Part shown: positions 1 to 64,000 of the stretch, in pieces
How the letters are laid out: each line of letters starts with the position of its first letter
Numbering within the stretch: position 1 is the first letter of the stretch
Made by a program: the position numbers and the translations under genes
IMG/VR virus record: IMGVR_UViG_3300021255_003284
Span: 44,454-108,453 of that record
Strand: one strand, 5' to 3'
DNA: 64,000 nucleotides
Source: a virus
Taxonomy: Duplodnaviria; Caudoviricetes
Notes under the pieces: generated by a model
What the model was told of the DNA's origin: nothing
Databases searched by the model: none
What the model saw: only the letters and a program-made list of their open reading frames with translations

Positions 1-107
1 ATACAGGATCTGAGGTGGCCGATCGACCACGAACAGCAGAAAATGGCGTGGATGAAATTCCTGAAGAATAAGTTCGCGCCCGAGAAGCGTGACCAAGGAG
101 CGTAAAC

Positions 108-398
108 ATGATCGAAACGACAATAAACTATTGTGATCCGGACTGGGCGTTCGTGTCCAGCGACGAGCGGCGTTGGCACAATGCTATAGCCAAACTCGCA
201 AAAGACAATCCGAACGAGTGTATCATCATCAAGACCCCGGAAGAGAACGACGGCGTGATTTACGCGAAATTTCCGCCCAAATGGGTACGCATCAGGCCGC
301 CCAAGCAACTGAACCTGACGGATGAGGAAAAGCAAAATCGCACCCAAAAACTTCGAGAATCTCGACGGAACAAAACATCAGACAGCGACGATGTCTGA
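108..398 (+). CDS. Hypothetical phage protein
   Basis: 96-aa ORF with AAGGAG RBS; ends just before the RBS of the next gene. Confidence 0.75.
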   Translation: MIETTINYCDPDWAFVSSDERRWHNAIAKLAKDNPNECIIIKTPEENDGVIYAKFPPKWVRIRPPKQLNLTDEEKQNRTQKLRESRRNKTSDSDDV

Positions 399-409
399 CA
401 GGAGGAATT

Positions 410-1465
410 ATGAGTCAATCCATACGTAAACTCGCGTCCATTCAGGTCGTCCACGGGATCGAACAGATCAAAGACGCGGATCGGATCGAGCTAGCGCATG
501 TGCTCGGCTGGCAGTGCGTCGTGAACAAAGATCAGTTCAAGCGCGGCGATCTCGCCGTCTACTTTGAGATCGACAGCTTCCTGCCGATCCGTCCTGAGTT
601 TGAATTTCTGCGTCAAAGCAGCTACAAGAATACGGACATCATGGGCGAGGGGTTCCGGCTCAAAACAATGAAGTTTCGCGGGCAGGTGTCTCAGGGTCTC
701 CTTTTGCCGCTCTTTGTGTTCCCGGAGATCCCGGACGACGCAAAGGCCGGGATGGATGTGACGCGCCTGCTCGGCGTCAAAAAGTGGGAGATAGAAGAAC
801 GCGCTACGACAGGCGGTACGGTCATCGGCGCGCTGCCGCCCGATGTGCCGCATACAGACGAGCCGCGCGTTCAAGCCTACCCGGAACTGATCCAGGCTTT
901 TGCCGGCAAGGAGTATTACATCACCACAAAGATGGATGGGTCGTCCCACTCCCTGTCCATCGACGAAAACGGCTTCCATGTGACCGGCCACAATTTTGAG
1001 TACAAGGACGACGACTCAAGCGCATTCTACCGCTTCGTCAACGCCAACGGCTACAGAGCTCGCATGGAGGATTTTGTTGCGAAGCACGGCGTCAAAACGC
1101 TCACTATTCAGGGCGAGTTCTGTGCGCCAGGCATCCAACAAAACAGGCTCCGCCTGACACGCCCGAAATGGTACGTGTTCACCATCCGTGTCGACGGCCA
1201 ACGTGTCGGCTTGTGCGACATGCTCGACATAACCGAAGAGCTCGAAATGGAGCATGTCCCCGTTGAAGAGGTTGGCAACGACCTTCCGTCGAAATATTCG
1301 ACAGTTGAGGCGCTTCTTGAGCGAGCGGACGGAGACTATCCCAACGGCGGAAAGAAAGAGGGCATCGTGATCAGGCCGACCGAGCCGGTGTTTTGCCCGC
1401 TGATCAGCGCCAGCCTGTCCATGAAGATCGTCAGCAACAAATACCTGCTCAAAAACGACGGTTGA
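410..1465 (+). CDS. ATP-dependent RNA ligase, DRB0094/Rnl2-like family, with N-terminal OB-like domain
   Basis: Motif I KMDGS, QGEF, EGIVIR, KIVSNKYLL; N-terminal RKLASIQ...ADRIELA.V.GWQCVV; AGGAGG RBS. Confidence 0.9.
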   Translation: MSQSIRKLASIQVVHGIEQIKDADRIELAHVLGWQCVVNKDQFKRGDLAVYFEIDSFLPIRPEFEFLRQSSYKNTDIMGEGFRLKTMKFRGQVSQGLLLPLFVFPEIPDDAKAGMDVTRLLGVKKWEIEERATTGGTVIGALPPDVPHTDEPRVQAYPELIQAFAGKEYYITTKMDGSSHSLSIDENGFHVTGHNFEYKDDDSSAFYRFVNANGYRARMEDFVAKHGVKTLTIQGEFCAPGIQQNRLRLTRPKWYVFTIRVDGQRVGLCDMLDITEELEMEHVPVEEVGNDLPSKYSTVEALLERADGDYPNGGKKEGIVIRPTEPVFCPLISASLSMKIVSNKYLLKNDG

Positions 1466-1474
1466 TAAAAAAAA

Positions 1475-1512
1475 AGGCGGGCCGGAATCAAATCCGGACC
1501 CGCCTGCTTTTT
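1475..1512 (+). terminator. Intrinsic terminator, possibly bidirectional
   Basis: aggcggg-ccgga...tccgg-a-cccgcct stem, preceded by an A9 tract and followed by gcttttt. Confidence 0.6.
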
Positions 1513-1524
1513 AGGAGTGATTAT

Positions 1525-1719
1525 ATGGATATACCGATCAGTGAGAAATTCGTTCTATCCGTCAGCGAAGCCGCCGCATACTTTCGTATCGGCGAGGGCA
1601 AGCTCAGACGGATCATACAAAACAATAAGTCGGCCAAATACATCTTGTGGAATGGAAATCGCCCGCAGATTAAAAGAGCTCTTTTCGAATCGTTCATCGA
1701 AAATTTAAGTCATATATGA
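1525..1719 (+). CDS. xis: Tn916-type excisionase (64 aa)
   Basis: MDIPISEKFVLSVSEAAAYFRIGEGKLR...WNGNRPQIKR; AGGAG RBS before ATG 1525; directly upstream of int. Confidence 0.88.
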   Translation: MDIPISEKFVLSVSEAAAYFRIGEGKLRRIIQNNKSAKYILWNGNRPQIKRALFESFIENLSHI

Positions 1720-1720
1720 A

Positions 1721-1749
1721 TTGCATACTCATCTGCGCCGTGTTATAAT
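1721..1749 (+). promoter_or_regulatory. Sigma-A promoter for int, between xis and int
   Basis: TTGCAT-17 bp-TATAAT with extended -10 TG at 1741-1742. Confidence 0.75.
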
Positions 1750-1793
1750 ATCTTTGCATATCGCGGCGCGTCTTTCGGAGAAGGAGGATTTAC

Positions 1794-3119
1794 ATGTCGG
1801 AGAAAAGACGCGACAAAAGGGGGAGAATCTTACAGACAGGAGAACGTCAGCGCAGCGACGGTATGTATGAATATCGCTATATCGATGCGTCAGGCGTCAA
1901 GCGCAGCGTATACAGCTGGCTGCTTGTACCAAGCGACAAAGCGCCAAGCGGCAAGCGTGCCACCGAGGCGCTGCGCGATATGGAGCGGCGCATCGCGCGC
2001 GACCTCGCGGATGGGATCAATGAAAGCGCGCTCGGAAAGCAGACGCTCAACGAAGCGATCGAATCGTATTACGGCCGCCGCAGCGACATCAGGCCTGCAA
2101 CGCGCCGCACATACAGCGTGCTGTATCGCCTTTATGTGCGCGACACGATCGGCAGTAAGCCTGTGACGAAGATCTGTTTCACTGACGTACTCGGTCTGTA
2201 CACGGAAATGTTGCTCAAGCGCGGCCTGAGTAGGAGCACGGTACAATCACTCGACGCGATGATGAAGCCTGTATTCAACATGTATGTCCGCGCCGGTGCG
2301 ATCCGTTCAAACCCTCTGAACGGGGTCATGCGCGACGTGGGCCGCACGAAGGATAAGGTCGTACGCCATCGTAATGCGCTGACCAAAGACCAGCAGGACA
2401 CACTTCTGAACTACTGCGTACACAGCAAGGTATTCGCATCAAGCCTTCCGATGATCATATTCTTGCTCGGTACCGGATGCAGATATGGCGAAGCTACCGC
2501 ACTGACATGGGACGACTGTGACTTTGACACCGGATCCATCAGGATCCACCGCACGCTGTCGTATCTTCCAGATGAAAACGGTCGTTGCAAGTGGATGCTC
2601 GGACCGACAAAGACTGCTCACAGTACGCGAGTTATCCCAATGATCGAAGATGTCAAGCGGGTGCTCCTCGATATAAAGGCGTCGCAAGAACTTAGCGGAA
2701 AGCGTGGTGCCGAGGTCGACGGTGTGATGAACTTCGTATTTCTGAACAGCAATGGCAATAACCCATTGCAAAGCTGTTTTGATATGACATTGAAGAGCAT
2801 CTGCGATTCATACAACCGAATCGAAACGACACTCGCCGCCGAACAGCATCGCCAGCCGAATCTGCTTCCACGCATATCGGCACACATCTTCCGACATACG
2901 TTCTGCGTCAGACTGTGCGAGAACGGCGTTGACATCAAGATTGTTCAGGAGCTGATGGGGCATGCCAGTATCGGCGTCACGATGGATATCTACAATGAAG
3001 CCACGCTTGAACGCAAGCAATCCAGCCTCGTCTCGGTCGGCGACAAGCTCAACCTCAACATCGGCCTTGCATCGCAACATACCCACTTTTCTACCACTTC
3101 AGACCGCGAAGTTACGTGA
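1794..3119 (+). CDS. int: Tn916-family tyrosine integrase with N-terminal arm-binding domain
   Basis: N-terminal MSEKRRDKRGRILQTGERQRSDG; catalytic TGCRYGE, TKT, HIFRHTF, LMGHASIGVTMDIY. Confidence 0.95.
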   Translation: MSEKRRDKRGRILQTGERQRSDGMYEYRYIDASGVKRSVYSWLLVPSDKAPSGKRATEALRDMERRIARDLADGINESALGKQTLNEAIESYYGRRSDIRPATRRTYSVLYRLYVRDTIGSKPVTKICFTDVLGLYTEMLLKRGLSRSTVQSLDAMMKPVFNMYVRAGAIRSNPLNGVMRDVGRTKDKVVRHRNALTKDQQDTLLNYCVHSKVFASSLPMIIFLLGTGCRYGEATALTWDDCDFDTGSIRIHRTLSYLPDENGRCKWMLGPTKTAHSTRVIPMIEDVKRVLLDIKASQELSGKRGAEVDGVMNFVFLNSNGNNPLQSCFDMTLKSICDSYNRIETTLAAEQHRQPNLLPRISAHIFRHTFCVRLCENGVDIKIVQELMGHASIGVTMDIYNEATLERKQSSLVSVGDKLNLNIGLASQHTHFSTTSDREVT

Positions 3120-3308
3120 ACTTATGAGAACTTATGAGAGGTTCCCCGCCGACACAACGTCCGCAATACAGCCAAAGTGCCCGTATCACGGACATTTTCT
3201 ACTCGATACTGGGTTAAATATGTTTTAATACCCACCCTCGCCAAACCTCCCACACCACGGACGATTCGCGCTACCAGCATCTGTTTCTACCACTTTTTTA
3301 CCACTTTT
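3080..3308. other. Putative attP region
   Basis: Arm-like TTTCTACCACTT at 3088-3099 and 3284-3295, each with a tandem degenerate copy; three 10-bp GAACTTATGA-like repeats at 3108-3137; lies between int and the convergent late operon. Confidence 0.65.
3174..3198. promoter_or_regulatory. 25-bp palindrome, copy 1 (AAAGTGCCCGT-ATC-ACGGACATTTT)
   Basis: 11-3-11 inverted repeat similar to copies at 49917, 61415 and 62292. Confidence 0.55.
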
Positions 3309-3413
3309 GCTTATAAGGCCGCCGCGATATGCACCACTCGGCAGTCATTTCATATAGATGCCGGACAAAGATCCGGCTTACATCCATTCCTCAAACCAGA
3401 TTGCAATGAACGG

Positions 3414-3442
3414 AAAAAACAAGCCGGCATCACGCCAGCTTG
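3414..3442 (-). terminator. Intrinsic terminator ending the late operon
   Basis: Minus strand caagctggc-gtgat-gccggcttg followed by T6. Confidence 0.75.
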
Positions 3443-3475
3443 CTATATTTTTATTTGATACTATCGAAACATATT

Positions 3476-4495
3476 CTATACCGCCTCGATGTCCCCGACC
3501 TTTACAGCGGCCATCAGTTTGAACTTCCCATCTTCGCTCTCGCCAAGCGTTACCTTATCATCGTCAACAGAATATATCCGCCACGTCTTTCCAAGGACCC
3601 ACGGCTGGATGCTGACGCCCGAGTAATATGCCGTACCTGTAATACGCACGACCCGACCGGCAGAAATCACACCATCGTCAGAGGCGCTGCGTTCATCGTC
3701 GATCATGCCGAGCTCTCGCATCATGGCCATGTGCGTCTTTGCCCCATATTCGCCATCCGGGACTAATCCAGAGCGGGTCTGAAACGCTGCGACAAGCCTC
3801 ATGATCTTTGGTGTGCATTCCACGCTATCACGTTTGGGACTCAGGCCAACCTTTGACAGGGCGAGGCATAGTTGCAGCACATCGTCCCCGGTCGTGCCCT
3901 CCGTCAGTGTGCGTGTGCCGAGCGTCGTGAACGGACTGCATTCGAGACAGGCCGGCGCGTCTGTCGTTTCACCGTAGTCGACCCACGGCAAATCCATCCA
4001 TTCCCGCCACGCCCCGTCTATAACGCGCGACTTTGCGCATCCGCCTTTATCTCTACTCCAGTAGACGATATGTCCGCCACCAACATATACGCCGATGAGC
4101 TTGTCATTAAGCAGCGCCACTCCCGGCCTCTCTGGCAGGGTGTCGATCGGCATAGGGCACACACCGTATCTTTCCGCGCACAGTATCCTAAAAGCCGCGA
4201 GTGAAACATCCATCAAGCCATGCAATCCTGGAACCGCGTCGTGCGCCCCAAGGTCGGTCCACACAGCGCCCTTGATCGCGCCAATCGAATCGGAGCAGAT
4301 TTGCCCCTCAATGATGTCCTTCTGCGCGTATTTACAAAACTTATCCGCATAAAAAGCACAATACGCGGCCTTAAGCTTATCCAGTAGTTGGGCAGTGCAT
4401 CGGAAACATGAGGTGGCGTACCAGAACGGACGATGGAGCGCGGCCTGTTTGTTTAGCCACTCTGTGTATGCCGGGGCTGTAAAAATCTTTTTCAC
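3476..4495 (-). CDS. Degenerate NlpC/P60-like domain plus peptidoglycan-binding domain; endolysin paralog
   Basis: Colinear with the C-terminal part of 12214..13779 but has CSDSIG and LIGVYVGGG; PG-binding LGTRTL..G..GDDV...FQ...GL.PDG.YG; GTG start 4495 after GGGAG. Confidence 0.75.
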   Translation of the reverse strand: MKKIFTAPAYTEWLNKQAALHRPFWYATSCFRCTAQLLDKLKAAYCAFYADKFCKYAQKDIIEGQICSDSIGAIKGAVWTDLGAHDAVPGLHGLMDVSLAAFRILCAERYGVCPMPIDTLPERPGVALLNDKLIGVYVGGGHIVYWSRDKGGCAKSRVIDGAWREWMDLPWVDYGETTDAPACLECSPFTTLGTRTLTEGTTGDDVLQLCLALSKVGLSPKRDSVECTPKIMRLVAAFQTRSGLVPDGEYGAKTHMAMMRELGMIDDERSASDDGVISAGRVVRITGTAYYSGVSIQPWVLGKTWRIYSVDDDKVTLGESEDGKFKLMAAVKVGDIEAV

Positions 4496-4531
4496 GAAAG
4501 TCTCCCGTTGACATACAGTCCGCAATATAGC

Positions 4532-5020
4532 TTAAGAGATTTCATCGGTCAATACGACCTGTTCCACATCTTCGCCTGTCCACTCGCCGGAGTGCGCACT
4601 GGTGAACCTGTACAGTATGCTGTCAAACATGACATAGTTGCCGGCCGAATACGACGCAGAAGAGTCGAACTCCCTCGCCAGCGCGCCGCGGATGTCGGCA
4701 AGGCTCCCTGCCGCAAAAGACATGAACATATTGAGCGTGTTCAGCTCATTCCTGACGTATGCGAACGAATCGATTATATCGCGCGTAATGACAGCCGCTT
4801 CAACATCGTTCTCGTCCCAATCGCCGCTGTGATCGTTTTCAAAGCGATACAGCACTCCCTCGTACCACACATGATCGTCCGTCTTGTATTCTGTGTCTTC
4901 GTCAAACTGTCCAGCGATGGCGTCAACGACGCCGGCTGGCACGTCGCCTCCTCCGCCGCCGACGACATAAGTGTTTTTCAACGCCGAAGACTTGACCTGT
5001 TTCAAATTGACCTTTGCCAT
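4532..5020 (-). CDS. Protein with two CBM5/12-like aromatic repeats
   Basis: QFDEDTEYKTDDHVWYEGVLYRFENDHSGDW and EFDSSASYSAGNYVMFDSILYRFTSAHSGEW. Confidence 0.65.
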   Translation of the reverse strand: MAKVNLKQVKSSALKNTYVVGGGGGDVPAGVVDAIAGQFDEDTEYKTDDHVWYEGVLYRFENDHSGDWDENDVEAAVITRDIIDSFAYVRNELNTLNMFMSFAAGSLADIRGALAREFDSSASYSAGNYVMFDSILYRFTSAHSGEWTGEDVEQVVLTDEIS

Positions 5021-5094
5021 CTAACCACCATCCTTCTATACAATATAATTATCTCATTGCTGAGTGAAATATCTGTTTTTATAAGCTGCAAAAT

Positions 5095-5124
5095 GCCGGT
5101 CCCGGCAATAACACCGGGGCCGGC
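5095..5124 (-). terminator. Hairpin, probable terminator after the holin
   Basis: gccggtcccgg...ccggggccggc stem followed by ATTTT on the minus strand. Confidence 0.5.
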
Positions 5125-5164
5125 GCGTCTTAATGTAATAAAGCCCGGCGCAGCCGGACTGTCC

Positions 5165-5392
5165 TTATTCTTCCGTTACTTCTGCGGGCGTTTCCGTATA
5201 TCCGACGTTCGCCGAGTCAACCAGCCCTTCGCCGATGATATACGCCATGGCCGCCGCACCAGCCATGATGATCGCAGTTACCTGAACCGCCGTTTCCTGT
5301 GAACCGTTGAATGCCAGCACGAGGTTCGTCACCAGCGCGCAGATCGCGGCCCAAAATTTTCTGCTTGTTAGTTTTCTCTTCCAATCGATCAT
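5165..5392 (-). CDS. Holin (SRKFW type)
   Basis: MIDWKRKLTSRKFW, two hydrophobic segments, YIIGEGLVD; GGGAGG RBS. Confidence 0.75.
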   Translation of the reverse strand: MIDWKRKLTSRKFWAAICALVTNLVLAFNGSQETAVQVTAIIMAGAAAMAYIIGEGLVDSANVGYTETPAEVTEE

Positions 5393-5419
5393 GTTTGCGC
5401 CTCCCGACAATTCTTAGTA

Positions 5420-5743
5420 TCACCGGCGATCCCAATAAGGATCGATATACTCCGCGGGATAATGGCCGGAATACCTGTCTTCGGGATAACCGCGGCTGAT
5501 GAGTCGACCCATCATGGGACCGCGATACCGCGCGCCAGACATATTGCCGCCGCGTTCCTCACTGTCTTCAGCGCCGACCATCGCGTAATAAGTCTCGGCG
5601 CTCTTCAAGGCGTGAAACAGCGTCCTGACGCGTTCGGCGTCCTGCGAAGTCATTTCCTCTTCGTTAGCGTACTTCTTATTGAGCTTATCCAGCTCCTTGC
5701 ACATGACGTGCTCAAGATTCTCAAAGCGCTTATGTTCTGCCAT
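5420..5743 (-). CDS. Hypothetical protein, late cassette
   Basis: GAGGAGGAG RBS; helical N-terminus and R/G/Y-rich tail. Confidence 0.75.
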   Translation of the reverse strand: MAEHKRFENLEHVMCKELDKLNKKYANEEEMTSQDAERVRTLFHALKSAETYYAMVGAEDSEERGGNMSGARYRGPMMGRLISRGYPEDRYSGHYPAEYIDPYWDRR

Positions 5744-5760
5744 TCCGAACTCCTCCTCTC

Positions 5761-6216
5761 TTACGCAATTCTGGTCACAGTCAGATTCGCGTTCTGAACG
5801 TTAATCGCTGTGGCGGCAGTTGCCGGCGTCGCGCCGAACGAAGCATTCTCAACAGAAATGTTGAAGCAGCAACCGCGAGGGATAGTAATGATAGCCGTGC
5901 TCGTCACGTTGAAGTACTCATCAACGGCCGCCGGCGTGACGATTGCCCTGCTGGTCTGGATCTGTTCCCCGTCCAGGGCAAGAGAAACAGCGATCGGGCC
6001 GGTAGTCCCATCGGTCGGCACCGCAATGTTCGCATTGAAAGTCACCTGATACCGCGCGAAACTCCCGCACGCGTTGTTTACGATACCGCGAAGAGTAAGA
6101 ATGCCTGACCCATCCCTGTGGTATACATAACCACGATTGCAGGGGATGGAGTTCTGCAATAATACGTTCTGGTTCGGCTGAACGAGCTGAACCGGATTGT
6201 ATACATACTCAGCCAT
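5761..6216 (-). CDS. Beta-sandwich protein, BclA C-terminal/C1q-like (putative)
   Basis: All-beta pattern HRDGSGILTLRG, YQVTFNANIA, NANLTVTRIA. Confidence 0.6.
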   Translation of the reverse strand: MAEYVYNPVQLVQPNQNVLLQNSIPCNRGYVYHRDGSGILTLRGIVNNACGSFARYQVTFNANIAVPTDGTTGPIAVSLALDGEQIQTSRAIVTPAAVDEYFNVTSTAIITIPRGCCFNISVENASFGATPATAATAINVQNANLTVTRIA

Positions 6217-6228
6217 TATCGCACCACC

Positions 6229-6987
6229 TTACTGACCGCAGCCACAGCCGCCATACGGCTGGCAGCAATTCGGATTCTGCACGATATACGCGGGACGCGG
6301 AGTCGGAAGCACGTACTGCTCGACCTCGTTGGCCAGAGCGCGCTGACCGGCCTGGATCGCGGCGGTCTGGACGTCCTGAGAAGCCTGGCCGCGGGCATAC
6401 ATCAGCTCAGAACGCAGCTGCGCGATGATGTCATTCTTCTGCTCGATCTTGTCGTTGCACAGCTGATCCTTGATGGACTGGAACCCGTTGTTCATAGCCG
6501 TCATGATGTTGTTCGCATTCTGGGCGTCGGCCGTACGAGTGGCACAGGCTTCGGTCGCAAGGGCGAACTTGGTGTCAGCGGTCGCGGCGCGGTTGTCGCA
6601 GCAGCACTGCGCCATCTGGCTCTGCAGTGCGAACATCTGCTGCATGTCCGCCATCTGACGGGCGTTGGCAGCGATCTCGGCCTGAGAGAAACCGTTGGAA
6701 ACGCCAGCGAAGCCATTGCACATGGCGGTCTGCACATTACCGAAGCCGTTCGTCACAGCATTCTGCACACCGTTGATGCCATTCATGACCGCGTTCTGGT
6801 CGAAACCGCGCTGCACGTCGTTGTTGGTGTTCATGCCGCCGTTCATGCCGCCCCAACCGTTGTTGAAGCACAGCAGGAGCAGAATGATCCACCAACCGTC
6901 GTTGCCGAAGAAACCATTGCCACCGTAATTGCCGTTACCGTAGGCGGGAGCGACGGGCATGTACATCGGGGTCGTGTTCTCAGTCAT
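6229..6987 (-). CDS. Hypothetical G/N/Q-rich coiled-coil protein with a CCC motif
   Basis: GN-rich N-terminus, WWIILLLL, VQRGFD, AQCCCD, C-terminal PNCC..GGCGCG; AAAGGA RBS. Confidence 0.8.
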   Translation of the reverse strand: MTENTTPMYMPVAPAYGNGNYGGNGFFGNDGWWIILLLLCFNNGWGGMNGGMNTNNDVQRGFDQNAVMNGINGVQNAVTNGFGNVQTAMCNGFAGVSNGFSQAEIAANARQMADMQQMFALQSQMAQCCCDNRAATADTKFALATEACATRTADAQNANNIMTAMNNGFQSIKDQLCNDKIEQKNDIIAQLRSELMYARGQASQDVQTAAIQAGQRALANEVEQYVLPTPRPAYIVQNPNCCQPYGGCGCGQ

Positions 6988-7079
6988 TCTCCATCATTCC
7001 TTTCTGTAGTTTGGTCGTTTTGTCAGCCTTTCCTTATATACAAAACCCGCCCCAGCGTGTGGAGCGGGAGTTTGTATCA

Positions 7080-7304
7080 TTATCGCCAGGCAAGCTGGCC
7101 GAGCAGCGGACCGATCTTTTGCAGCATCGGTTGACTTACCTGACCGGACTGCAAGAGGTGCATGACGATCGTCCGTGAGTCATCAGCCATCCCGTCCGGG
7201 ATGTTATATCCGGCTTGTCTGGCGATCGACAGGGGATCCATCTGGGTCGTGTTCTGTGTATTGTACATGTTCATGGTCAGGCTCTCATACAGAGGATTTG
7301 CCAT
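7080..7304 (-). CDS. Small hypothetical protein, late cassette
   Basis: MANPL...HLLQSGQVSQ; AAGGAGG RBS overlapping the upstream gene. Confidence 0.7.
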   Translation of the reverse strand: MANPLYESLTMNMYNTQNTTQMDPLSIARQAGYNIPDGMADDSRTIVMHLLQSGQVSQPMLQKIGPLLGQLAWR

Positions 7305-7758
7305 TCCACTTTACCTCCTTGACACTATTGATTGCCGCCTTCAGTTCTTCCTTGAGGTGCTCAATGTCGTCCTTCGTAGCGTACTGGCTCATATCCTGAA
7401 CCATCGCGGAAGGCGCTTCCGCGGCAGGCAGCATGGACACATTCTGGGTCGGCATGCTCTGCTCCATCGTATAGCAGACCTTCTGGATCGGATTGGGCAT
7501 ACCCATCTGGTTGATCGATTTCAAATAGATGACCGTATCGTTCGTATCCCACAGCGGCATCGGTACGTTGGCGGGCCAGCCCTGCGGAAGCTGGTATGCC
7601 TTAGCACCAACTTCACCGTCGACCCATTCGATGCCGACCTTTTGCTGCTGAGGCTGCTGCATCGGCTGAGCATAAGAAGCGCCGTTGGACATGGGCGCAT
7701 AGGCATAATTCATCGTGTTCGGATAGCCGTAGCCGATCATATTGTTGTAACCAGCCAT
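7285..7758 (-). CDS. Hypothetical protein with Q/P/Y/M-rich N-terminus
   Basis: WVDGEVGAKAY, LWD....IYLKS...GMP core, C-terminal YATKDD coiled coil; GGAGGGTG RBS. Confidence 0.8.
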   Translation of the reverse strand: MAGYNNMIGYGYPNTMNYAYAPMSNGASYAQPMQQPQQQKVGIEWVDGEVGAKAYQLPQGWPANVPMPLWDTNDTVIYLKSINQMGMPNPIQKVCYTMEQSMPTQNVSMLPAAEAPSAMVQDMSQYATKDDIEHLKEELKAAINSVKEVKWNGKSSV

Positions 7759-7759
7759 A

Positions 7760-8134
7760 TCAAATCACCCTCCAAAAATAACTCGCGACCTGATCTCCTG
7801 AGTTGTAGGAGTCATAGTACCACCCATCTATCACGGCGACAGCATGTGACCCGGTGCCGATGATATAGGTTCCTTTCGGAAACAGCTTGCAAAAATCGCG
7901 TATCGTAATACATTTGGGACATCTGTCAGGCAGGATGAATGGCTCAAATCCCAGCCTGTACAAATACAGACCCCAGACCGCATCCGCATTGGGCATATCG
8001 TATTCTTCACGTCCGGTCAGATATATGTCGTCATATACATCGAGCCACGATCGCCCCGTGGCGACGCTGATGGCTCGCACGACGCAGTCGCCCACATTCT
8101 TCCCGGCCGGATTGACATTCAACTTTTTCCACAT
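7760..8134 (-). CDS. Putative papain-fold (C39-like) cysteine peptidase
   Basis: NP....GDCVVRAIS, HAVAVIDG and YDS give a Cys-His-Asp order. Confidence 0.55.
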   Translation of the reverse strand: MWKKLNVNPAGKNVGDCVVRAISVATGRSWLDVYDDIYLTGREEYDMPNADAVWGLYLYRLGFEPFILPDRCPKCITIRDFCKLFPKGTYIIGTGSHAVAVIDGWYYDSYNSGDQVASYFWRVI

Positions 8135-8347
8135 TTCTTCATAGCATGAATAACCGGTCGGTTTCAGCTCTCGTAAAAGGCATTCCTGGTCTATTCATCA
8201 GGATTACTGACGGCGTTCGCCGCATATAAACCATCTGTCGCTCACTGCCATAATGGGGTTGACGATCTCGCACCGCGTCCAAATGGTGTTCAGCGATCTG
8301 CTGATCAGTGAATAGCATTTTAACCATTTAATCACTCTCCTCTTGCC

Positions 8348-8369
8348 GGCTTAAAGTGTTAAATAAGTC
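8348..8369. repeat. Downstream cassette boundary site B1 (ggcttaaa-GTGTTA-aataagtc)
   Basis: Imperfect inverted repeat with 6-bp spacer 5 bp past the stop codon; same spacer as 13916-13938. Confidence 0.6.
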
Positions 8370-8374
8370 TGTAA

Positions 8375-11300
8375 TCAATTCTTGTGGCAAAAATATAAAT
8401 CGTTATTCTTTGGATCATACATTGTTGGTTCTTTCCCACTGTTCACATATTCGGCGACATTGATTCCTGCATACCTGCCAATTTCATTATACGCCGCCTG
8501 ATAATAGTGATACTGATCTTTCATCAATCCACGGGATTTATATGATGTTAGAATCGTTGTTGCCATAACAGTATCGTCCCTGTCCTGTGCAATGTCAGTC
8601 TGGGCGTTGATGATGTCAGAATAATCATAATCCGTACCGTTAAATTCCCCAATCCGAATCAGGAAACACTTCTCAATCCCGGCATTTTTCATGGTCACCA
8701 TAATATCATCAAAATACGTTTTATACTGGTCACCAGTTACCCCGAGCCTGGTATCACTTTCGCCCTGACACCACAGCATGAACTTATGTCGGATCGTGTA
8801 TCCGTTGTTTGTCAGATACGTTACAGCATCAGACAACCGCTGGAGCGCGTCCGTCAGGTTTTCAGACCCTGTTATCCACGATTGGATGCCAGTGCCGCCT
8901 TCACTTGCGCTGATGCCAATAACAGGCACACCAGTGTGCATATAGTATTCATTGACAAATGCAACGGCAAGCCCCCCGGTTTTGTTTCCGCCATCTGGTG
9001 CGCTGCCTCCGTCATCAATCCCGCCAGTTTTGTTTTCAAATTTGCCAAACGGCTCCGCCATTGGGTAAAGTCTTGTTTTGTCGGTTATAGCTCTAAATTC
9101 AAGGCCGGCACTCGGTATAATGTGTGGATATGATTCTGGCCATGTGCTGTTAGTCACTCCACGTCCAGCCATGTTTGACTGTCCTGCAAAAAGAAACAGA
9201 TCAACAATTCTATTTCTGTCAATCACATAACAGCATTTATCTACATTGGCCGGGTCAACGTTGTTTGAATCGTTCGTTTTGTCCTTAAACTGCAATAGCA
9301 CAACATAATTATTCATACCGTTGGTGTCAATAATCATTTTCCCGGTTGTGTTCCACCCCGTGTTTGGAACAAGCAACGTTTTCTTTGTCGCCTTGTCCAC
9401 TATCATATATGTACCAGCATATACAGAATTATCAAAATACACTATAGCGCCATCATTCAACGTTATTTCACATAATGCCCGAATATTACTGTCAACAATC
9501 CCCGTGCTAGAAATAAACGTTTTCCCGGAAAACCGATACCCCTTGACATAATAATATTGGTTATCCGCATTAACAGGAGAAATATGTTTGACATCATACG
9601 CATTTTCTGTGAGCCGTTCATCAGTTTCCTGTTTCGTAAGGGTCGTCATGATAATCGGCTTGGAGATTACATCTGTATATGATGCGCCGTTTGTGATCGA
9701 AAGGCGGACTATACATCCTGTCGCATTTGCAGATAACTTAACGGCCTTTGTGCCATACCCTGGAATGTTGGCGATTTCTGAGTAACTGCTCCCCACACGC
9801 TCATAAAGCCGGAAAATGATGTTGCTGTTAGCGCAATCATGCACCAAAAACAATTCATCGCCAGCACCGAATCCGCTCGGAAATGCGTTTGCATTATTAT
9901 ATATGTCGTAATGCGTTAAACCGCTCCCGGTAGATGAGCCGTTGATGGTGTAATTGCCCATTCCGTCCGCAACTATGGTAAAACTTCCCGGTCTGTACGT
10001 ACCATTCGAAATAGGGGCATGATTCGCCGCGCCGTAAACATCAATGGCGCTCTTTAAGTCACCAACCTTCGCCGCATCTGCCGCCGCTCCCGCCACAGAC
10101 AGCGTGTCGTCGACGACATATCCCGTAGCCGGATCGACGTGGTCATCGAGCCAATCGGACACAGCATCGCTGACGCCCGCCGTCAAATCAACGGGGTTGG
10201 GATTCTGCCGCCCGCCGTCGTTCGCCCACGATATAACGCCCGCACTCGATACAGCGGGAGTGAACGTCACGCCGTCATCGCCATCCGTGCCGCTCGCGCC
10301 ATCGTTGATCGTGGCGACACCCGTGCCGTCGACACTGATCGTCGTGATCGTGCCTGACTTGCTGGCTGTGATGACAGGCGTGTGACCGTCAGTGCCGTCC
10401 GCACCATCCTTCCCCGCTGGACCGCGCTGCCCTTCGGAGCCATCCATCACATCGAAGCTATGTGCCCCTGTCGCGTCGGTGATCGTTACCCTGTGGCCGC
10501 CGGTAATATCCGTGATTGTAATGATAGGGGACACACCGTCCTGACCGGCCGGCCCAGCCGCTCCCTCCGGACCGGGCGGGCCGTCAACACCGTCGACGAC
10601 GTCGGTCATCGTGATACCGTATAAGTCGGAAACCACGATGGTTGATGTGTTGCCTTCCTTTGTCACATATGCAATCGGGCTGAAGCCCTCCGGACCCGCC
10701 GGCCCAGTATCGCCTTTTTCGCCGCGCGCGCCCTGATCGCCGCGAACACCTCTCGGGCCGGTATCGCCCTTAACGCCCTGCAGCCCGCGTTCGCCGCGCG
10801 GCCCCTGTTCGCCCGTGTCGCCCTTCTCGCCGTGAGGGATACCGAACGTAATAACGCCGGCGTTATAATCCGCCGTCGCAGCCGAACCCGGTTCAAGCGT
10901 GATCGCGTTGGCCGTAATACCGCGCAGTTCGTCGGCAAGCGCCTCTCGCGCTTCTTCTGCGGCCTGTCGCGCCGTCTCGTTTGTTTGCCTGGCGTTTTCA
11001 TCTGACACGCGCCGCTCTTCCGCGCTGATGCGCTGCGCCTCTGCCGTTCGTCTCTCGGCTTCATCGCTGACGCGCAAAGCTTCACTGTCCCTCCGCTCGA
11101 TTTCAGCTTCGACACGGCGTTCCTCAGCGGCCAGTCTGTCACCCTCGGAGGCGATGCGCATCGTCTCGCCGGATAGGCGCGCGTCTTCATTATCTTCGCG
11201 CTCGAGCTCTGCCGATACGCGCTCAGCTTCGCCGCTTATGCGTTCAGCCTCATTCTGTACGCGGATAACCTCTGCGCTGATTCGCGCTTCTTCGGCCGCG

Positions 11301-11767
11301 ATCCGATCTTCTTCCCGCTGCAATCGATCCTCTTCCGCGCTCACGCGCACGCTCTCCGCACGGATAGCCTTTTCCATCTGCGCGTACATGATTTCAAAGG
11401 CGCTCTGCTGCTCGGGAGTAACCTCGTCATAATTTGGCTTCGGCCTCTCGTGCACGGGAATGACGGCTGTATAAGCTGTCTCGCCGTCGTCAAGATCGTC
11501 ATGCAGATATACGAATGCGTAAACAGGCTTGCCGCTTTCAAACATGATGTTCGGAACGACGACGCCGTCGCTCGTCCCTGTTTGCGATACGGCGTCCCCG
11601 CCCGTCGCGCTGTTCGAGAAATGCACCTCGTAGGCTTCTGGGAGCGATATGCCGTCAAATCGAAGGACGATGCCGTAATCCCATTGCCAGAGGCTTCTGG
11701 CGACAGACGATGTCTTGCCCGCCCTGAATGACGCGGTCACGACATGTCTGAATTCCGCTTCCGCCAT
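8375..11767 (-). CDS. Virion appendage protein: BppU-like N-terminus, coiled coil, collagen repeats, C-terminal SASA (CE6-like) acetylesterase
   Basis: LWQWDYG..L...YEVHFSN; E/R/A heptads; Gly-X-Y runs; LFAGQSNMAG, WCQGESD, DQYH. Confidence 0.85.
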   Translation of the reverse strand: MAEAEFRHVVTASFRAGKTSSVARSLWQWDYGIVLRFDGISLPEAYEVHFSNSATGGDAVSQTGTSDGVVVPNIMFESGKPVYAFVYLHDDLDDGETAYTAVIPVHERPKPNYDEVTPEQQSAFEIMYAQMEKAIRAESVRVSAEEDRLQREEDRIAAEEARISAEVIRVQNEAERISGEAERVSAELEREDNEDARLSGETMRIASEGDRLAAEERRVEAEIERRDSEALRVSDEAERRTAEAQRISAEERRVSDENARQTNETARQAAEEAREALADELRGITANAITLEPGSAATADYNAGVITFGIPHGEKGDTGEQGPRGERGLQGVKGDTGPRGVRGDQGARGEKGDTGPAGPEGFSPIAYVTKEGNTSTIVVSDLYGITMTDVVDGVDGPPGPEGAAGPAGQDGVSPIITITDITGGHRVTITDATGAHSFDVMDGSEGQRGPAGKDGADGTDGHTPVITASKSGTITTISVDGTGVATINDGASGTDGDDGVTFTPAVSSAGVISWANDGGRQNPNPVDLTAGVSDAVSDWLDDHVDPATGYVVDDTLSVAGAAADAAKVGDLKSAIDVYGAANHAPISNGTYRPGSFTIVADGMGNYTINGSSTGSGLTHYDIYNNANAFPSGFGAGDELFLVHDCANSNIIFRLYERVGSSYSEIANIPGYGTKAVKLSANATGCIVRLSITNGASYTDVISKPIIMTTLTKQETDERLTENAYDVKHISPVNADNQYYYVKGYRFSGKTFISSTGIVDSNIRALCEITLNDGAIVYFDNSVYAGTYMIVDKATKKTLLVPNTGWNTTGKMIIDTNGMNNYVVLLQFKDKTNDSNNVDPANVDKCCYVIDRNRIVDLFLFAGQSNMAGRGVTNSTWPESYPHIIPSAGLEFRAITDKTRLYPMAEPFGKFENKTGGIDDGGSAPDGGNKTGGLAVAFVNEYYMHTGVPVIGISASEGGTGIQSWITGSENLTDALQRLSDAVTYLTNNGYTIRHKFMLWCQGESDTRLGVTGDQYKTYFDDIMVTMKNAGIEKCFLIRIGEFNGTDYDYSDIINAQTDIAQDRDDTVMATTILTSYKSRGLMKDQYHYYQAAYNEIGRYAGINVAEYVNSGKEPTMYDPKNNDLYFCHKN
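10039..10068 (-). repeat. Upstream cassette boundary site A1 (encodes VGDLKSAID)
   Basis: catcaatggcgctctttaagtcaccaacct; 29/30 identical to 15558-15587; coincides with a compositional shift. Confidence 0.9.
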
Positions 11768-11802
11768 GGCTATCAGCTCCTTTCGTTTTATATATACTGA
11801 TA

Positions 11803-11881
11803 AGGCCGGCGCTGACTGAGCGCCGGTTTGCTTGCTGTTTTATCAAGGGACACTGCGGGCGGTCGTTTGACCAGCCCGCAG
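11803..11881. terminator. Two intergenic hairpins (terminator or RNA processing)
   Basis: ccggcgct/agcgccgg stem at 11803-11829 and ctgcgggc-ggtc/gacc-a-gcccgcag at 11853-11881. Confidence 0.45.
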
Positions 11882-11902
11882 CTGTCTGATTATTGTACCT
11901 GA

Positions 11903-12217
11903 TCAACGACCGCCTTCGCTTGCACCGATCTGGTCGATGCGCTTGTTGAGCCACACGATCTGCTCTTCGACCACAGGCATCCTGCGGGCGAAGTTGTTGT
12001 GCTCTCGCACTTCACGCGTCAACTCATCGATCTTCGTGTCGGTAACGGCCTGCCACTTTTCTATTTTATCGTCGAGCGCCTTGTCGGCCAGCTCGCTTTG
12101 CTTATCCAGCTTCGTATACAGATCTTTACTGTTTTGCTTTGATATAAATATCTGTGATATGATCGCGCAGACTCCGGTGATCAGCGCGACAACAATCGCC
12201 TCTGTCACGCCCATCAT
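11903..12217 (-). CDS. Holin-like membrane protein (N-terminal TM plus coiled coil)
   Basis: EAIVVALITGVCAII, LTREVREHNNFARRMPVVEEQI; overlaps the endolysin stop. Confidence 0.65.
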   Translation of the reverse strand: MMGVTEAIVVALITGVCAIISQIFISKQNSKDLYTKLDKQSELADKALDDKIEKWQAVTDTKIDELTREVREHNNFARRMPVVEEQIVWLNKRIDQIGASEGGR

Positions 12218-13779
12218 CCTTTCGCGATCTCACTTCTGGGGTACTTCGCCATCAACTCTTCTACCTCGGCCCGGCTCAGGTCGTATATGACCAGCGTATA
12301 GTACGCGGCCGGGTCGGCCGGCGCTGTCACGACCGGCTCATTGGGTTCGATGTTCGGAGTAGCGGCTGTGTCATTTTCGCCGTTCTCTTCATCCTGTTTC
12401 GGCATGGCCGCTTTGATCGCGGCGATCGTTGCCTTACCGGCGACACCGTCTGCTTCCAGATCATGATCTTTTTGAAACTGCGTGATCGCAGCGATCGTCT
12501 CGCCGCCGCAATCGCCGTCCGCGCCGTAACGCGGAAGAGCGTATCCAAGTGCGATCAGTGCCTCCTGAAGTTCTTTGACGTCAGACCCCTTAACGCCTTT
12601 CTTGATCGTCCTCGCCCCAAGCTTCGAGCCGCCGATCGTACCGATTCCGACGTATTCGATCATCGTGCTCGGCAGGCGTCCCCATTCGGTCCACGGGCCG
12701 TCCGTCACTTTATTGCGCACACAATCATACGCGAATCCTTTCATTTCAACCGTATAACCGCCGCCTACATATACGCCGATATGCCCGGGCTTATGCACGA
12801 CCAACCCGGGGATGTCCGGGATCGTGCTGATCTGACCCGTCTCGTCGCACAGCGCGAACAGGCCGTCGGCGCTTCTGTCGGGGCAGCCGTTGCTCTGATA
12901 CGTGTTCTTGCCATTGATGTTCCCGTTCTTCCAGAAAAATGATTTGATCATTCCGACACAGTCGGCGCACATCTTCCCATTTGCGATATCCTTCATATAC
13001 CCGCTCGTCCTGTCGGACGTATAATGTTCCGGATATTGCTGGCGCTTGCTGTTGTACAGTGACTGCGTACACTGGTAACCGCATGAACCGTACCAGTATA
13101 CCCACGCGGCCTCATACACCTGTTCGCAATAATTGGCCAGCTCCAGATTCGTAGGCATTCCTGTCTCCCCCTTTATAGCGCGATCATCGGCGAACCACTG
13201 AAGCACCCGCCCGCCGCGATACGCGTTCAGGTCGACATTGCCATCGATACCGGCTACGCACCCTTTGCTCGTATACTGCCACAGGTCGCACGCCTGCGTC
13301 GGCGCGTATGATTCGTTGATCGTTCCGTCGTCCTTGCCCCAGCGCGGAATCCACACGATGTCACACAGCGCTTTGGCCGATCCGATCCAGTTGATATGAG
13401 GCTGACCGACATACATGCCGATCCTCTTTATGCCGCGTTCTCTGAGGCGCGTCAGAAACGCTATGCATATATCTTCCGTATTGGATGCCGTCTGCGCCTC
13501 ATATTCGACATCCAATATATAGAATGCTGGCTTGCCCGCGCTCGCGCACTGCACAAACCAATCGGCCTCGTCTCGCGCGGCCGCAGTGGATGACGCCTTG
13601 ATGTAGTGATACACGCCGTACGGCAAACCGCACTGTGCGGCGTTCGTCTTATACTTGGCATCCTCTTTCATACCGACAGACGCACGGAATATGACCATCT
13701 CAAGCTCAGTCCGGGCCTTCGCCCAGTCAATGGTGCCGTTCCACGCGCTGATGTCCGCGATTTTCATTCGCCCGATCAC
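12214..13779 (-). CDS. Endolysin: GH25 muramidase, NlpC/P60 peptidase and PG-binding domain
   Basis: DISAWNGTIDW, GVYHY, LDVE, WQYTSKG, VDLN; ADCVG and HIGVYVG; GSDVKELQ..L...GADG. Confidence 0.92.
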   Translation of the reverse strand: MIGRMKIADISAWNGTIDWAKARTELEMVIFRASVGMKEDAKYKTNAAQCGLPYGVYHYIKASSTAAARDEADWFVQCASAGKPAFYILDVEYEAQTASNTEDICIAFLTRLRERGIKRIGMYVGQPHINWIGSAKALCDIVWIPRWGKDDGTINESYAPTQACDLWQYTSKGCVAGIDGNVDLNAYRGGRVLQWFADDRAIKGETGMPTNLELANYCEQVYEAAWVYWYGSCGYQCTQSLYNSKRQQYPEHYTSDRTSGYMKDIANGKMCADCVGMIKSFFWKNGNINGKNTYQSNGCPDRSADGLFALCDETGQISTIPDIPGLVVHKPGHIGVYVGGGYTVEMKGFAYDCVRNKVTDGPWTEWGRLPSTMIEYVGIGTIGGSKLGARTIKKGVKGSDVKELQEALIALGYALPRYGADGDCGGETIAAITQFQKDHDLEADGVAGKATIAAIKAAMPKQDEENGENDTAATPNIEPNEPVVTAPADPAAYYTLVIYDLSRAEVEELMAKYPRSEIAKG

Positions 13780-13915
13780 CGCCTCTCCGTTTATATACCG
13801 GGCGACTTCTGCCGCCCGGCATTGATGACTCGGCTCGGCATGGCTATGATTACGTAGTGATTGCGCCTCTTTTGTTGCGCTTACCTTTTAACCGCCCATG
13901 CTCTCGCCGCTTTAC

Positions 13916-13938
13916 TGACTCAAAGTGTTATTTAATCA
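13916..13938. repeat. Downstream cassette boundary site B2 (tgactcaaa-GTGTTA-tttaatca)
   Basis: Imperfect inverted repeat overlapping the stop codon; spacer as in B1; outer arm mirrors TGACTTAAAG of the A sites. Confidence 0.65.
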
Positions 13939-16089
13939 TTTGTGCGGCGGTAGCATATTCAACTCAGCCGCGATAATATTGCCAATGTCCATACACGCTT
14001 TCCCGCTCAAATCAGTATTCGGGTGCTTTCCGTCTTGCATATGCAACTCCGGCAAGCGATATGATCTACTCGTTCCTCCACTTTCAATCCAAATTCCGCC
14101 GCCGCTCGTTTGCTGCCAATATCCGGTACTCATTACTGCTCTGTCCCATGCCCAACCCAGTTTGTCGCAGATGCGGATTAGCGGCAGGCCCCAGTATTCA
14201 GCGACGCTTTCCTGCATATCGATCACTCCGGGTTCGCGCTGAGTTTCATAATGGCTGATCAATACGATGTTGGCGTGCGGATTCACGGCAAGGATGGCGG
14301 CAATAAATGTATTCATTGCCCCCTGATATGTAGAACGATCAAACGCATTATCGGGATTGGCAACATTATCGGCTGAATTGACACGCCAATCATTATAGCC
14401 GTGGTCGAACACATACAAATCGACCGGGTTTGTTGTGACATACTGCATCAATTTGTTTTCGTAACTACAGGCAATCGCTTTATCTTTGATCACGTCCGTC
14501 ATTGCGGCATCGTACCCAGTTATTGCCCGCCACTTCGTTTCCCAGTTTGTAGTTAATTCCGTTTTTTCTGCAATCGTGCCGCCCAAAGACCACAATGCAC
14601 CAATGCCCATATTCGTAACGCCGTAAGGATCATTTTCTGACTCCGCGCTTCGCGTCCCGCGCCGTGCGCAAGATGAGCCCACGGCCTCGTTATAAATCGT
14701 AGCCCCCAGCAATTCACCCACATATTCGGGGTAGCCGGTGACCGGATTATAGCCGGACGGTTCCGGTATTGAGGTGCCGAACCATGCAATTTTTTTTCCG
14801 TGCCATTTACTATAAGGCATTGGCGCAACCGTCTGATATTTGGCTACATACAGCAAATATGTATTGGCGTTTACAATCACTTCGTCAACGCCGGATGGAA
14901 TCACAACAAGCCACCGTTTGAACATCTGGTTTGCGTTCTCAGAATAACCTACAATCGCGCCATCTTTTCTGAAAATATATGCTGGATAATCGTTCCCGTA
15001 TTTATACGCAATAATTTCATATTTTTCGCCACGGCTCACAGTGATAGAAGTATGCTGTCCGATATTCGCGATTGCCCCTGTTTTATTCATAACGCCAGAA
15101 ACGGGTGTTACGTTGATTCTGTTATATACACCTGCTTCTCCATTTTCGACAATACTATCAACAACCGTTTCAAGTGCTATAAAATCACTTTGATTTGCCT
15201 TTTCATGAACAACTGTTATGTTTACAGTCGAAGACAAAACAATATCACTTATCATATCTGGGGTTAAAGCTGAATTGTCATCAGATTTAATGCATACCAT
15301 AACCTGTGTTGCGGTACTGTTATCTGACGTGACATTCTGCGCCCACGATGCATCAACAATATAATTCCCGCTTGAATCGCATAACAATAGCCTTGCCTTA
15401 TATCCGCTTTTCACACTAACATATTCCCCAGCAGACCATTTTGCAAACTCTTTTGTTCTGACGACATAAGCCAGATCTTGTGGTTTCAGTTGCTGTCCAA
15501 CGTTAATAGCGGAATAGTTTCCTTGCTCAAATAGATAGGTTTTTATGGGATTAAATTCATCAATGGCGCTCTTTAAGTCAGCAACCTGAGATCTAACCGC
15601 CTCTCCGGCCGTTTGATACACCGTCCCATCTGAACCAATGCGGATGTCGATGACCTCCGGAGCCAGCTCACTCGTCGACTCGTCAGTCATCAAATGAATG
15701 ATCTCGTTGAGCCTGGTGCTGATCGCGGCGACGCTGACATAATCAATATTGTCGCTATATTCGTAGTCGCTTGGCTTTGCCCTCGGCGCAACTGGGATCT
15801 GTATCACATGCTTTGTCTTATACGCGTCATTGTCAGTCTCGTAGTATAGATAGGCGAATATCGTCTCAGCGCTCTGAAGTAGTACATTCGGCACCTTAAC
15901 CGTAAGATCGGTGCCGCCGGTCTCCTCTGGCGTAACGACCAGTGCCTCCTTGCTGCATCTGTTTGCGAAGTGAAAAACGGGATAAGGCGGAACCTCGGCA
16001 CCTTTTATTGTAATCGTTTGGTTTGTATCCCATTGAAACATCGTGCGCAGCAGTTCGCCCATCGAGTCATAGCAAACTATCTGACTCAT
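13936..16089 (-). CDS. Virion appendage protein: BppU-like N-terminus and C-terminal SGNH/GDSL hydrolase
   Basis: FQWDTNQ, VFHFAN, RAKPSDY; EVIDIRIG.DG..Y..AGEAVR linker; KKIAWFGTSI, GYND, DGKHP. Confidence 0.85.
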   Translation of the reverse strand: MSQIVCYDSMGELLRTMFQWDTNQTITIKGAEVPPYPVFHFANRCSKEALVVTPEETGGTDLTVKVPNVLLQSAETIFAYLYYETDNDAYKTKHVIQIPVAPRAKPSDYEYSDNIDYVSVAAISTRLNEIIHLMTDESTSELAPEVIDIRIGSDGTVYQTAGEAVRSQVADLKSAIDEFNPIKTYLFEQGNYSAINVGQQLKPQDLAYVVRTKEFAKWSAGEYVSVKSGYKARLLLCDSSGNYIVDASWAQNVTSDNSTATQVMVCIKSDDNSALTPDMISDIVLSSTVNITVVHEKANQSDFIALETVVDSIVENGEAGVYNRINVTPVSGVMNKTGAIANIGQHTSITVSRGEKYEIIAYKYGNDYPAYIFRKDGAIVGYSENANQMFKRWLVVIPSGVDEVIVNANTYLLYVAKYQTVAPMPYSKWHGKKIAWFGTSIPEPSGYNPVTGYPEYVGELLGATIYNEAVGSSCARRGTRSAESENDPYGVTNMGIGALWSLGGTIAEKTELTTNWETKWRAITGYDAAMTDVIKDKAIACSYENKLMQYVTTNPVDLYVFDHGYNDWRVNSADNVANPDNAFDRSTYQGAMNTFIAAILAVNPHANIVLISHYETQREPGVIDMQESVAEYWGLPLIRICDKLGWAWDRAVMSTGYWQQTSGGGIWIESGGTSRSYRLPELHMQDGKHPNTDLSGKACMDIGNIIAAELNMLPPHK
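15558..15587 (-). repeat. Upstream cassette boundary site A2 (encodes VADLKSAID)
   Basis: catcaatggcgctctttaagtcagcaacct. Confidence 0.9.
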
Positions 16090-16117
16090 AAAACACCTCC
16101 CTGAACATCATTATCAG

Positions 16118-18475
16118 TTAAACGCCGATCGCGATCCAGTCAATCTCTCGCGTTCCGCTGCCGCTGAGTATGACCTTTGCGCCGGCCGTAGTCTTGTCAT
16201 ATATTTTGGGGATCCCATTATCTCCGGAAACATTCGCACCCTCCTTGGAATACGTCACGGATATGTGCGGGACCTCATCGAATCCGATACTCGAATAGTT
16301 TATCTCTAAAGCCGTCTCCGATGTTCCGCCGACCGTCCCGTGACCATGTGCGATCTTGACCGGCATACGATCCATATCAAGCGTACCCGTCGTGATATTC
16401 GACGCGTCGTTTGCACCAAGATTTGCTCTGGCGTCAGCCGCGGTCGTCGCACCGGTACCTCCGCTGGAGACCGGAACGCCGTTCGCCATGCCGGAATGAA
16501 ATACCTGATAATTGGCCGCCGCACCGCCCTCGTTTGTCCGCAAATACAGCGCATTATCCAGACTCGTCTGATACGCCGGGTTGTTTACCCAAAGCGCGCG
16601 GTAAGTCCCGATGCCCTCGCCGGAAAAGGCGTAAAACCCGAAGTATCCGTTCGCTGCCGCGTCTATCCGCGCGAAACCGAGCCGCCCGGACGCGGCCTGC
16701 TGCGGCGTCATGTGCATCTGAGAGACTGATCCCGTATTCGCGATCGTCAGTTCACCCGTAAATGTGTCTGTCGTCCTTTTGAGAGCCCCGAGTGTGTTCA
16801 GTGCGTCCGTCGCGTTGTCAGCGCCCGTTCCGCCATCCGCAATGCCGAGCGGCTCGAGCATCTTGAGCGGCCAGTTGAATTCGACGACGCCGGACTCTTC
16901 TGCGACTTTGCCGAAAGCGACGCCGTTGCCGTCACGCAAAAAATCCATGATGACGACCTTTGTGCCGATCTCGGCCTGCTGTTCGACCTGATAGAATTTG
17001 TCGGCGAAAACGATACGGATCTCATAACTCGTTACATCTTGAAATACCGCGCCGCTCGCAGTCAGCAATCGATTCGTTTCGCTGACAGTGAAATCCACGG
17101 GTGACAGCTGGTCGTCCGTCGTCCACGACGAAGTGCCCTTCAGACGGTGTTGGATCTCGCACGTCAGTATCGCGTTTTGATCTGTCGCCCCGTCGTTCAG
17201 CGAAGAGGCGCGCGCGGACAGGTTGATGCGTACATGCGTGCCGTCAGTCTGCGCTTCGGTGCCCGTATCGTTGCATCGCTCCGCTGAAAAACTCGTGATC
17301 GTCGGCTTGCTGTACGCCAGCGCGGTGATCGTCGCCGTGCCGGCCTGTGAAACGCGGCCGCGCGTATCTGTAACCGTAACGCTGATTTCGATGCTTCCGG
17401 AGGTCGCAAGCGGGGCGGATGCAGTGAATTGCGCCGTATAATCAATGTCGTTTGATGTCGTAAATGTTGTGCCCGTATATGTTCTGCCGTCCAATGTCGC
17501 CCTGTATTGCGTGGGCGTACTGCCATATACGCCGCGCGCCACGATCGTCACGACAGGCTTGCTGAAATTCTGTATGTATGCCGTGATGCCCTGCGGGATG
17601 TCGGACGCGCCTTCTTGAGCTGTGACACTCTGTACTGTCGGCACCGTGCTACTTGGCACGCCGAGCGTGATCGTGCAGCTTTTCGTGCCGGTCAAAGCGC
17701 CATTGTAGTATGTATCGCAGTATATCGTACACACGCCGCTGACATCGTTCGGTATCTGCGACGCGAGCGACGCCGGGGGAGTCCAGCTCGTTGAAGCGCC
17801 GACGTTCGTCGCGATCGTATCCGACGCCCCGCCGAACGCGTACCTTATCGTGTGCGTCTGCGCCGAGCTCGCTCGGTTGGTATTGATCGTGATCGCCGAG
17901 CCGAGAGCCACGGTCGACGCGCTCGTCGTCGGCTTTGACGCGCCTTCGTCGTAGTCGATCGTGATGCTGACGCTCGTCCACTTGAAGTAAGATTCCGAGT
18001 ACTGCCGCCCCGGCAGATCCGGGTGCGGGTTGGGGTTGTACACCGTGAACGTATTATGGCCGGCTGTGAGATACGCCGCCATGTTGGTCAGCAGCGCGTT
18101 GCCGGTCTCGTCCGCCAGCGTGAACGTCAGCGTGTTATCCCGATAGTTCCCCTGAAGGCTCCCGAGCGAATCGCCGACGTACTGCAGACCTGTCACGCCG
18201 CTCTGCGTCGTGTTCTGATAGTTGGACTTATGGAGATAGGCAGTCTTCGTGTACCATTGACCCAAACCTGCGGAAGCCGATGTGATCGTCAGGCTGATGC
18301 CGTTGATGATCCGGCCGGTCATGTCCAGTCCGTTGAACGAGATAACGCCGACCTTATTCTCGCCCTCGTAAGGGTAGTCCTGAGCCGCGTAGCTGGTCGA
18401 TGTATTGGCCGTCTGGTTATACTGGCGCGTCATCAGCGTCGCGGTATATGTTGCCGTTTTAGACATCTGATCCAC
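16118..18475 (-). CDS. Minor tail/baseplate structural protein (DUF859-like) with fibre-type GGTGA repeats
   Basis: ITINTNRASSAQTHTIRYAFG, VTDTRGR, GNGVAFGKVAE, GGTGATTAADARANLG; follows Tal. Confidence 0.7.
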   Translation of the reverse strand: MDQMSKTATYTATLMTRQYNQTANTSTSYAAQDYPYEGENKVGVISFNGLDMTGRIINGISLTITSASAGLGQWYTKTAYLHKSNYQNTTQSGVTGLQYVGDSLGSLQGNYRDNTLTFTLADETGNALLTNMAAYLTAGHNTFTVYNPNPHPDLPGRQYSESYFKWTSVSITIDYDEGASKPTTSASTVALGSAITINTNRASSAQTHTIRYAFGGASDTIATNVGASTSWTPPASLASQIPNDVSGVCTIYCDTYYNGALTGTKSCTITLGVPSSTVPTVQSVTAQEGASDIPQGITAYIQNFSKPVVTIVARGVYGSTPTQYRATLDGRTYTGTTFTTSNDIDYTAQFTASAPLATSGSIEISVTVTDTRGRVSQAGTATITALAYSKPTITSFSAERCNDTGTEAQTDGTHVRINLSARASSLNDGATDQNAILTCEIQHRLKGTSSWTTDDQLSPVDFTVSETNRLLTASGAVFQDVTSYEIRIVFADKFYQVEQQAEIGTKVVIMDFLRDGNGVAFGKVAEESGVVEFNWPLKMLEPLGIADGGTGADNATDALNTLGALKRTTDTFTGELTIANTGSVSQMHMTPQQAASGRLGFARIDAAANGYFGFYAFSGEGIGTYRALWVNNPAYQTSLDNALYLRTNEGGAAANYQVFHSGMANGVPVSSGGTGATTAADARANLGANDASNITTGTLDMDRMPVKIAHGHGTVGGTSETALEINYSSIGFDEVPHISVTYSKEGANVSGDNGIPKIYDKTTAGAKVILSGSGTREIDWIAIGV

Positions 18476-18485
18476 CTCCGTTCAG

Positions 18486-21305
18486 TTACGCGGGATCCAG
18501 CATCCTGACGCTGTTCGTATATTGCGTCGTGCCGTATGTACTTGTCAGTTTGCATCTGTATATATTTTTCCTTCTGCTCGTATTGAATTCTGTCTGCAGC
18601 GTCGCGGTCTTATTGCCCGTCGCGGTCGAATTGCTCCACGACGAACCGTCGTTGCTGCTGTATTGCCACTGGTAAGACTGGACCGCGCTGGCCGTCACAG
18701 AGAACGCGCACGCGTCGCCGTCTGAACCGGCCACGCTGACCGGCTGCGTCGTGATGACGAACGGCGTCTCCGTAAAGATCAGCGATAGGTTGCCGTTGCT
18801 CTGCGGCGTAAAGGCGTACGAACCAAGTATGAGCGTCGTGAGCACTTCGGCCTGATTGATATACAGCTTGTCGTTGCTCATGTACGCGATCTCCGAACCG
18901 TCCGACAAAAACGACAGCTTGTCATCGTCCATGCGCGTCCTGAACTTGCTCTCGGTCCGGCCGATCGTCAGACCATCCTGATCGAACTGCATGTATGTCT
19001 GAAATTCCTGAAGCGTTCCGTTCGTGTCGTCAAGCGCCTCGCTGAGCTGCTGCTGCGCGTTCGCTACCCGATTCACCTGCCATGTAAAGTCGCTTGCCGT
19101 CTGCTGCTGCTGCGTGCTGAGCGCCTCGAGCCCGGTCTCCAGCGCACTCGTCGCTGCGGCGTTGCTCGCCACGTCGCCGCGCACGCTGTTGATTGCCGAG
19201 TTGACCGGACCGATGGCTGAACTGATGCGCCCGTCGACAACGGTGAACATGTCGTTCCCTTCGTCGTCCAGTATCCTCAGCGCGTTGCCCATGATCAGAT
19301 CGCCGATCAGTACGGATGCGTTGACGCCGTACACCGTTTCGCCGCCTATGTTGATCTCGCCGATCGCGACCTTGCTGCTGTCCCACGCGTCGTCTGTCAG
19401 CACGATGCTCTTGCCGGTGATCTTGACCTGCCTGGGGTCGTATTCGCCGTTGGCAAGCCGCCTGCGTCCTGTATATCCAGAGCCGTCTATGATGACCTCT
19501 TCGTTTGTCGATGTCAGGGCCGCGCCCATCGTCAGATCGCGCGAAGCTTGCAGCGCCTCCCTGATCACATTCAGCTCGCCGTTCTTGATCGGATAAAGTA
19601 TGTCCTTGACATAACTCAGCGTGTTCGCCGATCGGCTGACCGATCCAAGTACGTTGTCGAACAGCGACTTCTGATCGTAGCGGTTGAATCGGTTGCCAAA
19701 CGTCATGTTGAGCGCGTGGTCGTCATAATTGACCGTGAAGTTCGACAAAAACAGCGCCGCCACATCGTCTCGCTCCAGCTCGACGTCGACCAGACAGCCC
19801 GTCTCGAGCTGCTCGGCCCACGCCTCGAACTCCTTGACGAACAGGAAGTTGTCCACGCTCACTGAAAACTCCTGACTCGGCCGCGATATCTTGCGCATCT
19901 GCAGCACGGCTCTGTCGTACAGGATCTTCATCTGTTCAAAGCGCTCGCTGTACGTCATGATATCGGTGAACGTCACGTACTCGTCAGAATAGTTACCCTC
20001 AAATATATAGTTCTGCAACTCGCCGAGTTCGTCGTCCGTAAAATGCTCGCTCAGCGCCAGATCGGCGTGTACCGCGTCGATCTGTTCCTTGATTGCCTCG
20101 ATCTCTGCGTTAAGGTCGCTCAGATCGCTTTCTGCCTCAGCCAGCTCGTCCTGGCATACGCCGATCAACCTGTCGATCTCGTCGAGTGTATCGGCGATCT
20201 CCTGATAAACTTCGATGGCCGTGCCGCCGTTCTCGATGATGACCGTGTTGTAGCTGCCGACCATGTTCGTGTCGTCTGTCGCGACGATATTATCGCGGCA
20301 GCGCTGGTACATGGTCATCTGTATGTTGATCCGGCCGATCTCGCTGCGCAGGTTGCTCGCCTGTTCGAGCTTCTGGTAATACTCGAGATTCAGCGCGTAA
20401 TAACCGTCGCGCGCCGCGTCGACCGCTGAAGCCCACGCGGTAACTTTCTCTCCGAGTTGCGGTGTCATCCAGTCAGTATAGTATCCAAAGTCGTAGATCG
20501 TGTTCGTGCCGAGCGGGTTGATGGCCGCGATCGTGACGTCCTCGTCGCCCATTACGGTCAGCGCCGTGTACAGATCCTCCGCAGACTCCGATATGTCGAG
20601 CGAATTGATGAGGTCGTCCTTCGTCAGATGTATGTTCGTCCGCCGCACGTAATTGTTCTGGTCATATACGTTGATCGTCCTGTTGATGATGTCGAACAGG
20701 ATGATACATTCGTACGCGTCCTGCACGTCGCTCAGCAAAAACGTCAGACAGTTTGTTTCCGTATTGACATCTTCAAACGTCCGCCACTTCGACGCGACCG
20801 CCTCGTCCACATACCCGATCGTCCACAGCGGCAGTGTCTCTACGACCGTTTCGATAATGCCTTTCACAGGCTCGCCGCCTGCGGGCATCTGTGTCGTGAA
20901 CGGGTACGTGCCGTCCGCGATATAAGGGACCATCTTTTGCTCGATCTCTATGTCGCACGACTCGGCGCGCACGTCCTTGTGGCTCTGCCCATTGTCGTAA
21001 CCGTCTGTGACCTCGGTGATCATGAAAAAGCCGATACCTTCTACGAAAATGAGCCGCCTGTTCTGAAGCGACCGGTACAGATTGTACGCGTATGCGTTCT
21101 CGTCCGGATCGTCGTGTTTGACTCGGTTGACGCGCAGGTTCAATTCCGATGTCGCGTTGAAGTTGAGCGCCAGCTCTTCCGCTTCGTGGTCGCACAGTAC
21201 GCCGACCACGTTGGTCAGGTGCCCGTCTGTGTATGTGCTGCCCGGACTGCAAAGTGACATATTTGGCACTTCAAACCGGTTCAGGCTTGAATATCGCACG
21301 ACCAT
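18486..21305 (-). CDS. Tal-like tail hub/spike protein with C-terminal Ig-like domain
   Basis: Follows Dit; INPLGTNTIYDF, central coiled coil, GNLSL then ITTQP...YQWQ...YRC. Confidence 0.75.
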   Translation of the reverse strand: MVVRYSSLNRFEVPNMSLCSPGSTYTDGHLTNVVGVLCDHEAEELALNFNATSELNLRVNRVKHDDPDENAYAYNLYRSLQNRRLIFVEGIGFFMITEVTDGYDNGQSHKDVRAESCDIEIEQKMVPYIADGTYPFTTQMPAGGEPVKGIIETVVETLPLWTIGYVDEAVASKWRTFEDVNTETNCLTFLLSDVQDAYECIILFDIINRTINVYDQNNYVRRTNIHLTKDDLINSLDISESAEDLYTALTVMGDEDVTIAAINPLGTNTIYDFGYYTDWMTPQLGEKVTAWASAVDAARDGYYALNLEYYQKLEQASNLRSEIGRINIQMTMYQRCRDNIVATDDTNMVGSYNTVIIENGGTAIEVYQEIADTLDEIDRLIGVCQDELAEAESDLSDLNAEIEAIKEQIDAVHADLALSEHFTDDELGELQNYIFEGNYSDEYVTFTDIMTYSERFEQMKILYDRAVLQMRKISRPSQEFSVSVDNFLFVKEFEAWAEQLETGCLVDVELERDDVAALFLSNFTVNYDDHALNMTFGNRFNRYDQKSLFDNVLGSVSRSANTLSYVKDILYPIKNGELNVIREALQASRDLTMGAALTSTNEEVIIDGSGYTGRRRLANGEYDPRQVKITGKSIVLTDDAWDSSKVAIGEINIGGETVYGVNASVLIGDLIMGNALRILDDEGNDMFTVVDGRISSAIGPVNSAINSVRGDVASNAAATSALETGLEALSTQQQQTASDFTWQVNRVANAQQQLSEALDDTNGTLQEFQTYMQFDQDGLTIGRTESKFRTRMDDDKLSFLSDGSEIAYMSNDKLYINQAEVLTTLILGSYAFTPQSNGNLSLIFTETPFVITTQPVSVAGSDGDACAFSVTASAVQSYQWQYSSNDGSSWSNSTATGNKTATLQTEFNTSRRKNIYRCKLTSTYGTTQYTNSVRMLDPA

Positions 21306-22136
21306 TTACAGATTCCTCCTGTTGTTCCAGGCGATGGTCATTGAGGCGATATCGCCCGTGACGCGGATCGTATTCTCGCCGTCCATCAGTCTCGGAAAGT
21401 TCATTTTATACATCTTTTGATAACTCGTCCCCGATACGTAATTGACGCCGCCGCGCATCGTGATCGTGGACGAAGGTGTAAGCTCGATAAATTTTGTCTC
21501 CCGGTCTTCGTCGTCTGTGGTGTTGACGATCGTGATCTCGCCGCCAGAATCGCCCGTGACGATCGTGACCTTTGGATAGATATAGTCGTCTATGTCGGTA
21601 TCGGCCGTCAGCGTGATCGTTTCTCCGCCGCCCGCGCCGCCGTCAAATGTGAACGCCTCGCTGACCTCGTCCTGCCACCACCAGCCGCTGTCGGCCTCAA
21701 TGGTGGCGCGGTAGCCCGCGACGCCTCCGTTATATTCCATACGCTCCGCGTTGATGAATCGCGCGTTCATGTATAGCCGTTTGGTCTCGCCGTTGATCAG
21801 CTCGACCGTGTCGCCGCTCGTATCGTCGGCCTTGTCCAGATAAAGCTTTTTATAATCCTCCCTGTTGAACAGCCACTTCTCTATTTCGCGCCGTTCGTTC
21901 TGCGGGATGGGGCCGTCGTAATCCGTGACGATCTCGACGTCGTATGTCAGAGGCGACTCGTCGTACGATGTCGCGCTTAGGTAACGCCTCTTTTCAGCCT
22001 TGTTGAATACGGTGACGCTGCTGATGCTGCCCGACACCATCGTGTTTCGCGTGGTGCCTGCGGCCACAAAGTACAATCCATAACGGCGCGATGAAACACC
22101 GCCGTATTCAAAATGCGATCCGTATATATCTGCCAT
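21306..22136 (-). CDS. Distal tail protein (Dit)
   Basis: FEYGGVSSRRYGL, IEKWLF, YIYPKVTI, FPRLMDGENTI; AAGGAG RBS before ATG 22136. Confidence 0.75.
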   Translation of the reverse strand: MADIYGSHFEYGGVSSRRYGLYFVAAGTTRNTMVSGSISSVTVFNKAEKRRYLSATSYDESPLTYDVEIVTDYDGPIPQNERREIEKWLFNREDYKKLYLDKADDTSGDTVELINGETKRLYMNARFINAERMEYNGGVAGYRATIEADSGWWWQDEVSEAFTFDGGAGGGETITLTADTDIDDYIYPKVTIVTGDSGGEITIVNTTDDEDRETKFIELTPSSTITMRGGVNYVSGTSYQKMYKMNFPRLMDGENTIRVTGDIASMTIAWNNRRNL

Positions 22137-22171
22137 GTCATCGCGCTCCTTTGTTCTTCGTAACGTGGATA

Positions 22172-22203
22172 GGGGAGACACCCCTTCTGTATGGTGTCTC
22201 CCC
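22172..22203 (-). terminator. Hairpin after the tape measure gene
   Basis: ggggagacacc/ggtgtctcccc 11-bp stem. Confidence 0.5.
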
Positions 22204-22214
22204 AAAGATTCGCC

Positions 22215-25200
22215 TTACCGCCCCAGCCTGCTGAATTCCTTCAGCATCGTGTCGACCGCCTCGCGCTGTGCGCGCCGCAGTTCGCTGACCGTGGACTGAT
22301 CGGCTCGGCCGTTTATGATGATGTCTCCCATTGTGATTTCGTTGTGTATGACGTTTGGCTCAAAGCCTGGCCGCGCTCCTTCAAGCGCCATGTCGACGAT
22401 CTTCGTCAGGATCTCGCCGCCATTCATGGCGAAGTCATACAAAAATTCGCTCGCCCGCGCGTTGAGCACCTTCTCGCCGCCGGTAAACAGCTTATACCGC
22501 TTACCGTCCGCCGACTCGAATATCGTTTCTGAACCGAGCTCGTCGATCAGGTGCAGGCCGCTCGTCGCGTAGCGCGTGCCGCTGGCGTAACCCTGTTCGG
22601 CGAATTTCTTCTTCGTAATCGGACCGACGATACCGTCCGCAGAAATACCCATCGCCTTCTGGAACGCCTTGACGGCGTTCGCGGTACCAGCGCCGAACAC
22701 ACCGTCCAGACTTTGCGTGCCGCTGTTGCCGAAGCCGAGCTCGTTCAGCGCGTACTGAAGCGCCTTGACGCCTTCGCCGCGACTGCCGTTGCTCAGGTTC
22801 CCGCTGGTGCTTGAGACCTTGCCGTAAGGATAAGTCTTTGCGCTCGTGGTATCCTGAACCACTTCAGTCGGAGGGGTTGTGCGAACCGGGATGTTCGCGG
22901 GATTGGTACCGGATATGACCGAACTGTCCCAGCCGCCGCCTTCCGGACTATATCCTGTCGCGTTGGCGAGGTTGAAGTCGTCCCACAGTTCGCCGTAAAG
23001 ATTCTTATAATCCTCCAGCGCCTTGTACGCTTCCTCCCAGGCGGTCTTGATCGTGTCCTCTATGCCGTCGCCGTACAGGTTATTCCAGTCGATCATCTCT
23101 TCGTACAATTCGACCGAACCGTTGCGGATGTCCTCGAGCGCCTGTTCGTACAGCGCCTTGGCGTCTTTCTGCTGCGCGTCCAGCAAATCGGTCTGTGAGT
23201 CGAGCTCTTTCTTCTGCAGCTCGTACAGCTTATCCAGCTCTTCCTCAGCCACCTCGATCGCGTGATCGCGTTCAAAGTCGTCCAGCTCTTTACGGGCGTT
23301 CGACAGCTCTTCCTCCAATTCGAGGCGCTTCTTCTGCGCCCAGGCCGAATTGTCGTACGACAGCTGCGCCAGCTGCGCTTCGATGTCTGCTACGGCCTTG
23401 CGCTTCTCGGCCTGCTCCTCAAGGTACTTCTCCTCGTCGCGCGCGTCCTTCAGAAGGCGCTTCTGCTCGTCGTAGAAGGCCTTCAGGTTATTCAGGCGTT
23501 CCTTAATGGCATCCTTCTCGTCGCTGATCTCCTGCTTGAGCATCTTCAGTCTGTAGTCGACCAGTTTGTCCGTCGCGCTCTTGGCCTGATTGTTAAGGTC
23601 GTCTTCGATCTTCTTGATCGCGTCGGTATACGACCACCACTTGTCCTGAAGTTCCTGGATATAGTCGTCCATGTCGTCGAGCCCCTGCTCGCGCGCCGCG
23701 CTGATCTCCTTCTCGACGGCCGCGATCAATTCGCGGTACAACGAGATCATTTTGCCGTTCTCGTTGTAGTTGCCGCGCATTTCGATCTCGTGCTCGACGT
23801 CGTTCAGGTAATCCTTGAATAGGTCGTGCAGGCCCTTGTAGACTTCTTCTTCATATTTGTAGAAGCTGTCGAGGTCGATGATGCCTTCTTCATAAGCGCG
23901 CTTGTACGCGTCGTTCAGCCATTCGAGATAATCTTCGACTTCCTCCGCGTCCATGGCAAGCAGGTGCTGGTGCAGCTTGTACTGCTCCTCGAACCAGTTG
24001 CTGGCGTCGTCTTTGCCGCCACCACCACCGCCGCCGCCTTTGCCGCCGCCACCGCCGCCACGGCCACTGCTCTTGCTCCCGCCGCCGCCAAGGACTTGGC
24101 CGCGCAGTGCTTGAAGCGCCGAGATCTGGCCGTCGAGCTGATTGATAGTGTTCTCATAACTCTCTATCTGGCCCTGTAGATCTGTGATTACGTCTTTGAA
24201 TTCTATGGGGTTGGCGGAGTAGGTATATTCTGCCTTGCTGAATTTGCCGGTGTTCGCGGTATACGTTTTTGCGCTGCCAGTGCCGCCGCTGCCCCTCGCC
24301 GATACAGTGCTGCCCTCGACCTTACCCTGTGACATCGCGTTGATTGCCTTACCGGCCTCGTGCGCGCCAAGGATGATGCCGTTGATCGCCTCGACGATAT
24401 TGGCGGCGTTTGAGTACATGTTTGTCGCGGCGTTGGATATCGCCGTGCTTAAGTTCGTGTCGATTTCAGTTGCCGTATCCGCAGCGATTGTGTTGACCTG
24501 ATCCAGGTTGCCTGACATAGCCTCAGCCGCGGCCGCATAGGCATCGGCTTCGTTCTGCCCCGCCTGAACAACTGCGTCGACCTCGTTGTTCATCATCTCG
24601 ATGCGGGCCATGGCTATCTGCTGATCGACCGCCGTCCCGTTTGCAGCGGACTGAGCGATCTGCAGTTCAGCTTGCGCAAGCTGAAGCTTCGCCTGCACGA
24701 CGGCCTTCTGCGACTCAAGCTCCGCGATATCTGCGTCGATCTGCGCCTGTAACTCCGCTTGCTTGTTCGCAATGAACGCGTTGACGACGCCTTCGTCCAG
24801 AGCGATCTGGCCGTCTGCCGCGACAGTGGCGCTATTCAGTATCTCGGGGTAGACTTCGGCAAATTTCAAAGCCTCATCCAGCGACATAATAAACCCGTCG
24901 GCGACGGCGTCCTGAATATCCGAGAGCGTCTGCATCGCGTCTGTCACAGAATTGATCGTATCGGCGACGCTCGAGAATCCGTCCAGGACTTCCTGATACG
25001 GATCCATCGCGTCGATCGCGCTGTTGACCGTATCCATGTACAGGGTGGAGTAGATTGCCAACTTGTTCGTCTCAGACTCGATTTCGGCGTCGACCTCGGC
25101 GAGCTCGTCTCTGAGCGCGCCGGCGTCCTCGGCCATGCCTTCAAACGTTTCATCTTCTCCGGCCTGATCGAGCCCGCTGAGGAGTTCGGCGCGTCTCGCC

Positions 25201-28200
25201 TGAAGCTCCTCGATTCTGGCCTGCGTCTTCTCTATATCGCTCTGCATCCCGCCTGTCGCGAACTCGGCCCAGGCTTCCGTATTGAGCTTGATGACGCCGT
25301 TCTCTTCGTACAGGTAGTTGATATAGTCGTCTGTCAGCTGCGCCATCTGCCTGATGGTCTCCATGCTGACGCCGCCCTCGGTGCGCATCTCACGCCGCGC
25401 CTGAAGCAGTATGTCGAGCCCGTCATTCAGGCCGCTGACCGCATCGGTCAGCCCAGTGATCGCCCCGGACGTTTGATCGGCATCACCCGTGATCAGATTG
25501 AGCATGTCGTCGAAGATGGCAAGCCGTTCATTATTTGCGGCAAGTTCCTGCTCGTATTCTGCAAGGTCTTGCGTTACGCGCGCATATGACTCTGTATCAA
25601 TATTATTACCGCGCTCGAGTTGTTCCTTGGCGGCACGAGCGGCCTTGATCACGCTTTCAAGCTCTCTGTTGCGCTCTGTCAACTGAGCATACTCATCGTT
25701 GTCCATCAGCGCTTCTTCGGCTCTCGCCCGGGCGTACTCCTCATACGCCTCGGTATTCAGCTTGAGCTGACCGTTCTCGCGGTACAAAAACTGTATGTAG
25801 TCGTCGGTCGCGTTCATCAACGCCTGCAGCGTATCGAACGATATGCCGCCGCCCTCCATCTCTTCGTTCGCGGTCTTGATCAGGCTCGTCGCCTGCTCAT
25901 ATTCCGACAGCGCGGTGGAGAGCTTTTTGACGGTCTTGGTCGCTTCGTCGCTGCCGTTGGCGATCGCTTCCATGACGGATTCGTACACAGCCTTCTCATT
26001 GTCGAGCCCTTCGATCGAGGCATCGACTTCTGCGATCGCCGCGGCGAGTTCTTCTGCACTCATCGTAGCCGGCGTGTCGCCGCTCAACTGTGACTGAAGT
26101 TCCTGACGCTGCGCCTCAAGCTCGGCTCTGCGCTGCTCGACACCTTCGAGATAAGCCTGCTGCCGCTCCTGCGCATATGCCTTCCACGCTTCCGTGTTCA
26201 GCGTGATGACGCCGTTCTCGACCTTCAGGAATCTGATGTACTCATCGGTAACGCCCGCGAGCGCTTTGATCGTGTTGAGGGAGAGCGACCCGCCGTTTTG
26301 CATTTCTTCTTCGGCGGTAGCAAGGATGTCGTACGCGTCGGACATGTCGCCCAGCGCGCCCGTCATCGTAGTGAGCTCGTCGGTCGTTTCCTTTGTATCG
26401 GCAGTCAAGCCATTCAGCGCGGCCTGATACAGTCCGATCGCGTCGGTCGTCTCCTGTATCTCTGCGTCGGTCTCTTCAAGCGACCAATCTGGGGACACCT
26501 GCATGCGATTATCTTCGGTAAGCTGAAGCATTGCGTCGCGCTCTGTCTTCAGCGCTTCGAGCTGTGCGTTCAGCATGTCGATCCGGCCCTGCAGTGCGGT
26601 GGCGGCGTATTCGCGCCACGCCTCGATGTTCAGCTTGATGACGCCGTTCTCTTCGTACAAGTAATCGGTGTAGTCGTCGGTGATGCCGGCGAGCGTCTTG
26701 ATCGTCGAAGCGGTCAGACCGCCGCCGTCGGCCATATCCTTTTCGGCCGAAGCGAGCGCGTCCATGGCGCTTTTCGCCGTGCCGATGTTCGTCGCGAACT
26801 CGTCCATAGCCTGACCGGCCTGCGTCTGCGGCTCTTCGTTCAGCGCTATCTGATAGATCTCCCGCATGCGCAGGAGTTCTTCTTCGCGCGCTGCGATCGC
26901 TTCCAGCGCTTCCTGGTCTGCTGCAATCTGGGATTCCAATTCGGCCCTGTGGGCTTCGGCAGCTTCGTCTTGAGCGTCATACGCTTCGGCGTTCGTGCCT
27001 CTTATAAGATCGAGTTCTTTTTCGATCTCCTCTCTACGCTCTGCAAGGGCCGTCATCTCTTTATCAAGTTCGTCAGGCGACGGCATGGTATTCAATTCGC
27101 GCTGGATAGCTTCTATGTTCGCTTGTATCCCATAGCGCTCTTCATATGTACTCGCATTGTAGAGCTGCCCTCTGAGATTGTCTTGTTCGGCGATTAGTTG
27201 CTGCCTGTACCTAATGTAACCGGCATATTCCTGGGTAAAAGCCTGGATGTCATATAGCTCGTTCTCAAGCTCCCTTGTGTTTACCTCTACCGCGGCCGGT
27301 TGACTTTCAAGTTGGCCATTTAGCTCTTCGATCTCGGCAAGGATTTCCGCCTTGCGCTCGGTGATATGCTGTTGCTCTTCGGCTATGGCGTCGAGATTCG
27401 ATTGCATATCAACATGCGCCATCTGCTCCCACAGATCTACATTCAGCTTCAATACGCCGTTCTCGACGTACAGGTAGTCCATGTAGTCTTCGGTGATCCC
27501 AGCGAGTGCGGAGAGCGTCTCTGCGCTGATCCCGCCGCCGTCGGCCATATCCGCCTTCGCGCTCTCGAGTGCCTTGTACGCGGCGGCCATGTTCTTGACC
27601 GATTCCGCGAGATCACCGACCGTCTGCGTCACATCGCCCACGCCGCCGGTTCCATCAGCGCCGGTAACGTCGCCGTAAAACTGCACGAATGCCGCGTCGG
27701 CGCGCAGAACTGAGTCGACGACGTCTTCAGCCGAACCGCCCAGCGCATTAAACTGCGCGTCGGCTTCGACCATGCCGATGAGAGACTCGCGATACAGTTC
27801 GAACGACTTTTGATCAAGCGGCATACCCTGCTCGGCATTCGTCCGGTATACATGCTCCATGACGACGGCTTCATTCAGCTCGTTGATCTGTTCGAGCATC
27901 GGGCCGATGATCGCTCCTGCCTTTGTATAAGTTTCGTTTAGAGCTCTCCATACGTCATTATCGACGCCAACTTTATCGGCAACGAAATCCATGACTTCGC
28001 CGAGCTTTCTGTATTGCTCAACCATGCCCTCAACATCGTCGGCGAAGCCAAAAGATACCCCGGCCGGACCGAAATACTGCCCGAACTCAGGATCGTTGAC
28101 AAACTCCGAATAATTCTCTTTACCGGTGCGTGCATACGTGAGAAAAGTGAACAATCCCGACCCAAGTCCAGCCTCCCTGTCCTTGCCGATCTCCATGAGC

Positions 28201-31200
28201 TCTTCCGCGTACGTCTGCACGCCGCCCTGCAGTTCGCGCTGCCTTTCGTTCATCGCCTCTGCGGCGGCGATCTGCATGGCTGTCGTCAGGTTGCCGTACT
28301 GGTCTGTCAGTTCTTGAACACGACCTTTGGTAAGCCCCAGCGCGTCGATCAGTTTGTCCTGAGCCTTCGCAAGCTCCTCCGTGGTCGCCGTGCCGTTTTC
28401 CTGAGCCTCGTTCATCTGCATGTACTCATTGTACAGCGAGTTGATCGTATCGACGCTCTGCGCGGCCTCGTCGGCTGCTTTATGCTGAGCCTGGCGCACC
28501 TCTTCGACATGGCGTTTGTAAGCCAAAATAGCGGCTGTCGCGACGGTAACAGTCGCCGCTACAGCAGCCCATGCCACATTCACCATGTGCACATTCGGGG
28601 CTATCGCGCCAACGGTGTTTCTGAACCCTGCGCTTGTTGCTCTGGCCTCCCTGATAATGTCTACTGTGGCCTTGAAATTGTCAACAAGCTTATGATAGGC
28701 TGTTGCAATGACATTGGCCTTAATGGCCACGACAGAACCCAATATGGCGACGATCACAGTCCTCAGCCCACCGACCTTGTCCACAATCTGATCGATCGCG
28801 TTCAGCATTTCGATAAGCCCCGTGCCGATATCGACCACGTCGCGCAGCACGCCGCTCTCCATGAGGTTTGTGCTCAGCTGCTGCCGCGCCGCGTTGAATT
28901 GATTGATGTGCGCCTGCACGCTATCCATGTAAGTGCTGTACGACTCGGTCAGAGCGCCCGCGCTGTCTTTCATGGCGTCCATTGCGCCGCGCGCTTCCTG
29001 GAACTGGTTGATCAGGCTGTAGAACACGTCCTGCTGGCGCGTGCCCGCGAGGGTCGTCGCCAGGGCGGCCTGCTCCATGCTCGTCATCCGGCCCCATTGC
29101 GTCGCGATGTCCGACATGATGTCGTAGGTGCTTCTGTACTCGCCGTTTATGTCGGTCAGGCGCACCTGATAGCTCGTCAGGATGTTGACAGCCTGCTCGT
29201 ACTTGGCCGTCGTCATCGTTTCGCCGAGCTCGTCAAGCTCGACCTTTGTATTTCTGATCCTCGCCGCGATCGTCCTCAGGCCGGTCGAAGCCTTCGCCGC
29301 GTTCTGCAGCGTGACGTTTGCCGCCGTCAGCAGCGCGACCGACTGTTCGAATGTATTGCCCGCCGCGTTCAGCGTCGACGACGCGTTCGTCATGCCTTCG
29401 GCGATCTGCGAGACCGAAATGGGGAAGTTGTTGCCGACGACGATCAGCTTGTCCATGACGCCCTCGATGTCGCCCGCGCCGAAATCAAACGCTTTGACGA
29501 TCGAGGTGATCGCGTCCTGTGCATCCGCGACGTCGATGTCGCCGACGTTCTGAAGCATCGTCGTGAATTCTGCCAGCTTCTGTGAATCCGGCAATGTGAA
29601 GCCGATTCGCGCGAACACCGTGGCCGAGTCGATCATGTCGGTGATCGAAGCGCCGACGCGCTTCGCCGCGTCGGCCACGTCGTCGCCGAACTGACGCATC
29701 GCCGTCGAACTCGCGTGCGTGACGATCTCGAGCTGCCTCATGGACGCGTCGATTTCGATCGACGAGGAGACCATCTCGCGCAGCTCGCGGAACACCATCA
29801 TGCCGATACGAGCCGCGCTGAACATCATCGTGAACGACCGCATGAACTGCGCGAACTTCGTTCTCAGTACGCCGACGGACGCGCCGGTCGTTTCGATCTG
29901 CCCCCTGACCTCCGTAAATCCGTTCTTTATATTCGAAAGACCGACCCGGAATTCGTCAAGCGTTATCTTGCCCTGATCGAACTGCGTTTTCAAATCTGTC
30001 AGAGAAGTGATATAACCCTGCAGATTGCCGTACTCCTTAGAACCATAGCTGGTTTTCAGCAGAGTCCTCTGCATTGCGTTGAGCGTCGACTGGGCGTCAC
30101 GCAGCGCGTTCGTTCGCTTAATAGTTTCGTTCGTGCTGTTTGCCTCGGCGTTCGCCGCGGCGTTCTCGGCGCTCGCCTTCTCTTCGACGCCCCGCAGATA
30201 CTCCTGATTCGTGCTGATCAGGCGCTGTATTTCGGCCTGAAGCGCTCTGATCCGCTCCGCCTCGTCCGGCGTGGCCGTCGCGCCGTTGCGCTTATATGCT
30301 TCGACAGCCTCACCCAGCTCGAGGTATTTATTGCGAAGCTCTTCTATCCTGCGCTGCTTCTCGAGGGTCTCCGGACCGCTGTCTCCGAGTATGTCCAAGT
30401 TCTTGACCAGACCGCTTTGAGTCTTACCGTACAGCACACTGATCGAGCGATTGATCTGCTCGATCTCCTTAAGGGAGGCCTTCTGCCTGTCGAGCGCCTG
30501 GGCCTCTTCCTCAGTCATACTCTTGTTGTTTTTCTGAGCGTTCGCGGCACCCTCAGAGCTCTGCTGAAGTTGTTTGAAATTCTGTGCTACGGTGACGATC
30601 GTGTCGTTGATCTCGCCTGTTTCCCTGTCGAACTTGATCAGATACTCAAGACTTGTACCGAGCGCGTCCTTACCGCTGACGAGGACGGAGGCCATTTGCT
30701 GTGCGCCACCGCCGACTTCGTGCATCTTCGCGACCATTCGATCGACGTCTACGTTGATTTCTCTGAGCCTTCCTACAAGGTTATCTGCCGCTGTGCTTGA
30801 TATGCCGGCGTTTTGCAGCGTGTCGCCTATTTTACCAACGGTGCTCTCGTCGAGAGATCCGTTCATTCTCACGACTTCATTTGCAACTTTGCCAGCTGCG
30901 TCGGCGGCTGTGTTAAGATCTCGCCCGAGCGCTTGCGCTGCGGCCGTATTGATTTGATCCAACTTCGGCGATATATTGTCAAGCGCCTCGCCAAGCTCTC
31001 GCACGGAGTTGACGGCGTCCGTAAATTCCTTTATTGTTTCGACCGACGACTTACTTACCTTTAGGTTACTCAGGTTCGTAAAGTCAAGCTCCGACAGCGC
31101 CTTGATCCGCTCGATATTGGCCTGCCCGATTTTCGGAAGAAACTCGGCAAGGTTGCTGAGGGCGGCTTTGCTGACCTTAAGATCTTTAAGCCCGTCAAAT

Positions 31201-32447
31201 CTCAGACCACTCAGCGCCAGAATATTTGACGGATTCGATATCTTACCAAACGCGCTTAAGGCTTCGGCGAGGTTCTTAATTGGAGTCGCGCTGACCTTCT
31301 CGCTTCCGATCCTAAGGGCATTTTGAAGCGCGATAGAGAACGACCGCATCGTGTCTCCACCAACGTTCCCGACCTCTTTGATGATGTCGCTCAGCGCCGA
31401 ATACGACTTGCCGGCACCGCCGGCCGATTCGCCGAGGTTGCGAGTCGCCTCTGCCAACCCTTCTATAGCAACCTTTTCTTCTCCGCTGAGCTTTGCCCCC
31501 TGAGATATATCATCGTTCATTCCCTTTAGGCCGGTAAAGTTGCCTGATGCAAGGGCGTCCTTAATTTCATTGACGCGCGTGATTATGTCGTCAAGCTTGG
31601 CAGAAAATGTTTGAACCTGTGTAGAGTCAAATCCGCCGTTCTTTGTGGCGTCAAACAGTTCGCTGAACTCGGTTCTGACCTGAGCTATAGCTTCTCGCGC
31701 GGTGATGTAACCGTCGCTGACATCAGAAATCACGCTCTGAAAACGGGCGTCATACTCACTTAGTTCGTTTGCGTTTAGGAAACCAACAAACTCTCTCGCT
31801 GCCTTATGATTCATTTCATCAATAGAGTTTGTCAGCTGGTTTACCTGCGCCTCTAATTCTGCTATTTTTGACTCGTCGCCAAGTCTCTTTATTGTTTCAT
31901 TGGCTTCGGCAAGTAGGTTCTTTAGCCAGGTGACCTCAGCGTTCAGCTTGGTGATTTGCTCGGACATGCCGATATTTTTGAAGGCGTTTTGTATGTTATC
32001 GCAAGTGGCGACAACATCTCGCCCGCCTTCGTCCCATACTCTGAATACCTCAAATACGTCTCTGAAGTTTGCGACAGAAAACGCGTCCGCGGTAGCGCCA
32101 ATAGCGGCGGACGCCTGACCGAATGCGGACCGGACCTGTTCTGCATTATCTACCAAACCAGACAGATCACTGCTTCCTGATATAGCCTTTAGCGCGTTGA
32201 CGCTTTTTACAAGCTCCTCTGCGTACGGCTGTGAGCTTGTGCTCCCCTCAAACTTCCTATACGCCTCGGCAACCTGCTCGATAAGCGCCTCTTGTGTCTT
32301 CCAATAATCCTGAAATCGTCTGTCACTTACGATTTTGTTTATACCGCTCTCCAGGGACTCTATCTTTTCTTTACCGGATACACTAACATTCAGGGTAAAA
32401 TCAGCAGAGTATCCGCCTACTGACATGCCAGACGCTGTTTTGGCCAT
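22215..32447 (-). CDS. Tail tape measure protein (3410 aa) with TP901-like core and C-terminal PG-binding domain
   Basis: Very long helical ORF between tail tube region and Dit; IDASMRQL...VGNNFPIS...TGLRTIAARI core; GVKALQYALN...ADGIVGP. Confidence 0.93.
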   Translation of the reverse strand: MAKTASGMSVGGYSADFTLNVSVSGKEKIESLESGINKIVSDRRFQDYWKTQEALIEQVAEAYRKFEGSTSSQPYAEELVKSVNALKAISGSSDLSGLVDNAEQVRSAFGQASAAIGATADAFSVANFRDVFEVFRVWDEGGRDVVATCDNIQNAFKNIGMSEQITKLNAEVTWLKNLLAEANETIKRLGDESKIAELEAQVNQLTNSIDEMNHKAAREFVGFLNANELSEYDARFQSVISDVSDGYITAREAIAQVRTEFSELFDATKNGGFDSTQVQTFSAKLDDIITRVNEIKDALASGNFTGLKGMNDDISQGAKLSGEEKVAIEGLAEATRNLGESAGGAGKSYSALSDIIKEVGNVGGDTMRSFSIALQNALRIGSEKVSATPIKNLAEALSAFGKISNPSNILALSGLRFDGLKDLKVSKAALSNLAEFLPKIGQANIERIKALSELDFTNLSNLKVSKSSVETIKEFTDAVNSVRELGEALDNISPKLDQINTAAAQALGRDLNTAADAAGKVANEVVRMNGSLDESTVGKIGDTLQNAGISSTAADNLVGRLREINVDVDRMVAKMHEVGGGAQQMASVLVSGKDALGTSLEYLIKFDRETGEINDTIVTVAQNFKQLQQSSEGAANAQKNNKSMTEEEAQALDRQKASLKEIEQINRSISVLYGKTQSGLVKNLDILGDSGPETLEKQRRIEELRNKYLELGEAVEAYKRNGATATPDEAERIRALQAEIQRLISTNQEYLRGVEEKASAENAAANAEANSTNETIKRTNALRDAQSTLNAMQRTLLKTSYGSKEYGNLQGYITSLTDLKTQFDQGKITLDEFRVGLSNIKNGFTEVRGQIETTGASVGVLRTKFAQFMRSFTMMFSAARIGMMVFRELREMVSSSIEIDASMRQLEIVTHASSTAMRQFGDDVADAAKRVGASITDMIDSATVFARIGFTLPDSQKLAEFTTMLQNVGDIDVADAQDAITSIVKAFDFGAGDIEGVMDKLIVVGNNFPISVSQIAEGMTNASSTLNAAGNTFEQSVALLTAANVTLQNAAKASTGLRTIAARIRNTKVELDELGETMTTAKYEQAVNILTSYQVRLTDINGEYRSTYDIMSDIATQWGRMTSMEQAALATTLAGTRQQDVFYSLINQFQEARGAMDAMKDSAGALTESYSTYMDSVQAHINQFNAARQQLSTNLMESGVLRDVVDIGTGLIEMLNAIDQIVDKVGGLRTVIVAILGSVVAIKANVIATAYHKLVDNFKATVDIIREARATSAGFRNTVGAIAPNVHMVNVAWAAVAATVTVATAAILAYKRHVEEVRQAQHKAADEAAQSVDTINSLYNEYMQMNEAQENGTATTEELAKAQDKLIDALGLTKGRVQELTDQYGNLTTAMQIAAAEAMNERQRELQGGVQTYAEELMEIGKDREAGLGSGLFTFLTYARTGKENYSEFVNDPEFGQYFGPAGVSFGFADDVEGMVEQYRKLGEVMDFVADKVGVDNDVWRALNETYTKAGAIIGPMLEQINELNEAVVMEHVYRTNAEQGMPLDQKSFELYRESLIGMVEADAQFNALGGSAEDVVDSVLRADAAFVQFYGDVTGADGTGGVGDVTQTVGDLAESVKNMAAAYKALESAKADMADGGGISAETLSALAGITEDYMDYLYVENGVLKLNVDLWEQMAHVDMQSNLDAIAEEQQHITERKAEILAEIEELNGQLESQPAAVEVNTRELENELYDIQAFTQEYAGYIRYRQQLIAEQDNLRGQLYNASTYEERYGIQANIEAIQRELNTMPSPDELDKEMTALAERREEIEKELDLIRGTNAEAYDAQDEAAEAHRAELESQIAADQEALEAIAAREEELLRMREIYQIALNEEPQTQAGQAMDEFATNIGTAKSAMDALASAEKDMADGGGLTASTIKTLAGITDDYTDYLYEENGVIKLNIEAWREYAATALQGRIDMLNAQLEALKTERDAMLQLTEDNRMQVSPDWSLEETDAEIQETTDAIGLYQAALNGLTADTKETTDELTTMTGALGDMSDAYDILATAEEEMQNGGSLSLNTIKALAGVTDEYIRFLKVENGVITLNTEAWKAYAQERQQAYLEGVEQRRAELEAQRQELQSQLSGDTPATMSAEELAAAIAEVDASIEGLDNEKAVYESVMEAIANGSDEATKTVKKLSTALSEYEQATSLIKTANEEMEGGGISFDTLQALMNATDDYIQFLYRENGQLKLNTEAYEEYARARAEEALMDNDEYAQLTERNRELESVIKAARAAKEQLERGNNIDTESYARVTQDLAEYEQELAANNERLAIFDDMLNLITGDADQTSGAITGLTDAVSGLNDGLDILLQARREMRTEGGVSMETIRQMAQLTDDYINYLYEENGVIKLNTEAWAEFATGGMQSDIEKTQARIEELQARRAELLSGLDQAGEDETFEGMAEDAGALRDELAEVDAEIESETNKLAIYSTLYMDTVNSAIDAMDPYQEVLDGFSSVADTINSVTDAMQTLSDIQDAVADGFIMSLDEALKFAEVYPEILNSATVAADGQIALDEGVVNAFIANKQAELQAQIDADIAELESQKAVVQAKLQLAQAELQIAQSAANGTAVDQQIAMARIEMMNNEVDAVVQAGQNEADAYAAAAEAMSGNLDQVNTIAADTATEIDTNLSTAISNAATNMYSNAANIVEAINGIILGAHEAGKAINAMSQGKVEGSTVSARGSGGTGSAKTYTANTGKFSKAEYTYSANPIEFKDVITDLQGQIESYENTINQLDGQISALQALRGQVLGGGGSKSSGRGGGGGGKGGGGGGGGKDDASNWFEEQYKLHQHLLAMDAEEVEDYLEWLNDAYKRAYEEGIIDLDSFYKYEEEVYKGLHDLFKDYLNDVEHEIEMRGNYNENGKMISLYRELIAAVEKEISAAREQGLDDMDDYIQELQDKWWSYTDAIKKIEDDLNNQAKSATDKLVDYRLKMLKQEISDEKDAIKERLNNLKAFYDEQKRLLKDARDEEKYLEEQAEKRKAVADIEAQLAQLSYDNSAWAQKKRLELEEELSNARKELDDFERDHAIEVAEEELDKLYELQKKELDSQTDLLDAQQKDAKALYEQALEDIRNGSVELYEEMIDWNNLYGDGIEDTIKTAWEEAYKALEDYKNLYGELWDDFNLANATGYSPEGGGWDSSVISGTNPANIPVRTTPPTEVVQDTTSAKTYPYGKVSSTSGNLSNGSRGEGVKALQYALNELGFGNSGTQSLDGVFGAGTANAVKAFQKAMGISADGIVGPITKKKFAEQGYASGTRYATSGLHLIDELGSETIFESADGKRYKLFTGGEKVLNARASEFLYDFAMNGGEILTKIVDMALEGARPGFEPNVIHNEITMGDIIINGRADQSTVSELRRAQREAVDTMLKEFSRLGR

Positions 32448-32453
32448 TGCTTA

Positions 32454-33026
32454 TCACCTCACAGTCGCGACCAAGCCTTGTTTGGCTAATTCCTCAGAAA
32501 CAATTTCTCGCCACCTGGCGGGTCCTTCTGTTGTATCGTATATATGTGCGCTTTCCTCAAACTCGTCTTGTGGCGGTGTATCAGCCACTTCTGCACGATG
32601 CCCCCACATAGTCCAAACGTCAAGTGGCTCGCGCCAGTACGGAACGCCTGGATTTGGATGGCCTTTGCCGCTTCCGGCACCGCCATGCCAGCCTTCCATA
32701 AACGCTTGTCCGATCAATCCGATGCCGCCGTCTCTGAACGGCATGGCCTCTGGGTCATATCCGATCATCATTTGTTCGTTTGGCTTAGCGCCTTCTTCGA
32801 TCAACAGTGCATGGTACATAGAATGACGTCTGGAATAAAAGAGCGGCTGATAGTCGCCGTAATAATTATCGACGGCCTTCTTGAATAACGCCTCGATATT
32901 TTGGCGCAGTTCTGCATCCATCCGTACGCGCGCCAAATCAACGGCAGTATTAGCCCTCCGAAGGACATCTTGCCTGGCTTCTTCGATTTTCTTATCGGAC
33001 CACGATACCAACTTTACGCCACTCAT
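32454..33026 (-). CDS. Hypothetical tail-module protein
   Basis: 190-aa ORF in the operon directly upstream of the tape measure gene. Confidence 0.65.
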   Translation of the reverse strand: MSGVKLVSWSDKKIEEARQDVLRRANTAVDLARVRMDAELRQNIEALFKKAVDNYYGDYQPLFYSRRHSMYHALLIEEGAKPNEQMMIGYDPEAMPFRDGGIGLIGQAFMEGWHGGAGSGKGHPNPGVPYWREPLDVWTMWGHRAEVADTPPQDEFEESAHIYDTTEGPARWREIVSEELAKQGLVATVR

Positions 33027-33046
33027 TTATCGCAAATCACATCCTA

Positions 33047-33439
33047 TCATTCAAAATATTTTTTGGCGGCCTCTCGGACGGACTCCAACTGTTCTTCATT
33101 GATTGCTCCGCACACCGCCTTATACAGGCTGCTGCCTATGGTGAGCGCGTATTGCTTTTCGATGTCATCCGGAAGCTTAACGTTTGCATACCACGTAAGG
33201 ACGCACGCGCGAAAAGCGGCTTCAAACAATTCCGGTTTCGGAACTGCGCCTTGCTGCGGGCTGCAAACCTCAACGATGCAGTTGACAAGATCGATCACTT
33301 CCGCAAAACCGATCATATGTCGCACCGTCATCCTGATCCCGTGCCATGTGACGTAAGTCAGTGTGTCGGTCGGTATGTATTGTTCGAAACACTCCGGCCC
33401 TACAGATTCCATCTTATCGGGAACTCGGCTGTCTTTCAC
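33047..33439 (-). CDS. Hypothetical protein, paralog of 33436..34017 (possible tail assembly chaperone)
   Basis: PELFEAAFRACVLTWYANVKLPDD aligns to the neighbouring gene. Confidence 0.65.
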   Translation of the reverse strand: MKDSRVPDKMESVGPECFEQYIPTDTLTYVTWHGIRMTVRHMIGFAEVIDLVNCIVEVCSPQQGAVPKPELFEAAFRACVLTWYANVKLPDDIEKQYALTIGSSLYKAVCGAINEEQLESVREAAKKYFE

Positions 33440-34017
33440 TTTTCCTTCGCCTCGACATACGCCTTCATCAGCTTCTCTTCGTCTATGCCGTTCTCACCGA
33501 TCGCGTTGATCGCAGCCTTCATATCTTCGCCCGTCAGCCCGCCGAACAGATCGTCCATCTTTGTGACGATGCCGTCGAACGCCTCGCTGATCTCGTCAAG
33601 CTTCTTCATCGTCTCGGCGGCCCTGCTCTGGTTAATCTGATCGATCCGCTCATCCACAGCCTGCACAAGCGACGCGTACTGCTTCGGGTTGATGTGCTCG
33701 GTGATCTCGTCTACAATCCAGCCGGCGCGCGTGACCATATCGTAAGCTGCGCTCATATCGTCCGGCAGCGTGAAACCGCCATACAGCGTCAGGACGGCGC
33801 AGTCCGTCGCGAAATCGAGCATTTCAGGCATGTACGATCCATCCTGTCCATAACATGCGCTTACGACGAATTCCACAAATCCGAGCGCCTGGGCGAGCGT
33901 CAGCCGTGTCTTGATCTCTATGTTCGCACCGCCGATCTTCAGCGTCTTTGTGTCGGGCGTGTAGCTGCGCGCAATGGCCTCGTTGAGGATCGCTTCGTGT
34001 GTTTTATTCTCTGCCAT
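33436..34017 (-). CDS. Hypothetical protein (possible tail assembly chaperone)
   Basis: PEMLDFATDCAVLTLYGGFTLPDD; AAGGAGG RBS. Confidence 0.7.
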   Translation of the reverse strand: MAENKTHEAILNEAIARSYTPDTKTLKIGGANIEIKTRLTLAQALGFVEFVVSACYGQDGSYMPEMLDFATDCAVLTLYGGFTLPDDMSAAYDMVTRAGWIVDEITEHINPKQYASLVQAVDERIDQINQSRAAETMKKLDEISEAFDGIVTKMDDLFGGLTGEDMKAAINAIGENGIDEEKLMKAYVEAKEK

Positions 34018-34504
34018 ATATATTATCCTCCTTGCCGCCGGTCTCGCCGGCGTCGATCATATGTATCATGATTTCAGTTCTTGGATGTTCGCTGTCGTTC
34101 AGACATCGCATTTCAAGCCGCGTGATATGCTTACTGTCGTCGTCTTCAATCATGCCGCTTTCGACCAGCCCGTCCAATATAAACTTTGGCACGCTGTTGT
34201 CGATGTCGTGCCGCCTGTTGGTCGGGAAGTAGATGGTCTGACTTATCTCGCATCGTTTGATGCGCAGGTTAGCATAACCTTGGTACTCTACGAACCACTT
34301 AATAAAGTCCTTCCATCTCTGCTTCAGCCCGTTCATGGCCGGGCGCTTCATGATCATCCATGTGTTGATGCTTTCGTGATAAGGCTGTTTGATCGGCCTT
34401 TTCTTTGCTTTTGGGTGCAGTCCGAAATAGTATGCGCTGTATCGGTCCACAACGTCTTTATCGATCACGAGTTGTATATCTTTTGAGTCGTCCGTGTCTC
34501 TCAC
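34004..34504 (-). CDS. rusA: RusA-family Holliday junction resolvase
   Basis: RRHDIDNSVPKFILDGL...IEDDD, PRTEI. Confidence 0.8.
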   Translation of the reverse strand: MRDTDDSKDIQLVIDKDVVDRYSAYYFGLHPKAKKRPIKQPYHESINTWMIMKRPAMNGLKQRWKDFIKWFVEYQGYANLRIKRCEISQTIYFPTNRRHDIDNSVPKFILDGLVESGMIEDDDSKHITRLEMRCLNDSEHPRTEIMIHMIDAGETGGKEDNIYGRE

Positions 34505-34520
34505 CTCATCGCAGTAAAAT

Positions 34521-34547
34521 TGGCTGTGCCTTATTCAGGCACAGCCA
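34521..34547 (-). terminator. Intrinsic terminator after the tail tube genes
   Basis: tggctgtgcct/aggcacagcca perfect 11-bp stem followed by ATTTT. Confidence 0.7.
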
Positions 34548-34553
34548 GTGGTG

Positions 34554-34865
34554 TTATTCTTCGTCGGTATCGTAGTCCGGGTCATCCGGCCAGATCATGT
34601 CGCCGTCCTCGGTAGGCGGGGCAGGGGAGATCTCATTGCCCTTGGACTTGAAGACGTTGGGCTTGGTCTCGGCGCGCGGCGCTTTCTTCTTGACAGGGGT
34701 CTTGACCCCCGCGCCGCGTGACTCGGCGACCATCCTGAAGTATTCCGCGCCGTGCTCCGGGCAACAGGCGACGTCCTGCCACCTGAACACATCCGACGAA
34801 CGCTCGGTGCGGCAGGCTTCATAGTCCACGCCGCACACCTTGCATTGCTTGATGACCTTAGGCAT
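34554..34865 (-). CDS. Small Cys-rich (Zn-binding) hypothetical protein
   Basis: CKVCGVDYEAC...WQDVACCPEHG. Confidence 0.7.
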   Translation of the reverse strand: MPKVIKQCKVCGVDYEACRTERSSDVFRWQDVACCPEHGAEYFRMVAESRGAGVKTPVKKKAPRAETKPNVFKSKGNEISPAPPTEDGDMIWPDDPDYDTDEE

Positions 34866-34879
34866 CAGTCTTTACCTGA

Positions 34880-35671
34880 TCAGGCCGCGTCGGTGGCGTT
34901 CACGCCGAACACGGTGTAGGTCCACAGCATGCCGCCCACGCCGCAAGCGCCGGCCAGCGCCTCAGCCTCGAAGGAGTGCACGGCCTGGTTGTCGCCCAGA
35001 TCGATGGTGAAGTCGCCGCTGAAGTCGGCCTTCGGCACGTAGATCTGCACGCGGTACACGTTCGCGCACTTGTCCTCGGCCAGAGCGTCGATGTACAGGG
35101 TGCACTTGCCGGAGAAGGTATCGCTCTCGTTGGCCAGGACGTCCGCGACGATCCTGCGCTTGTAGTACACGACGATCTCGGTACCGTCGGCAACGTCGGT
35201 GTGGAAGCCCAGAGCCTTGGTGCCCGGGTCGTAGGTGAACTTGCCGGCCGCGGCAGTGGCAGCCTGAGTCAGCTCGTCGCCCAGCGTACCGTCGCTGTTG
35301 CGGATGTACAGATTGATGATCTCCGCGCCGACAGTGCCGACGGCCTTGTAGTTGGTGGCCGCAGCGCCGCTCTGCACAGTCAGGTAGTCGGTCCACATGA
35401 CCTCAGTGGCCTTGTTCTCAAAATCGCTGCCGGTCTGCAGCTCCAGCATGCCTCCGCTGACCAGGCCGTTGCTGCCGCTGATGGTGACGGACTTATTGCG
35501 CTTGAGCGAGTTCAGCTTACGGCCGCCCTTACCGGTGATATCCTGCTTCTCCTGCGAGTTGGCGATCGACGCGCTCTGCAGCTCGTCCATGGTAAAACGA
35601 TAGTTGCCGGTAACGACGTCGAACGCGTTGATGGTTTCCAGACTGGTAATGGCCAGATCTCCGATATTCAT
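34880..35671 (-). CDS. Major tail tube protein
   Basis: Position; strong codon bias; DITGKGGRKL, FSGDFTIDLG....HSFEAEAL. Confidence 0.8.
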   Translation of the reverse strand: MNIGDLAITSLETINAFDVVTGNYRFTMDELQSASIANSQEKQDITGKGGRKLNSLKRNKSVTISGSNGLVSGGMLELQTGSDFENKATEVMWTDYLTVQSGAAATNYKAVGTVGAEIINLYIRNSDGTLGDELTQAATAAAGKFTYDPGTKALGFHTDVADGTEIVVYYKRRIVADVLANESDTFSGKCTLYIDALAEDKCANVYRVQIYVPKADFSGDFTIDLGDNQAVHSFEAEALAGACGVGGMLWTYTVFGVNATDAA

Positions 35672-35691
35672 AATCGCTTTCCCCCTTTGAT

Positions 35692-36408
35692 TTATTTGTG
35701 AGTCAGCCAGTTCAGATCATCCTGGCTCAGCTCCGATGCTTTTATATTGCCCGTATAGACACCAAACATCCTGTGCTCATAGTCCACTTTCTTTATTATC
35801 TGTCTGACGCTTTCGTTGAATTGATAAATGGAGAGTTCTCGTGTCCCCTCAAAATCGTACTTATATTGTTCAGCGTTGACCATTGCGACGATGAGCGGTT
35901 CCAGCTGTGACTCGCGCGGCTTGTTTGCGCGGCGCTTAAGCTTTGTCCGCGCGCGCTCGAGCATGAACGCCTTTGCGTCCTCATTGGCTGGCTTGTGCCT
36001 GTTCTTTTCAAGGTGATGTATCGTTCTCAGTGTCTCGGCGATCCGGGCATGGATCGCCCTGTCTATGACGATGTCGTTCTCTGTGTCCACAAGTACGAGC
36101 GTCTCATTCGCTTCGTTGACCGCCGGTTTGAACCGGCTCAGGTCGAGATCGCCAAAGATCAGATGGGTATCCTGCTCCTGAAGCCCGCGAAACAGCATCA
36201 GGAATAGCTGGTACTCGTTTATTTTTGTAAAGTCCACGCCCATGTCGTCAAGTTGACACATCATGTCGATCGGCATGGCCGTGATCGCGGATACGAGGCC
36301 ATAGTAATGATCCTCGTCGTCTATGACCTCACCGACTGTGGGGATGACGACTCGGATGGCGTCATTGATCGCGTACTCTCTTTTATACAGCAGGTTGACC
36401 GATGCCAT
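35692..36408 (-). CDS. Hypothetical tail-module protein
   Basis: IPTVGEV, KPANEDAK, LSIYQF, GVYTG..K...LNW; operon position. Confidence 0.7.
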   Translation of the reverse strand: MASVNLLYKREYAINDAIRVVIPTVGEVIDDEDHYYGLVSAITAMPIDMMCQLDDMGVDFTKINEYQLFLMLFRGLQEQDTHLIFGDLDLSRFKPAVNEANETLVLVDTENDIVIDRAIHARIAETLRTIHHLEKNRHKPANEDAKAFMLERARTKLKRRANKPRESQLEPLIVAMVNAEQYKYDFEGTRELSIYQFNESVRQIIKKVDYEHRMFGVYTGNIKASELSQDDLNWLTHK

Positions 36409-36908
36409 CAGCCAGTCTTCCGGTTCTCCGGAATGTAGCGCTGAGGATCATACTGCTTGCTGAAGTCTTTACCGTGGAACGCCAGCACCTTGCCGTTATA
36501 ATCGGTCATCGGCGCGAAGCGCTTCACGGAATACAGATGAAGCTCACCAAGGCTGTACATCCTGCTGCCATTGATCAATTTACAAATTTCTGAGCAAAGC
36601 CTGTCCGACCTGACGCCGCCCTCCGGCAGTCGCAATTTGCTCTTGTGTACGCAAGTCCATATATACAGAATGGGGTACAGAAAGGTCTTCGGCGCGTCGA
36701 TGCCCTGTATATCCACGTCAAAGCATATGAATGTCCGGCCGTCCTGAACGGTGTCCGGTACGAATTCGTATGGGAATACGTGCGTGTAGGCAAGGTCGAT
36801 CCCTCGATCCACTGGCGTGTTCTCGTCGAGCAGCGACACGATCGCCTCGCTTGTCAGCATATCTTTCATCAGCTGATTCTTATAGTCGAAAAACTCTTGA
36901 AGCTGCAC
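36408..36908 (-). CDS. Putative tail terminator/completion protein
   Basis: Position; VFPYEFVP, FICFDV, RSDRL. Confidence 0.55.
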   Translation of the reverse strand: MQLQEFFDYKNQLMKDMLTSEAIVSLLDENTPVDRGIDLAYTHVFPYEFVPDTVQDGRTFICFDVDIQGIDAPKTFLYPILYIWTCVHKSKLRLPEGGVRSDRLCSEICKLINGSRMYSLGELHLYSVKRFAPMTDYNGKVLAFHGKDFSKQYDPQRYIPENRKTG

Positions 36909-37727
36909 TCAGATCCACACCTTCCTTCCTGTTTCCATGTCAGTAGTATCTGGGTCGACCACAACTCTGTTCTGCGGGTCGACGTCTGTTGTCTTCGGGA
37001 AATACTTGTAATAGTCGGCGATACGAAGTTCGCGGTTGTCATCGTCTGTCGTGTCGACTTCCTGAAGCACGAAGCTGTACGCGCCTTCGCCATTGAATAC
37101 GCTGTAAAGTTTCAGCGGTTTTGTCAGCGCGTAAGCGAGCGGCATAGACGATTCGGTATCGTCGATCAGGAACCGGCGTTCTCGTCCGAACCGCGCGGTC
37201 TGGTCGTTGCGGCCGATCGTGACGCTGATACGCGAGTCGCCGCGTGTGACGATAAAGTGCCTATCCTCAAGTTCGCCCGTAAGATATTTCGTTCCGTCCT
37301 CTACGATGCACCACTGCTCGTAGATCTTCTTGTCATTCCCGACCCACCGAAGCAGGTGATTGCATTGGATCATCTTCGCACGCGTATACACCGTCGTATT
37401 CGCGTCGCGCTCCGTAACGATCCACTTATTATCCATCCACTCGACCAGACTCCCGCAGTGTATGTCGTCGCCTGGCAGCGAATAGATATACTTTTCGTTC
37501 AGGTTGTCAGAATTGATGACCGCGACATCCTGATGGATCGCCTTCGCGATCCCAGCGTCTGACTCTATATTATAGCTGTCAGCGCCAAGGTGGATGACCG
37601 CATGCTGATACGACAGATTGTTCGGCAGTTTATTGACGATCATCCGCTTCTCGCGCTTCAACGCCGTATCGTGGATCGTACCGCCCATTGCGTCGACGCG
37701 GCTTTGATACAGGCCCCATACGTTCAA
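36909..37727 (-). CDS. Putative head closure protein
   Basis: Position; GSLVEW....WIV, QCNHLLRW. Confidence 0.55.
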   Translation of the reverse strand: MNVWGLYQSRVDAMGGTIHDTALKREKRMIVNKLPNNLSYQHAVIHLGADSYNIESDAGIAKAIHQDVAVINSDNLNEKYIYSLPGDDIHCGSLVEWMDNKWIVTERDANTTVYTRAKMIQCNHLLRWVGNDKKIYEQWCIVEDGTKYLTGELEDRHFIVTRGDSRISVTIGRNDQTARFGRERRFLIDDTESSMPLAYALTKPLKLYSVFNGEGAYSFVLQEVDTTDDDNRELRIADYYKYFPKTTDVDPQNRVVVDPDTTDMETGRKVWI

Positions 37728-38059
37728 GGCGCATCACCTCCGTCGCACATGTGCTTCAGCTTGTCGCACAGGTTGATCGCGTGAAACACCTCGCGCTTGA
37801 CGATACGGATCTCGCAGTCCGGATTATTCTTGAGATATTCAAGCACGCTCAGGATGGTCACGAACTGTACCGTATTGCCGACACCGCCGACGAGTTGCTG
37901 AAAGCCGAGCAGTTCGTTTTGCAGACTGTCCAGATACGCCTCGATCGACGGGTCTGCATTCTCGCGCATCGGAAGGATCTTGAAAAGTCTGTTGACCAGC
38001 GCGTTGAAGTAGGCAATGACCGTGGAGCTGCTGACGTGCTTTGTCTGTTCGCCGCTCAT
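37724..38059 (-). CDS. Hypothetical protein
   Basis: LFKILPMRE...VKREVF; overlaps both neighbours. Confidence 0.7.
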   Translation of the reverse strand: MSGEQTKHVSSSTVIAYFNALVNRLFKILPMRENADPSIEAYLDSLQNELLGFQQLVGGVGNTVQFVTILSVLEYLKNNPDCEIRIVKREVFHAINLCDKLKHMCDGGDAP

Positions 38060-38505
38060 AGATGCAGCGCCCCCAGATCGCCATGATTATAGCTGTACTC
38101 GCGTATCATCTGCGTATAGCGGCGCTTCGCCTGCTCGTGCGCCTCGCTGACGCGAAGCAGCAGGTTCGCCGGGGAGTATGTCGTAAAATCCCTCGTGTTG
38201 AGTACATTTTCCAGCAACTCCTGCCTGTTCAAAAACGGCTTGAGCCACTGCACGACCATGCCCTCCGATATGATGTCGACAAGCTCGTCAAGGTCTTCCG
38301 CGGCAATATCGATGTCGAATTGCCGAAGTGTATCGTCCTGTGTCGAGGTAAGATCGTATCGACAATTCTTTCTGAACGCGCTGACGGCGCGCTTGAGGTA
38401 TCCGTCAACCAGGTCATTGCGCGCGTCCTCGTGAAGCTGCACGAGGTCGAATTCCGCGATCTTCGACAAGAACGCGCCGGTGAAAACATCGTATTCAACG
38501 CTCAT
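38056..38505 (-). CDS. Putative head-tail adaptor
   Basis: FLSKI, MVVQWL, DFTTYSPANLL; position after the capsid genes. Confidence 0.6.
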   Translation of the reverse strand: MSVEYDVFTGAFLSKIAEFDLVQLHEDARNDLVDGYLKRAVSAFRKNCRYDLTSTQDDTLRQFDIDIAAEDLDELVDIISEGMVVQWLKPFLNRQELLENVLNTRDFTTYSPANLLLRVSEAHEQAKRRYTQMIREYSYNHGDLGALHL

Positions 38506-38515
38506 GCCGCTCGCC

Positions 38516-39076
38516 TCACTTTTCGATTAGGGACGTGCCGAGCGCCCGCTCAAGCGCCGCGATGACTTTGCGCGAATCGATCACGCCTTCACTGATCAGC
38601 GTTCTGGCGCGATAGGCGATGGCGTTCTTCTGACCCTTTGAAAGGTCTCTAACGATATGCTCTATCTCGTCAGGCGTCTTTTTGAAGACGGTGTCGAATT
38701 CGTCCATGCGCAGCGCGTGTTTGTAATACTGGCCGACGCCGAGATAGTCAATGATCCAGTCCTCGTCGAACATGAACCAGTTGTTCTGGAAAAAGCCCTT
38801 GCGCGAACCGCGCGCGTTCTTCAACTCTCTCAGGGTTATCTCCTGCTCATCGCCGAAGTTAGGCCATACAAACTTCTCGTTCGTACGGGGACTGCGATAA
38901 ATGAGTTTGCCCTGAAAGCCGTTGCGTACAACGACGTATTGCTCCGGATCGATATTGATTGCAGTAATGTGCTCGGGTTCAGCCTTCTGGGGCTCAGCCT
39001 TGACCGCAGGCGCGGCAGGCTGTTTCTCCTTGACATCGGCAGTTTTAGCGCTCTTCCTGGTCGCTGTGTTAGCCAT
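38516..39076 (-). CDS. Hypothetical head-module protein
   Basis: K/A/P-rich N-terminus, IDSRKVIAALE; AAAGGA RBS. Confidence 0.7.
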   Translation of the reverse strand: MANTATRKSAKTADVKEKQPAAPAVKAEPQKAEPEHITAINIDPEQYVVVRNGFQGKLIYRSPRTNEKFVWPNFGDEQEITLRELKNARGSRKGFFQNNWFMFDEDWIIDYLGVGQYYKHALRMDEFDTVFKKTPDEIEHIVRDLSKGQKNAIAYRARTLISEGVIDSRKVIAALERALGTSLIEK

Positions 39077-39100
39077 TCATTTCATTCCTTTCATTCAAAC

Positions 39101-39123
39101 GCCCGCCGGGTCGTCCGGCGGGC
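39101..39123 (-). terminator. Hairpin after the major capsid gene
   Basis: gcccgccgg/ccggcgggc stem with a weak U-tract. Confidence 0.5.
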
Positions 39124-39136
39124 TATCATATGTCGA

Positions 39137-40159
39137 TCAGGTGGTCTCGATCTCGTAACGGCCGATGCCGCCATTGCTGGCCAGCATGATGCCGGTACCC
39201 CAACGAGCACCATAGAAGTACTCATGAGTCAGGTCGGCGTTGAGGGTAGGATCGCGCATGATCATCAGCGGATCGCCTTCGTACACGACCTTGAGCGGTT
39301 TAGTCGGGCCGGCGACGATGGTCAGCATGTTGTCGTCGAGCACGAAATCGGTCGTGCCGATCTTATGGCGCTGCGGCGTCACGACGACGGGCGAACCGAA
39401 GAAGTGGCCGTAGTAGCCGTTCAGGTACATATCTTCCTTGGCGTTGTCGCTGATCAGGGTCACGGAGGGCTGCAGATTGCGAACAGCCTTCTTGGTGCCG
39501 ATGATGGTCGCGGTCTTGCCGCCGGCGGCCGCTTCGACATGAGCGATCAGGTCGAGCAGGTCATCCTCATCGTAAGTGCCAGCGGCGGGGAAGTAGGTCG
39601 CGCCGCCCAGCTGATCAGCGGTCGCGCCGATCCACAGGGTGTAGATGTCGTTGAGCAGCTGCTGCCGGAACGACTCGGCGACCTTGGCGATCATCTGGTT
39701 GAAGTCCACACGGCCGGCCAGCACGCGGTTGAGCTCCTCATAGATGCGCACGGCCTTCATGTGGGTGGGGATGGGGGTTTCGGTGACGCCAGCCAGACGC
39801 TGACGACGGAGGCCCTGAGTGCCCTCGGCGACCTCGTCCACGACGAACAGGTCGTTGTCCTCAACGAGGAACAGGTTCTGATCGCCCAGCGCGACGTTGC
39901 GGAATTCGACCAGAGTGTTAAAGAATTCATCGCCCTGCAGGCCTTCAACGACGGTCTTGTCGAGGATCGTCTCGATCAGGGCAAACAGGCCGGCGCACTT
40001 GCCGTCGCGAATGTCCTTGTAGTTCAGCTTGGTGCTGCCGTTGTTGATATCGACGAGCGCCTGACGAAGCACATCCTGAGACTGCTTCATAGAATAATTC
40101 TCGACCGTGCCGCGGTTGGCGTCAACGGCCAGCTTGACAATATCTTTCATATCAGCCAT
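39137..40159 (-). CDS. Major capsid protein
   Basis: 340 aa, strong codon bias, FALIETILD, GLRRQRL, IYEELNRVLAGRVDF; GAGGAGGAG RBS. Confidence 0.85.
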   Translation of the reverse strand: MADMKDIVKLAVDANRGTVENYSMKQSQDVLRQALVDINNGSTKLNYKDIRDGKCAGLFALIETILDKTVVEGLQGDEFFNTLVEFRNVALGDQNLFLVEDNDLFVVDEVAEGTQGLRRQRLAGVTETPIPTHMKAVRIYEELNRVLAGRVDFNQMIAKVAESFRQQLLNDIYTLWIGATADQLGGATYFPAAGTYDEDDLLDLIAHVEAAAGGKTATIIGTKKAVRNLQPSVTLISDNAKEDMYLNGYYGHFFGSPVVVTPQRHKIGTTDFVLDDNMLTIVAGPTKPLKVVYEGDPLMIMRDPTLNADLTHEYFYGARWGTGIMLASNGGIGRYEIETT

Positions 40160-40186
40160 GATATCTCCTCCTCTCTTTCCTGTTTA

Positions 40187-40711
40187 TCAGCCGACGCGGA
40201 TAGCGTAGTAGGTGTAGCGGCCGACGATATCCTTCGCGATAATGGTGCCGACCTTGGTAGAGCCGGACGTCAGCGAGGCGGCAACATTCATCTTGGTGCC
40301 AGCCTTCAGCTCGACGACGTCGCCGACGGCGGGCGTTGCCTTGCCATCCAGCGCATCCTTGGTCAGAGAGAAAATATCGCCAGTATGGAACCGGTAGCCG
40401 CGGGCGGGCTTGCCGGCCTCGTTGATGAACTCATCCAGATTGCGCTTACGCTCATCATACATCAGCTCGGGCGTCGCAATCAGCACGACCTGCTCAATAG
40501 GCGTATTCGCAGCAGGCGCGGTGCCCTTATAGATCTCACGTTCGCCGTCAATCAGCGGACCGACCTGAAGAACATTGCCGTTCTGAATGGCGGTTTCGGT
40601 GTCGACAGCGCTCGAACCGCTGCCGGTCGTTACAATGTACTTGATGGAAACCAGCATGGACCGAACATCAGTGCCGGCCATATTGTCCGTCCGGACAACT
40701 CCATATGCCAT
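40187..40711 (-). CDS. Putative capsid decoration protein
   Basis: Between protease and capsid genes; IQNG, PELMYDE, ARGYRF..GDIF. Confidence 0.6.
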   Translation of the reverse strand: MAYGVVRTDNMAGTDVRSMLVSIKYIVTTGSGSSAVDTETAIQNGNVLQVGPLIDGEREIYKGTAPAANTPIEQVVLIATPELMYDERKRNLDEFINEAGKPARGYRFHTGDIFSLTKDALDGKATPAVGDVVELKAGTKMNVAASLTSGSTKVGTIIAKDIVGRYTYYAIRVG

Positions 40712-40736
40712 ATCACATTACCTCCTATGTACGTTG

Positions 40737-42248
40737 TTAATTGGATTCGATACCGTACTCAGCAAACAGGCCGCCGTACGGATCGGTGTTGACGTTGGTC
40801 TTCTCAACCTTCAATTTGGGCGCTTTGTTCTCCACGGAGAACGTCTTGACGACGGCCATACGGCCGCGCAGCGCATAGCACTTCTCCTCGAGATCCTCAG
40901 GCGTCATATCACCGGCGCTCTGCTTCAGCGCTTCAAAAGCCTCGCTGCCATCCAGATCGCTGAACTGGCTAAACACACTGTCGCGCGCCGCCTCAGCCTT
41001 TTTGGCCTCGTTCTCGCTCTTGTATTGCCTGAGCGTATTCAGCTCTTCGGTCATTTCAGCCTCACGAGCGGAAGATTCGTCGCTGAATTTTGCAAAAGCT
41101 TCTTCCGTCGACATGAACGGAGACGCTTGTGTGTCCCCGTCGACAAACTCAACAATCGCATATTTCATGCGCTTTTTGCTCTCCCAGTCGATCGCCACGG
41201 CGTCGCCGTGCTCAGTGTAGGCGAAGCCATAGAGCAGCCAGTCGTTCGTATCCCAGGCATATACCATACCGGCGTCCTGGTCGCAATCACAATAGCAATA
41301 TCGGGGTCCGACGCCCCACGGTTTCTCGATCTTCTCGTGGTCACGGATAGTGCGGCCGAGCTCTTCAAACAGTTCACTCGCGAGCCTGAACGCTTCGCCC
41401 TCGCCGGACACATCCTCTGTAGCCTCCGTAGAGGCGTCTGCGATCTGCTCCGCCGGCTGCTCAACAACCGTTTCTTGTTCATCTGCGTTGAACTGCTGCT
41501 CCTCAGGCTCGACGGCGACGTCCGCCACGTTTTTCATATCCTCATTCAATACGGTCTCTCCTCCTTCCGTTATATGATCATTTATATCGTCAACCTTGGT
41601 AAAGGTATTGACCATATTGGCAGATTCTTTCATTTCACTCATCATCTCTTCCAGCTGCCTCTTGAAGTCCTGGTGAGAAAACACTTCAAGGCTCGCCTGT
41701 TCAAAGCATGGCTCATCCTTGCCAAGCAGGGCGAACGCGGTAAACTCAAAATCCCTGATCTGGTATACGCCGTCAACGCGTTCACCGTCTTTTACCGTGA
41801 TCTCCATGGACTGCGCCGTGATGCCGTTCTCGCGGATCTTTCTGAACGCTTCCTGACGCTTCCATAGCAAAACATCCACGCAGAGATACTCATGCTCGCT
41901 TCCGTCGTCCTCGGTGAGTGTTTCCCACCAATACTTTGCTGACTCCGGGACACACCCGACCGGCTGCGTCAGATTGACCAGCCGAAGCGTGCCATCCTCG
42001 TCGCGCACGGCCTCCATGTCGTGCCCGCCGATCTCGTCGCTGTCACGGTCATATCGGCACACGATAGGACAGTTGCGCATCGTCTCGGCGCATTTATCAA
42101 AAGTCTCTTTTGAAATATAGCTCTTGTTGCGGTTATCGCCAGAATAAGCGATCCGCATCACGCCGCCAGCGAACGATGAGTTTAGCTCGAACAGGTTTGT
42201 AAGAGACGATGCGTAGGTCAGGTTCATGACCCGATCCATGTTGACCAC
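40737..42248 (-). CDS. Prohead protease/scaffold protein
   Basis: NRNKSYI, PIV, GGHD, QSMEI, FTAFALLG..EPCFE; acidic coiled-coil C-terminus. Confidence 0.8.
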   Translation of the reverse strand: MVNMDRVMNLTYASSLTNLFELNSSFAGGVMRIAYSGDNRNKSYISKETFDKCAETMRNCPIVCRYDRDSDEIGGHDMEAVRDEDGTLRLVNLTQPVGCVPESAKYWWETLTEDDGSEHEYLCVDVLLWKRQEAFRKIRENGITAQSMEITVKDGERVDGVYQIRDFEFTAFALLGKDEPCFEQASLEVFSHQDFKRQLEEMMSEMKESANMVNTFTKVDDINDHITEGGETVLNEDMKNVADVAVEPEEQQFNADEQETVVEQPAEQIADASTEATEDVSGEGEAFRLASELFEELGRTIRDHEKIEKPWGVGPRYCYCDCDQDAGMVYAWDTNDWLLYGFAYTEHGDAVAIDWESKKRMKYAIVEFVDGDTQASPFMSTEEAFAKFSDESSAREAEMTEELNTLRQYKSENEAKKAEAARDSVFSQFSDLDGSEAFEALKQSAGDMTPEDLEEKCYALRGRMAVVKTFSVENKAPKLKVEKTNVNTDPYGGLFAEYGIESN

Positions 42249-42278
42249 CGCCCTTTCATAAATAAAACCGGCGCGCCA

Positions 42279-42485
42279 TTAAAATGACAGCACGTCGGAC
42301 ATAACGTAATTGACGCCCAGGTCTTTGGGGTTAACGGCATGGCTGTTTTCAAACACATATATGTTCTGAGCGCCATCATCCCTTACAAGCCTGAAGCCGG
42401 CCTTCAGCATAACAGCTCTGTCTTCTGTGTTGAAAACGTAGACAAAGTGTTTGCTGGCCGATAGTTGTTCATTCATGGATATCAA
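42279..42485 (-). CDS. Small hypothetical protein
   Basis: LKAGFRLV...IYVFEN; overlaps the portal stop. Confidence 0.55.
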   Translation of the reverse strand: MISMNEQLSASKHFVYVFNTEDRAVMLKAGFRLVRDDGAQNIYVFENSHAVNPKDLGVNYVMSDVLSF

Positions 42486-43993
42486 CCCCAGTCATCCTTA
42501 TCTTCTGAACTCTGCTCGCCGCTGTCCGTCAGCTCGCTTGCGTCCTTCGTCGGACGACCCGGCTGGTTCTCCTCGTCGAGCTCGTTCTGACTCATCTGGG
42601 TGCTGTTCCTGATCGGCCTGAACATATCCGGCAGCGCCAGCACGCGGCCTTCAAGGAAGCTCATCGCGTCAAGCTCCGCCTGCCCGATGCCCTGCGACGC
42701 AGCATAAGCCGATATCGTCGGCAAGCCGTACGAAGCAGCCTTCAGATACGCGTCGCCGACCTCCTTGCGGTTGAACGGTGACACGTCAAGGAAATTCACA
42801 TGGAAATTTTTGCCGTAGCTCAGGGACTGTATATATCGATTGATGAAATCTTCGATCCCCTTAACGATGCCATACGTGACCGCCTGGTCAGCTTTGATTG
42901 AAAGCAACAAGGCATTTGCGCTGGCCTTCGCGTTGTTGAAGAGCAACGACGACACGCCGGCGGCCGTGTAGAGTGCCTGCTCCGCCTCTGCTGTTGTGTC
43001 GATGTCGCCCGTATGCGTTCTTTCAAAACTGATCTTCTCGATGTCCATCGGCGTCAGCACAGACCCGATCTCGTCAGGTATCACGCTGTCGAGGTTGTAC
43101 CAGAACTCCTTAGCCTTATCAAAATCGATACCCCATTCGCCGTCATTCTTCATGGGTATCTTCATAGCGAGCATGGCATAATTCTCAAGTGCCGTCTTGG
43201 ATAGTCGTAGTCCTTTATAATCCTCTAAATCATAAACTTCTCTCAGCAGCCCGGCAAACGGCGGAATGGCGTAATCCCACACGTCCGTGTTGCACTTGAC
43301 AGCGAACGAGGTGGGGGAGTCCAGCTCCTGCCACCGCATCACGATATCCGATCTGTATATCTCATACTTGCGTCGGAATTCCGGCGGATAGTTGTCGAGA
43401 AGCGACAGCCTCGCGTCGAAGTAAGAAAAATCGAATGACACATTCGGCACGTTGCCCTCGATCGACGAAATCGTACAGTAATCGCTCGGCAGCTGCTGTA
43501 TCGTAATGCTGTCTGTGCTGACCCACATCGTGCCGTAAAACACATCTTCCCTGAGCACGACCGTCAGTATCTTCGGGAACTGCGTCTTGATGCTCATGGA
43601 TGACAGCGTGTTCAGAACCCTGCGATAGTTGTTGTTGACGATCCTCGTATTTGCGTGCTTTGGATCGATCTTGTACGGCTCGATGATATATGACAGATCG
43701 GACAGTCCAACAAAATACTGGATCAGTCTCCTGAAGTGCGGACTTGCGCCATAGATATACTGTACGGCGCGCCTCAGCTGTTTTTCGTATTTATACGGAT
43801 TGCTCAGATACTTCGAGATCTGATCTCTGGTATACAGCGTGAACACGGGCGTTGTAAGCCCAACGTTTTTATTCAGATCGCGCATGATCAGGTGATTCAG
43901 AAATGCGTATTTCTGGTTGGCGTCACCGATGCCAGCGCGGCCTTCGCCGGCTTGGTCAGTAATTCGACCAGCCTGGCTGACCTCTTCCTCCAT
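42482..43993 (-). CDS. Portal protein
   Basis: Follows terminase; FRRLIQYF, QQLPSDYC, AAGVSSLLFN, GRPTK. Confidence 0.8.
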   Translation of the reverse strand: MEEEVSQAGRITDQAGEGRAGIGDANQKYAFLNHLIMRDLNKNVGLTTPVFTLYTRDQISKYLSNPYKYEKQLRRAVQYIYGASPHFRRLIQYFVGLSDLSYIIEPYKIDPKHANTRIVNNNYRRVLNTLSSMSIKTQFPKILTVVLREDVFYGTMWVSTDSITIQQLPSDYCTISSIEGNVPNVSFDFSYFDARLSLLDNYPPEFRRKYEIYRSDIVMRWQELDSPTSFAVKCNTDVWDYAIPPFAGLLREVYDLEDYKGLRLSKTALENYAMLAMKIPMKNDGEWGIDFDKAKEFWYNLDSVIPDEIGSVLTPMDIEKISFERTHTGDIDTTAEAEQALYTAAGVSSLLFNNAKASANALLLSIKADQAVTYGIVKGIEDFINRYIQSLSYGKNFHVNFLDVSPFNRKEVGDAYLKAASYGLPTISAYAASQGIGQAELDAMSFLEGRVLALPDMFRPIRNSTQMSQNELDEENQPGRPTKDASELTDSGEQSSEDKDDWG

Positions 43994-45749
43994 TGTGTCC
44001 GATCAACCCCCTTTCCGTATAAGATGGCGGCTTGATAACAAACATGCTCTGTGAATCGGCGTTCATATTCAAACGCTTACTCATCTTCGTTTCAAGCTGC
44101 GTGGCCACATAATAATTGTAGGACAGGCTCGAATATCTGTCCTTGCGCATGCCGCTGCGCTCATACAGGCGGACGCGGCCACTCGACTCTTCGTGCTGGA
44201 GTTTCACCATTTCGTCGATCAACAACGTCGTATGTATGTAGGGCAGTTGGAACAAAACGCGTTCAGAGGCGTCGAGCGCCGCATATCCCTTAATGGACGC
44301 GAGCTCTTCCTCTGCGTCGTATTCGTTCATCAAAAGCCTTATCCGTCCGCTGCGGAAACCCTCGCGCAGCAGGAAGGCGCAGTCAGAGTTGAACTGCGCG
44401 TTGGCCTTGATCGACCAGATCGCCTTTTCTGCTCCAGGCACAGTACATCTGTCCGCCATTGTTTTGTCGTTATAGCACGACAGGGCAGGATAGATGTCGC
44501 CGGTATCGGGATCGACGATGTCGTGAGCGAGCGTGTCAAAAACTCCAAGACCCACGCCGTTTGCATCGAGTACGATATAATCGCACTTAAATTCGTCGTA
44601 AAGTCTTCTGATCATCAACGCCTGGTCGTCTGTCCGGAGTCCCTCGCAGGCGTCAGCGTATACGATATTACTCGTATACCGTCCGGCCTTCGATGGAAGC
44701 ATCTGATTGATGAATATGGCCGTCGCGTCGTTGTTGTTCTTCTTGCTCGACATCAACGCGATATCGGCTGACAGGATCCGCAACTCATTGCGCTGCTTTG
44801 GCTGTATACGTATCTGAGATGCGTTACCAAGCCTTGAACAGATCTGATCCGGCATCATCGGATATTTGATGTGTCGAGTCCGCGATATCGAATCAAAATC
44901 AAAAAACGAGTCGCTCGACGACCCGTAGAACAGGGCTTCCATTTCCATACTGAATTTGATATCGGAAAACCCAGCCTCCGACATTTCATCCTGCACAGCT
45001 TCGGGATCGAGAAGCCCTTCCTTGATCGAAAGCTGATAAGGGAAGCTGCACACAAACTGGTGTCTGTTCGGATCAACCATCGCTCTGAACGTGTCGACAC
45101 ACTTTTCATAACTCCAATGATCTGTGTAATAAGCCGAACTCAAATACAGTGTCAGATTCTTCTCTTTGTCGTACTCAAGTTTTCTTTCCTCCTCAGACAA
45201 CGCGCTATAGCGCGGCATCCGGCGGAGGGTCAGGAACTTGCGAAGCACGGTATCGATGGTGTCTTTGGATATCAGCCGATACTCATCCAGCAGCAGCACA
45301 TGACACCTGTTGCCTCGCGCGTTGTCGTTCGCGGTGACAACTTTGATCATACTGCTGTCGTAGAACACGATCTGCGCGTTCGTCCCGTTCAGCTTTGTTT
45401 CCTTGTCGTTGATTTCCGCCTGAAGCTCTGGCGAACCTGGCTTCAGCTCATAAAGTATCTTTTCGAGGACATTGATAGCCTGTCCTCTCTTTCCCGACGC
45501 GATACACACATGCGTCCCCGGGTACAGAATACACCGGATCACACAGTATATCGCGCTCAGATATGTCTTGCCGAGACCTCGGCATGCGATCATAACAAAC
45601 GTCGTAGACCAGAACATCATGGCGAGCAGAATCTTCTGAAATGTCCTCAGGCGTATGTGCAAGTAGTCTTCTGCGAACTTTTCCGGATGATACCTGTAAT
45701 ACGCGCCCCACACCGCCGCGCCGTTCTGAATGGCTTCGGCTCTCGTCAC
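43956..45749 (-). CDS. terL: Terminase large subunit
   Basis: Walker A ACRGLGKT, ARGNR, Walker B LLLDE, LSSA, ILSADIA, VLDANGVG, RKDRYSS. Confidence 0.92.
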   Translation of the reverse strand: MTRAEAIQNGAAVWGAYYRYHPEKFAEDYLHIRLRTFQKILLAMMFWSTTFVMIACRGLGKTYLSAIYCVIRCILYPGTHVCIASGKRGQAINVLEKILYELKPGSPELQAEINDKETKLNGTNAQIVFYDSSMIKVVTANDNARGNRCHVLLLDEYRLISKDTIDTVLRKFLTLRRMPRYSALSEEERKLEYDKEKNLTLYLSSAYYTDHWSYEKCVDTFRAMVDPNRHQFVCSFPYQLSIKEGLLDPEAVQDEMSEAGFSDIKFSMEMEALFYGSSSDSFFDFDSISRTRHIKYPMMPDQICSRLGNASQIRIQPKQRNELRILSADIALMSSKKNNNDATAIFINQMLPSKAGRYTSNIVYADACEGLRTDDQALMIRRLYDEFKCDYIVLDANGVGLGVFDTLAHDIVDPDTGDIYPALSCYNDKTMADRCTVPGAEKAIWSIKANAQFNSDCAFLLREGFRSGRIRLLMNEYDAEEELASIKGYAALDASERVLFQLPYIHTTLLIDEMVKLQHEESSGRVRLYERSGMRKDRYSSLSYNYYVATQLETKMSKRLNMNADSQSMFVIKPPSYTERGLIGHNGGRGQPGWSNY

Positions 45750-46792
45750 TCGTCGTCACCGCCGTCTATATCCGTGAACGGTACATCGTCGTCGTTGACT
45801 TCGTCGAACTCAGCCATCATGACGGTTTCGTCATCATCGCCGCTGTATTCCGGCTTCTCGACGCGATACTTGTTCACCTCGTCTTCATATAGCTTTGTAT
45901 ATCCGTTCTTCAAGCCGAGCATCTTACAAAGATGTCCCATCCACGTAAACACATACTTGCGGAATTTGTTTTCCTTCAGCTCGTCATCTATGTCCGGCAG
46001 CGGCCGTTCGTTTTCGAACCGATACAGCCATACGCCCAAGGGGGTATTTGTAAGCCCTGCGTCAGAATCTTCCTGCTTCTTTTGTACCGGCTTGAGGTTT
46101 GCGCTGCCCAGGAGCGTATTGAGGGCGATCACGCTCTTCTCGACGCTTCGCCCGGCAGCGCGGTCTCTGTTAATATCGAGCTCCAGCGAACATATCTGCC
46201 TGATCAGCGCTTCTGTCCCGACATCGATCTCCTCGTCAGACGAGAACCTCGACATCCAGTGCGAGCGCCTCTGCTCGAGCTCCATATACATGCTCGGCTG
46301 ATAGCCAGACCCCCAGAACACAATGACATCTTCCGGGATGTCATCCATCGTGATCTCACCGCTGTCCGACGCAGACGATTCAGCCGTTTCTGCGTTCACA
46401 TCAACCTTGCTCTGTGCCGGTGCACCGAACGACCACAGCGTTCCTTCTTTGATGAGGGTCTCGTCATATGATCTGTTGGAATAAGACTGCCCGTTCAGTC
46501 TGGATAAATACGAAGCGAACACCGAACGCGGTGACACCGCCTTCTCCACCGAGCTGAACAGCGAGTCGTTCCAGTACAGGTCGAGCTTCCGGCACATCTG
46601 ATGTACCGCGTCGCGCATATTCTTGCACTGTGACAGGTATATGTTATAGATCGTGTCGACGCAGGTCTTGCAGAAGGGGAGATACCCAGTTCCTTTGTGC
46701 ATATCTGCGTAGCTTGTCGAAAAGTTGCCCTTCCGACGTGGATATGTCTTACCGCATCTTGGGCAAACAGCGCTCTCAATATTGAGTTCCAT
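45746..46792 (-). CDS. Zn-finger protein upstream of terL, putative terminase small subunit
   Basis: CPRCG...CKTC, FWGSGY, ICSLEL, LKPVQ; overlaps the terL start. Confidence 0.5.
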   Translation of the reverse strand: MELNIESAVCPRCGKTYPRRKGNFSTSYADMHKGTGYLPFCKTCVDTIYNIYLSQCKNMRDAVHQMCRKLDLYWNDSLFSSVEKAVSPRSVFASYLSRLNGQSYSNRSYDETLIKEGTLWSFGAPAQSKVDVNAETAESSASDSGEITMDDIPEDVIVFWGSGYQPSMYMELEQRRSHWMSRFSSDEEIDVGTEALIRQICSLELDINRDRAAGRSVEKSVIALNTLLGSANLKPVQKKQEDSDAGLTNTPLGVWLYRFENERPLPDIDDELKENKFRKYVFTWMGHLCKMLGLKNGYTKLYEDEVNKYRVEKPEYSGDDDETVMMAEFDEVNDDDVPFTDIDGGDDE

Positions 46793-46800
46793 GGCTAAAC

Positions 46801-47316
46801 TCAGTCACCGTCCACGACGGCGTCATCGTCTTCGTCCGCCATGTCGTCGTAATCGATTTCGATGTCTTCTCCCGAATCATCAAAATCAGCGAGCTCTCTT
46901 TCTTCCTCGTCGCTCCTGACACCCATGTCATACGTCCTCGCGCACAGCCTCAGGCGATGTCCGACATGGAACTTCGCGACATATCTCGGCAGATCTACCC
47001 GCGCGCCGTCAGGCCCGAGCAGGTGAACCACGGACCCCTTGTGTTCTTTGAGGTGCCACGAACCGAACCCTCTCAGCGAGACCGGCTCGCCGCGTCTCAA
47101 CGCGTCCTCGACGACGCGTATAAGCCCGGAGAGCACAGCGTCTATGTCATTCTTTGTCAACGCGACGGTCTTCTCACTGCCGGGCACGCTGAAGTCGACC
47201 GTATTCCCGTCATCGTCGGTAACGTGCAAGATATGACGGTCTGTTTTGACGGTCTTTCTGATGCCTCCGAGCTTGAGGTACTGTGATATCGCGCTGATCA
47301 ATCCCGATCTATTCAT
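46801..47316 (-). CDS. HU/IHF-like DNA-binding protein with an insertion and acidic tail
   Basis: MNRSGLISAI, ALRRGEPVSLRGFGSW, KFHVG; GGAAGG RBS before ATG 47316. Confidence 0.7.
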   Translation of the reverse strand: MNRSGLISAISQYLKLGGIRKTVKTDRHILHVTDDDGNTVDFSVPGSEKTVALTKNDIDAVLSGLIRVVEDALRRGEPVSLRGFGSWHLKEHKGSVVHLLGPDGARVDLPRYVAKFHVGHRLRLCARTYDMGVRSDEEERELADFDDSGEDIEIDYDDMADEDDDAVVDGD

Positions 47317-47339
47317 ATCCTTACCTTCCTTTTGCTCTA

Positions 47340-47371
47340 AAATAAAATAGAGACTGAATCTCTCCAGTCTC
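47340..47371 (-). terminator. Intrinsic terminator
   Basis: gagactg/cagtctc stem followed by TATTTTATTT on the minus strand. Confidence 0.55.
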
Positions 47372-47392
47372 ACCGATATTGTGTGGTTCAAT

Positions 47393-48334
47393 TTATGTCG
47401 TAGCGTGAAATGCAAGCTTCCAAGCTTCGTAATCTCTTATAAGCTCGGAACGAGCTTCGCGAGGTCGTCCTCCTGACGTGCTGTCTCTCCGCCGTTCGTT
47501 CTTCACGAGTATACCAGAACTATCGACAAGAAAGTCGACAGGGTAGCCGGCGACCTCTTTTTCATATGTCCTGTAAAACACCCCGGACAGCCTGAGTGAG
47601 TAATACGACATCTTGTTCTTCCAGTCTAAATGACCGGATGCTGCCAGCTTCTTCCATATCTGCGTATTGCACGCATGTGTGCTTGCGAGGCCAGACGGTG
47701 TACGAATAATCTCTTCACCCTTTACTCTCTGTGTTTTATATGGTGTGCCGTTTCTGAATATAACCAGCGAATCAAGATTCGCGCAATTCATTAACGATGG
47801 CACCGCCTCTGTATATATCGGATATTCCGAACCGGCGAGCTTATACACCATGTTGTCTATGTCGATATTGTTTTTGCTTACGAGACATATGTCAGACGTA
47901 TCGATACCGCTAAACACCATCCACAGATAGCACCTGTACACGTCGTCTATCGACCTGTCCTTCTCAGGACGGAATATGGTGTTCATATAAGTATTTAGCT
48001 CGAAAGGGCATGATATAAGTTTACTTTTTACGACCGAAGTTTTGTCAACTTCTATATCGGCAAGGTCGGACCGCGCGCCGTCGACGCCGCGTCTGACGCA
48101 CCAGTTGGCGTAATTCTTAATGATCCTTACCCTTGCAGATATGTTCTTGAATCTGAAGCCGCACAAGTTCTCTATGGCACGATTTACTTCGTCGGGCGAC
48201 TGAGAGGATACATCGCAGCCCCACTGTATTTCATAAGACTCGAGGTCGTTAAACATTATTCTAATCGCCCTTCTCATGCTCAAGCTTGTCGTCGTCTCCT
48301 GAATGAACTTTTCTTTAAGCTCGGCGTTATACAT
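47393..48334 (-). CDS. MrpR (YopR)-like tyrosine-recombinase-fold protein, probable repressor
   Basis: MYNAELKEKF, YANW, LWMVFSG, SLRLSGVFYRTY resemble SPbeta MrpR as recalled; no HxxR/H/Y catalytic set; GGAGGT RBS. Confidence 0.6.
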   Translation of the reverse strand: MYNAELKEKFIQETTTSLSMRRAIRIMFNDLESYEIQWGCDVSSQSPDEVNRAIENLCGFRFKNISARVRIIKNYANWCVRRGVDGARSDLADIEVDKTSVVKSKLISCPFELNTYMNTIFRPEKDRSIDDVYRCYLWMVFSGIDTSDICLVSKNNIDIDNMVYKLAGSEYPIYTEAVPSLMNCANLDSLVIFRNGTPYKTQRVKGEEIIRTPSGLASTHACNTQIWKKLAASGHLDWKNKMSYYSLRLSGVFYRTYEKEVAGYPVDFLVDSSGILVKNERRRDSTSGGRPREARSELIRDYEAWKLAFHATT

Positions 48335-48368
48335 GAGCACCTCCACAAAGAGTTGGATTCTATCGTTC

Positions 48369-48398
48369 ATGTTACCACGCGAAGCATCGACAAGTCAA
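48369..48398 (-). promoter_or_regulatory. Sigma-A promoter for the MrpR-like gene
   Basis: TTGACT-18 bp-TAACAT with extended TG. Confidence 0.55.
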
Positions 48399-48404
48399 CC
48401 CTGA

Positions 48405-49592
48405 TCAGAAGTTTATGTCATAACTGCATACGACACCTGTGTCATCACACACGCATACGAGCTGCTGCGGTCGTCCAATAATACGCTTCTTGATGCAGTA
48501 TTCGTCGACCCCGGAGAACGATCCGGCCATGATGACCTTGACACCCTGCACTTCATCGATCTTGTTATGGTGTTTATGCCCCATCAGGACAGCGTAAACG
48601 GGCTTCATGGTCATGGCCTTGATGTCAAGCACATTCCGTTCGCTCGGGTCGAAATCTCCGTGGACGCCACAATATGTCAGTCCGCGTATGTCGACAGAGT
48701 ATATCGTCGGGTCTATCTTCTCATAAAGGCCGAAATGGACATTGTCCAGATTCTGGAGACGCGCCCGCAAGTACCACTCCAACAGGTCGTCGAGCCGTTC
48801 CCCGCCAATCTCATCGTCTTTGTTCGGACTGATCCGGCTGTGATTACCCGCGACAGACACAAATCGGACTGATTTGAAATGGCAGCTCAACGCGGATAGG
48901 AACCAGGCAATCAGCTCAGAGACCCCGACGATCTGCTCTATGACGTTCTCTTTGTTGGAAAACCTGATATTTGCGTGGATCGCCCCACTGATCGCGTCGC
49001 CATTCTCCCAAACGACGCAGTTCTCGCTGTGGTGCCTCTCTGCAATATCAAGTATCCTGTCGACGTACTCGACCATCATCTCTTTGCATATTTCCGAATT
49101 GTATTCTCCCCAGAAGTTTTCATGGCAGGCTCCGTAATGGATGTCGTTCAGCGATATAAGCAGGTCGTTATCCGACGGCTCGATTTCTGTTCGCTCATAT
49201 TCGATCTTTGGCAAAGCGCCGCTTGACATAACGTCTCGCAGGATGTCGTAAACCTCTTCCTGCCTGGAACGCTCGCGTACAACGCGATTGAATTCGCGGC
49301 GCATATCGCTGAGCTTCCATCGTTCTTTCTGCATTTCGACGATCCTGTCATCGGTATCGTCCCGCGGCTTGACACGATCACCGCCTGCTTGGAATTCATC
49401 AAGCAACTCCAGCGTACAACGGCTGCCGTAGAACATGCGCCGCGCTACATCGCTCGCATACTGTTTGCCGTACGCAAGCTCAGCAAGTTCTGAGTAATCT
49501 ACATCAGCCAGCGTCTTGTCGACGAGCTTGCCGTATATGAGACGGCGGTGATATTCAAAATCCGTTTCGCCTGGTTTCCGTTCGACGTCCAT
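48405..49592 (-). CDS. Calcineurin-like metallophosphoesterase
   Basis: DIHYG, GDAISG, GNHSR, HGD, MGHKH motifs. Confidence 0.85.
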   Translation of the reverse strand: MDVERKPGETDFEYHRRLIYGKLVDKTLADVDYSELAELAYGKQYASDVARRMFYGSRCTLELLDEFQAGGDRVKPRDDTDDRIVEMQKERWKLSDMRREFNRVVRERSRQEEVYDILRDVMSSGALPKIEYERTEIEPSDNDLLISLNDIHYGACHENFWGEYNSEICKEMMVEYVDRILDIAERHHSENCVVWENGDAISGAIHANIRFSNKENVIEQIVGVSELIAWFLSALSCHFKSVRFVSVAGNHSRISPNKDDEIGGERLDDLLEWYLRARLQNLDNVHFGLYEKIDPTIYSVDIRGLTYCGVHGDFDPSERNVLDIKAMTMKPVYAVLMGHKHHNKIDEVQGVKVIMAGSFSGVDEYCIKKRIIGRPQQLVCVCDDTGVVCSYDINF

Positions 49593-49596
49593 TATA

Positions 49597-49794
49597 TCAC
49601 CGCCCGCCAGCAAAATGCACGTCGCCAGTCCGCAGCTCTTTCAGATACTGCATGGCACGACGGTCTTCTTCGCAATAGTACCGGTGCCGCTTCGATTTTT
49701 GCCTCATCGTCCTGACGATCGTCACGTTCGGGAACCGCTCCAGGATGGCCTCTTTTTCCGCTTTGTTGATCACTACCATTTGTTGACAGATCAT
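49597..49794 (-). CDS. Small hypothetical protein
   Basis: INKAEKEAI...KSKRHRYYCEE; AAGGA RBS. Confidence 0.6.
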   Translation of the reverse strand: MICQQMVVINKAEKEAILERFPNVTIVRTMRQKSKRHRYYCEEDRRAMQYLKELRTGDVHFAGGR

Positions 49795-49916
49795 TCCTTT
49801 TATATATTATTGACAGACTTATACGCGCGCCCACAGCGGCTGTATGCGCTGGTTGTGTGAATTTTGAAAAATTGCGCGTATTTATCTATCATTATATGTA
49901 TCTCATCAAATTGGCC

Positions 49917-49941
49917 GAAACGCCCGTGTGGTGGGCGTTTC
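49917..49941. promoter_or_regulatory. 25-bp palindrome, copy 2 (GAAACGCCCGT-GTG-GTGGGCGTTTC)
   Basis: Intergenic 11-3-11 inverted repeat. Confidence 0.6.
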
Positions 49942-49965
49942 AGCGATTTTGATTTTCCAACAAAT

Positions 49966-50739
49966 TCAGAAGGCCGCGGCAAGCTGATTTCTCAAACGCA
50001 TGACGGAGTTTATGTTCTGACGCATTGCGATCTCCTGCGCGCATGTCTTGCAATACTTTTTCTTCCGGCCCTTGATCGGGTCATTGAGCTTTGTCGTCAC
50101 GCCGCAGCTCTCACACGTAAAATACGGCTCGCCGCGATACATGAGGTATTGATAACCAAGGTTCCTGTAATCGGATACGCCGACCGCCTCTTGACCGTCC
50201 TCGATAAAGCATACCCGGACATTGGTGTTGTCGACCTTCTTTGAGAACTGGATGAGGCCAAGCTCTCTTAGCGTGTGATACATCGCGCTCTGCCGCCTGA
50301 TTGACGTATTGATGTTCGCCATCCGCATGATGTCGCTGTCTTTGCTGTTGACCCAGTGATCGCCGTTCGGGTTGACAAGGTCCCAATATTTCGCGAGGCA
50401 GAGCAGCGTGAACGCAAGGCGCTGCAGCTGTCGGCCCGGAAGCGCGTTGATCCGTTCGATCTCATTCGTCGACACGCTGACGCGGTCGATCTCTATCGAG
50501 GAATATTTTGCCGCCCTGTCGACAGCGTAATCGATCGTTTCGGCCCACTTCGGAAGTGAAGCCGTCTGGTCGCACTGCAGCACGAATGTTTCTATTAGAT
50601 CGCGCGTTTTCTGCTTTGAGTAACCCTGATTGAGGTAATATTTGGCCACGCGGCACAGCGTTTCGTACGGCCTCTTGCCGAGCGAGCGCGCTTCGATCAT
50701 TTCTTTTGCCCATACCTGTTCATTCAATACAATCGTCAT
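49966..50739 (-). CDS. Hypothetical protein downstream of the RNAP, with C-terminal Zn finger
   Basis: IVLNE, RLAFTLLCLAK, CESCG...KYCKTC; GAGGTGG RBS before ATG 50739. Confidence 0.75.
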   Translation of the reverse strand: MTIVLNEQVWAKEMIEARSLGKRPYETLCRVAKYYLNQGYSKQKTRDLIETFVLQCDQTASLPKWAETIDYAVDRAAKYSSIEIDRVSVSTNEIERINALPGRQLQRLAFTLLCLAKYWDLVNPNGDHWVNSKDSDIMRMANINTSIRRQSAMYHTLRELGLIQFSKKVDNTNVRVCFIEDGQEAVGVSDYRNLGYQYLMYRGEPYFTCESCGVTTKLNDPIKGRKKKYCKTCAQEIAMRQNINSVMRLRNQLAAAF

Positions 50740-51970
50740 TATCCACCTCGATGATCCTTGAGTCGATGCTGAATCTGTTGCCGCCGTACTCGATATCGCC
50801 GTCATCATCAAGAACGGGGAACGAGATCACGTTTCCATTTTGTTTCAGGAGATTTCTGATAATGTCTGTCCCGCACATACTCCACGCGAAGCGCCTCGTC
50901 GCGTTCTTCGCGTAACATATGTCGAGGACAATATTGCACAGTGCATCCCTGTCAGGACAGATCGAGACGCACTCGCGCTGAAAGTCGTCGTTGATAATTG
51001 TCATGACTTTGAGCGCCTCGCACTCGTCGACTCGCTCCCTGTCAGAAAACATTGCGTAGCTCTTTAAGCGCTTGTTGTATTCATCGTACAGCTTCTTGAT
51101 CGCGTTGAACTGCTTTTGCGAGTATACCGCGTCACTGCGCATAATACGATAGTCGAATGGCATGTCCGTACTCGTCTTGCCGATGTACCCGTCAAACTCA
51201 CTCTCAAAACGCGCGCATATCCTGTTCATGACACACGCGTTCGTGCCGACCGGCATCTTGTGCTCGTAATATCTGAGGAAATCCTTCTGGGCATCGGTAA
51301 GCTCGCCATATGGAGTTTCTTTCATCTCGTCCACGGTCATGTCGAACTCGCGGAGCGCGTTGCGCGTGGTGTTTTTGACATAGGTGTTGTATTTCTTCAT
51401 GAGGTCTGGATAAATGTACCTCATGAAGTACGGCTTGCGGTCCGCGACGATGCTGCGATAGAACGCTTTGGTATCCTCGTCTTCAATCAGGTTGACGCTG
51501 TGCCGGTCGTGCCATGTGCGCGGCTCCGGCTTGGCGACAATACCTTTCGCTTTATCGATGGCATTCTGCTGGTAGAGCTGACTGCACTGAATCCTGTAAG
51601 TCAGCGCTTCGTACTCTTTTGACCCTTCCGCAAACCCAGCGCGCACTTCATACATGCTCGTCGCCCAATTCGTGATTTGCCCTATGTCATTGCCGAAACT
51701 CTCGATGTTCGATATAATGAAATCTTCGTCCGACGGTATCTTCTTTGCCGCCCTGCGCTGAACGCACATGAGGGCGGGAAGAGGCTGGACGTGTGATACG
51801 ATCACATCGTTGTCGGTCAGCATCACCAGATCTCCGTCGTAGTCACATCCATTCAATGCGGCCGTCGCCGTATCCCATCCGTTCATGACCGTAGCGGTTG
51901 GCATAAACCGATACCAGTATCTTGCGTCAGAACGGCGGACCGGCTTGACAAGACGGATGTTGTTGATACA
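50720..51970 (-). CDS. yonO: YonO-like single-subunit RNA polymerase, exon 2
   Basis: Begins CINNIR; catalytic NGCDYDGD; IGQITN, QQNAIDKAKG, KPYFMRYIY. Confidence 0.9.
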   Translation of the reverse strand, partial: CINNIRLVKPVRRSDARYWYRFMPTATVMNGWDTATAALNGCDYDGDLVMLTDNDVIVSHVQPLPALMCVQRRAAKKIPSDEDFIISNIESFGNDIGQITNWATSMYEVRAGFAEGSKEYEALTYRIQCSQLYQQNAIDKAKGIVAKPEPRTWHDRHSVNLIEDEDTKAFYRSIVADRKPYFMRYIYPDLMKKYNTYVKNTTRNALREFDMTVDEMKETPYGELTDAQKDFLRYYEHKMPVGTNACVMNRICARFESEFDGYIGKTSTDMPFDYRIMRSDAVYSQKQFNAIKKLYDEYNKRLKSYAMFSDRERVDECEALKVMTIINDDFQRECVSICPDRDALCNIVLDICYAKNATRRFAWSMCGTDIIRNLLKQNGNVISFPVLDDDGDIEYGGNRFSIDSRIIEVDNDDCIE

Positions 51971-53004
51971 CTTTGTGTTTCGATATATTACCCGATCGAT
52001 TATTGCCTGTTGAGTGCGTCGTCGGCGCTCCACCCGTATTTATTTACGCGAGACTTTATGGTGCCATACGGGATACCGGTCTCTCTGGACCATTCAGCTA
52101 TGGTTTGTGACCTGCCATCATGAAACAGAAGATGGTTTCGCGATGTATTATTGTTTTGCACAATGTGATCAACCCATCGGCAGTTATCTGGACAGTAATC
52201 TCCGTTCCCATCGATCCTGTCGAGTGTCAAACCCTCTCGGTATCCGTTACTGAGCGCCCACTGTATGAATACTGAAGCGTCGTGCCAGTCTGAACAAACC
52301 TTAATCCCGCGTCCGCCATATAAAGGATAAGATCTGTTGGAAATACTCTCACAACGATCCTTCATTGAATTCCATACGCCATATAGTTTACTATCAGACA
52401 TCCCGTGACGAGTCCTTCGCGCAGACGAACATTCATTTCGGTAACACCCGCAAGACTTTGTGTTACCATTGCGAAGGGATGAAAGTCTAACCGCTTTGTG
52501 GTTGCCACAATCACAAACACACTCGTACATCACTTCATGTTTGCCGGATGGTAAAACCCTATCCGCCGTCCTGTAAAGTACGGTCAGTCTTCCGAAGCGC
52601 ATATTGTCGAGAGTCAATAAGCATCACCTCCTTCCTATAACTAATAATAGCGAATGATCGGGTAATAACGGGCGCTACCCCGTATCGCGGCCTATGCCGC
52701 TCATGCTTTCGCATGAGAACAGACTATATCTTCATCCAATTCTGGATGCCCACCACTTCGACGGCGCTTGCCGTCTACTCCATAAGGATAGTCGTTGAAC
52801 CTTGCCGTATTCTGGCCTTGGCTGCTGATCGTCCATTGTTTAACACGTAGGCATTGACCTTATGTCATCCGTTATTTTCTTTCTGCTTTCGCGACCATCG
52901 CGCCTGTGCATTTCATCACTACGCTGTGGTAATAACGGCTTTAGGATATTCCAGCAATTCAGTGGGTTATGCGCGCATATTCCTATGCGCGAGACCTGAA
53001 GTCA
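51971..53004 (-). ncRNA. Group I intron (IA2-like), 1034 nt, carrying a homing endonuclease
   Basis: P1 GACU|UG-ACUU-CA-GGUC with U.G at the splice site; P 52949-52959, Q 52817-52829, R 52789-52799, S 52722-52732; P7.1/P7.2; P9 with GAAA loop; terminal G 51971; splicing restores FRAPMT-CINNIR. Confidence 0.93.
52000..52617 (-). CDS. Intron-encoded HNH-family homing endonuclease
   Basis: GRLTVL, CVCDCG, SCGC, YGGRGIKVC, TLDRIDGNGDYCPDNCRW; AAGGAGGTG RBS and TTG start. Confidence 0.85.
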   Translation of the reverse strand: MTLDNMRFGRLTVLYRTADRVLPSGKHEVMYECVCDCGNHKAVRLSSLRNGNTKSCGCYRNECSSARRTRHGMSDSKLYGVWNSMKDRCESISNRSYPLYGGRGIKVCSDWHDASVFIQWALSNGYREGLTLDRIDGNGDYCPDNCRWVDHIVQNNNTSRNHLLFHDGRSQTIAEWSRETGIPYGTIKSRVNKYGWSADDALNRQ

Positions 53005-54501
53005 AGTCATTGGAGCCCTGAAGCACGCCAGCGTCTCAGCTTCTGTGTCGGCCCAGTACCCATTATAGATCTCACCAGCCCTCAGAAGTCCCGTCTTCTC
53101 AAGACCGAACACGCTCTGCATCAGCAGGTATGGATCCCCGGATACGATGGAATAATTGCCGTGAACCTTGAGCACGCCGATCTTTGCCTCGTTGATCCTG
53201 TTGCGGATCATCTGGTATATCGTCCTCTGGATATACGGATCGTTGAGCATTCGCCTGTCGATCATGATCGCCTTGATGAAATCATCCGACCCGTCCATAA
53301 CGTTGTCCGCGCTGACGCCGTTGCCGCGAAGGAACAGGACCGTCCTCCTCCAGTCACTCTTGAGGACATCACGGATCTCGTCCATCGTCGGCTTTATCAG
53401 GGTGTCGATATCGTCGTCCTCGAGTGGCAAGCACTGAATGAACTGATAATTCGTCGTCCTGACGTTTTCAAGTTCCTCTGGACATGTCTTGGCAGCGCTA
53501 AACGTATAGCCGTGCGCGAGCGACTGCTCGATGTAATCGGCGCAGCTCGTATAGCTGTCCCACAGCTTGACCATCGATGTTGTGAGGATCAGCTCGACGT
53601 TTCGCACGTCGACATCGTCACCCCATGCATCCTTCACAATGTACTTGCCCGCAACGTTTTCGGCAAAATCAAGGAAGTCGAACGCAAAGATCATGCCTTT
53701 TGTCCAGGCCGCCCGGCAGTTCAAACCGCCGACGGTATAATCGAGACCGAGTTCCGCACTCCATCGCTCTGCCAACGACGGCAGCATGACGCCAAATCCG
53801 TCAGACGCATCGATTTTGATTCGTTGATCGTTTCGGCGCTCCATGATCGGCTCGCCGTCATTCTCGTCTGTCAGGTAGATGATGTCAGACGTGAACTCCG
53901 TCTCAGCGTCGTTGACGATCAGAACGCCATGCGGCAGCGAGAGCGGCGTTGACGCGCTGCACGTCAACGCCTTGTACGCCTCAAGCTTCGCCACGACAAG
54001 CTCTTTGTTCCTGTCGCGACCGTTCTCTATCCTGTCGGATAGCTCGCCATAAAGCCGCTCGCTCACAAATACGATCGTCGAATTTTTGATACCCCCGTTT
54101 GTGCCGAGAAGCCGTTTGTATTTGACACCGTTTATTTTGAAACCCCGGCACGCTCTGATATAGTCCTTTTCCTTATCGATTATAAGACACATATAATCCG
54201 GCTTGAATTGGAGATTATCAAGCTCGCTGTATAACCGTCTTATCTCATATTTGCTCTGCGCCGTTATAGGTTCCTCTCGGATCGTCCGTATCTGCCGCTT
54301 GATTTCCCGGGCTTTGGCATCGGCGTCCGTCACCCCGTTCAGCTCATCGATCCAGCGCAGGATCTGGCTGTCAGCGATGGATATGATCTCGTCATTGCGG
54401 CGCGCCTCGTCGAGAGGAAGTGTGAGCTTCCACTTCTCCTTGCGGAGCCGAGACGAGTGGATTTTGAGGATGAATTTCTGACATACTAACTGTTTGCTGA
54501 T
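53005..54501 (-). CDS. yonO: YonO-like RNA polymerase, exon 1 (probable ATC start at 54501)
   Basis: KLEAYKAL..S, SDGFG, RAAWTKG, SMVKLW, NYQFIQ, SGDPY, FRAP; frame is open to 54507 behind an AGGGGTG RBS. Confidence 0.88.
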
Positions 54502-54556
54502 TACGTTTCACCCCTGTCGAAAGACATTGGATTTAGCGTGACTGAACAAAAAAATA

Positions 54557-54763
54557 TCAGTCCCACCCTTTAATATACTGGAACCACTCTTTACAAAATT
54601 CCTTTCTTCCGCGCTCGATCACGCCTTTAACCAATACGTCCTCGCCAGCGTCGTCGATCGGCGTGAAGTCCTCGCAAAGGTGACAAATCGGACATTGATC
54701 TGCAAAGAAGCACCGCGCGCTCGGTCTTCTTCCAGGACGTCCTTTTGTCGGCTGTTCACTCAC
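54557..54763 (-). CDS. Small Cys-containing hypothetical protein
   Basis: CFFADQC..CEDFTP; GTG start overlaps the upstream stop; GGAGGTG RBS. Confidence 0.6.
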   Translation of the reverse strand: MSEQPTKGRPGRRPSARCFFADQCPICHLCEDFTPIDDAGEDVLVKGVIERGRKEFCKEWFQYIKGWD

Positions 54764-55200
54764 TCATAGTCACCTCCAGTACGACCGATTGGCCTCGCAG
54801 CGCCACTCGGCGGCTTTTTATTCCAGCATACCCAATCGACTCCATACGTCCACCCGGCGTCACAGCTGTGTGACACCAACGCTCGCAGGTTGTTGACGCC
54901 GCGATATGAAGCGCCGTATGGCGTCTCTGTCCACAATGGTGCCCTGACAAACCCCTCTGCCTGCGCGTCGCTGTGATCGGAGCAACCGGTATATTCAACC
55001 AACTCGTCAAACGACATTTCTCGCGGGTCGTCTCCTTTGATCAAGCTCAGAGCGTCTGATATCAGTATGTACTGTTTGCATAGCCCAAGCGGCTTGTCTA
55101 AATATGGACAGCTTTGGCATAAATCATCAGAACTGCCAGGTCTCTGCACCTTGGCACAAATCTCAAGCCATCGAATAACTGTGTCGCGGTTCAAGCTCAA
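54760..55200 (-). CDS. Hypothetical mosaic protein
   Basis: VIRWLEIC, CQSCPY, DALSLIK, PREM, WVCWNKKP. Confidence 0.7.
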   Translation of the reverse strand: MSLNRDTVIRWLEICAKVQRPGSSDDLCQSCPYLDKPLGLCKQYILISDALSLIKGDDPREMSFDELVEYTGCSDHSDAQAEGFVRAPLWTETPYGASYRGVNNLRALVSHSCDAGWTYGVDWVCWNKKPPSGAARPIGRTGGDYE

Positions 55201-55811
55201 CGTGCGGTCACTTCCTCATCGCCGCCAAAGCCTTCATCCCATCGCCATTCGTTCTTGTCTTTGTTTGAAGGACGGGCTGTCCAGAGTCTGTGGCCGTAGA
55301 TACGCCTGTTGTAGCCAGAATGGTGCCACGGGGTCTGCATCGCCATGAATCCGCCAGAGCCCACGGTGGTAACCGTGCAGGCCTGAACCCTTGTGTCAGA
55401 CCCGGTAGAAAAAGACTCTTCGATAAAACAATCGAGCGGCAGCGAAGCGGCTTTCAACTCGTTCAGCTGAATCGGCCTGGCGCGGTGGGCGCGATAGCTG
55501 TCGTCCGAGCCTGTCATTTTTGCGCCGCAATGGTGGCAGTACAAATTGCTCTGCGGAGACATCGTCATACCGACGTGACATTCGGAACAGCTGTACACCG
55601 AGTCAACCTCAAAAGCGATCTGCCACCTGCCATACCGGACCGGCCTGGCGTCGACAGTCTCGGACAGATCGATAGTGCCGCGCATATCATCAATGATCGC
55701 CGTGCACAATCGGTTTAATTTCTCATCGCCGTTGTTTTTGAGAGATTCATCCGCATAAAGAAAGTAACCGTCGATTGCGGACTTTAAGGCATCCGCATCG
55801 ATTAACCTCAT
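55197..55811 (-). CDS. Hypothetical mosaic Zn-ribbon protein
   Basis: MRLIDADAL, VDARPVRYGRW, YCHHCGAKM, RLWTARP. Confidence 0.75.
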   Translation of the reverse strand: MRLIDADALKSAIDGYFLYADESLKNNGDEKLNRLCTAIIDDMRGTIDLSETVDARPVRYGRWQIAFEVDSVYSCSECHVGMTMSPQSNLYCHHCGAKMTGSDDSYRAHRARPIQLNELKAASLPLDCFIEESFSTGSDTRVQACTVTTVGSGGFMAMQTPWHHSGYNRRIYGHRLWTARPSNKDKNEWRWDEGFGGDEEVTAR

Positions 55812-55812
55812 T

Positions 55813-56124
55813 TCAATCACCATCCATTCTTGCCCCGCAGTTCGGGCAGTATGACATTTCTTCTTCGCGCGTCCAACTATTCCGAATACCTTTCATGTGC
55901 CACTGGCACTCTGAGCATTCATAATGCCCATGATATTCTGGCGGCAACATACCAGTCATCTTTACCCACCGCCCATGCCGCACCGGCTCGGCGTCCACGG
56001 TTGGGGCTTGCTCAACAATCTCACGCGCCGTCTCTATCCCGTTCAGGAAGTCTGGGTCACCGTGTTCACGGTCGCTAAAGATTCCAAGCGCTTTTAACAC
56101 GTTATCCGCGTCAATCAGCTTCAT
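55813..56124 (-). CDS. Hypothetical mosaic Zn-ribbon protein
   Basis: MKLIDAD, PTVDAEPVRHGRW, YCPNCGARMD; GGAGG RBS. Confidence 0.75.
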   Translation of the reverse strand: MKLIDADNVLKALGIFSDREHGDPDFLNGIETAREIVEQAPTVDAEPVRHGRWVKMTGMLPPEYHGHYECSECQWHMKGIRNSWTREEEMSYCPNCGARMDGD

Positions 56125-56374
56125 TGTCATCCTCCTTCGGCGGTTCGGGTAGCGGCATCCAGTGAGTGATGATCGCATGGTGTGTGCTTGCTATCTGCCA
56201 TGCGCATTCCGCTTCAAGCCTGTCTATATAAGCAAACCCCTGTTTTTCCCAAACGAGCACAGGAACATTCTTATCCGGCAGTTCGTCCTCAACTCTTATC
56301 CACCGATTCCGGCTTGTGTTAAGTGCTTGCGAAATCCCTTGCAATAGCATCATGGCAGCATCTTTAGATTCCAT
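56111..56374 (-). CDS. DUF551-like protein
   Basis: WIRVEDELP...ITHWMPLPEPP. Confidence 0.75.
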   Translation of the reverse strand: MESKDAAMMLLQGISQALNTSRNRWIRVEDELPDKNVPVLVWEKQGFAYIDRLEAECAWQIASTHHAIITHWMPLPEPPKEDDNEAD

Positions 56375-56378
56375 GCGT

Positions 56379-56606
56379 TCACACTCCCCTCGGTGGTTCA
56401 GGCATCGGCATCCAGTGAGTGACAGGCCAAATCGGGAGCTTGCTATTCCATTTCCATCGCCGCTTTTCTTTGCCATGAAGCATCGCGATCTCAAAATCCA
56501 TCGCCATCACCTTGTATGGCACGTGCTCGAAGCACCTTTCGGTCATCACAATGTAAGAACCCTCTTTCTCAGGAAGTCTGTCGTCAACGCTGATCCAATC
56601 AGCCAT
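56379..56606 (-). CDS. DUF551-like protein
   Basis: WISVDDRLP...VTHWMPMPEPP. Confidence 0.8.
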   Translation of the reverse strand: MADWISVDDRLPEKEGSYIVMTERCFEHVPYKVMAMDFEIAMLHGKEKRRWKWNSKLPIWPVTHWMPMPEPPRGV

Positions 56607-56907
56607 TCCATTTCACCGCCATTCCACAATGTCCGCAATAGTTCCGTGATTCATCATCATGTATTCGCATGGCGCACCACGGACAGTCAGCGAATTTCAC
56701 ATCTGACACACCGACGTTACCGATTGCTTTAACTATTTTCGGTTCCTGCTGCGCTTTCAACATTTTAGTTACTTCCATACGTGATATATATTTATCACAA
56801 TCGTCGGAACACGGACAATCACCTAATCCTTTTGCAAGTATGCAACAATCAATGGATGCGCCCATTTGGTGCTCACAGTGATACCAATAACAATCATATC
56901 TAATCAT
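56599..56907 (-). CDS. Cys-rich hypothetical protein
   Basis: LKAQQEPK, CPWC...NYCGHCG.AVKW. Confidence 0.7.
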   Translation of the reverse strand: MIRYDCYWYHCEHQMGASIDCCILAKGLGDCPCSDDCDKYISRMEVTKMLKAQQEPKIVKAIGNVGVSDVKFADCPWCAMRIHDDESRNYCGHCGMAVKWNG

Positions 56908-56927
56908 TACCGCTCCCCCATTCTACT

Positions 56928-57113
56928 TTATTCTTTACTGATATGTACCGTCCCATTTAGCTCTATGTGCATCTCATGTAACGGACACCAGCGTGGCCTC
57001 ATAATATCATCAAACGTAGTATTTCCGTTTACGGCGCATGTCATGTTATCCGTATTCAGTTGACAATCTAAACACCGTTTGGGCATCTCCATTTCTATAG
57101 CAAGTTCAGCCAT
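56928..57113 (-). CDS. Small Cys-rich hypothetical protein
   Basis: MEMPKRCLDC...RPRWCPL. Confidence 0.7.
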   Translation of the reverse strand: MAELAIEMEMPKRCLDCQLNTDNMTCAVNGNTTFDDIMRPRWCPLHEMHIELNGTVHISKE

Positions 57114-57528
57114 TGTTCTTCACTTCGCACTTCGGCATCTCGCGTCCGCTCTCACTCGGCGGCTCTTGCGCCGCCACGCCCCAACCGTTCGGGTCGCCGT
57201 CACCATCCATCTTCGCGCCACAGTCCGGGCAATATTTCGGGATGTATTCTTCGTTATGTACTTGCCAACCATGACAAACCGAACACTCTCTTAGGCTTCC
57301 GTCTGCCTTACATATATCAAGCCACCGTCCATGCCGCACCGGCACAGCATCCACGATGTTTACACCCTCCACAGCGTTGATAGAGTCACACACACCGCCC
57401 AGCCAATCCTCGCTGTTTGCCGGGTTCTGGCAAAGGCTCTTGATGTACTCAGCGTCTTGGAATGCCGCTAAGCTCACGATCGCGTCAATCGTCGCCGCCC
57501 TCGAAATCAGGTCATCACTTTTATTCAT
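57106..57528 (-). CDS. Hypothetical mosaic Zn-ribbon protein
   Basis: DLISRAA, VDAVPVRHGRW, YCPDCGAKMD. Confidence 0.75.
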   Translation of the reverse strand: MNKSDDLISRAATIDAIVSLAAFQDAEYIKSLCQNPANSEDWLGGVCDSINAVEGVNIVDAVPVRHGRWLDICKADGSLRECSVCHGWQVHNEEYIPKYCPDCGAKMDGDGDPNGWGVAAQEPPSESGREMPKCEVKNNG

Positions 57529-57937
57529 CTATCACAAATCCTCCATCTCCACAATTCATACACGGGCAATACGGATACTTAATATAATTAGGATTAGGTA
57601 TTATACACTCCTTCTCATCACCTACCAACTCGTCATATTGGGCTTTTAATCTTTCAATCTCTTCTTGCTTCATCTTAATAATCTCATCATTCCGTTTCTG
57701 CAAGGCAGCGTCCCACATTTTTATATTGTCCCGTACACCCTTCATTACTTCATCTGGGATGCTTTTCAGATCGAATTCTTGACTACAAAGCCGCTCCACT
57801 GGGATGGCGTCCACGGTCGGCTGATTGCTAACCGCATAAAACACTCTGCCAAGAAGTGCCGCCTGAGCGTCACTCCGAGCCAATCTATCGAGCGTTGAAA
57901 GTCTCACGTTCAGCGCATCTGCATCAATCAGCCGCAT
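57521..57937 (-). CDS. Hypothetical mosaic protein
   Basis: MRLIDADAL, PTVDAIPV. Confidence 0.7.
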   Translation of the reverse strand: MRLIDADALNVRLSTLDRLARSDAQAALLGRVFYAVSNQPTVDAIPVERLCSQEFDLKSIPDEVMKGVRDNIKMWDAALQKRNDEIIKMKQEEIERLKAQYDELVGDEKECIIPNPNYIKYPYCPCMNCGDGGFVIDE

Positions 57938-58215
57938 CCCAATTTACCCTCTTTCCACACTTCCTACAAAACTTATCTCCTTCTGTTATAACCGCCTTAC
58001 ATGCGCCACAACACGAAAACCACAAGTGAAATAATTGAATTTTTCGAACTGGAGTAGATTCGCGTTGTACAAACTCAACACATTGACCATCAAAAAAAGC
58101 CTTTTTCATATCCTTTTTGATATGAATTATTTATTTCTGAAATCACATCTTCTAATTGATTTTCGGTGAGTTTTGGCTCTTCATCTTCAAACCAATGCCT
58201 TTCAGTCAATCCCAT
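57924..58215 (-). pseudogene. Zn-ribbon gene frameshifted in a T7 tract (or a homopolymer read error)
   Basis: ATG 58215 with GAGG RBS reads ...KGYEKGFF-stop; removing one T (A7 at 58092-58098) joins it to DGQC...FCRKCGKRVNW. Confidence 0.6.
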
Positions 58216-58237
58216 TTTTATTACCTCATTTTGCCGT

Positions 58238-58558
58238 TCATTTCTTTACATAAGGTTTTCCAAATACGTATTTATACGCTTCCCACAATTTGCTAAACGC
58301 TCTATGTAAGCACGTTATGAGAAATATCAAAACATAACCAGGTAAAAGTAATAATGACATTGCAACAATAATTATAGTTAATCCAGCAGAATTAAGCTTG
58401 TCTTCGTTGTTTTCATAGAACACCATCGCGTACCAAAATGCTGTCTTAAAAGACAATTCATTATCATCGCATGACGCAAACATCATTTGTAAAAATCCGC
58501 CTATAAAACCACCGATTAAAATCCAAAGGGCTAAAATCATCACTGGTAAACTATTCAC
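58238..58558 (-). CDS. AT-rich membrane protein
   Basis: Two hydrophobic segments; overlaps the upstream gene end. Confidence 0.65.
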   Translation of the reverse strand: MNSLPVMILALWILIGGFIGGFLQMMFASCDDNELSFKTAFWYAMVFYENNEDKLNSAGLTIIIVAMSLLLLPGYVLIFLITCLHRAFSKLWEAYKYVFGKPYVKK

Positions 58559-58841
58559 CCCACTTCACCACCTTTCCACAGCAATACTTATTCCATTTGT
58601 CAATCCCTGTGCCACACGCGCCGCATTTATTCTCCGTCACTTTTACGTCATTGTCATATACGGATGGCGTTTCCCAATGCGTATCTATTATCGGCTCCAC
58701 CGACTCCTGCGCTTTCAGTGCATCCTCGATTGCATCCAACGCATCCTCAATCATTTTTACCGTAGTAGAATCAAAACCCGCACGTTCACAGGCAATAATA
58801 ACATTTGCGTTCAATATCAAAATCGCTTCTTTGACCGTCAT
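58551..58841 (-). CDS. Hypothetical mosaic protein
   Basis: MTVKEAI, ALKAQE, CGACG...KYCCGKVVKW. Confidence 0.65.
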   Translation of the reverse strand: MTVKEAILILNANVIIACERAGFDSTTVKMIEDALDAIEDALKAQESVEPIIDTHWETPSVYDNDVKVTENKCGACGTGIDKWNKYCCGKVVKWGE

Positions 58842-58870
58842 TCCCACGCCACCGCCTTTCTCTGCTCGTT

Positions 58871-59050
58871 TCATCTTCTCGATCTAAGATGATTTGTTAG
58901 CTCTTTAATCGCATCCGCTACATTATGGGTACTGCCGTGGCAGTCCTTGCACATTAAAATGAGCCATAATGCTACATTGATAAGCATCAGTACGCTCCTT
59001 ATGTATGCCAACGATTCCGCTATGCTTGACAAAGCGTCAATTTCATTCAT
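58871..59050 (-). CDS. Small membrane protein
   Basis: ATG overlaps the upstream TGA; one hydrophobic segment. Confidence 0.55.
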   Translation of the reverse strand: MNEIDALSSIAESLAYIRSVLMLINVALWLILMCKDCHGSTHNVADAIKELTNHLRSRR

Positions 59051-59361
59051 TGCCACGCCACCGCCTCTCTCTGTTCGTCGGTCGGTCTGGCCGTCCAGCA
59101 CCGCCATTGGACCCCATATTTGTAGAGTTTGCTATCGTTCATGTTACCTTTGACGATATACGGATAGACTTTTCTTGTACTGCGATCTTCCGCCCAAACC
59201 ACTTCAACATTACGCGCTTCTTCCAGCGTCATCACCCTCGGCTCGTCTGGTCGGATGGTCGGTTCTTCTTCGATCAAATCCCTGATATAGCCCGGGCTAA
59301 AATACTCATAGCCTGGGACGGCAAACTTATACTTCAGCGCGTCTTCGTCGATCAGCCGCAT
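59047..59361 (-). CDS. Hypothetical mosaic protein
   Basis: MRLIDEDAL, PRVMTLEE, WRCWTARPT. Confidence 0.75.
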   Translation of the reverse strand: MRLIDEDALKYKFAVPGYEYFSPGYIRDLIEEEPTIRPDEPRVMTLEEARNVEVVWAEDRSTRKVYPYIVKGNMNDSKLYKYGVQWRCWTARPTDEQREAVAWQ

Positions 59362-59648
59362 TTGTCATCACCGTCCATTCTTGCCCCGCACTCGGGGCAG
59401 TATTTGAATGTCTTCCCAGCCAAACCAACTACATACCCGCACTTCGAACAATGCCAATGGCGGTCGCGATCCGCTTCTTCGATCCAACGCCCATGGGTTA
59501 CAAAGTCGATCTCTGAATTCTTGATTGCCGCGAGCAAACCGTTGATGCTGAACACGTCAGCCCCGAGCTTAAAGATCGGCGTATCAAGAGCCGTATCGAC
59601 GGCGTGCCTTACGGCCTGTTCGATCGTGTCTGGTCCGATTCTCGCCAT
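59352..59648 (-). CDS. Hypothetical Zn-ribbon protein
   Basis: HGRW, CSKCG, YCPECGARMD; AGGAGG RBS. Confidence 0.75.
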   Translation of the reverse strand: MARIGPDTIEQAVRHAVDTALDTPIFKLGADVFSINGLLAAIKNSEIDFVTHGRWIEEADRDRHWHCSKCGYVVGLAGKTFKYCPECGARMDGDDKCG

Positions 59649-59662
59649 AATATCCTCCTGTC

Positions 59663-60007
59663 TTAAGCGTGTTTATCTACCGGTTCAACGCCGAGCTTTT
59701 CCGCAAACTCTGTCGGGATGCGCGAATTGATGAGCGCAAACCAGTCATTGTCGTAGCCGTGGATCGTCGGCACCTGGTGCGTTTTGAGAAACCATTCGCC
59801 CCAGGTCGGATACGTCGGTTCAGGGTGCTTGGAAGCCCAGTCATCTACGGCACGCTCGATCTTTTCGCAGTCCTCACCGTTCAGGACCGCTATACCGCAA
59901 ATATCGTCATAAGATTTCAAAGGACACTCGATGCAATCGTGGAACGACTTACACATACGATTCAGCGTGGACGCGATCATTTTAAGTTCAGACATCCGAT
60001 ATATCAT
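59663..60007 (-). CDS. Hypothetical protein
   Basis: RMC...CIECPL, WASKHP..YPTWGEW, IP...AEKLG. Confidence 0.7.
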   Translation of the reverse strand: MIYRMSELKMIASTLNRMCKSFHDCIECPLKSYDDICGIAVLNGEDCEKIERAVDDWASKHPEPTYPTWGEWFLKTHQVPTIHGYDNDWFALINSRIPTEFAEKLGVEPVDKHA

Positions 60008-60047
60008 CTCGCTTTCTTTTGCAGAAACTGGATTGTGCGTGAAATAC

Positions 60048-60473
60048 TCAACATGGTATCGTCATTGTCCATCGCTCGCCATGGGATTCCAATGACAGGT
60101 CGAACTCCCGCGCGGCGTCTGCCGCCGTCTCGACATTTGCCGAAAGAATGGCGTATCCGCACATGGCCTCACTCGACACGATCAAGAAGGTAGACGCCCA
60201 CGAAGCGCGCTCTTCCTCGACAAAATCAGTAATGTACCTTACCTCGCGGTCGGGAGAGAAATCTCTCATTTCACAACCGCCGCACCCACCGGCCTTCAGA
60301 GCCGGCCACCGCCGCTCGCAGTCGGTGCAGGCCGCACTCTTTGCCGAAGCAAGATTGTCGTGAACGGACAACGGAGAGAGCGTCTGCCGGTCCTGATAGG
60401 CAACGAGGACGCATAAAATATGGATGAGCGTTTTATCACTTCCTTCGCGCATAAGCGCCATATATTTTTCCAT
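60048..60473 (-). CDS. Hypothetical protein
   Basis: 141-aa ORF filling the gap downstream of the recombinase. Confidence 0.45.
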   Translation of the reverse strand: MEKYMALMREGSDKTLIHILCVLVAYQDRQTLSPLSVHDNLASAKSAACTDCERRWPALKAGGCGGCEMRDFSPDREVRYITDFVEEERASWASTFLIVSSEAMCGYAILSANVETAADAAREFDLSLESHGERWTMTIPC

Positions 60474-60512
60474 ATATCACGCCACATGATGGCGTCGATG
60501 GAATACTTTATA

Positions 60513-61304
60513 TCACGCCATGGCCGCGTCCGTTTCGCCGATCCCGCTGTCCACAAGATAGTTGTGCGCGACGCTGCCGAGGTTCAGCGCTCTGTACGCC
60601 TCATCGATCTCTTCGCTCGTGATACCGATATAATCCAGAGTCTGAGCGGGGGAGGAGTGGTTCAGCATTCTCTGCAGGAGCAGCAGCCTCCGGCTGTCGT
60701 TGTGACTCATCAACATCTGGTGATAGCAGAAGGTCTTGCGCAGCGTATGCGTCGACATCTTCACGCTCAGACCGAGGTCGCGCGCGACGCCTTTCAGTAT
60801 CCTGTCGATCGACCAGACAGCCAGCGGCTCGTTGGCGTTCCCGCCGCGATTCGATTCGCTCCTGAACATGTAGTCGCTCAAGCTGATGTTCGGCGTGTTC
60901 TCAAGATAAAGCGTGACGGCTTCGATGACCGCGCGGTTGATCGTGATATACCGGTTCTTCTTGCGCTTGCGCGTGTTGCGCGTCTTCTTCTCGAACACCG
61001 GGAAGCTGTCGCGGAACGTGCAGTTGTCGTTGATCAGGTTGCTGAACCGCAGCATCCTCAGATCACTCACGCGCAGCCCAAAGTTGATACCTACGATAAA
61101 GAGCATGTTGTCGCGGTATCGTCCGTTGTCGATCAGAAACTTGGAAATGGCCATGATGTCATCCATGCTCTTGATCGGTTCAGCCGCGTGTTCCGGCGCA
61201 ACCTCGCAAATCGTTTCTTCCTGGGCGGGCAGAATAAGGGAAGGATCCAGTCTGCGTTCGTTGCTCGCTCTCAGCGCGTTCAGATTGATGATGTTTCCGG
61301 ACAT
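60513..61304 (-). CDS. Small tyrosine recombinase without an arm-binding domain
   Basis: GINFGLRVSDL, EKKT, HTLRKTFCY, LNHSS...TLDYIG: full R-K-H-R-H-Y set; AAGGGGTG RBS. Confidence 0.9.
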   Translation of the reverse strand: MSGNIINLNALRASNERRLDPSLILPAQEETICEVAPEHAAEPIKSMDDIMAISKFLIDNGRYRDNMLFIVGINFGLRVSDLRMLRFSNLINDNCTFRDSFPVFEKKTRNTRKRKKNRYITINRAVIEAVTLYLENTPNISLSDYMFRSESNRGGNANEPLAVWSIDRILKGVARDLGLSVKMSTHTLRKTFCYHQMLMSHNDSRRLLLLQRMLNHSSPAQTLDYIGITSEEIDEAYRALNLGSVAHNYLVDSGIGETDAAMA

Positions 61305-61414
61305 GATATACACCCCTTTATGCAAGTAAAATTGGGTCGAAAACTGGACTCGTCAAGGAAAAGTTGAAAATGGAACTTTCAAGAATGACCTAAAACGGTG
61401 GGTCTGAGTTCTCT

Positions 61415-61439
61415 GAAAGCCCCGTGACACGGGCGTTTC
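61415..61439. promoter_or_regulatory. 25-bp palindrome, copy 3 (GAAAGCCCCGT-GAC-ACGGGCGTTTC)
   Basis: Intergenic 11-3-11 inverted repeat upstream of the recombinase. Confidence 0.6.
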
Positions 61440-61920
61440 ATGGAATGTTAAGAAATGGTGACTTAAGAGTAAAAACCAACGAGCTACAGGAGTACCATGA
61501 GAGTTCTGCAGGAGTTTCGGATACTGTATATATTCATTCCTACTATACACTTCCTCTCGCTCAATTCACAGCCTACCGCCTCTATCCAAAGAGCAACTAA
61601 CACACTTCGAGTTTGCTGTGTGTCTCGGTGTCTCGCATCAGCTCATGCATGTTGATCTACCTCCACCTCAAGCACTCGACATTGCAATTAGCTTGACTGC
61701 AGACCGTACTGCCATTGAAGCCGCCTTCACAATCTACCATCTTTTCTGGATTCGTTTATCCAATTATATAAAAAGTATTCTCTTGGCGTATTCGGATTCA
61801 GACGCTGGACAGAACCCGTATCATCCAAAGTCTATCCAACACAAGACGTTATAATTAGCTCGATGGAGGACTGATCCTCTTTCACACTCGAGTTAAAACT
61901 GGATTCTCGGACCTCTCTAT

Positions 61921-61982
61921 GTGATAAACAACATTGGATTTATCACGATATTAGTATACCATATACCATATACTACTGTCAA
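61921..61982 (-). promoter_or_regulatory. Near-consensus leftward sigma-A promoter with a downstream inverted repeat
   Basis: TTGACA (61982-61977)-18 bp-TATACT (61958-61953) with extended TG; GTGATAAA-N10-TTTATCAC at 61921-61946. Confidence 0.7.
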
Positions 61983-62291
61983 TGCACTATTACGTTAAGT
62001 TTTCTTCCTTAATGTATACACTGATTTTAGCAAGACAAAACACCTGTTCCAGCCGGTTTTGGTACGGCTCACCGGTCGAATTACGCCACATCCCACATAC
62101 CTCAACCAGCCCGCCAACCCCGGACCGACGCGATCCAGGAGAAGCCCTCGTCTGCTTCATGGATGTCGCCATCAGTATCCCATATTCTCTTCTCAGGTGG
62201 GGTCTGCCCTCTGTGGCAGCGTATTCTTTGATGTTTGAAAGATCGATTCATTTCTCTTATAGTTGGTTTAGAATGTGATAATTATCGCTCA

Positions 62292-62316
62292 GAAACCCTG
62301 ACTTTTACGGTGTTTC
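62292..62316. promoter_or_regulatory. 25-bp palindrome, copy 4, degenerate (GAAACCCTGAC-TTT-TACGGTGTTTC)
   Basis: Same length and outer arms as the other copies. Confidence 0.4.
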
Positions 62317-62574
62317 TGCTTAATTGTGGATGTTTTTGAAATGTATGGTTCTGGGGTGGAAGGGAGGGGTATGTGGGAGAGAGAGCGGCTTCCTGGCTCT
62401 CCGGTCGACGTTGTCCGGATAATACCATAATATACCCATACATATTATTACTTTATAATTTTTCGAAGTGGTATAGGCGCAAAAGAACACATAAACCATA
62501 TACATATAAAATCATAATAATGTGAGTGTCAAAATGCGCGGACAGACGAAAACGCAAAAACTTAACATTTCGGT

Positions 62575-62632
62575 TTGCAGGAAACTGAAACAACGACGGC
62601 GAATTAACTGCAACGTTGCAGGAAACTGTAAC
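62575..62632 (+). repeat. 17-bp direct repeat TTGCAGGAAACTGWAAC x2
   Basis: 62575-62591 and 62616-62632; palindrome TGCAACGTTGCA at 62609-62620. Confidence 0.75.
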
Positions 62633-62680
62633 GCAAGAAAAAAAAGTGCAGGACAGACAAAAAAAAAGGGGGGTGTGAAT

Positions 62681-62796
62681 AGACAGACAACAACAACAGA
62701 CAACAGACAGACAGACAACAACAGACAACAGACAGACAGACAACAACAGACAGACAACAACAGACAACAACAGACAGACAACAGACAACAGACAAC
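62681..62796 (+). repeat. T-free ACAG/ACA mixed microsatellite
   Basis: 116 nt built only of ACA and ACAG units. Confidence 0.95.
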
Positions 62797-62822
62797 TATT
62801 ATTGAATAGGAGGAACAATACA

Positions 62823-63857
62823 ATGTCACGCAACGTTATTATCTCAATTATTGCTACAATGTGCGGTTTGCCTTTTGAGTATGTACGCGCCTTTATCGGT
62901 TGTTTGCCTTTTGAGTGTATCGAATACATACTAGACTATACAACCGCAAAACATAACAATAATAAGTGTTTTGGATATATGACGCTCAAAACAGCCGCAC
63001 TAAATGCATTTTTACGTTATAATGTGTTTGATACAAGCGGTTTGTATGATATGATTTTACTAGACAATAATTATTGTCTAGAATATGCAAAAACGCTTGC
63101 ATATAGTTTGTTGAAAAAACTGTATGAGAAAACATATAATAACGTGATAAAAGATATGTTATTTAGTCTAAAACATGATATAGTGAAACTAGAGTATGGT
63201 ATCAAACTAGAAATTAAAAACAATATTGAGTCAAAACAAGATATAAATAAACAAACTGTATCTGACGCATATGATTTAGTTGTGGCTTGCTATAACGCTT
63301 TACTGTATTGGATACCAATTATTGTTTATAAATTTGGTGTGTCAGATATCGAATATATGTTTATGAAACGTGAATATACTAAACAAGTCTATATTGACGG
63401 CGGACAAAAACCCCAAAAGAAATGGGTAAAGACAAACATTGCAAAAGAATGTTATAAGGAAATGCGACGTGTAATATCTAGCAATAAAGCAATATTTAAC
63501 CATAACAAGTTTACATATATAGACGATATAATTAACGACATTCCTTGTTATCATAGATTGCAATACAAGTATGATACAATGGACACAACAACCTATAACA
63601 AGTATCTTGCCTTTATGGAAAAATTGACAAATACACAACAAAAGGTATTAAAAGCAAGATTGCAGGGTATAGGCGGATATAACGTTATTGCGACGTATCT
63701 AGGAATAAGTGAAAACACTTGTAAAAGTGCTTTACGTGAAATAAGAAAAAAGTCAATAACATACGGTTTTGACGTCGCAATGTATGAAACCATACAGACA
63801 AAAGGAAACGACGAAAACAGTTATACAATTCAAGAATTAATGCAGACAAACTATTGA
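62823..63857 (+). CDS. AT-rich protein with C-terminal sigma-70 region 4/LuxR-type HTH
   Basis: LTNTQQKVLKARLQG...IATYLGISENTCKSALREIRKK; AGGAGG RBS before ATG 62823. Confidence 0.75.
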   Translation: MSRNVIISIIATMCGLPFEYVRAFIGCLPFECIEYILDYTTAKHNNNKCFGYMTLKTAALNAFLRYNVFDTSGLYDMILLDNNYCLEYAKTLAYSLLKKLYEKTYNNVIKDMLFSLKHDIVKLEYGIKLEIKNNIESKQDINKQTVSDAYDLVVACYNALLYWIPIIVYKFGVSDIEYMFMKREYTKQVYIDGGQKPQKKWVKTNIAKECYKEMRRVISSNKAIFNHNKFTYIDDIINDIPCYHRLQYKYDTMDTTTYNKYLAFMEKLTNTQQKVLKARLQGIGGYNVIATYLGISENTCKSALREIRKKSITYGFDVAMYETIQTKGNDENSYTIQELMQTNY

Positions 63858-63890
63858 TTATTGGATAAAAACATAATATTGTTTAATCGG

Positions 63891-63927
63891 TTGCGTGATA
63901 TGTGTAAAAGCATATCACGCAATTTTT
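63891..63927 (+). terminator. Intrinsic terminator
   Basis: ttgcgtgatatg/catatcacgcaa 12-bp stem followed by T5. Confidence 0.85.
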
Positions 63928-63937
63928 ATATATTTGA

Positions 63938-64000
63938 CACACCCACACAGACGGCCGCAGACGGCCGCACATACCCACACCCACACAGACGGCCGCAGAC
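63938..64000 (+). repeat. 25-bp perfect direct repeat x2, running off the window end
   Basis: cacacccacacagacggccgcagac at 63938-63962 and 63976-64000. Confidence 0.85.

Follow-up and report, generated by a model that had tools for sequence, protein, structure and literature searches.

Can the enzyme tip of a phage tail fibre be carried as a cassette that is replaced as a unit, and what then marks its borders? The question is raised by a 64,000-nt stretch (hereafter the window) of the viral record IMGVR_UViG_3300021255_003284. The phage is a large gut phage with two tail-fibre genes, and the enzyme tip of each lies between two short conserved DNA marks, which recur in many unrelated phages of gut and rumen (Table 1). 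The original prediction regarded these marks as the sites of a natural recombinase-mediated cassette exchange (RMCE). The cassette architecture itself (in-frame site A, C-terminal module, post-stop site B) is real, since A is conserved at synonymous sites, the arm of B mirrors A, and swaps of the gene-2 module in relatives occur at or near these joints.

Table 1. Fibre genes, joints and neighbouring features, in positions of the window.
Feature	Position	Strand	Remarks
Fibre gene 2, 717 aa	13936–16089	−	N-terminal anchor homologous to gene-1 anchor, then AGEAVRSQV linker, site A, probable SGNH/GDSL-type esterase module
Site A, gene 2 (30-nt repeat)	15558–15587	−	Conserved core TGACTTAAAGAGCGC at 15566–15580
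Exchangeable module, gene 2	13939–15565	−	GC 0.45, AT-richer than surroundings
Site B, gene 2	13910–13938	−	Inner arm TGATTAAA including stop codon; centre TAACAC; outer arm CTTTGAGTCAGT at 13914–13925
GH25 endolysin (12214–13779) and 104-aa gene (11903–12217)	11903–13779	−	Between the fibre genes; constant among relatives
Fibre gene 1, 1130 aa	8375–11767	−	Anchor, coiled coil, collagen repeats, GC-rich segment, site A, middle domain, SASA esterase from residue 855
Site A, gene 1	10039–10068	−	Core TGACTTAAAGAGCGC at 10047–10061
AT-rich module, gene 1	8378–10046	−	GC 0.44; composite
Site B, gene 1	8345–8369	−	Degenerate member; inner arm GACTTATT, centre TAACAC, outer arm CTTTAAGCCGGC
Collagen-like repeat zone, gene 1	10439–10545	−	Homology with relatives breaks here
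62-aa ORF	8139–8327	−	Member of gene-1 variable block

Two joints and the modules between them

As predicted, the two A copies share 29 of 30 bases and are read in the same frame, as V(G/A)DLKSAID; a 23-mer within them occurs in the window only at these two places, with none expected. They are the most similar of the 2415 pairs that can be formed from the A sites of 70 fibre genes, for which the mean is 20.7 of 30, and this near identity suggests that both came from one donor lineage or that gene conversion has acted within the genome. The core of A is the 15-mer TGAYTTAAAGAGCGC, translated as xDLKSA. Among the matches to this 15-mer listed from IMG/VR, most are in-frame xDLKSA within long fibre ORFs, with at least five kinds of linker upstream and many different C-terminal modules downstream, i.e., A joins unrelated sequences on both sides. 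The swap-joint family is a large group of tail fibres of gut and rumen phages, of which the two genes of the window are members.

DLKSA is widespread at the protein level, but conservation of A goes beyond the protein, in agreement with the original prediction. In 11 genes retrieved by protein criteria only, the codon TTA was kept in 10 (2.3 expected), AAG in 10 (3.9 expected) and AGC in 8 (2.2 expected), and the information profile of A consists of a block of approximately 20 nt that falls steeply on either side. The right arm of A matches at 6 or more of 10 positions in 35 of the 70 genes, and DLKSAL-type sites read TTAAAG-AGCG-CTTTAA; for the A sites of the window the match is 3–4 of 10.

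The B sites of the window, TAACACTTTAAG and TAACACTTTGAG, are found 16 and 7 nt past the respective stop codons, a distance that ranges from 5 to 26 nt across fibre genes. Both contain the predicted TAACAC centre, and their outer arm indeed corresponds to the inverted 12-mer of A (10 of 12 positions in gene 2 and 9 of 12 in gene 1), so that in both genes the module is bounded by A and B with a mirrored arm and differing centres. Their inner arms are poor, however, and the term “imperfect inverted repeat” is, therefore, generous for the window's own sites. The match between the two B 12-mers is by itself insignificant (its score was reached by 90 of 500 shuffles), whereas the alignment of 50 nt at B is significant (1 of 500 shuffles), and ACACTTTRAG has no further copy in the window.

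Across the family, the inverted A 12-mer is present after the stop codon at 9 or more of 12 positions in 32 of 70 fibre genes, compared to 0 of 70, 0 of 70 and 4 of 62 in the controls. Over 12–15 nt the outer arm of A mirrors that of B, and the two covary (P 0.0004); outer arms are better preserved than inner ones. A 9-mer B motif occurs 162 times, 21 of these within 30 nt after long ORFs where a rough estimate gives an expectation of about one, and B recurs after unrelated modules, a persistence that had been anticipated. The consensus is a non-coding stretch that follows the stop immediately and spans about 28 nt, composed of (TGAY)TTAAA, then GGACAC or TAACAC, then TTTAARTCAGTAAC, the centre being conserved and asymmetric. 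B often fits TTAAA-N6-TTTAA, with a local left arm that averages 6.5 of 12, contains stop codons in all three frames and immediately precedes the ribosome-binding site of the following gene. Local folds at B are mostly weak hairpins of 0 to −4 kcal/mol, and B carries no promoter, terminator or Rfam match. Loci contain at most one strict B site and no B-site arrays; outside the joints the 108-kb record shows no enrichment of the A/B arm, and the window harbors no junction-palindrome array.

Both modules of the window are compositionally foreign, with a GC content of 0.439 in gene 1 (0.616 for its N part) and 0.452 in gene 2 (0.508 for its N part); neighbouring structural genes have values of 0.56–0.58. 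The modules are thus AT-rich as described originally, although in both genes the drop begins near A and not precisely there. The assignment of both modules as esterases is firm for gene 1 (SASA, E 2.5e-20), whereas the gene-2 module is a probable SGNH/GDSL-type esterase: its GDSL_2 match (E 0.005) falls under the Pfam cut-off, and relatives carry PF13472. The SASA part is the only part of the gene-1 module that is common to most relatives, and the gene-2 module of the window is absent from the assembled contigs of the other runs compared.

Natural replacement of the gene-2 module

The 16 runs were compared as assembled contigs. In four or five relatives from other animal-gut samples the gene-2 module has been replaced, with limits at or within approximately 15 nt of A and, in three relatives, at B. 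Homology with the window ends at 15561 and resumes at 13928 in L002; the corresponding positions are 15566 and 13934 in X3, which retains the GAGCGC centre, and 15595 and 13787 in X6, while single breaks were found at 15596 (L004) and 13912 (X4). Breaks at A also occur in another series: L098 and L104 are 100% identical over 3108 nt up to GACTTAAAGAGC and unrelated beyond, and between L100, L101 and L106 homology breaks at the end of the core. The predicted breaks at or beside A and B are found for gene 2 in four or five comparisons and in the other series, but not for gene 1, where homology with the relatives compared breaks within the collagen repeats (10439/10545) and at the start of the next gene (8140–8160), so that its swaps use neither A nor B.

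Two further expectations of the original prediction, fixed breakpoints and matching centres, were not borne out. The limits scatter over 5–35 nt at the 5′ border and over as much as 150 nt at the 3′ border, and the centres of swapped partners are unequal (GAGCGC in the window versus GGGCGC in L002; GAGCGC in L104 versus GAGCCA in L098). Behind its B site, L101 still carries the remnant 3′ end of an older module. The proposed exchange between the window's own two fibre loci left no swapped junction in the assembled contigs, and no inverted state of the cassette was present in more than 300 loci; inversion would yield 0–132 nonsense codons, all but one of the values being 70 or less.

Possible routes of exchange

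We tentatively consider A and B to be conserved “swap joints” that bracket an exchangeable C-terminal enzyme or receptor-binding module and are used by short-homology recombination. Two crossovers would bring in a new module, the first within or beside A and the second within or beside B. These crossovers would most likely depend on homology, through ordinary recombination between related phages, and between unrelated phages they might proceed by short-homology annealing at the joints. Homology-driven events are suggested because they fit the variable limits, the remnant module end in L101 and the gene-1 swaps at the collagen repeats. The joints would be retained at the nucleotide level since, as we propose, lineages that retain them can continue to acquire tips. 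What we infer here is that the joints themselves promote exchange, together with the enzymology of that exchange. No single-strand annealing protein was noticed in an unsystematic look through the window.

Some features of the joints speak against homology alone, i.e., the mirrored and covarying outer arms, the conserved, asymmetric non-coding centre of B, and the fact that a swap between unrelated fibres shares only 15–20 nt, which is short for RecA-type recombination.

The RMCE reading is possible but, in our opinion, unlikely. It holds that A and B belong to a single family of two-armed sites (TTAAA, a 6-nt centre, TTTAA and longer outer arms), with GAGCGC as the centre at A and TAACAC or GGACAC at B, and that a site-specific recombinase (the integrase or a different tyrosine recombinase of the phage, or Xer of the host) joins only A with A and B with B. 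It would account for arms that are identical in mirror orientation and best kept on the outside, for distinct, conserved centres, for the second arm in half of the A sites and the near-palindromic DLKSAL type, for the sharp-edged synonymous conservation of A and its position between unrelated sequences, and for one very recent swap that terminates within the centre. The palindromic tendency of A could, however, stem from codons for hydrophobic and polar residues. At B the local left arms are weak, the rest of the record shows no enrichment of the arm, and several pairs have their limits outside the sites (15595/6, 13787, 13912). The window does encode three tyrosine-recombinase-like proteins (PF00589 or MrpR-type), but none adjoins the A or B sites, and no recombinase is consistently linked among 68 loci, an integrase being located within 7 kb of the joints in 12 of them, at its usual lysogeny position. 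Recombinase-mediated exchange, and specifically the predicted action of a tyrosine recombinase, is a putative mechanism at most: the breakpoints vary, swapped partners have unlike centres, a second arm is missing from the A sites of the window and none of the loci points to a dedicated recombinase. We also regard it as unlikely that A and B are heterospecific two-armed sites, with shared arms and different conserved 6-nt centres, at which a site-specific enzyme swaps tips in frame between co-resident phages, as a natural cassette-exchange standard in use among many unrelated phages of gut and rumen.

It is quite improbable that the sites have no role in recombination at all. In that case DLKSA(I/L) would serve structurally where the module begins, B would act in regulation or translation (for example as a three-frame stop or lysis-gene leader) and general recombination between related phages would produce the swaps. 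The frequency of DLKSA in proteins, the stops of B in all frames just before a ribosome-binding site and the gene-1 swaps that bypass both sites would agree with this, but the synonymous positions of A are conserved, the outer arm of B copies A and covaries with it, B has no promoter, terminator or Rfam match and in most cases a weak hairpin, and breakpoints concentrate at A in at least five independent comparisons. Very unlikely, finally, is a polar signal for break processing, in which the mirrored arms are a Chi-like site or the target of a sequence-specific nuclease, ends form at both borders and repair from another phage replaces the module. Orientation-dependent end processing would require the mirror symmetry around the cassette, and inversion itself would be useless and is not seen; however, this reading is purely inferential, the sequences contain no evidence of breaks, and no linked nuclease gene was encountered among the loci examined. 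Known Chi sites are also shorter.

Relation to known systems and meaning

The architecture is not wholly undescribed, since the principle of flanking motifs has already been published: in tailspikes of lytic E. coli phages, conserved coding and non-coding motifs flank the receptor-binding domains (RBDs), and it was proposed that RBDs are exchanged by recombination at these hotspots (Virol J 2023, PMC10408124). The gut and rumen joints, which are likewise conserved across genera above their surroundings, are a variant with mirrored arms. They differ in that they belong to temperate phages of gut Firmicutes type, have other sequences and are shorter and sharper; furthermore, no terminator is predicted at B, whose arm is a copy of the coding motif in inverted orientation, and B has three-frame stops, these last features not being reported in PMC10408124. 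Recombination between conserved motifs is also known from the distal tail-fibre genes of T-even phages (Tetart, Desplats, Krisch 1998, as cited in PMC3157838 and PMC10408124), where short conserved in-frame motifs similarly mark the places at which adhesin modules swap. As summarized in these citing papers, those motifs are internal fibre repeats, for which neither a post-stop partner site nor mirror symmetry is described.

The PeSLs of T4-type phages are short conserved elements at module borders through which insertions, deletions and replacements take place (Arbiol et al., 2010, PMC2839356; PMC4122927). A PeSL, however, comprises a promoter and a terminator stem-loop between whole genes, whereas one of the joints described here lies inside a reading frame and neither has a promoter, terminator or stable hairpin; the absence of promoters and terminators at B and the weak hairpins led us to reject a PeSL-type regulatory cassette. 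An integron cassette was rejected as well, there being no structured attC hairpin and no arrays. With the heterospecific lox/FRT sites used for RMCE and with Xer/dif-type sites, A and B have in common two sites with shared arms, different centres and a cassette between them, but in A and B the inner arm is weak or missing, swapped partners differ in their centres and the breakpoints are unfixed. The invertible fibre segments of Mu (G), P1 (C) and p15B (Min) also have inverted repeats at the junction of the constant and variable parts of a fibre gene. Here, in contrast to Gin/Cin/Min-type segments, no alternative tip occurs in the opposite orientation, and the loci compared show neither a linked invertase nor an inverted state; an invertible segment was, therefore, rejected.

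Phage host range is set largely by the fibre tips. A shared pair of joints, an in-frame one of about 20 nt and a post-stop one of about 28 nt, would explain how unrelated gut phages trade tips with the reading frame intact, and it would make the long-standing “linker” idea of how phages evolve by modules testable by mutation of defined nucleotides. Of all features, the mirror symmetry of the arms is the likeliest lead to new enzymology. In uncultured phage genomes, the joints provide a simple rule for locating cassette borders.

Fibre genes and their modules

The only part that fibre genes 1 and 2 have in common is the N-terminal anchor (31% identity over 95 residues). In fibre gene 1 the anchor leads into a coiled coil, collagen repeats come next, and the C-terminal end is a SASA esterase. 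Judged from its sequence, the C-terminal module of fibre gene 2 is probably an SGNH/GDSL-type esterase; its own Pfam match falls below the cut-off, PF13472 is present in relatives, and no relative was found in the PDB. As originally predicted, the modules of both genes are AT-richer than the rest of their own gene; they are also AT-richer than the adjacent structural genes. Fibre gene 1 also carries a GC-rich stretch (residues ~443-565), which comes after the collagen repeats and before site A, the in-frame repeat at the start of the module. This stretch is missing in every relative compared and, consequently, gene 1 is mosaic, made up of three or more pieces, of which only the last is AT-rich. 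A DGR is not indicated for the fibre modules, as the region is without a template-like repeat of them.

Features of the window, with the coordinates discussed for other contigs
Feature	Position	Strand	Remarks
Tape measure		-	1st in minus-strand order; 3410 aa
DUF6558-type gene		-	2nd
Tail protein		-	3rd; 939 aa
DUF859 tail protein		-	4th
Fibre gene 2	13936-16089	-	5th; 717 aa
Site A, gene 2	15558-15587		30 nt
GH25 endolysin		-	6th
104-aa gene		-	7th
Fibre gene 1	8375-11767	-	8th; 1130 aa
GC-rich stretch, gene 1	10070-10440	-	
Site A, gene 1	10039-10068		30 nt
62-aa ORF		-	last; then more small genes
OB-fold + RNA ligase gene	410-1465	+	PHA02142-type
Tn916-type integrase	1794-3119	+	Integrase_DNA domain; tyrosine-recombinase-like
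Protein with MrpR-type core-binding domain	47393-48370	-	beside terminase region; tyrosine-recombinase-like
443-aa ORF	53002-54333	-	
Short Phage_integrase protein	60513-61325	-	270 aa; tyrosine-recombinase-like
Exact A 23-mer	L001:12032-12054		
Gene-2 position of relative	L004:12752-14115		
Two B palindromes	L229:150-420		

Sites A and B

The two copies of site A in the window share 29 of 30 nucleotides, occur at these two places only and form the closest pair among 2415 A-site pairs. The peptide DLKSA(I/L/F) proved common to many fibre proteins in a protein search, but conservation extends beyond the protein level to synonymous positions. In genes picked by protein criteria only, with the codon usage of each gene itself as the expectation, TTA was observed in 10 of 11 cases (2.3 expected), AAG likewise in 10 of 11 (3.9 expected) and AGC in 8 of 11 (2.2 expected). 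The conserved block measures ~20 nt and conservation drops steeply at either edge. When IMG/VR was scanned with TGAYTTAAAGAGCGC, most of the matches listed fell in long fibre ORFs and were read in frame as xDLKSA, and the linkers upstream of the core in these listed matches are of at least five kinds. Scans of three collections with exact 20-23-mers mainly returned unrelated genes (curlin-like repeat proteins, a G6PDH-like protein and one other), contig L009 being the sole fibre. The exact 23-mer of the window is, therefore, rare, whereas the 15-nt core is common. Two unrelated contigs from IMG/VR and JGI (L001 and L008) carry the exact 23-mer as well, read in frame as ADLKSAIDV, in a secreted protein that is curlin-like judged by its repeats; although the match is unusually long, in collections of this size it is probably due to chance.

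Site B, located 3' of both fibre-gene stops, carries TAACACTTT(A/G)AG, a motif with no further copy in the window. The short match between the two genes is not significant taken alone, but a 50-nt alignment of both downstream regions is (its score was reached by 1 of 500 shuffles). A B-type block of ~28 nt, non-coding, recurs behind the stops in the wider fibre family. The repeat, AT-rich modules and post-stop sites on which the original prediction was built are confirmed, and the observation is extended. The consensus of the B-type block consists of (TGAY)TTAAA, then GGACAC or TAACAC, then TTTAARTCAGTAAC, and, as read from it, holds stops in three frames. The outer arm of this block corresponds to the A arm in reverse complement, with a match of at least 9 of 12 positions between stop-5 and stop+55 in 32 of 70 genes; the reversed arm reached this threshold in 0/70, coding sequence in 0/70 and sequence further downstream in 4/62. 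Where the A arm varies, the B arm covaries with it (permutation P 0.0004), which may partly result from shared descent. On the whole, the A and B sites of the window range from ordinary to degenerate within this family.

A local hairpin or terminator at B was ruled out. The outer arm fits A much better (9.35/12) than any local left arm (6.49/12), the right part of B being closer to A in 31 of 37 cases, and folding at the site is weak; hence B is not mainly a hairpin. No Rfam family matched at B, and neither a promoter nor a terminator pattern was found there. In contig L229 two full B palindromes (TTAAAGGACACTTTAA), 212 nt apart, surround an ORF of ~45 aa, with an extra TGACTTAAAG between them, indicating that B-type sites can flank small genes too.

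Homology breaks and the mechanism of exchange

The reading of the A-module-B architecture as a cassette is supported; the recombinase mechanism proposed for its exchange is unproven. The prediction that homology between relatives would break at the A and B sites holds for gene 2, the limits of which lie at or near A and, in three relatives, at B, and fails for gene 1, where they are never at either site. The syntenic scaffold L002/L003 (95-98% identity) is homologous to the window in three blocks (24000-15561, 13928-10545 and 8160-4000), and its gene-2 module has been replaced from within the A core to 7 nt past the stop, i.e., the start of the outer part of B. Contigs of four other animal-gut runs contain the constant parts and neither module, uncovered parts not being evidence of absence; their gene-2 homology ends at 15566 and 15595 on the 5' side and at 13934, 13912 and 13787 on the 3' side. 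Homology in gene 1 ends at 10439 or 10545, within the collagen repeats, and resumes at 8140-8160, where the next gene begins. L004, a relative with 93% identity, breaks at 15596. Its gene-2 position holds a 909-aa fibre, a 400-aa gene and the start of another gene-2-like anchor (68% identity to 15967-16089), so the locus varies in how many fibre genes it carries.

Other natural swaps were encountered in the wider family. Contigs L098 and L104 are 100% identical over 3108 nt as far as GACTTAAAGAGC and unrelated beyond, while L100, L101 and L106 share an anchor (76-82% identity) and diverge from the end of the core. Behind its B site L101 retains a remnant 3' end of another module, one that L106 still uses, and its 3' junction was thus not made at B. 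Among ~77 loci no near-identical cassettes in differing contexts were found except those of the window and L002.

Homology-driven exchange is favoured by several observations: breakpoints differ from pair to pair, swapped partners have unlike centres (GAGCGC vs GGGCGC, GAGCGC vs GAGCCA), and the gene-1 swaps fall in collagen repeats. Homology alone is, however, insufficient to account for the mirrored A and B arms, the asymmetric yet conserved centre of B, the steep edges of the conserved blocks and the unrelated sequences on either side of A, and exchange at these sites may be site-specific or signal-directed. A dedicated recombinase linked to the sites was not found in 68 loci; 12 of these have an integrase no more than 7 kb away, and the genes downstream of the fibre loci are the usual lysis genes. 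None of the three tyrosine-recombinase-like genes of the window adjoins an A or B site, and no enrichment of the arms was detected elsewhere in the 108-kb record. An inversion switch was ruled out, since inversion between A and B yields just short nonsense tails and no inverted state was seen. No empty docking site (an anchor-only gene ending in DLKDTLNQ) was found. Modular shuffling at gene borders is known from the PeSLs of T4-type phages (PMC2839356). No array of junction palindromes was found in the present phage.

Rarity of the lineage and other genes

The lineage of this phage is rare. No GenBank phage matched the 12-kb region in megablast, the DUF859 neighbour has no relative in IMG/VR, and short-query blastn against cultured phages returned chance matches only, the match in an Agathobacter phage lying in an unrelated protein (ParB-like by inspection). 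Matches of the linker in tblastn were confined to small numbers of Streptococcus prophages and of contigs from faeces. The window makes up the rightmost 64 kb of the 108-kb IMG/VR virus record, and at the left end of the window the RNA ligase gene adjoins the Tn916-type integrase. The 443-aa ORF has a Pfam RdRP match right at the cut-off (E 2.2e-5); we take it to resemble the YonO-type phage RNA polymerases, which would presumably place this phage near the SPbeta-like phages.

Follow-up and report, generated by a model that had tools for sequence, protein, structure and literature searches.

A group I intron with an HNH-like open reading frame splits a YonO-type RNA polymerase gene in a metagenomic phage

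The closest described counterpart of the locus reported here is found in phage PhiPA3, in which the intron carrying the HNH endonuclease gp210 interrupts the gene for a virion RNA polymerase β-subunit (gp211/gp209), and gp210 nicks the intron-less RNA polymerase gene of a co-infecting rival phage (Birkholz et al. 2024, Science; PMC11620839); replacement of its canonical histidine (H82R) abolishes nicking. I-HmuI and I-BasI are nicking HNH enzymes encoded by group I introns that interrupt the DNA polymerase genes of two Bacillus phages, SPO1 and Bastille (cited in PMC11620839). YonO is the late-gene RNA polymerase of SPbeta, whose Asp triad is essential (PMC5467207). In the window, that is, the whole stretch of 64,000 nucleotides of phage DNA analyzed here, a two-barrel RNA polymerase gene likewise contains, beside highly conserved codons of the catalytic domain, a group I intron with a putative HNH-type endonuclease gene. 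[quoted passage not shown] The locus resembles those of I-HmuI and I-BasI in that a phage group I intron resides in an essential polymerase gene, and relatives of its ORF occur also in a DNA polymerase A gene that is split, although the host gene differs from theirs. In T4 nrdD (sunY), the intron core comes first, a long-range helix closes the 3′-terminal P9 extension in which the endonuclease ORF lies, and an in-frame stop codon stands just inside the intron. The likeness to this arrangement is architectural only, the host gene and endonuclease family being different from those in the window.

The sequences of both exons support the assignment of the split gene to the YonO-type single-chain RNA polymerases. 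Exon 1 matches phrog_25339 (E 2e-155) and the Pfam RdRP model PF05183 (23.8 bits) and is ~27% identical to YonO of SPbeta-like phages; exon 2 matches phrog_35857 (E 6e-66) and phrog_8308, colinearly with exon 1; and a single HSP with YonO of Bacillus phage Goe12 (BLASTP, E 7e-24) covers both the junction and the Asp triad. Downstream of the gene lie an HU-like gene (compare yonN in SPbeta) and the terminase. As described in the earlier note, exon 1 ends with ...CFRAPMT at base 53005, the first codon of the intron being an in-frame TGA (53004-53002), and the distance from the junction to DYDGD in exon 2, put there at about 40 codons, is 42. The 915-aa spliced product (499 + 416) given in that note is arithmetically correct, but requires translation from ATC 54501; the earliest in-frame ATG, GTG, or TTG is GTG 54333, none being present between the stop codon at 54510-54508 and this position, and the product would otherwise be 859 aa. 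The ATC is probably the start codon, and a near-cognate start with a conserved Shine–Dalgarno (SD) sequence is a clade-wide trait: the codon aligned with it across IMG/VR homologs is ATA (29), ATG (25), ATT (10), CTG (9), or ATC (3), a comparably strong SD sequence precedes the aligned start by 5–8 nt in 78 of these homologs, and in phage c-st the corresponding codon is ATG. In the absence of a canonical start, the expression level of the polymerase is uncertain.

The insert was recognized as a group I intron, upstream of DxDGD in the phage RNA polymerase gene as had been proposed, by its ribozyme core and its absence from another allele. In the search with a group I model that had been suggested as a check, Rfam RF00028 matched 53013..52700 (−) with 74.1 bits (gathering score 50, E 6e-17), covering P2, P3, P4/P5, P6, P8, and a GAAA-capped P9 and aligning GUUCAACGACUA as the R and AAGAUAUAGUC as the S element. 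P1 is formed by 53008-53003 and 52998-52993 (columns 6-11 and 17-22 of a three-ortholog alignment), with U53005.G52996 at the 5′ splice site, and the 31-nt insert between P7 and P3′ folds into P7.1 (columns 231-233/248-250) and P7.2 (columns 254-259/264-269), both with compensatory changes, which shows an IA architecture; the narrower label IA2 given in the earlier note would be a putative refinement of it. With the terminal G at 51971, the structural elements listed earlier (P1 with U.G, R and S, P7.1/P7.2, and P9) were all located. RNAalifold analysis of the three site-a orthologs yielded 85 consensus pairs, 28 of which show compensatory changes; no P10 pairing was evident in the intron (53004..51971). 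The splice boundary is ambiguous by 2 nt (TG/TG) in the comparison with the intron-less allele, and nothing but the rule for group I introns (U before the 5′ site, G before the 3′ site) settles it; all five introns at this site end with G, followed by TG(T/C) of the exon.

The perfect 12-bp inverted repeat reported to enclose the ORF was also found, at 51986-51997 and 52656-52667; by estimate, chance alone would produce roughly 0.03 such repeats in a sequence of about 1.07 kb. Equivalent helices of 10–12 bp occur at the same relative position in the four orthologous introns, and since all five keep the helix despite unrelated sequences, the ORF-looping helix is real.

Table 1 Positions of the polymerase gene and intron features in the window
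Feature	Position	Strand	Remarks
RNAP exon 1	53005..54501	−	499 codons counted from ATC; last codons ATGACT (Met-Thr)
RNAP exon 2	50720..51970	−	416 codons and stop; first bases TGTATC at 51970
Catalytic aspartate triad DYDGD	51830..51844	−	Aligned with DNDGD of YonO
SD-like GGGGTGA	54508..54514	−	Upstream of RNAP gene; read from sequence
Probable near-cognate start codon ATC, RNAP gene	54499..54501	−	No canonical in-frame start nearby
Group I intron, 1034 nt	51971..53004	−	Absent from L005; RF00028 74.1 bits
Ribozyme core P1–P9 (Rfam match)	52700..53013	−	RF00028; RNAalifold pairs
P1 hairpin	52993..53008	−	GACU/UG (splice site between) with CAGGUC; U53005.G52996; all three orthologs pair
P7.1 (UCC-UUAU-GGA) and P7.2 (GACGGC-AAGC-GCCGUC)	52760..52788	−	Between P7 and P3′; compensatory changes
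Intron ORF, 205 aa	52000..52617	−	Starts with TTG, preceded at 9 nt by GGAGG; HNH-like protein resembling endonucleases, related to I-HmuI
5′ arm, P9-extension helix	52656..52667	−	Perfect 12-bp complement of 51986-51997
3′ arm, ORF-looping helix	51986..51997	−	Begins 2 nt past ORF stop, ends 15 nt before 3′ splice site
Terminal (omega) G	51971..51971	−	Last base of intron

The intron ORF, previously read as an HNH protein, is HNH-like but not canonical. It matches phrog_374 "HNH endonuclease" (E 8e-68), whereas no model in Pfam or NCBIfam, HNH included, matched it, and the sole PDB sequence match of the ORF or its family profile was I-HmuI (1U3E; E 0.02-0.03), a marginal similarity confined to ~50 residues of the ββα-metal motif. 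The position of the general-base His75 of I-HmuI is taken by Arg134, which is invariant in 64 homologs, among which D133, N145, and N157 are also conserved; D133 and N157 are putative metal ligands and N145 a structural residue, all kept in the ORF. An AF2 model (pLDDT 92.9) found no PDB match with Foldseek, and its best structural match, only a moderate one, was PacI (Z 6.6), an HNH enzyme that works without a His general base. The family is strongly conserved and has 5124 matches at E ≤ 1e-5, with members in several different split genes, and the ORF is intact (205 aa versus 206–215 aa in the nearest relatives). It encodes a non-canonical ββα-metal protein related to I-HmuI, most likely a nuclease.

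The intron is polymorphic. The alignment with a metagenomic allele, L005 (95.6–96.6% identical in nucleotides), breaks off after 53005 and continues from 51970, exactly 1034 nt being missing from L005, and its protein P0001 reads through the junction (...FRAPMTCINNIR..., i.e. ...FRAPMT/CINNIR..., the slash marking the junction). Lack of colinearity across MT/CINNIR had been named beforehand as a refutation of the intron reading; L005/P0001, PMBT24, and 67 of 80 IMG/VR loci are colinear and uninterrupted there, as is YonO of Goe12. The window and L005 exons differ by 96 substitutions (85 synonymous, 11 non-synonymous), 27 of which, including 23 synonymous ones, fall within ±100 nt of the intron site (binomial p 7e-10), a cluster that marks recombination at this site.

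Orthologous introns at this site (site a, RAPMT/C) bring the total to five assemblies so far, the others being L103 and L104 (RF00028 86.8 and 73.7 bits) and the 5′-truncated copies L105 and L011 (45 and 42 bits, respectively). Rfam-positive group I introns of relatives occupy two other sites of the gene, NGC/DxDGD (L006, L034, L055) and QQNAI/DKAKG (L056, L063); RAPMT/C is a third, 42 codons upstream of NGC/DxDGD. Split yonO genes also occur in GenBank Bacillus phages, e.g., vB_BsuS-Goe14 (OL580764.1; yonO_2, a 300-aa ORF, and yonO_1). Those of Goe14 and the gut-phage relatives concern the same gene family, with inserts with or without an ORF, but unlike them the window intron sits at a site that is empty in all 80 IMG/VR relatives; because of this vacancy, its spread is at best infrequent. 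The literature accessible to the search contained no description of yonO-gene introns at any of these sites or of the split Bacillus yonO.

That the polymerase gene is split by a mobile IA group I intron, which is spliced and driven to home by its ORF, is in our view very probable. The most serious alternative, unlikely though deserving weight, is that the intron splices but is an immobile, vertically inherited passenger, whose ORF encodes no nuclease but a relic that binds DNA or RNA, or else a helper of maturase type, the intron-less allele having come about through exact loss of the intron or recombination with a relative that lacks it. The substitution of Arg for the catalytic His in the whole ORF family would fit this, given that H82R inactivates PhiPA3 gp210 (PMC11620839), as would the emptiness of site a and the divergence tract, which agrees as well with recombinational loss of the intron as with its acquisition, the comparison with other alleles pointing neither way (24:29 against 740:683). 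However, a very large, strongly conserved ORF family present in several split genes, with an intact member here, is the usual pattern for active homing genes, the ORF retains the putative metal ligands and structural Asn, and PacI shows how an HNH enzyme may dispense with the His. In addition, the intron and its ORF (51–68% aa identity) are shared by polymerases only 57–64% identical, yet the intron is missing from the 96% identical allele.

It is far less probable that splicing does not occur and the two halves are translated apart and then assembled. Such fragments are annotated as separate YonO parts in c-st (N-terminal, C-terminal) and Goe14, and split β′ subunits occur in other RNA polymerases. 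The 5′ end of exon 2, however, has no SD sequence or plausible start, the sole in-frame start (GTG 52033) lying inside the intron ORF without an SD, a break between RAPMT and DYDGD would sever the catalytic double-psi barrel, the RNA separating the exons forms a complete ribozyme kept by covariation, and the majority of homologs consist of one chain. Equally improbable are a dead gene, the polymerase of a defective phage having been inactivated by the insertion, and an artefact of assembly: although the record is metagenomic with an estimated completeness of 92%, and a canonical start is missing from the gene, the identical arrangement occurs in five independent assemblies, both exons are open with mostly synonymous differences from L005, and the near-cognate start is clade-wide with its SD conserved.

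In the predicted course of events for the mobile intron, set in the 108-kb genome of an SPbeta-like phage from a metagenome of gut or rumen type, in which the polymerase gene heads a late operon of terminase and structural genes, the host polymerase would make the pre-mRNA, and the ribosome on exon 1 would halt at the UGA inside the P1 loop. The ribozyme would then fold (P1 with U.G, P2–P9, P7.1/P7.2), the long-range helix shutting off the 618-nt ORF and bringing G51971 beside the core, and guanosine-initiated splicing would join ATGACT to TGTATC, restoring the conserved ...CFRAPMT-CINNIR.... Since the reading frame of exon 1 closes with the first codon of the intron, and exon 2, which holds DYDGD, lacks a separate ribosome-binding site, splicing is logically required for an active enzyme. 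The protein of the ORF, which is preceded by its own ribosome-binding site, would most likely, as the earlier note proposed, nick or cut the gene in co-infecting relatives whose allele lacks the intron, and repair from the intron-bearing copy would spread the intron with ~90 nt of flanking exon per side; such attack on rival alleles is suggested only indirectly, by the presence/absence polymorphism with its divergence tract. RNA polymerase genes are already a known home of phage introns, as seen in the PhiPA3 virion RNA polymerase and the split Bacillus yonO, and the element is an ordinary kind of mobile selfish intron, here at a rarely used site. As the spliced mRNA would be the sole source of the 915-aa enzyme, we propose that DNA-dependent transcription of the late genes of this phage may lie downstream of, and depend on, intron splicing.

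The RNAP allele of the metagenomic Logan contig L005 is 96% identical to that of the window, and the alignment of the two DNAs stops at position 53005 and restarts at 51970, so that exactly 1034 nt (53004..51971) are absent from L005. Its protein product P0001 (98% identical) runs uninterrupted through the junction (...CFRAPMTCINNIRLVKP...), where the exon flanks of the window (...GGGCTCCAATGACT in exon 1 and TGTATCAACAACATCCGTCTT in exon 2) differ from those of L005 at positions -6, -9, -12, +16, +18, and +21. A 2-nt ambiguity (TG/TG) in the alignment at the boundaries is uniquely settled by the group I rule, under which U precedes the 5' splice site and G the 3' one. Colinearity across MT/CINNIR (here and below, the slash marks the insertion site), on which the earlier note had made its reading depend, is found not only in L005 and P0001 but also in Enterocloster phage PMBT24 (a single tblastn segment), in 67 of the 80 IMG/VR relatives, and in YonO of the SPbeta-like phage Goe12, for which a single BLASTP segment (residues 121–608 vs 132–603, 25% identity, E 7e-24) extends over the junction and aligns DYDGD to DNDGD. 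On this comparison, the predicted intron boundaries are right, and the L005 allele is a natural control for the putative insertion.

The interrupting sequence gives the sole Rfam match within the 64-kb window, covering the full RF00028 group I model (1–253) at 74.1 bits (gathering score 50, E 6e-17). The elements assigned to it are listed in the table below; the U.G pair at the 5' splice site and the terminal G are also present in the complete introns of two relatives, L103 and L104. Hairpins P7.1 and P7.2 between P7 and P3' are a hallmark of subgroup IA, and by them the predicted intron is classed as group I, subgroup IA. RNAalifold analysis of the three complete cores (window, L103, and L104) gave 85 base pairs, 28 of which show compensatory double changes, with the modest statistical power of n = 3; these changes span P2, P3, P5/P5a, P6, P7.1, P7.2, P8, P9, and the P9.1 hairpin. 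By BLAST, the intron comes closest to unannotated introns in phages of Bacillus, Enterocloster, Listeria, and Staphylococcus (70–73% over ~250 nt). A convincing P10, in which the internal guide region would pair with exon 2, was not found.

Coordinates of features in the window and in related sequences (all positions refer to the sequence named in the second column)
Feature	Sequence	Position	Strand	Description
443-codon ORF	window	54333..53002	-	ends ...CFRAPMT-TGA
Exon 2, useful part of ORF	window	TGT 51970 to stop 50722-50720	-	
Shine–Dalgarno (SD) region with the probable near-cognate start codon	window	54499-54514	-	
RF00028 match	window	53013..52700	-	
P1	window	U53005.G52996	-	6 bp, GACU/UG + CAGGUC; U.G wobble at 5' splice site
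R element	window		-	GUUCAACGACUA; intron core, Rfam alignment
S element	window		-	AAGAUAUAGUC; intron core, Rfam alignment
P3, P4/P5, P6, P8, P9	window		-	intron core, Rfam alignment; P5 extension ~100 nt; P9 capped by GAAA
P7.1 / P7.2 hairpins	window	52788-52779 / 52775-52760	-	31-nt insert between P7 and P3', covariation
Intron ORF	window	52617..52000	-	205 aa, TTG start, GGAGG 9 nt upstream
Terminal intron base	window	G51971	-	
Catalytic DYDGD	window	51844-51830	-	in exon 2
Site-b intron	L006	6376-6631		
RNAP gene	L103	1519-6632		
Site-a intron	L103	3019-4035		HNH-like ORF; RF00028, 86.8 bits
Site-b insert	L103	4165-4458		Rfam-negative
Site-c insert	L103	4723-5780		GIY-YIG ORF; Rfam-negative

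Four further copies of the intron at the same site (site a, RAPMT/C) were traced through relatives of the intron ORF. Those of L103 and L104 are complete (RF00028, 86.8 and 73.7 bits, respectively), whereas contig ends truncate those of L011 and L105/L106 on the 5' side, leaving matches to the 3' half of the model at 42–45 bits. Wherever the 5' end is intact (window, L103, and L104), the intron starts with TGA directly after ATGACT, and all five end in G before the Cys codon. A perfect 12-bp inverted repeat, which had been claimed from the sequence, is present at exactly 51986-51997 and 52656-52667. A corresponding stem of 10–12 bp that loops out the ORF occurs in each of the five introns, in five mutually unrelated sequences, with the 5' arm ending 35–41 nt ahead of the ORF start and, in the four copies with mapped exon 2, the 3' arm ending 11–16 nt short of the 3' splice site. 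This predicted helix is the clearest case of a fold extending beyond the model match. The structural description in the earlier note, comprising the P1 U.G pair, P7.1/P7.2, P9, the terminal G, and the ORF-looping helix, is thus correct, the intron matching RF00028 and the helix being conserved. The Logan contigs L011, L105, and L106 independently start within the intron, ~200 nt ahead of the ORF; the presence of intron-plus and intron-minus alleles in the same samples may cause these assembly breaks. A row of four tRNA genes lies downstream of the RNAP region in L105 (3464-3789). Exact-pattern scans of IMG/VR for the 5' and 3' intron–exon junctions returned 11 loci, none of them intron- or polymerase-related, and were set aside as chance matches.

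The interrupted gene encodes a relative of YonO. Exon 1 matches Pfam RdRP (PF05183) at threshold as well as phrog_25339 and phrog_8308, the last being carried on colinearly by exon 2, and tblastn with the RNAP matched 24 SPbeta-like Bacillus phages (annotated yonO), phage c-st, and Enterocloster phages. The insertion site lies within a strongly conserved segment, CFRAPMT/CHNNIR, which we take to be the counterpart of NRAPTLH in bacterial beta', preceding NADFDGD in the catalytic double-psi barrel. The DYDGD motif of exon 2 is aligned to DNDGD of YonO, in which the Asp triad is essential (PMC5467207). As exon 1 terminates at the first codon of the intron, and as exon 2, which contains DYDGD, lacks its own ribosome-binding site, it follows logically that an active RNAP would depend on splicing.

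The RNAP gene heads a long co-oriented block comprising a metallophosphatase-like gene, an HU-like gene, the large terminase gene, and structural genes that include a 3410-aa ORF. Genes for metallophosphatase-like, MrpR-type recombinase core-binding-domain, and HU-like proteins are found downstream at 46804-47415, 47396-48370, and 48408-49613 (minus strand), and a 281-aa gene (49966-50811), showing no family match, overlaps the RNAP stop by 92 nt. Since yonN of SPbeta is also HU-like, this neighborhood echoes the yonO–yonN synteny of SPbeta; RNAP neighbors in the relatives belong to the YonV, YonJ, and YonG families. A DNA-dependent transcription of the late operon by the RNAP of the window would fit this synteny. 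The source genome, an IMG/VR record of 108,453 nt, is estimated to be 92% complete and contains, outside the window, two further RF00028 matches above threshold and a weak one of 22 bits (G000:C1, 27394-27717(+), 38614-38894(+), and 12000-12228(+)).

The RNAP frame is devoid of ATG, GTG, and TTG codons from the stop at 54510-54508 to GTG 54333, and yet the 56 codons between 54501 and this GTG are conserved in homologs, differing from those of L005 by four synonymous changes and one non-synonymous change. Among 78 IMG/VR loci, the codon aligned to ATC 54501 is ATA in 29, ATG in 25, ATT in 10, CTG in 9, and ATC in 3; a strong SD sequence lies 5–8 nt upstream of it in all 78, and many of them lack any canonical start in frame. 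In phage c-st, the codon at exactly this position is ATG. A +1 frameshift after the out-of-frame GTG 54511 was considered as an explanation for the missing start and was rejected in favor of AUC initiation, because this GTG, chosen by gene callers and out of frame in both the window and L005, belongs to the SD sequence in all relatives. The RNAP thus probably starts at the near-cognate ATC 54501, so that the 915-aa spliced product proposed earlier is probably right, given the conservation of the aligned start codons and the SD sequence among relatives and the ATG of c-st. P0001 has been gene-called at 859 aa instead of 915.

The intron ORF matches the PHROG HNH families phrog_374 (8e-68) and phrog_3377 (3e-53), whereas neither it nor its family of 5124 homologs has a match among Pfam or NCBIfam models. 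Among solved proteins, I-HmuI alone is matched at sequence level, by the ORF itself as well as by a 64-member profile, at a marginal E of 0.02–0.03. In this weak alignment, D133-R134, N145, and N157 of the ORF face D74-H75, N87, and N96 of I-HmuI, respectively; D133 and N157, as putative metal ligands, and N145, as the putative structural Asn, are all either invariant or conserved to at least 90%. The general-base His (His75 in I-HmuI and His82 in PhiPA3 gp210) gives way to Arg134, which does not vary among 64 members of the family, and an engineered H82R substitution in PhiPA3 gp210 abolishes nicking (PMC11620839). The AlphaFold (AF2) model (pLDDT 92.9) has a strand–strand–helix arrangement at residues 131–157, a candidate for the beta-beta-alpha-metal fold; VIA-align matches the model best, though only moderately, to PacI (3M7K, Z 6.6, rmsd 3.5, 79 residues), an HNH restriction enzyme, and a Foldseek search against the PDB returned nothing at E <= 0.001. 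Because of the Arg in place of the general-base His, the ORF product is filed as a non-canonical, HNH-like protein, in which the putative metal ligands appear to be kept and the canonical general base is absent. The family has an invariant Asp-Arg (DRID) at the Asp-His position of I-HmuI, an N-terminal Cys cluster (C33, C35, C56, and C58), and invariant H71, Y100, and Y141. Relatives of the ORF also separate the two parts of a split DNA polymerase A gene (L107:3501-4145). Family-wide conservation and the presence in several split genes, including that of DNA polymerase A, argue for the intron ORF protein being functional.

Of the 2745 coding positions compared between the window and L005, 96 differ, and 27 of these differences, 23 of them synonymous, are no more than 100 nt away from the insertion site (binomial p 7e-10). 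Such a cluster marks a recombination event centered at the site, and the tract would be as expected for homing with co-conversion. Intron loss through recombination with an intron-less relative would leave a tract that looks the same, and comparison of the 27 flank positions with 4 intron-bearing and 82 site-a-empty alleles gave no signal of polarity (24:29 vs 740:683). The distribution of the intron bears on its movement: while the intron-less L005 allele is nearly identical to that of the window, the polymerases hosting the orthologous introns of L103, L104, L011, and L105/L106 are only 57–64% identical to it. A near-identical allele lacking the intron, together with the same intron in far more distant polymerases, favors horizontal movement of the intron.

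The RNAP gene family has at least three intron sites, clustered in the catalytic barrel and spanning ~140 codons. Site b (NGC/D.DGD), right before the DxDGD codons, holds Rfam-positive introns of 253–1063 nt, either ORF-less or ORF-bearing (RF00028, 84 bits in L006/L007, 85.6 in L034, and 93.5 in L055), and site c (QQNAI/DKAKG) holds those of L056 (84.8 bits) and L063 (73.0 bits). Inserts at b or c occur in 13 of the 80 IMG/VR loci and inserts at a in none. A count of 119 truncated proteins among the 120 nearest homologs proved to be an artefact of a length filter (274–874 aa) hiding the full-length proteins of 905–917 aa; in the DNA-level IMG/VR census, 67 of the 80 loci are uninterrupted and the other 13 have inserts only at b or c. 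The gene of L103 carries inserts at all three sites, of which only that at site a is confirmed by the model. A GIY-YIG ORF is present in the site-c insert of L008. None of the inserts in Enterocloster phages CB457P1/P2, in c-st, in L008 (site c), or in L103 (sites b and c) was recognized as group I by Rfam. The YonO homolog of Clostridium phage c-st (AP008983.1, 163800-168200) is split into three annotated CDS (CST179 N-ter, CST178, and CST177 'C-ter'); its alignment breaks close to the DxDGD codons (q520–546), where the frame changes, and ~250 nt separate the pieces. In Bacillus phage vB_BsuS-Goe14 (OL580764.1), a 300-aa hypothetical ORF separates yonO_2 (2608-4485) from yonO_1 (5791-6405), so that GenBank already contains, without comment, an interrupted yonO.

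Altogether, the observation is confirmed and the interpretation in the earlier note is supported in its core, while the IA2 assignment of the intron, the nuclease activity of the ORF, and the competition between phages that it had put forward are unproven. The predicted element belongs to a textbook kind, that of group I introns which bring an ORF of homing-endonuclease type into an essential phage gene, and leaves concepts unchanged. It occupies a rarely used third site, and introns in YonO-type genes are common but undescribed: literature searches found no paper on introns in such a gene or pairing 'YonO' with 'group I intron', and the papers on PMBT24 and the SPbeta relatives make no mention of them. 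The closest published parallel is the vRNAP intron of PhiPA3. We regard as rather improbable a combined reading in which the RNAP is deliberately double-gated by its near-cognate start and by guanosine-dependent self-splicing, coupling the late switch to the translational and GTP status of the host, and in which the catalytic barrel is a battleground for His-less, HNH-like intron endonucleases serving as weapons between co-infecting phages; if true, the near-cognate start (AUC here; AUA, AUU, or CUG in relatives) would make the enzyme sensitive to initiation-factor and ribosome state.

With this intron, the YonO-type late polymerase joins the list of essential phage genes colonized by homing introns. 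Gene callers mis-annotate it as two to three fragments or as an 859-aa protein from an internal GTG, sometimes under the name 'RNA-dependent RNA polymerase', and gut-virome surveys of phage transcription machinery therefore under-count it. The very large, uncurated nuclease-like family with an invariant Arg at the catalytic-His position is biochemically worth a look, and the gene offers a natural system to test intron-endonuclease competition among temperate gut phages infecting the same cell, of the kind demonstrated with PhiPA3 and PhiKZ.
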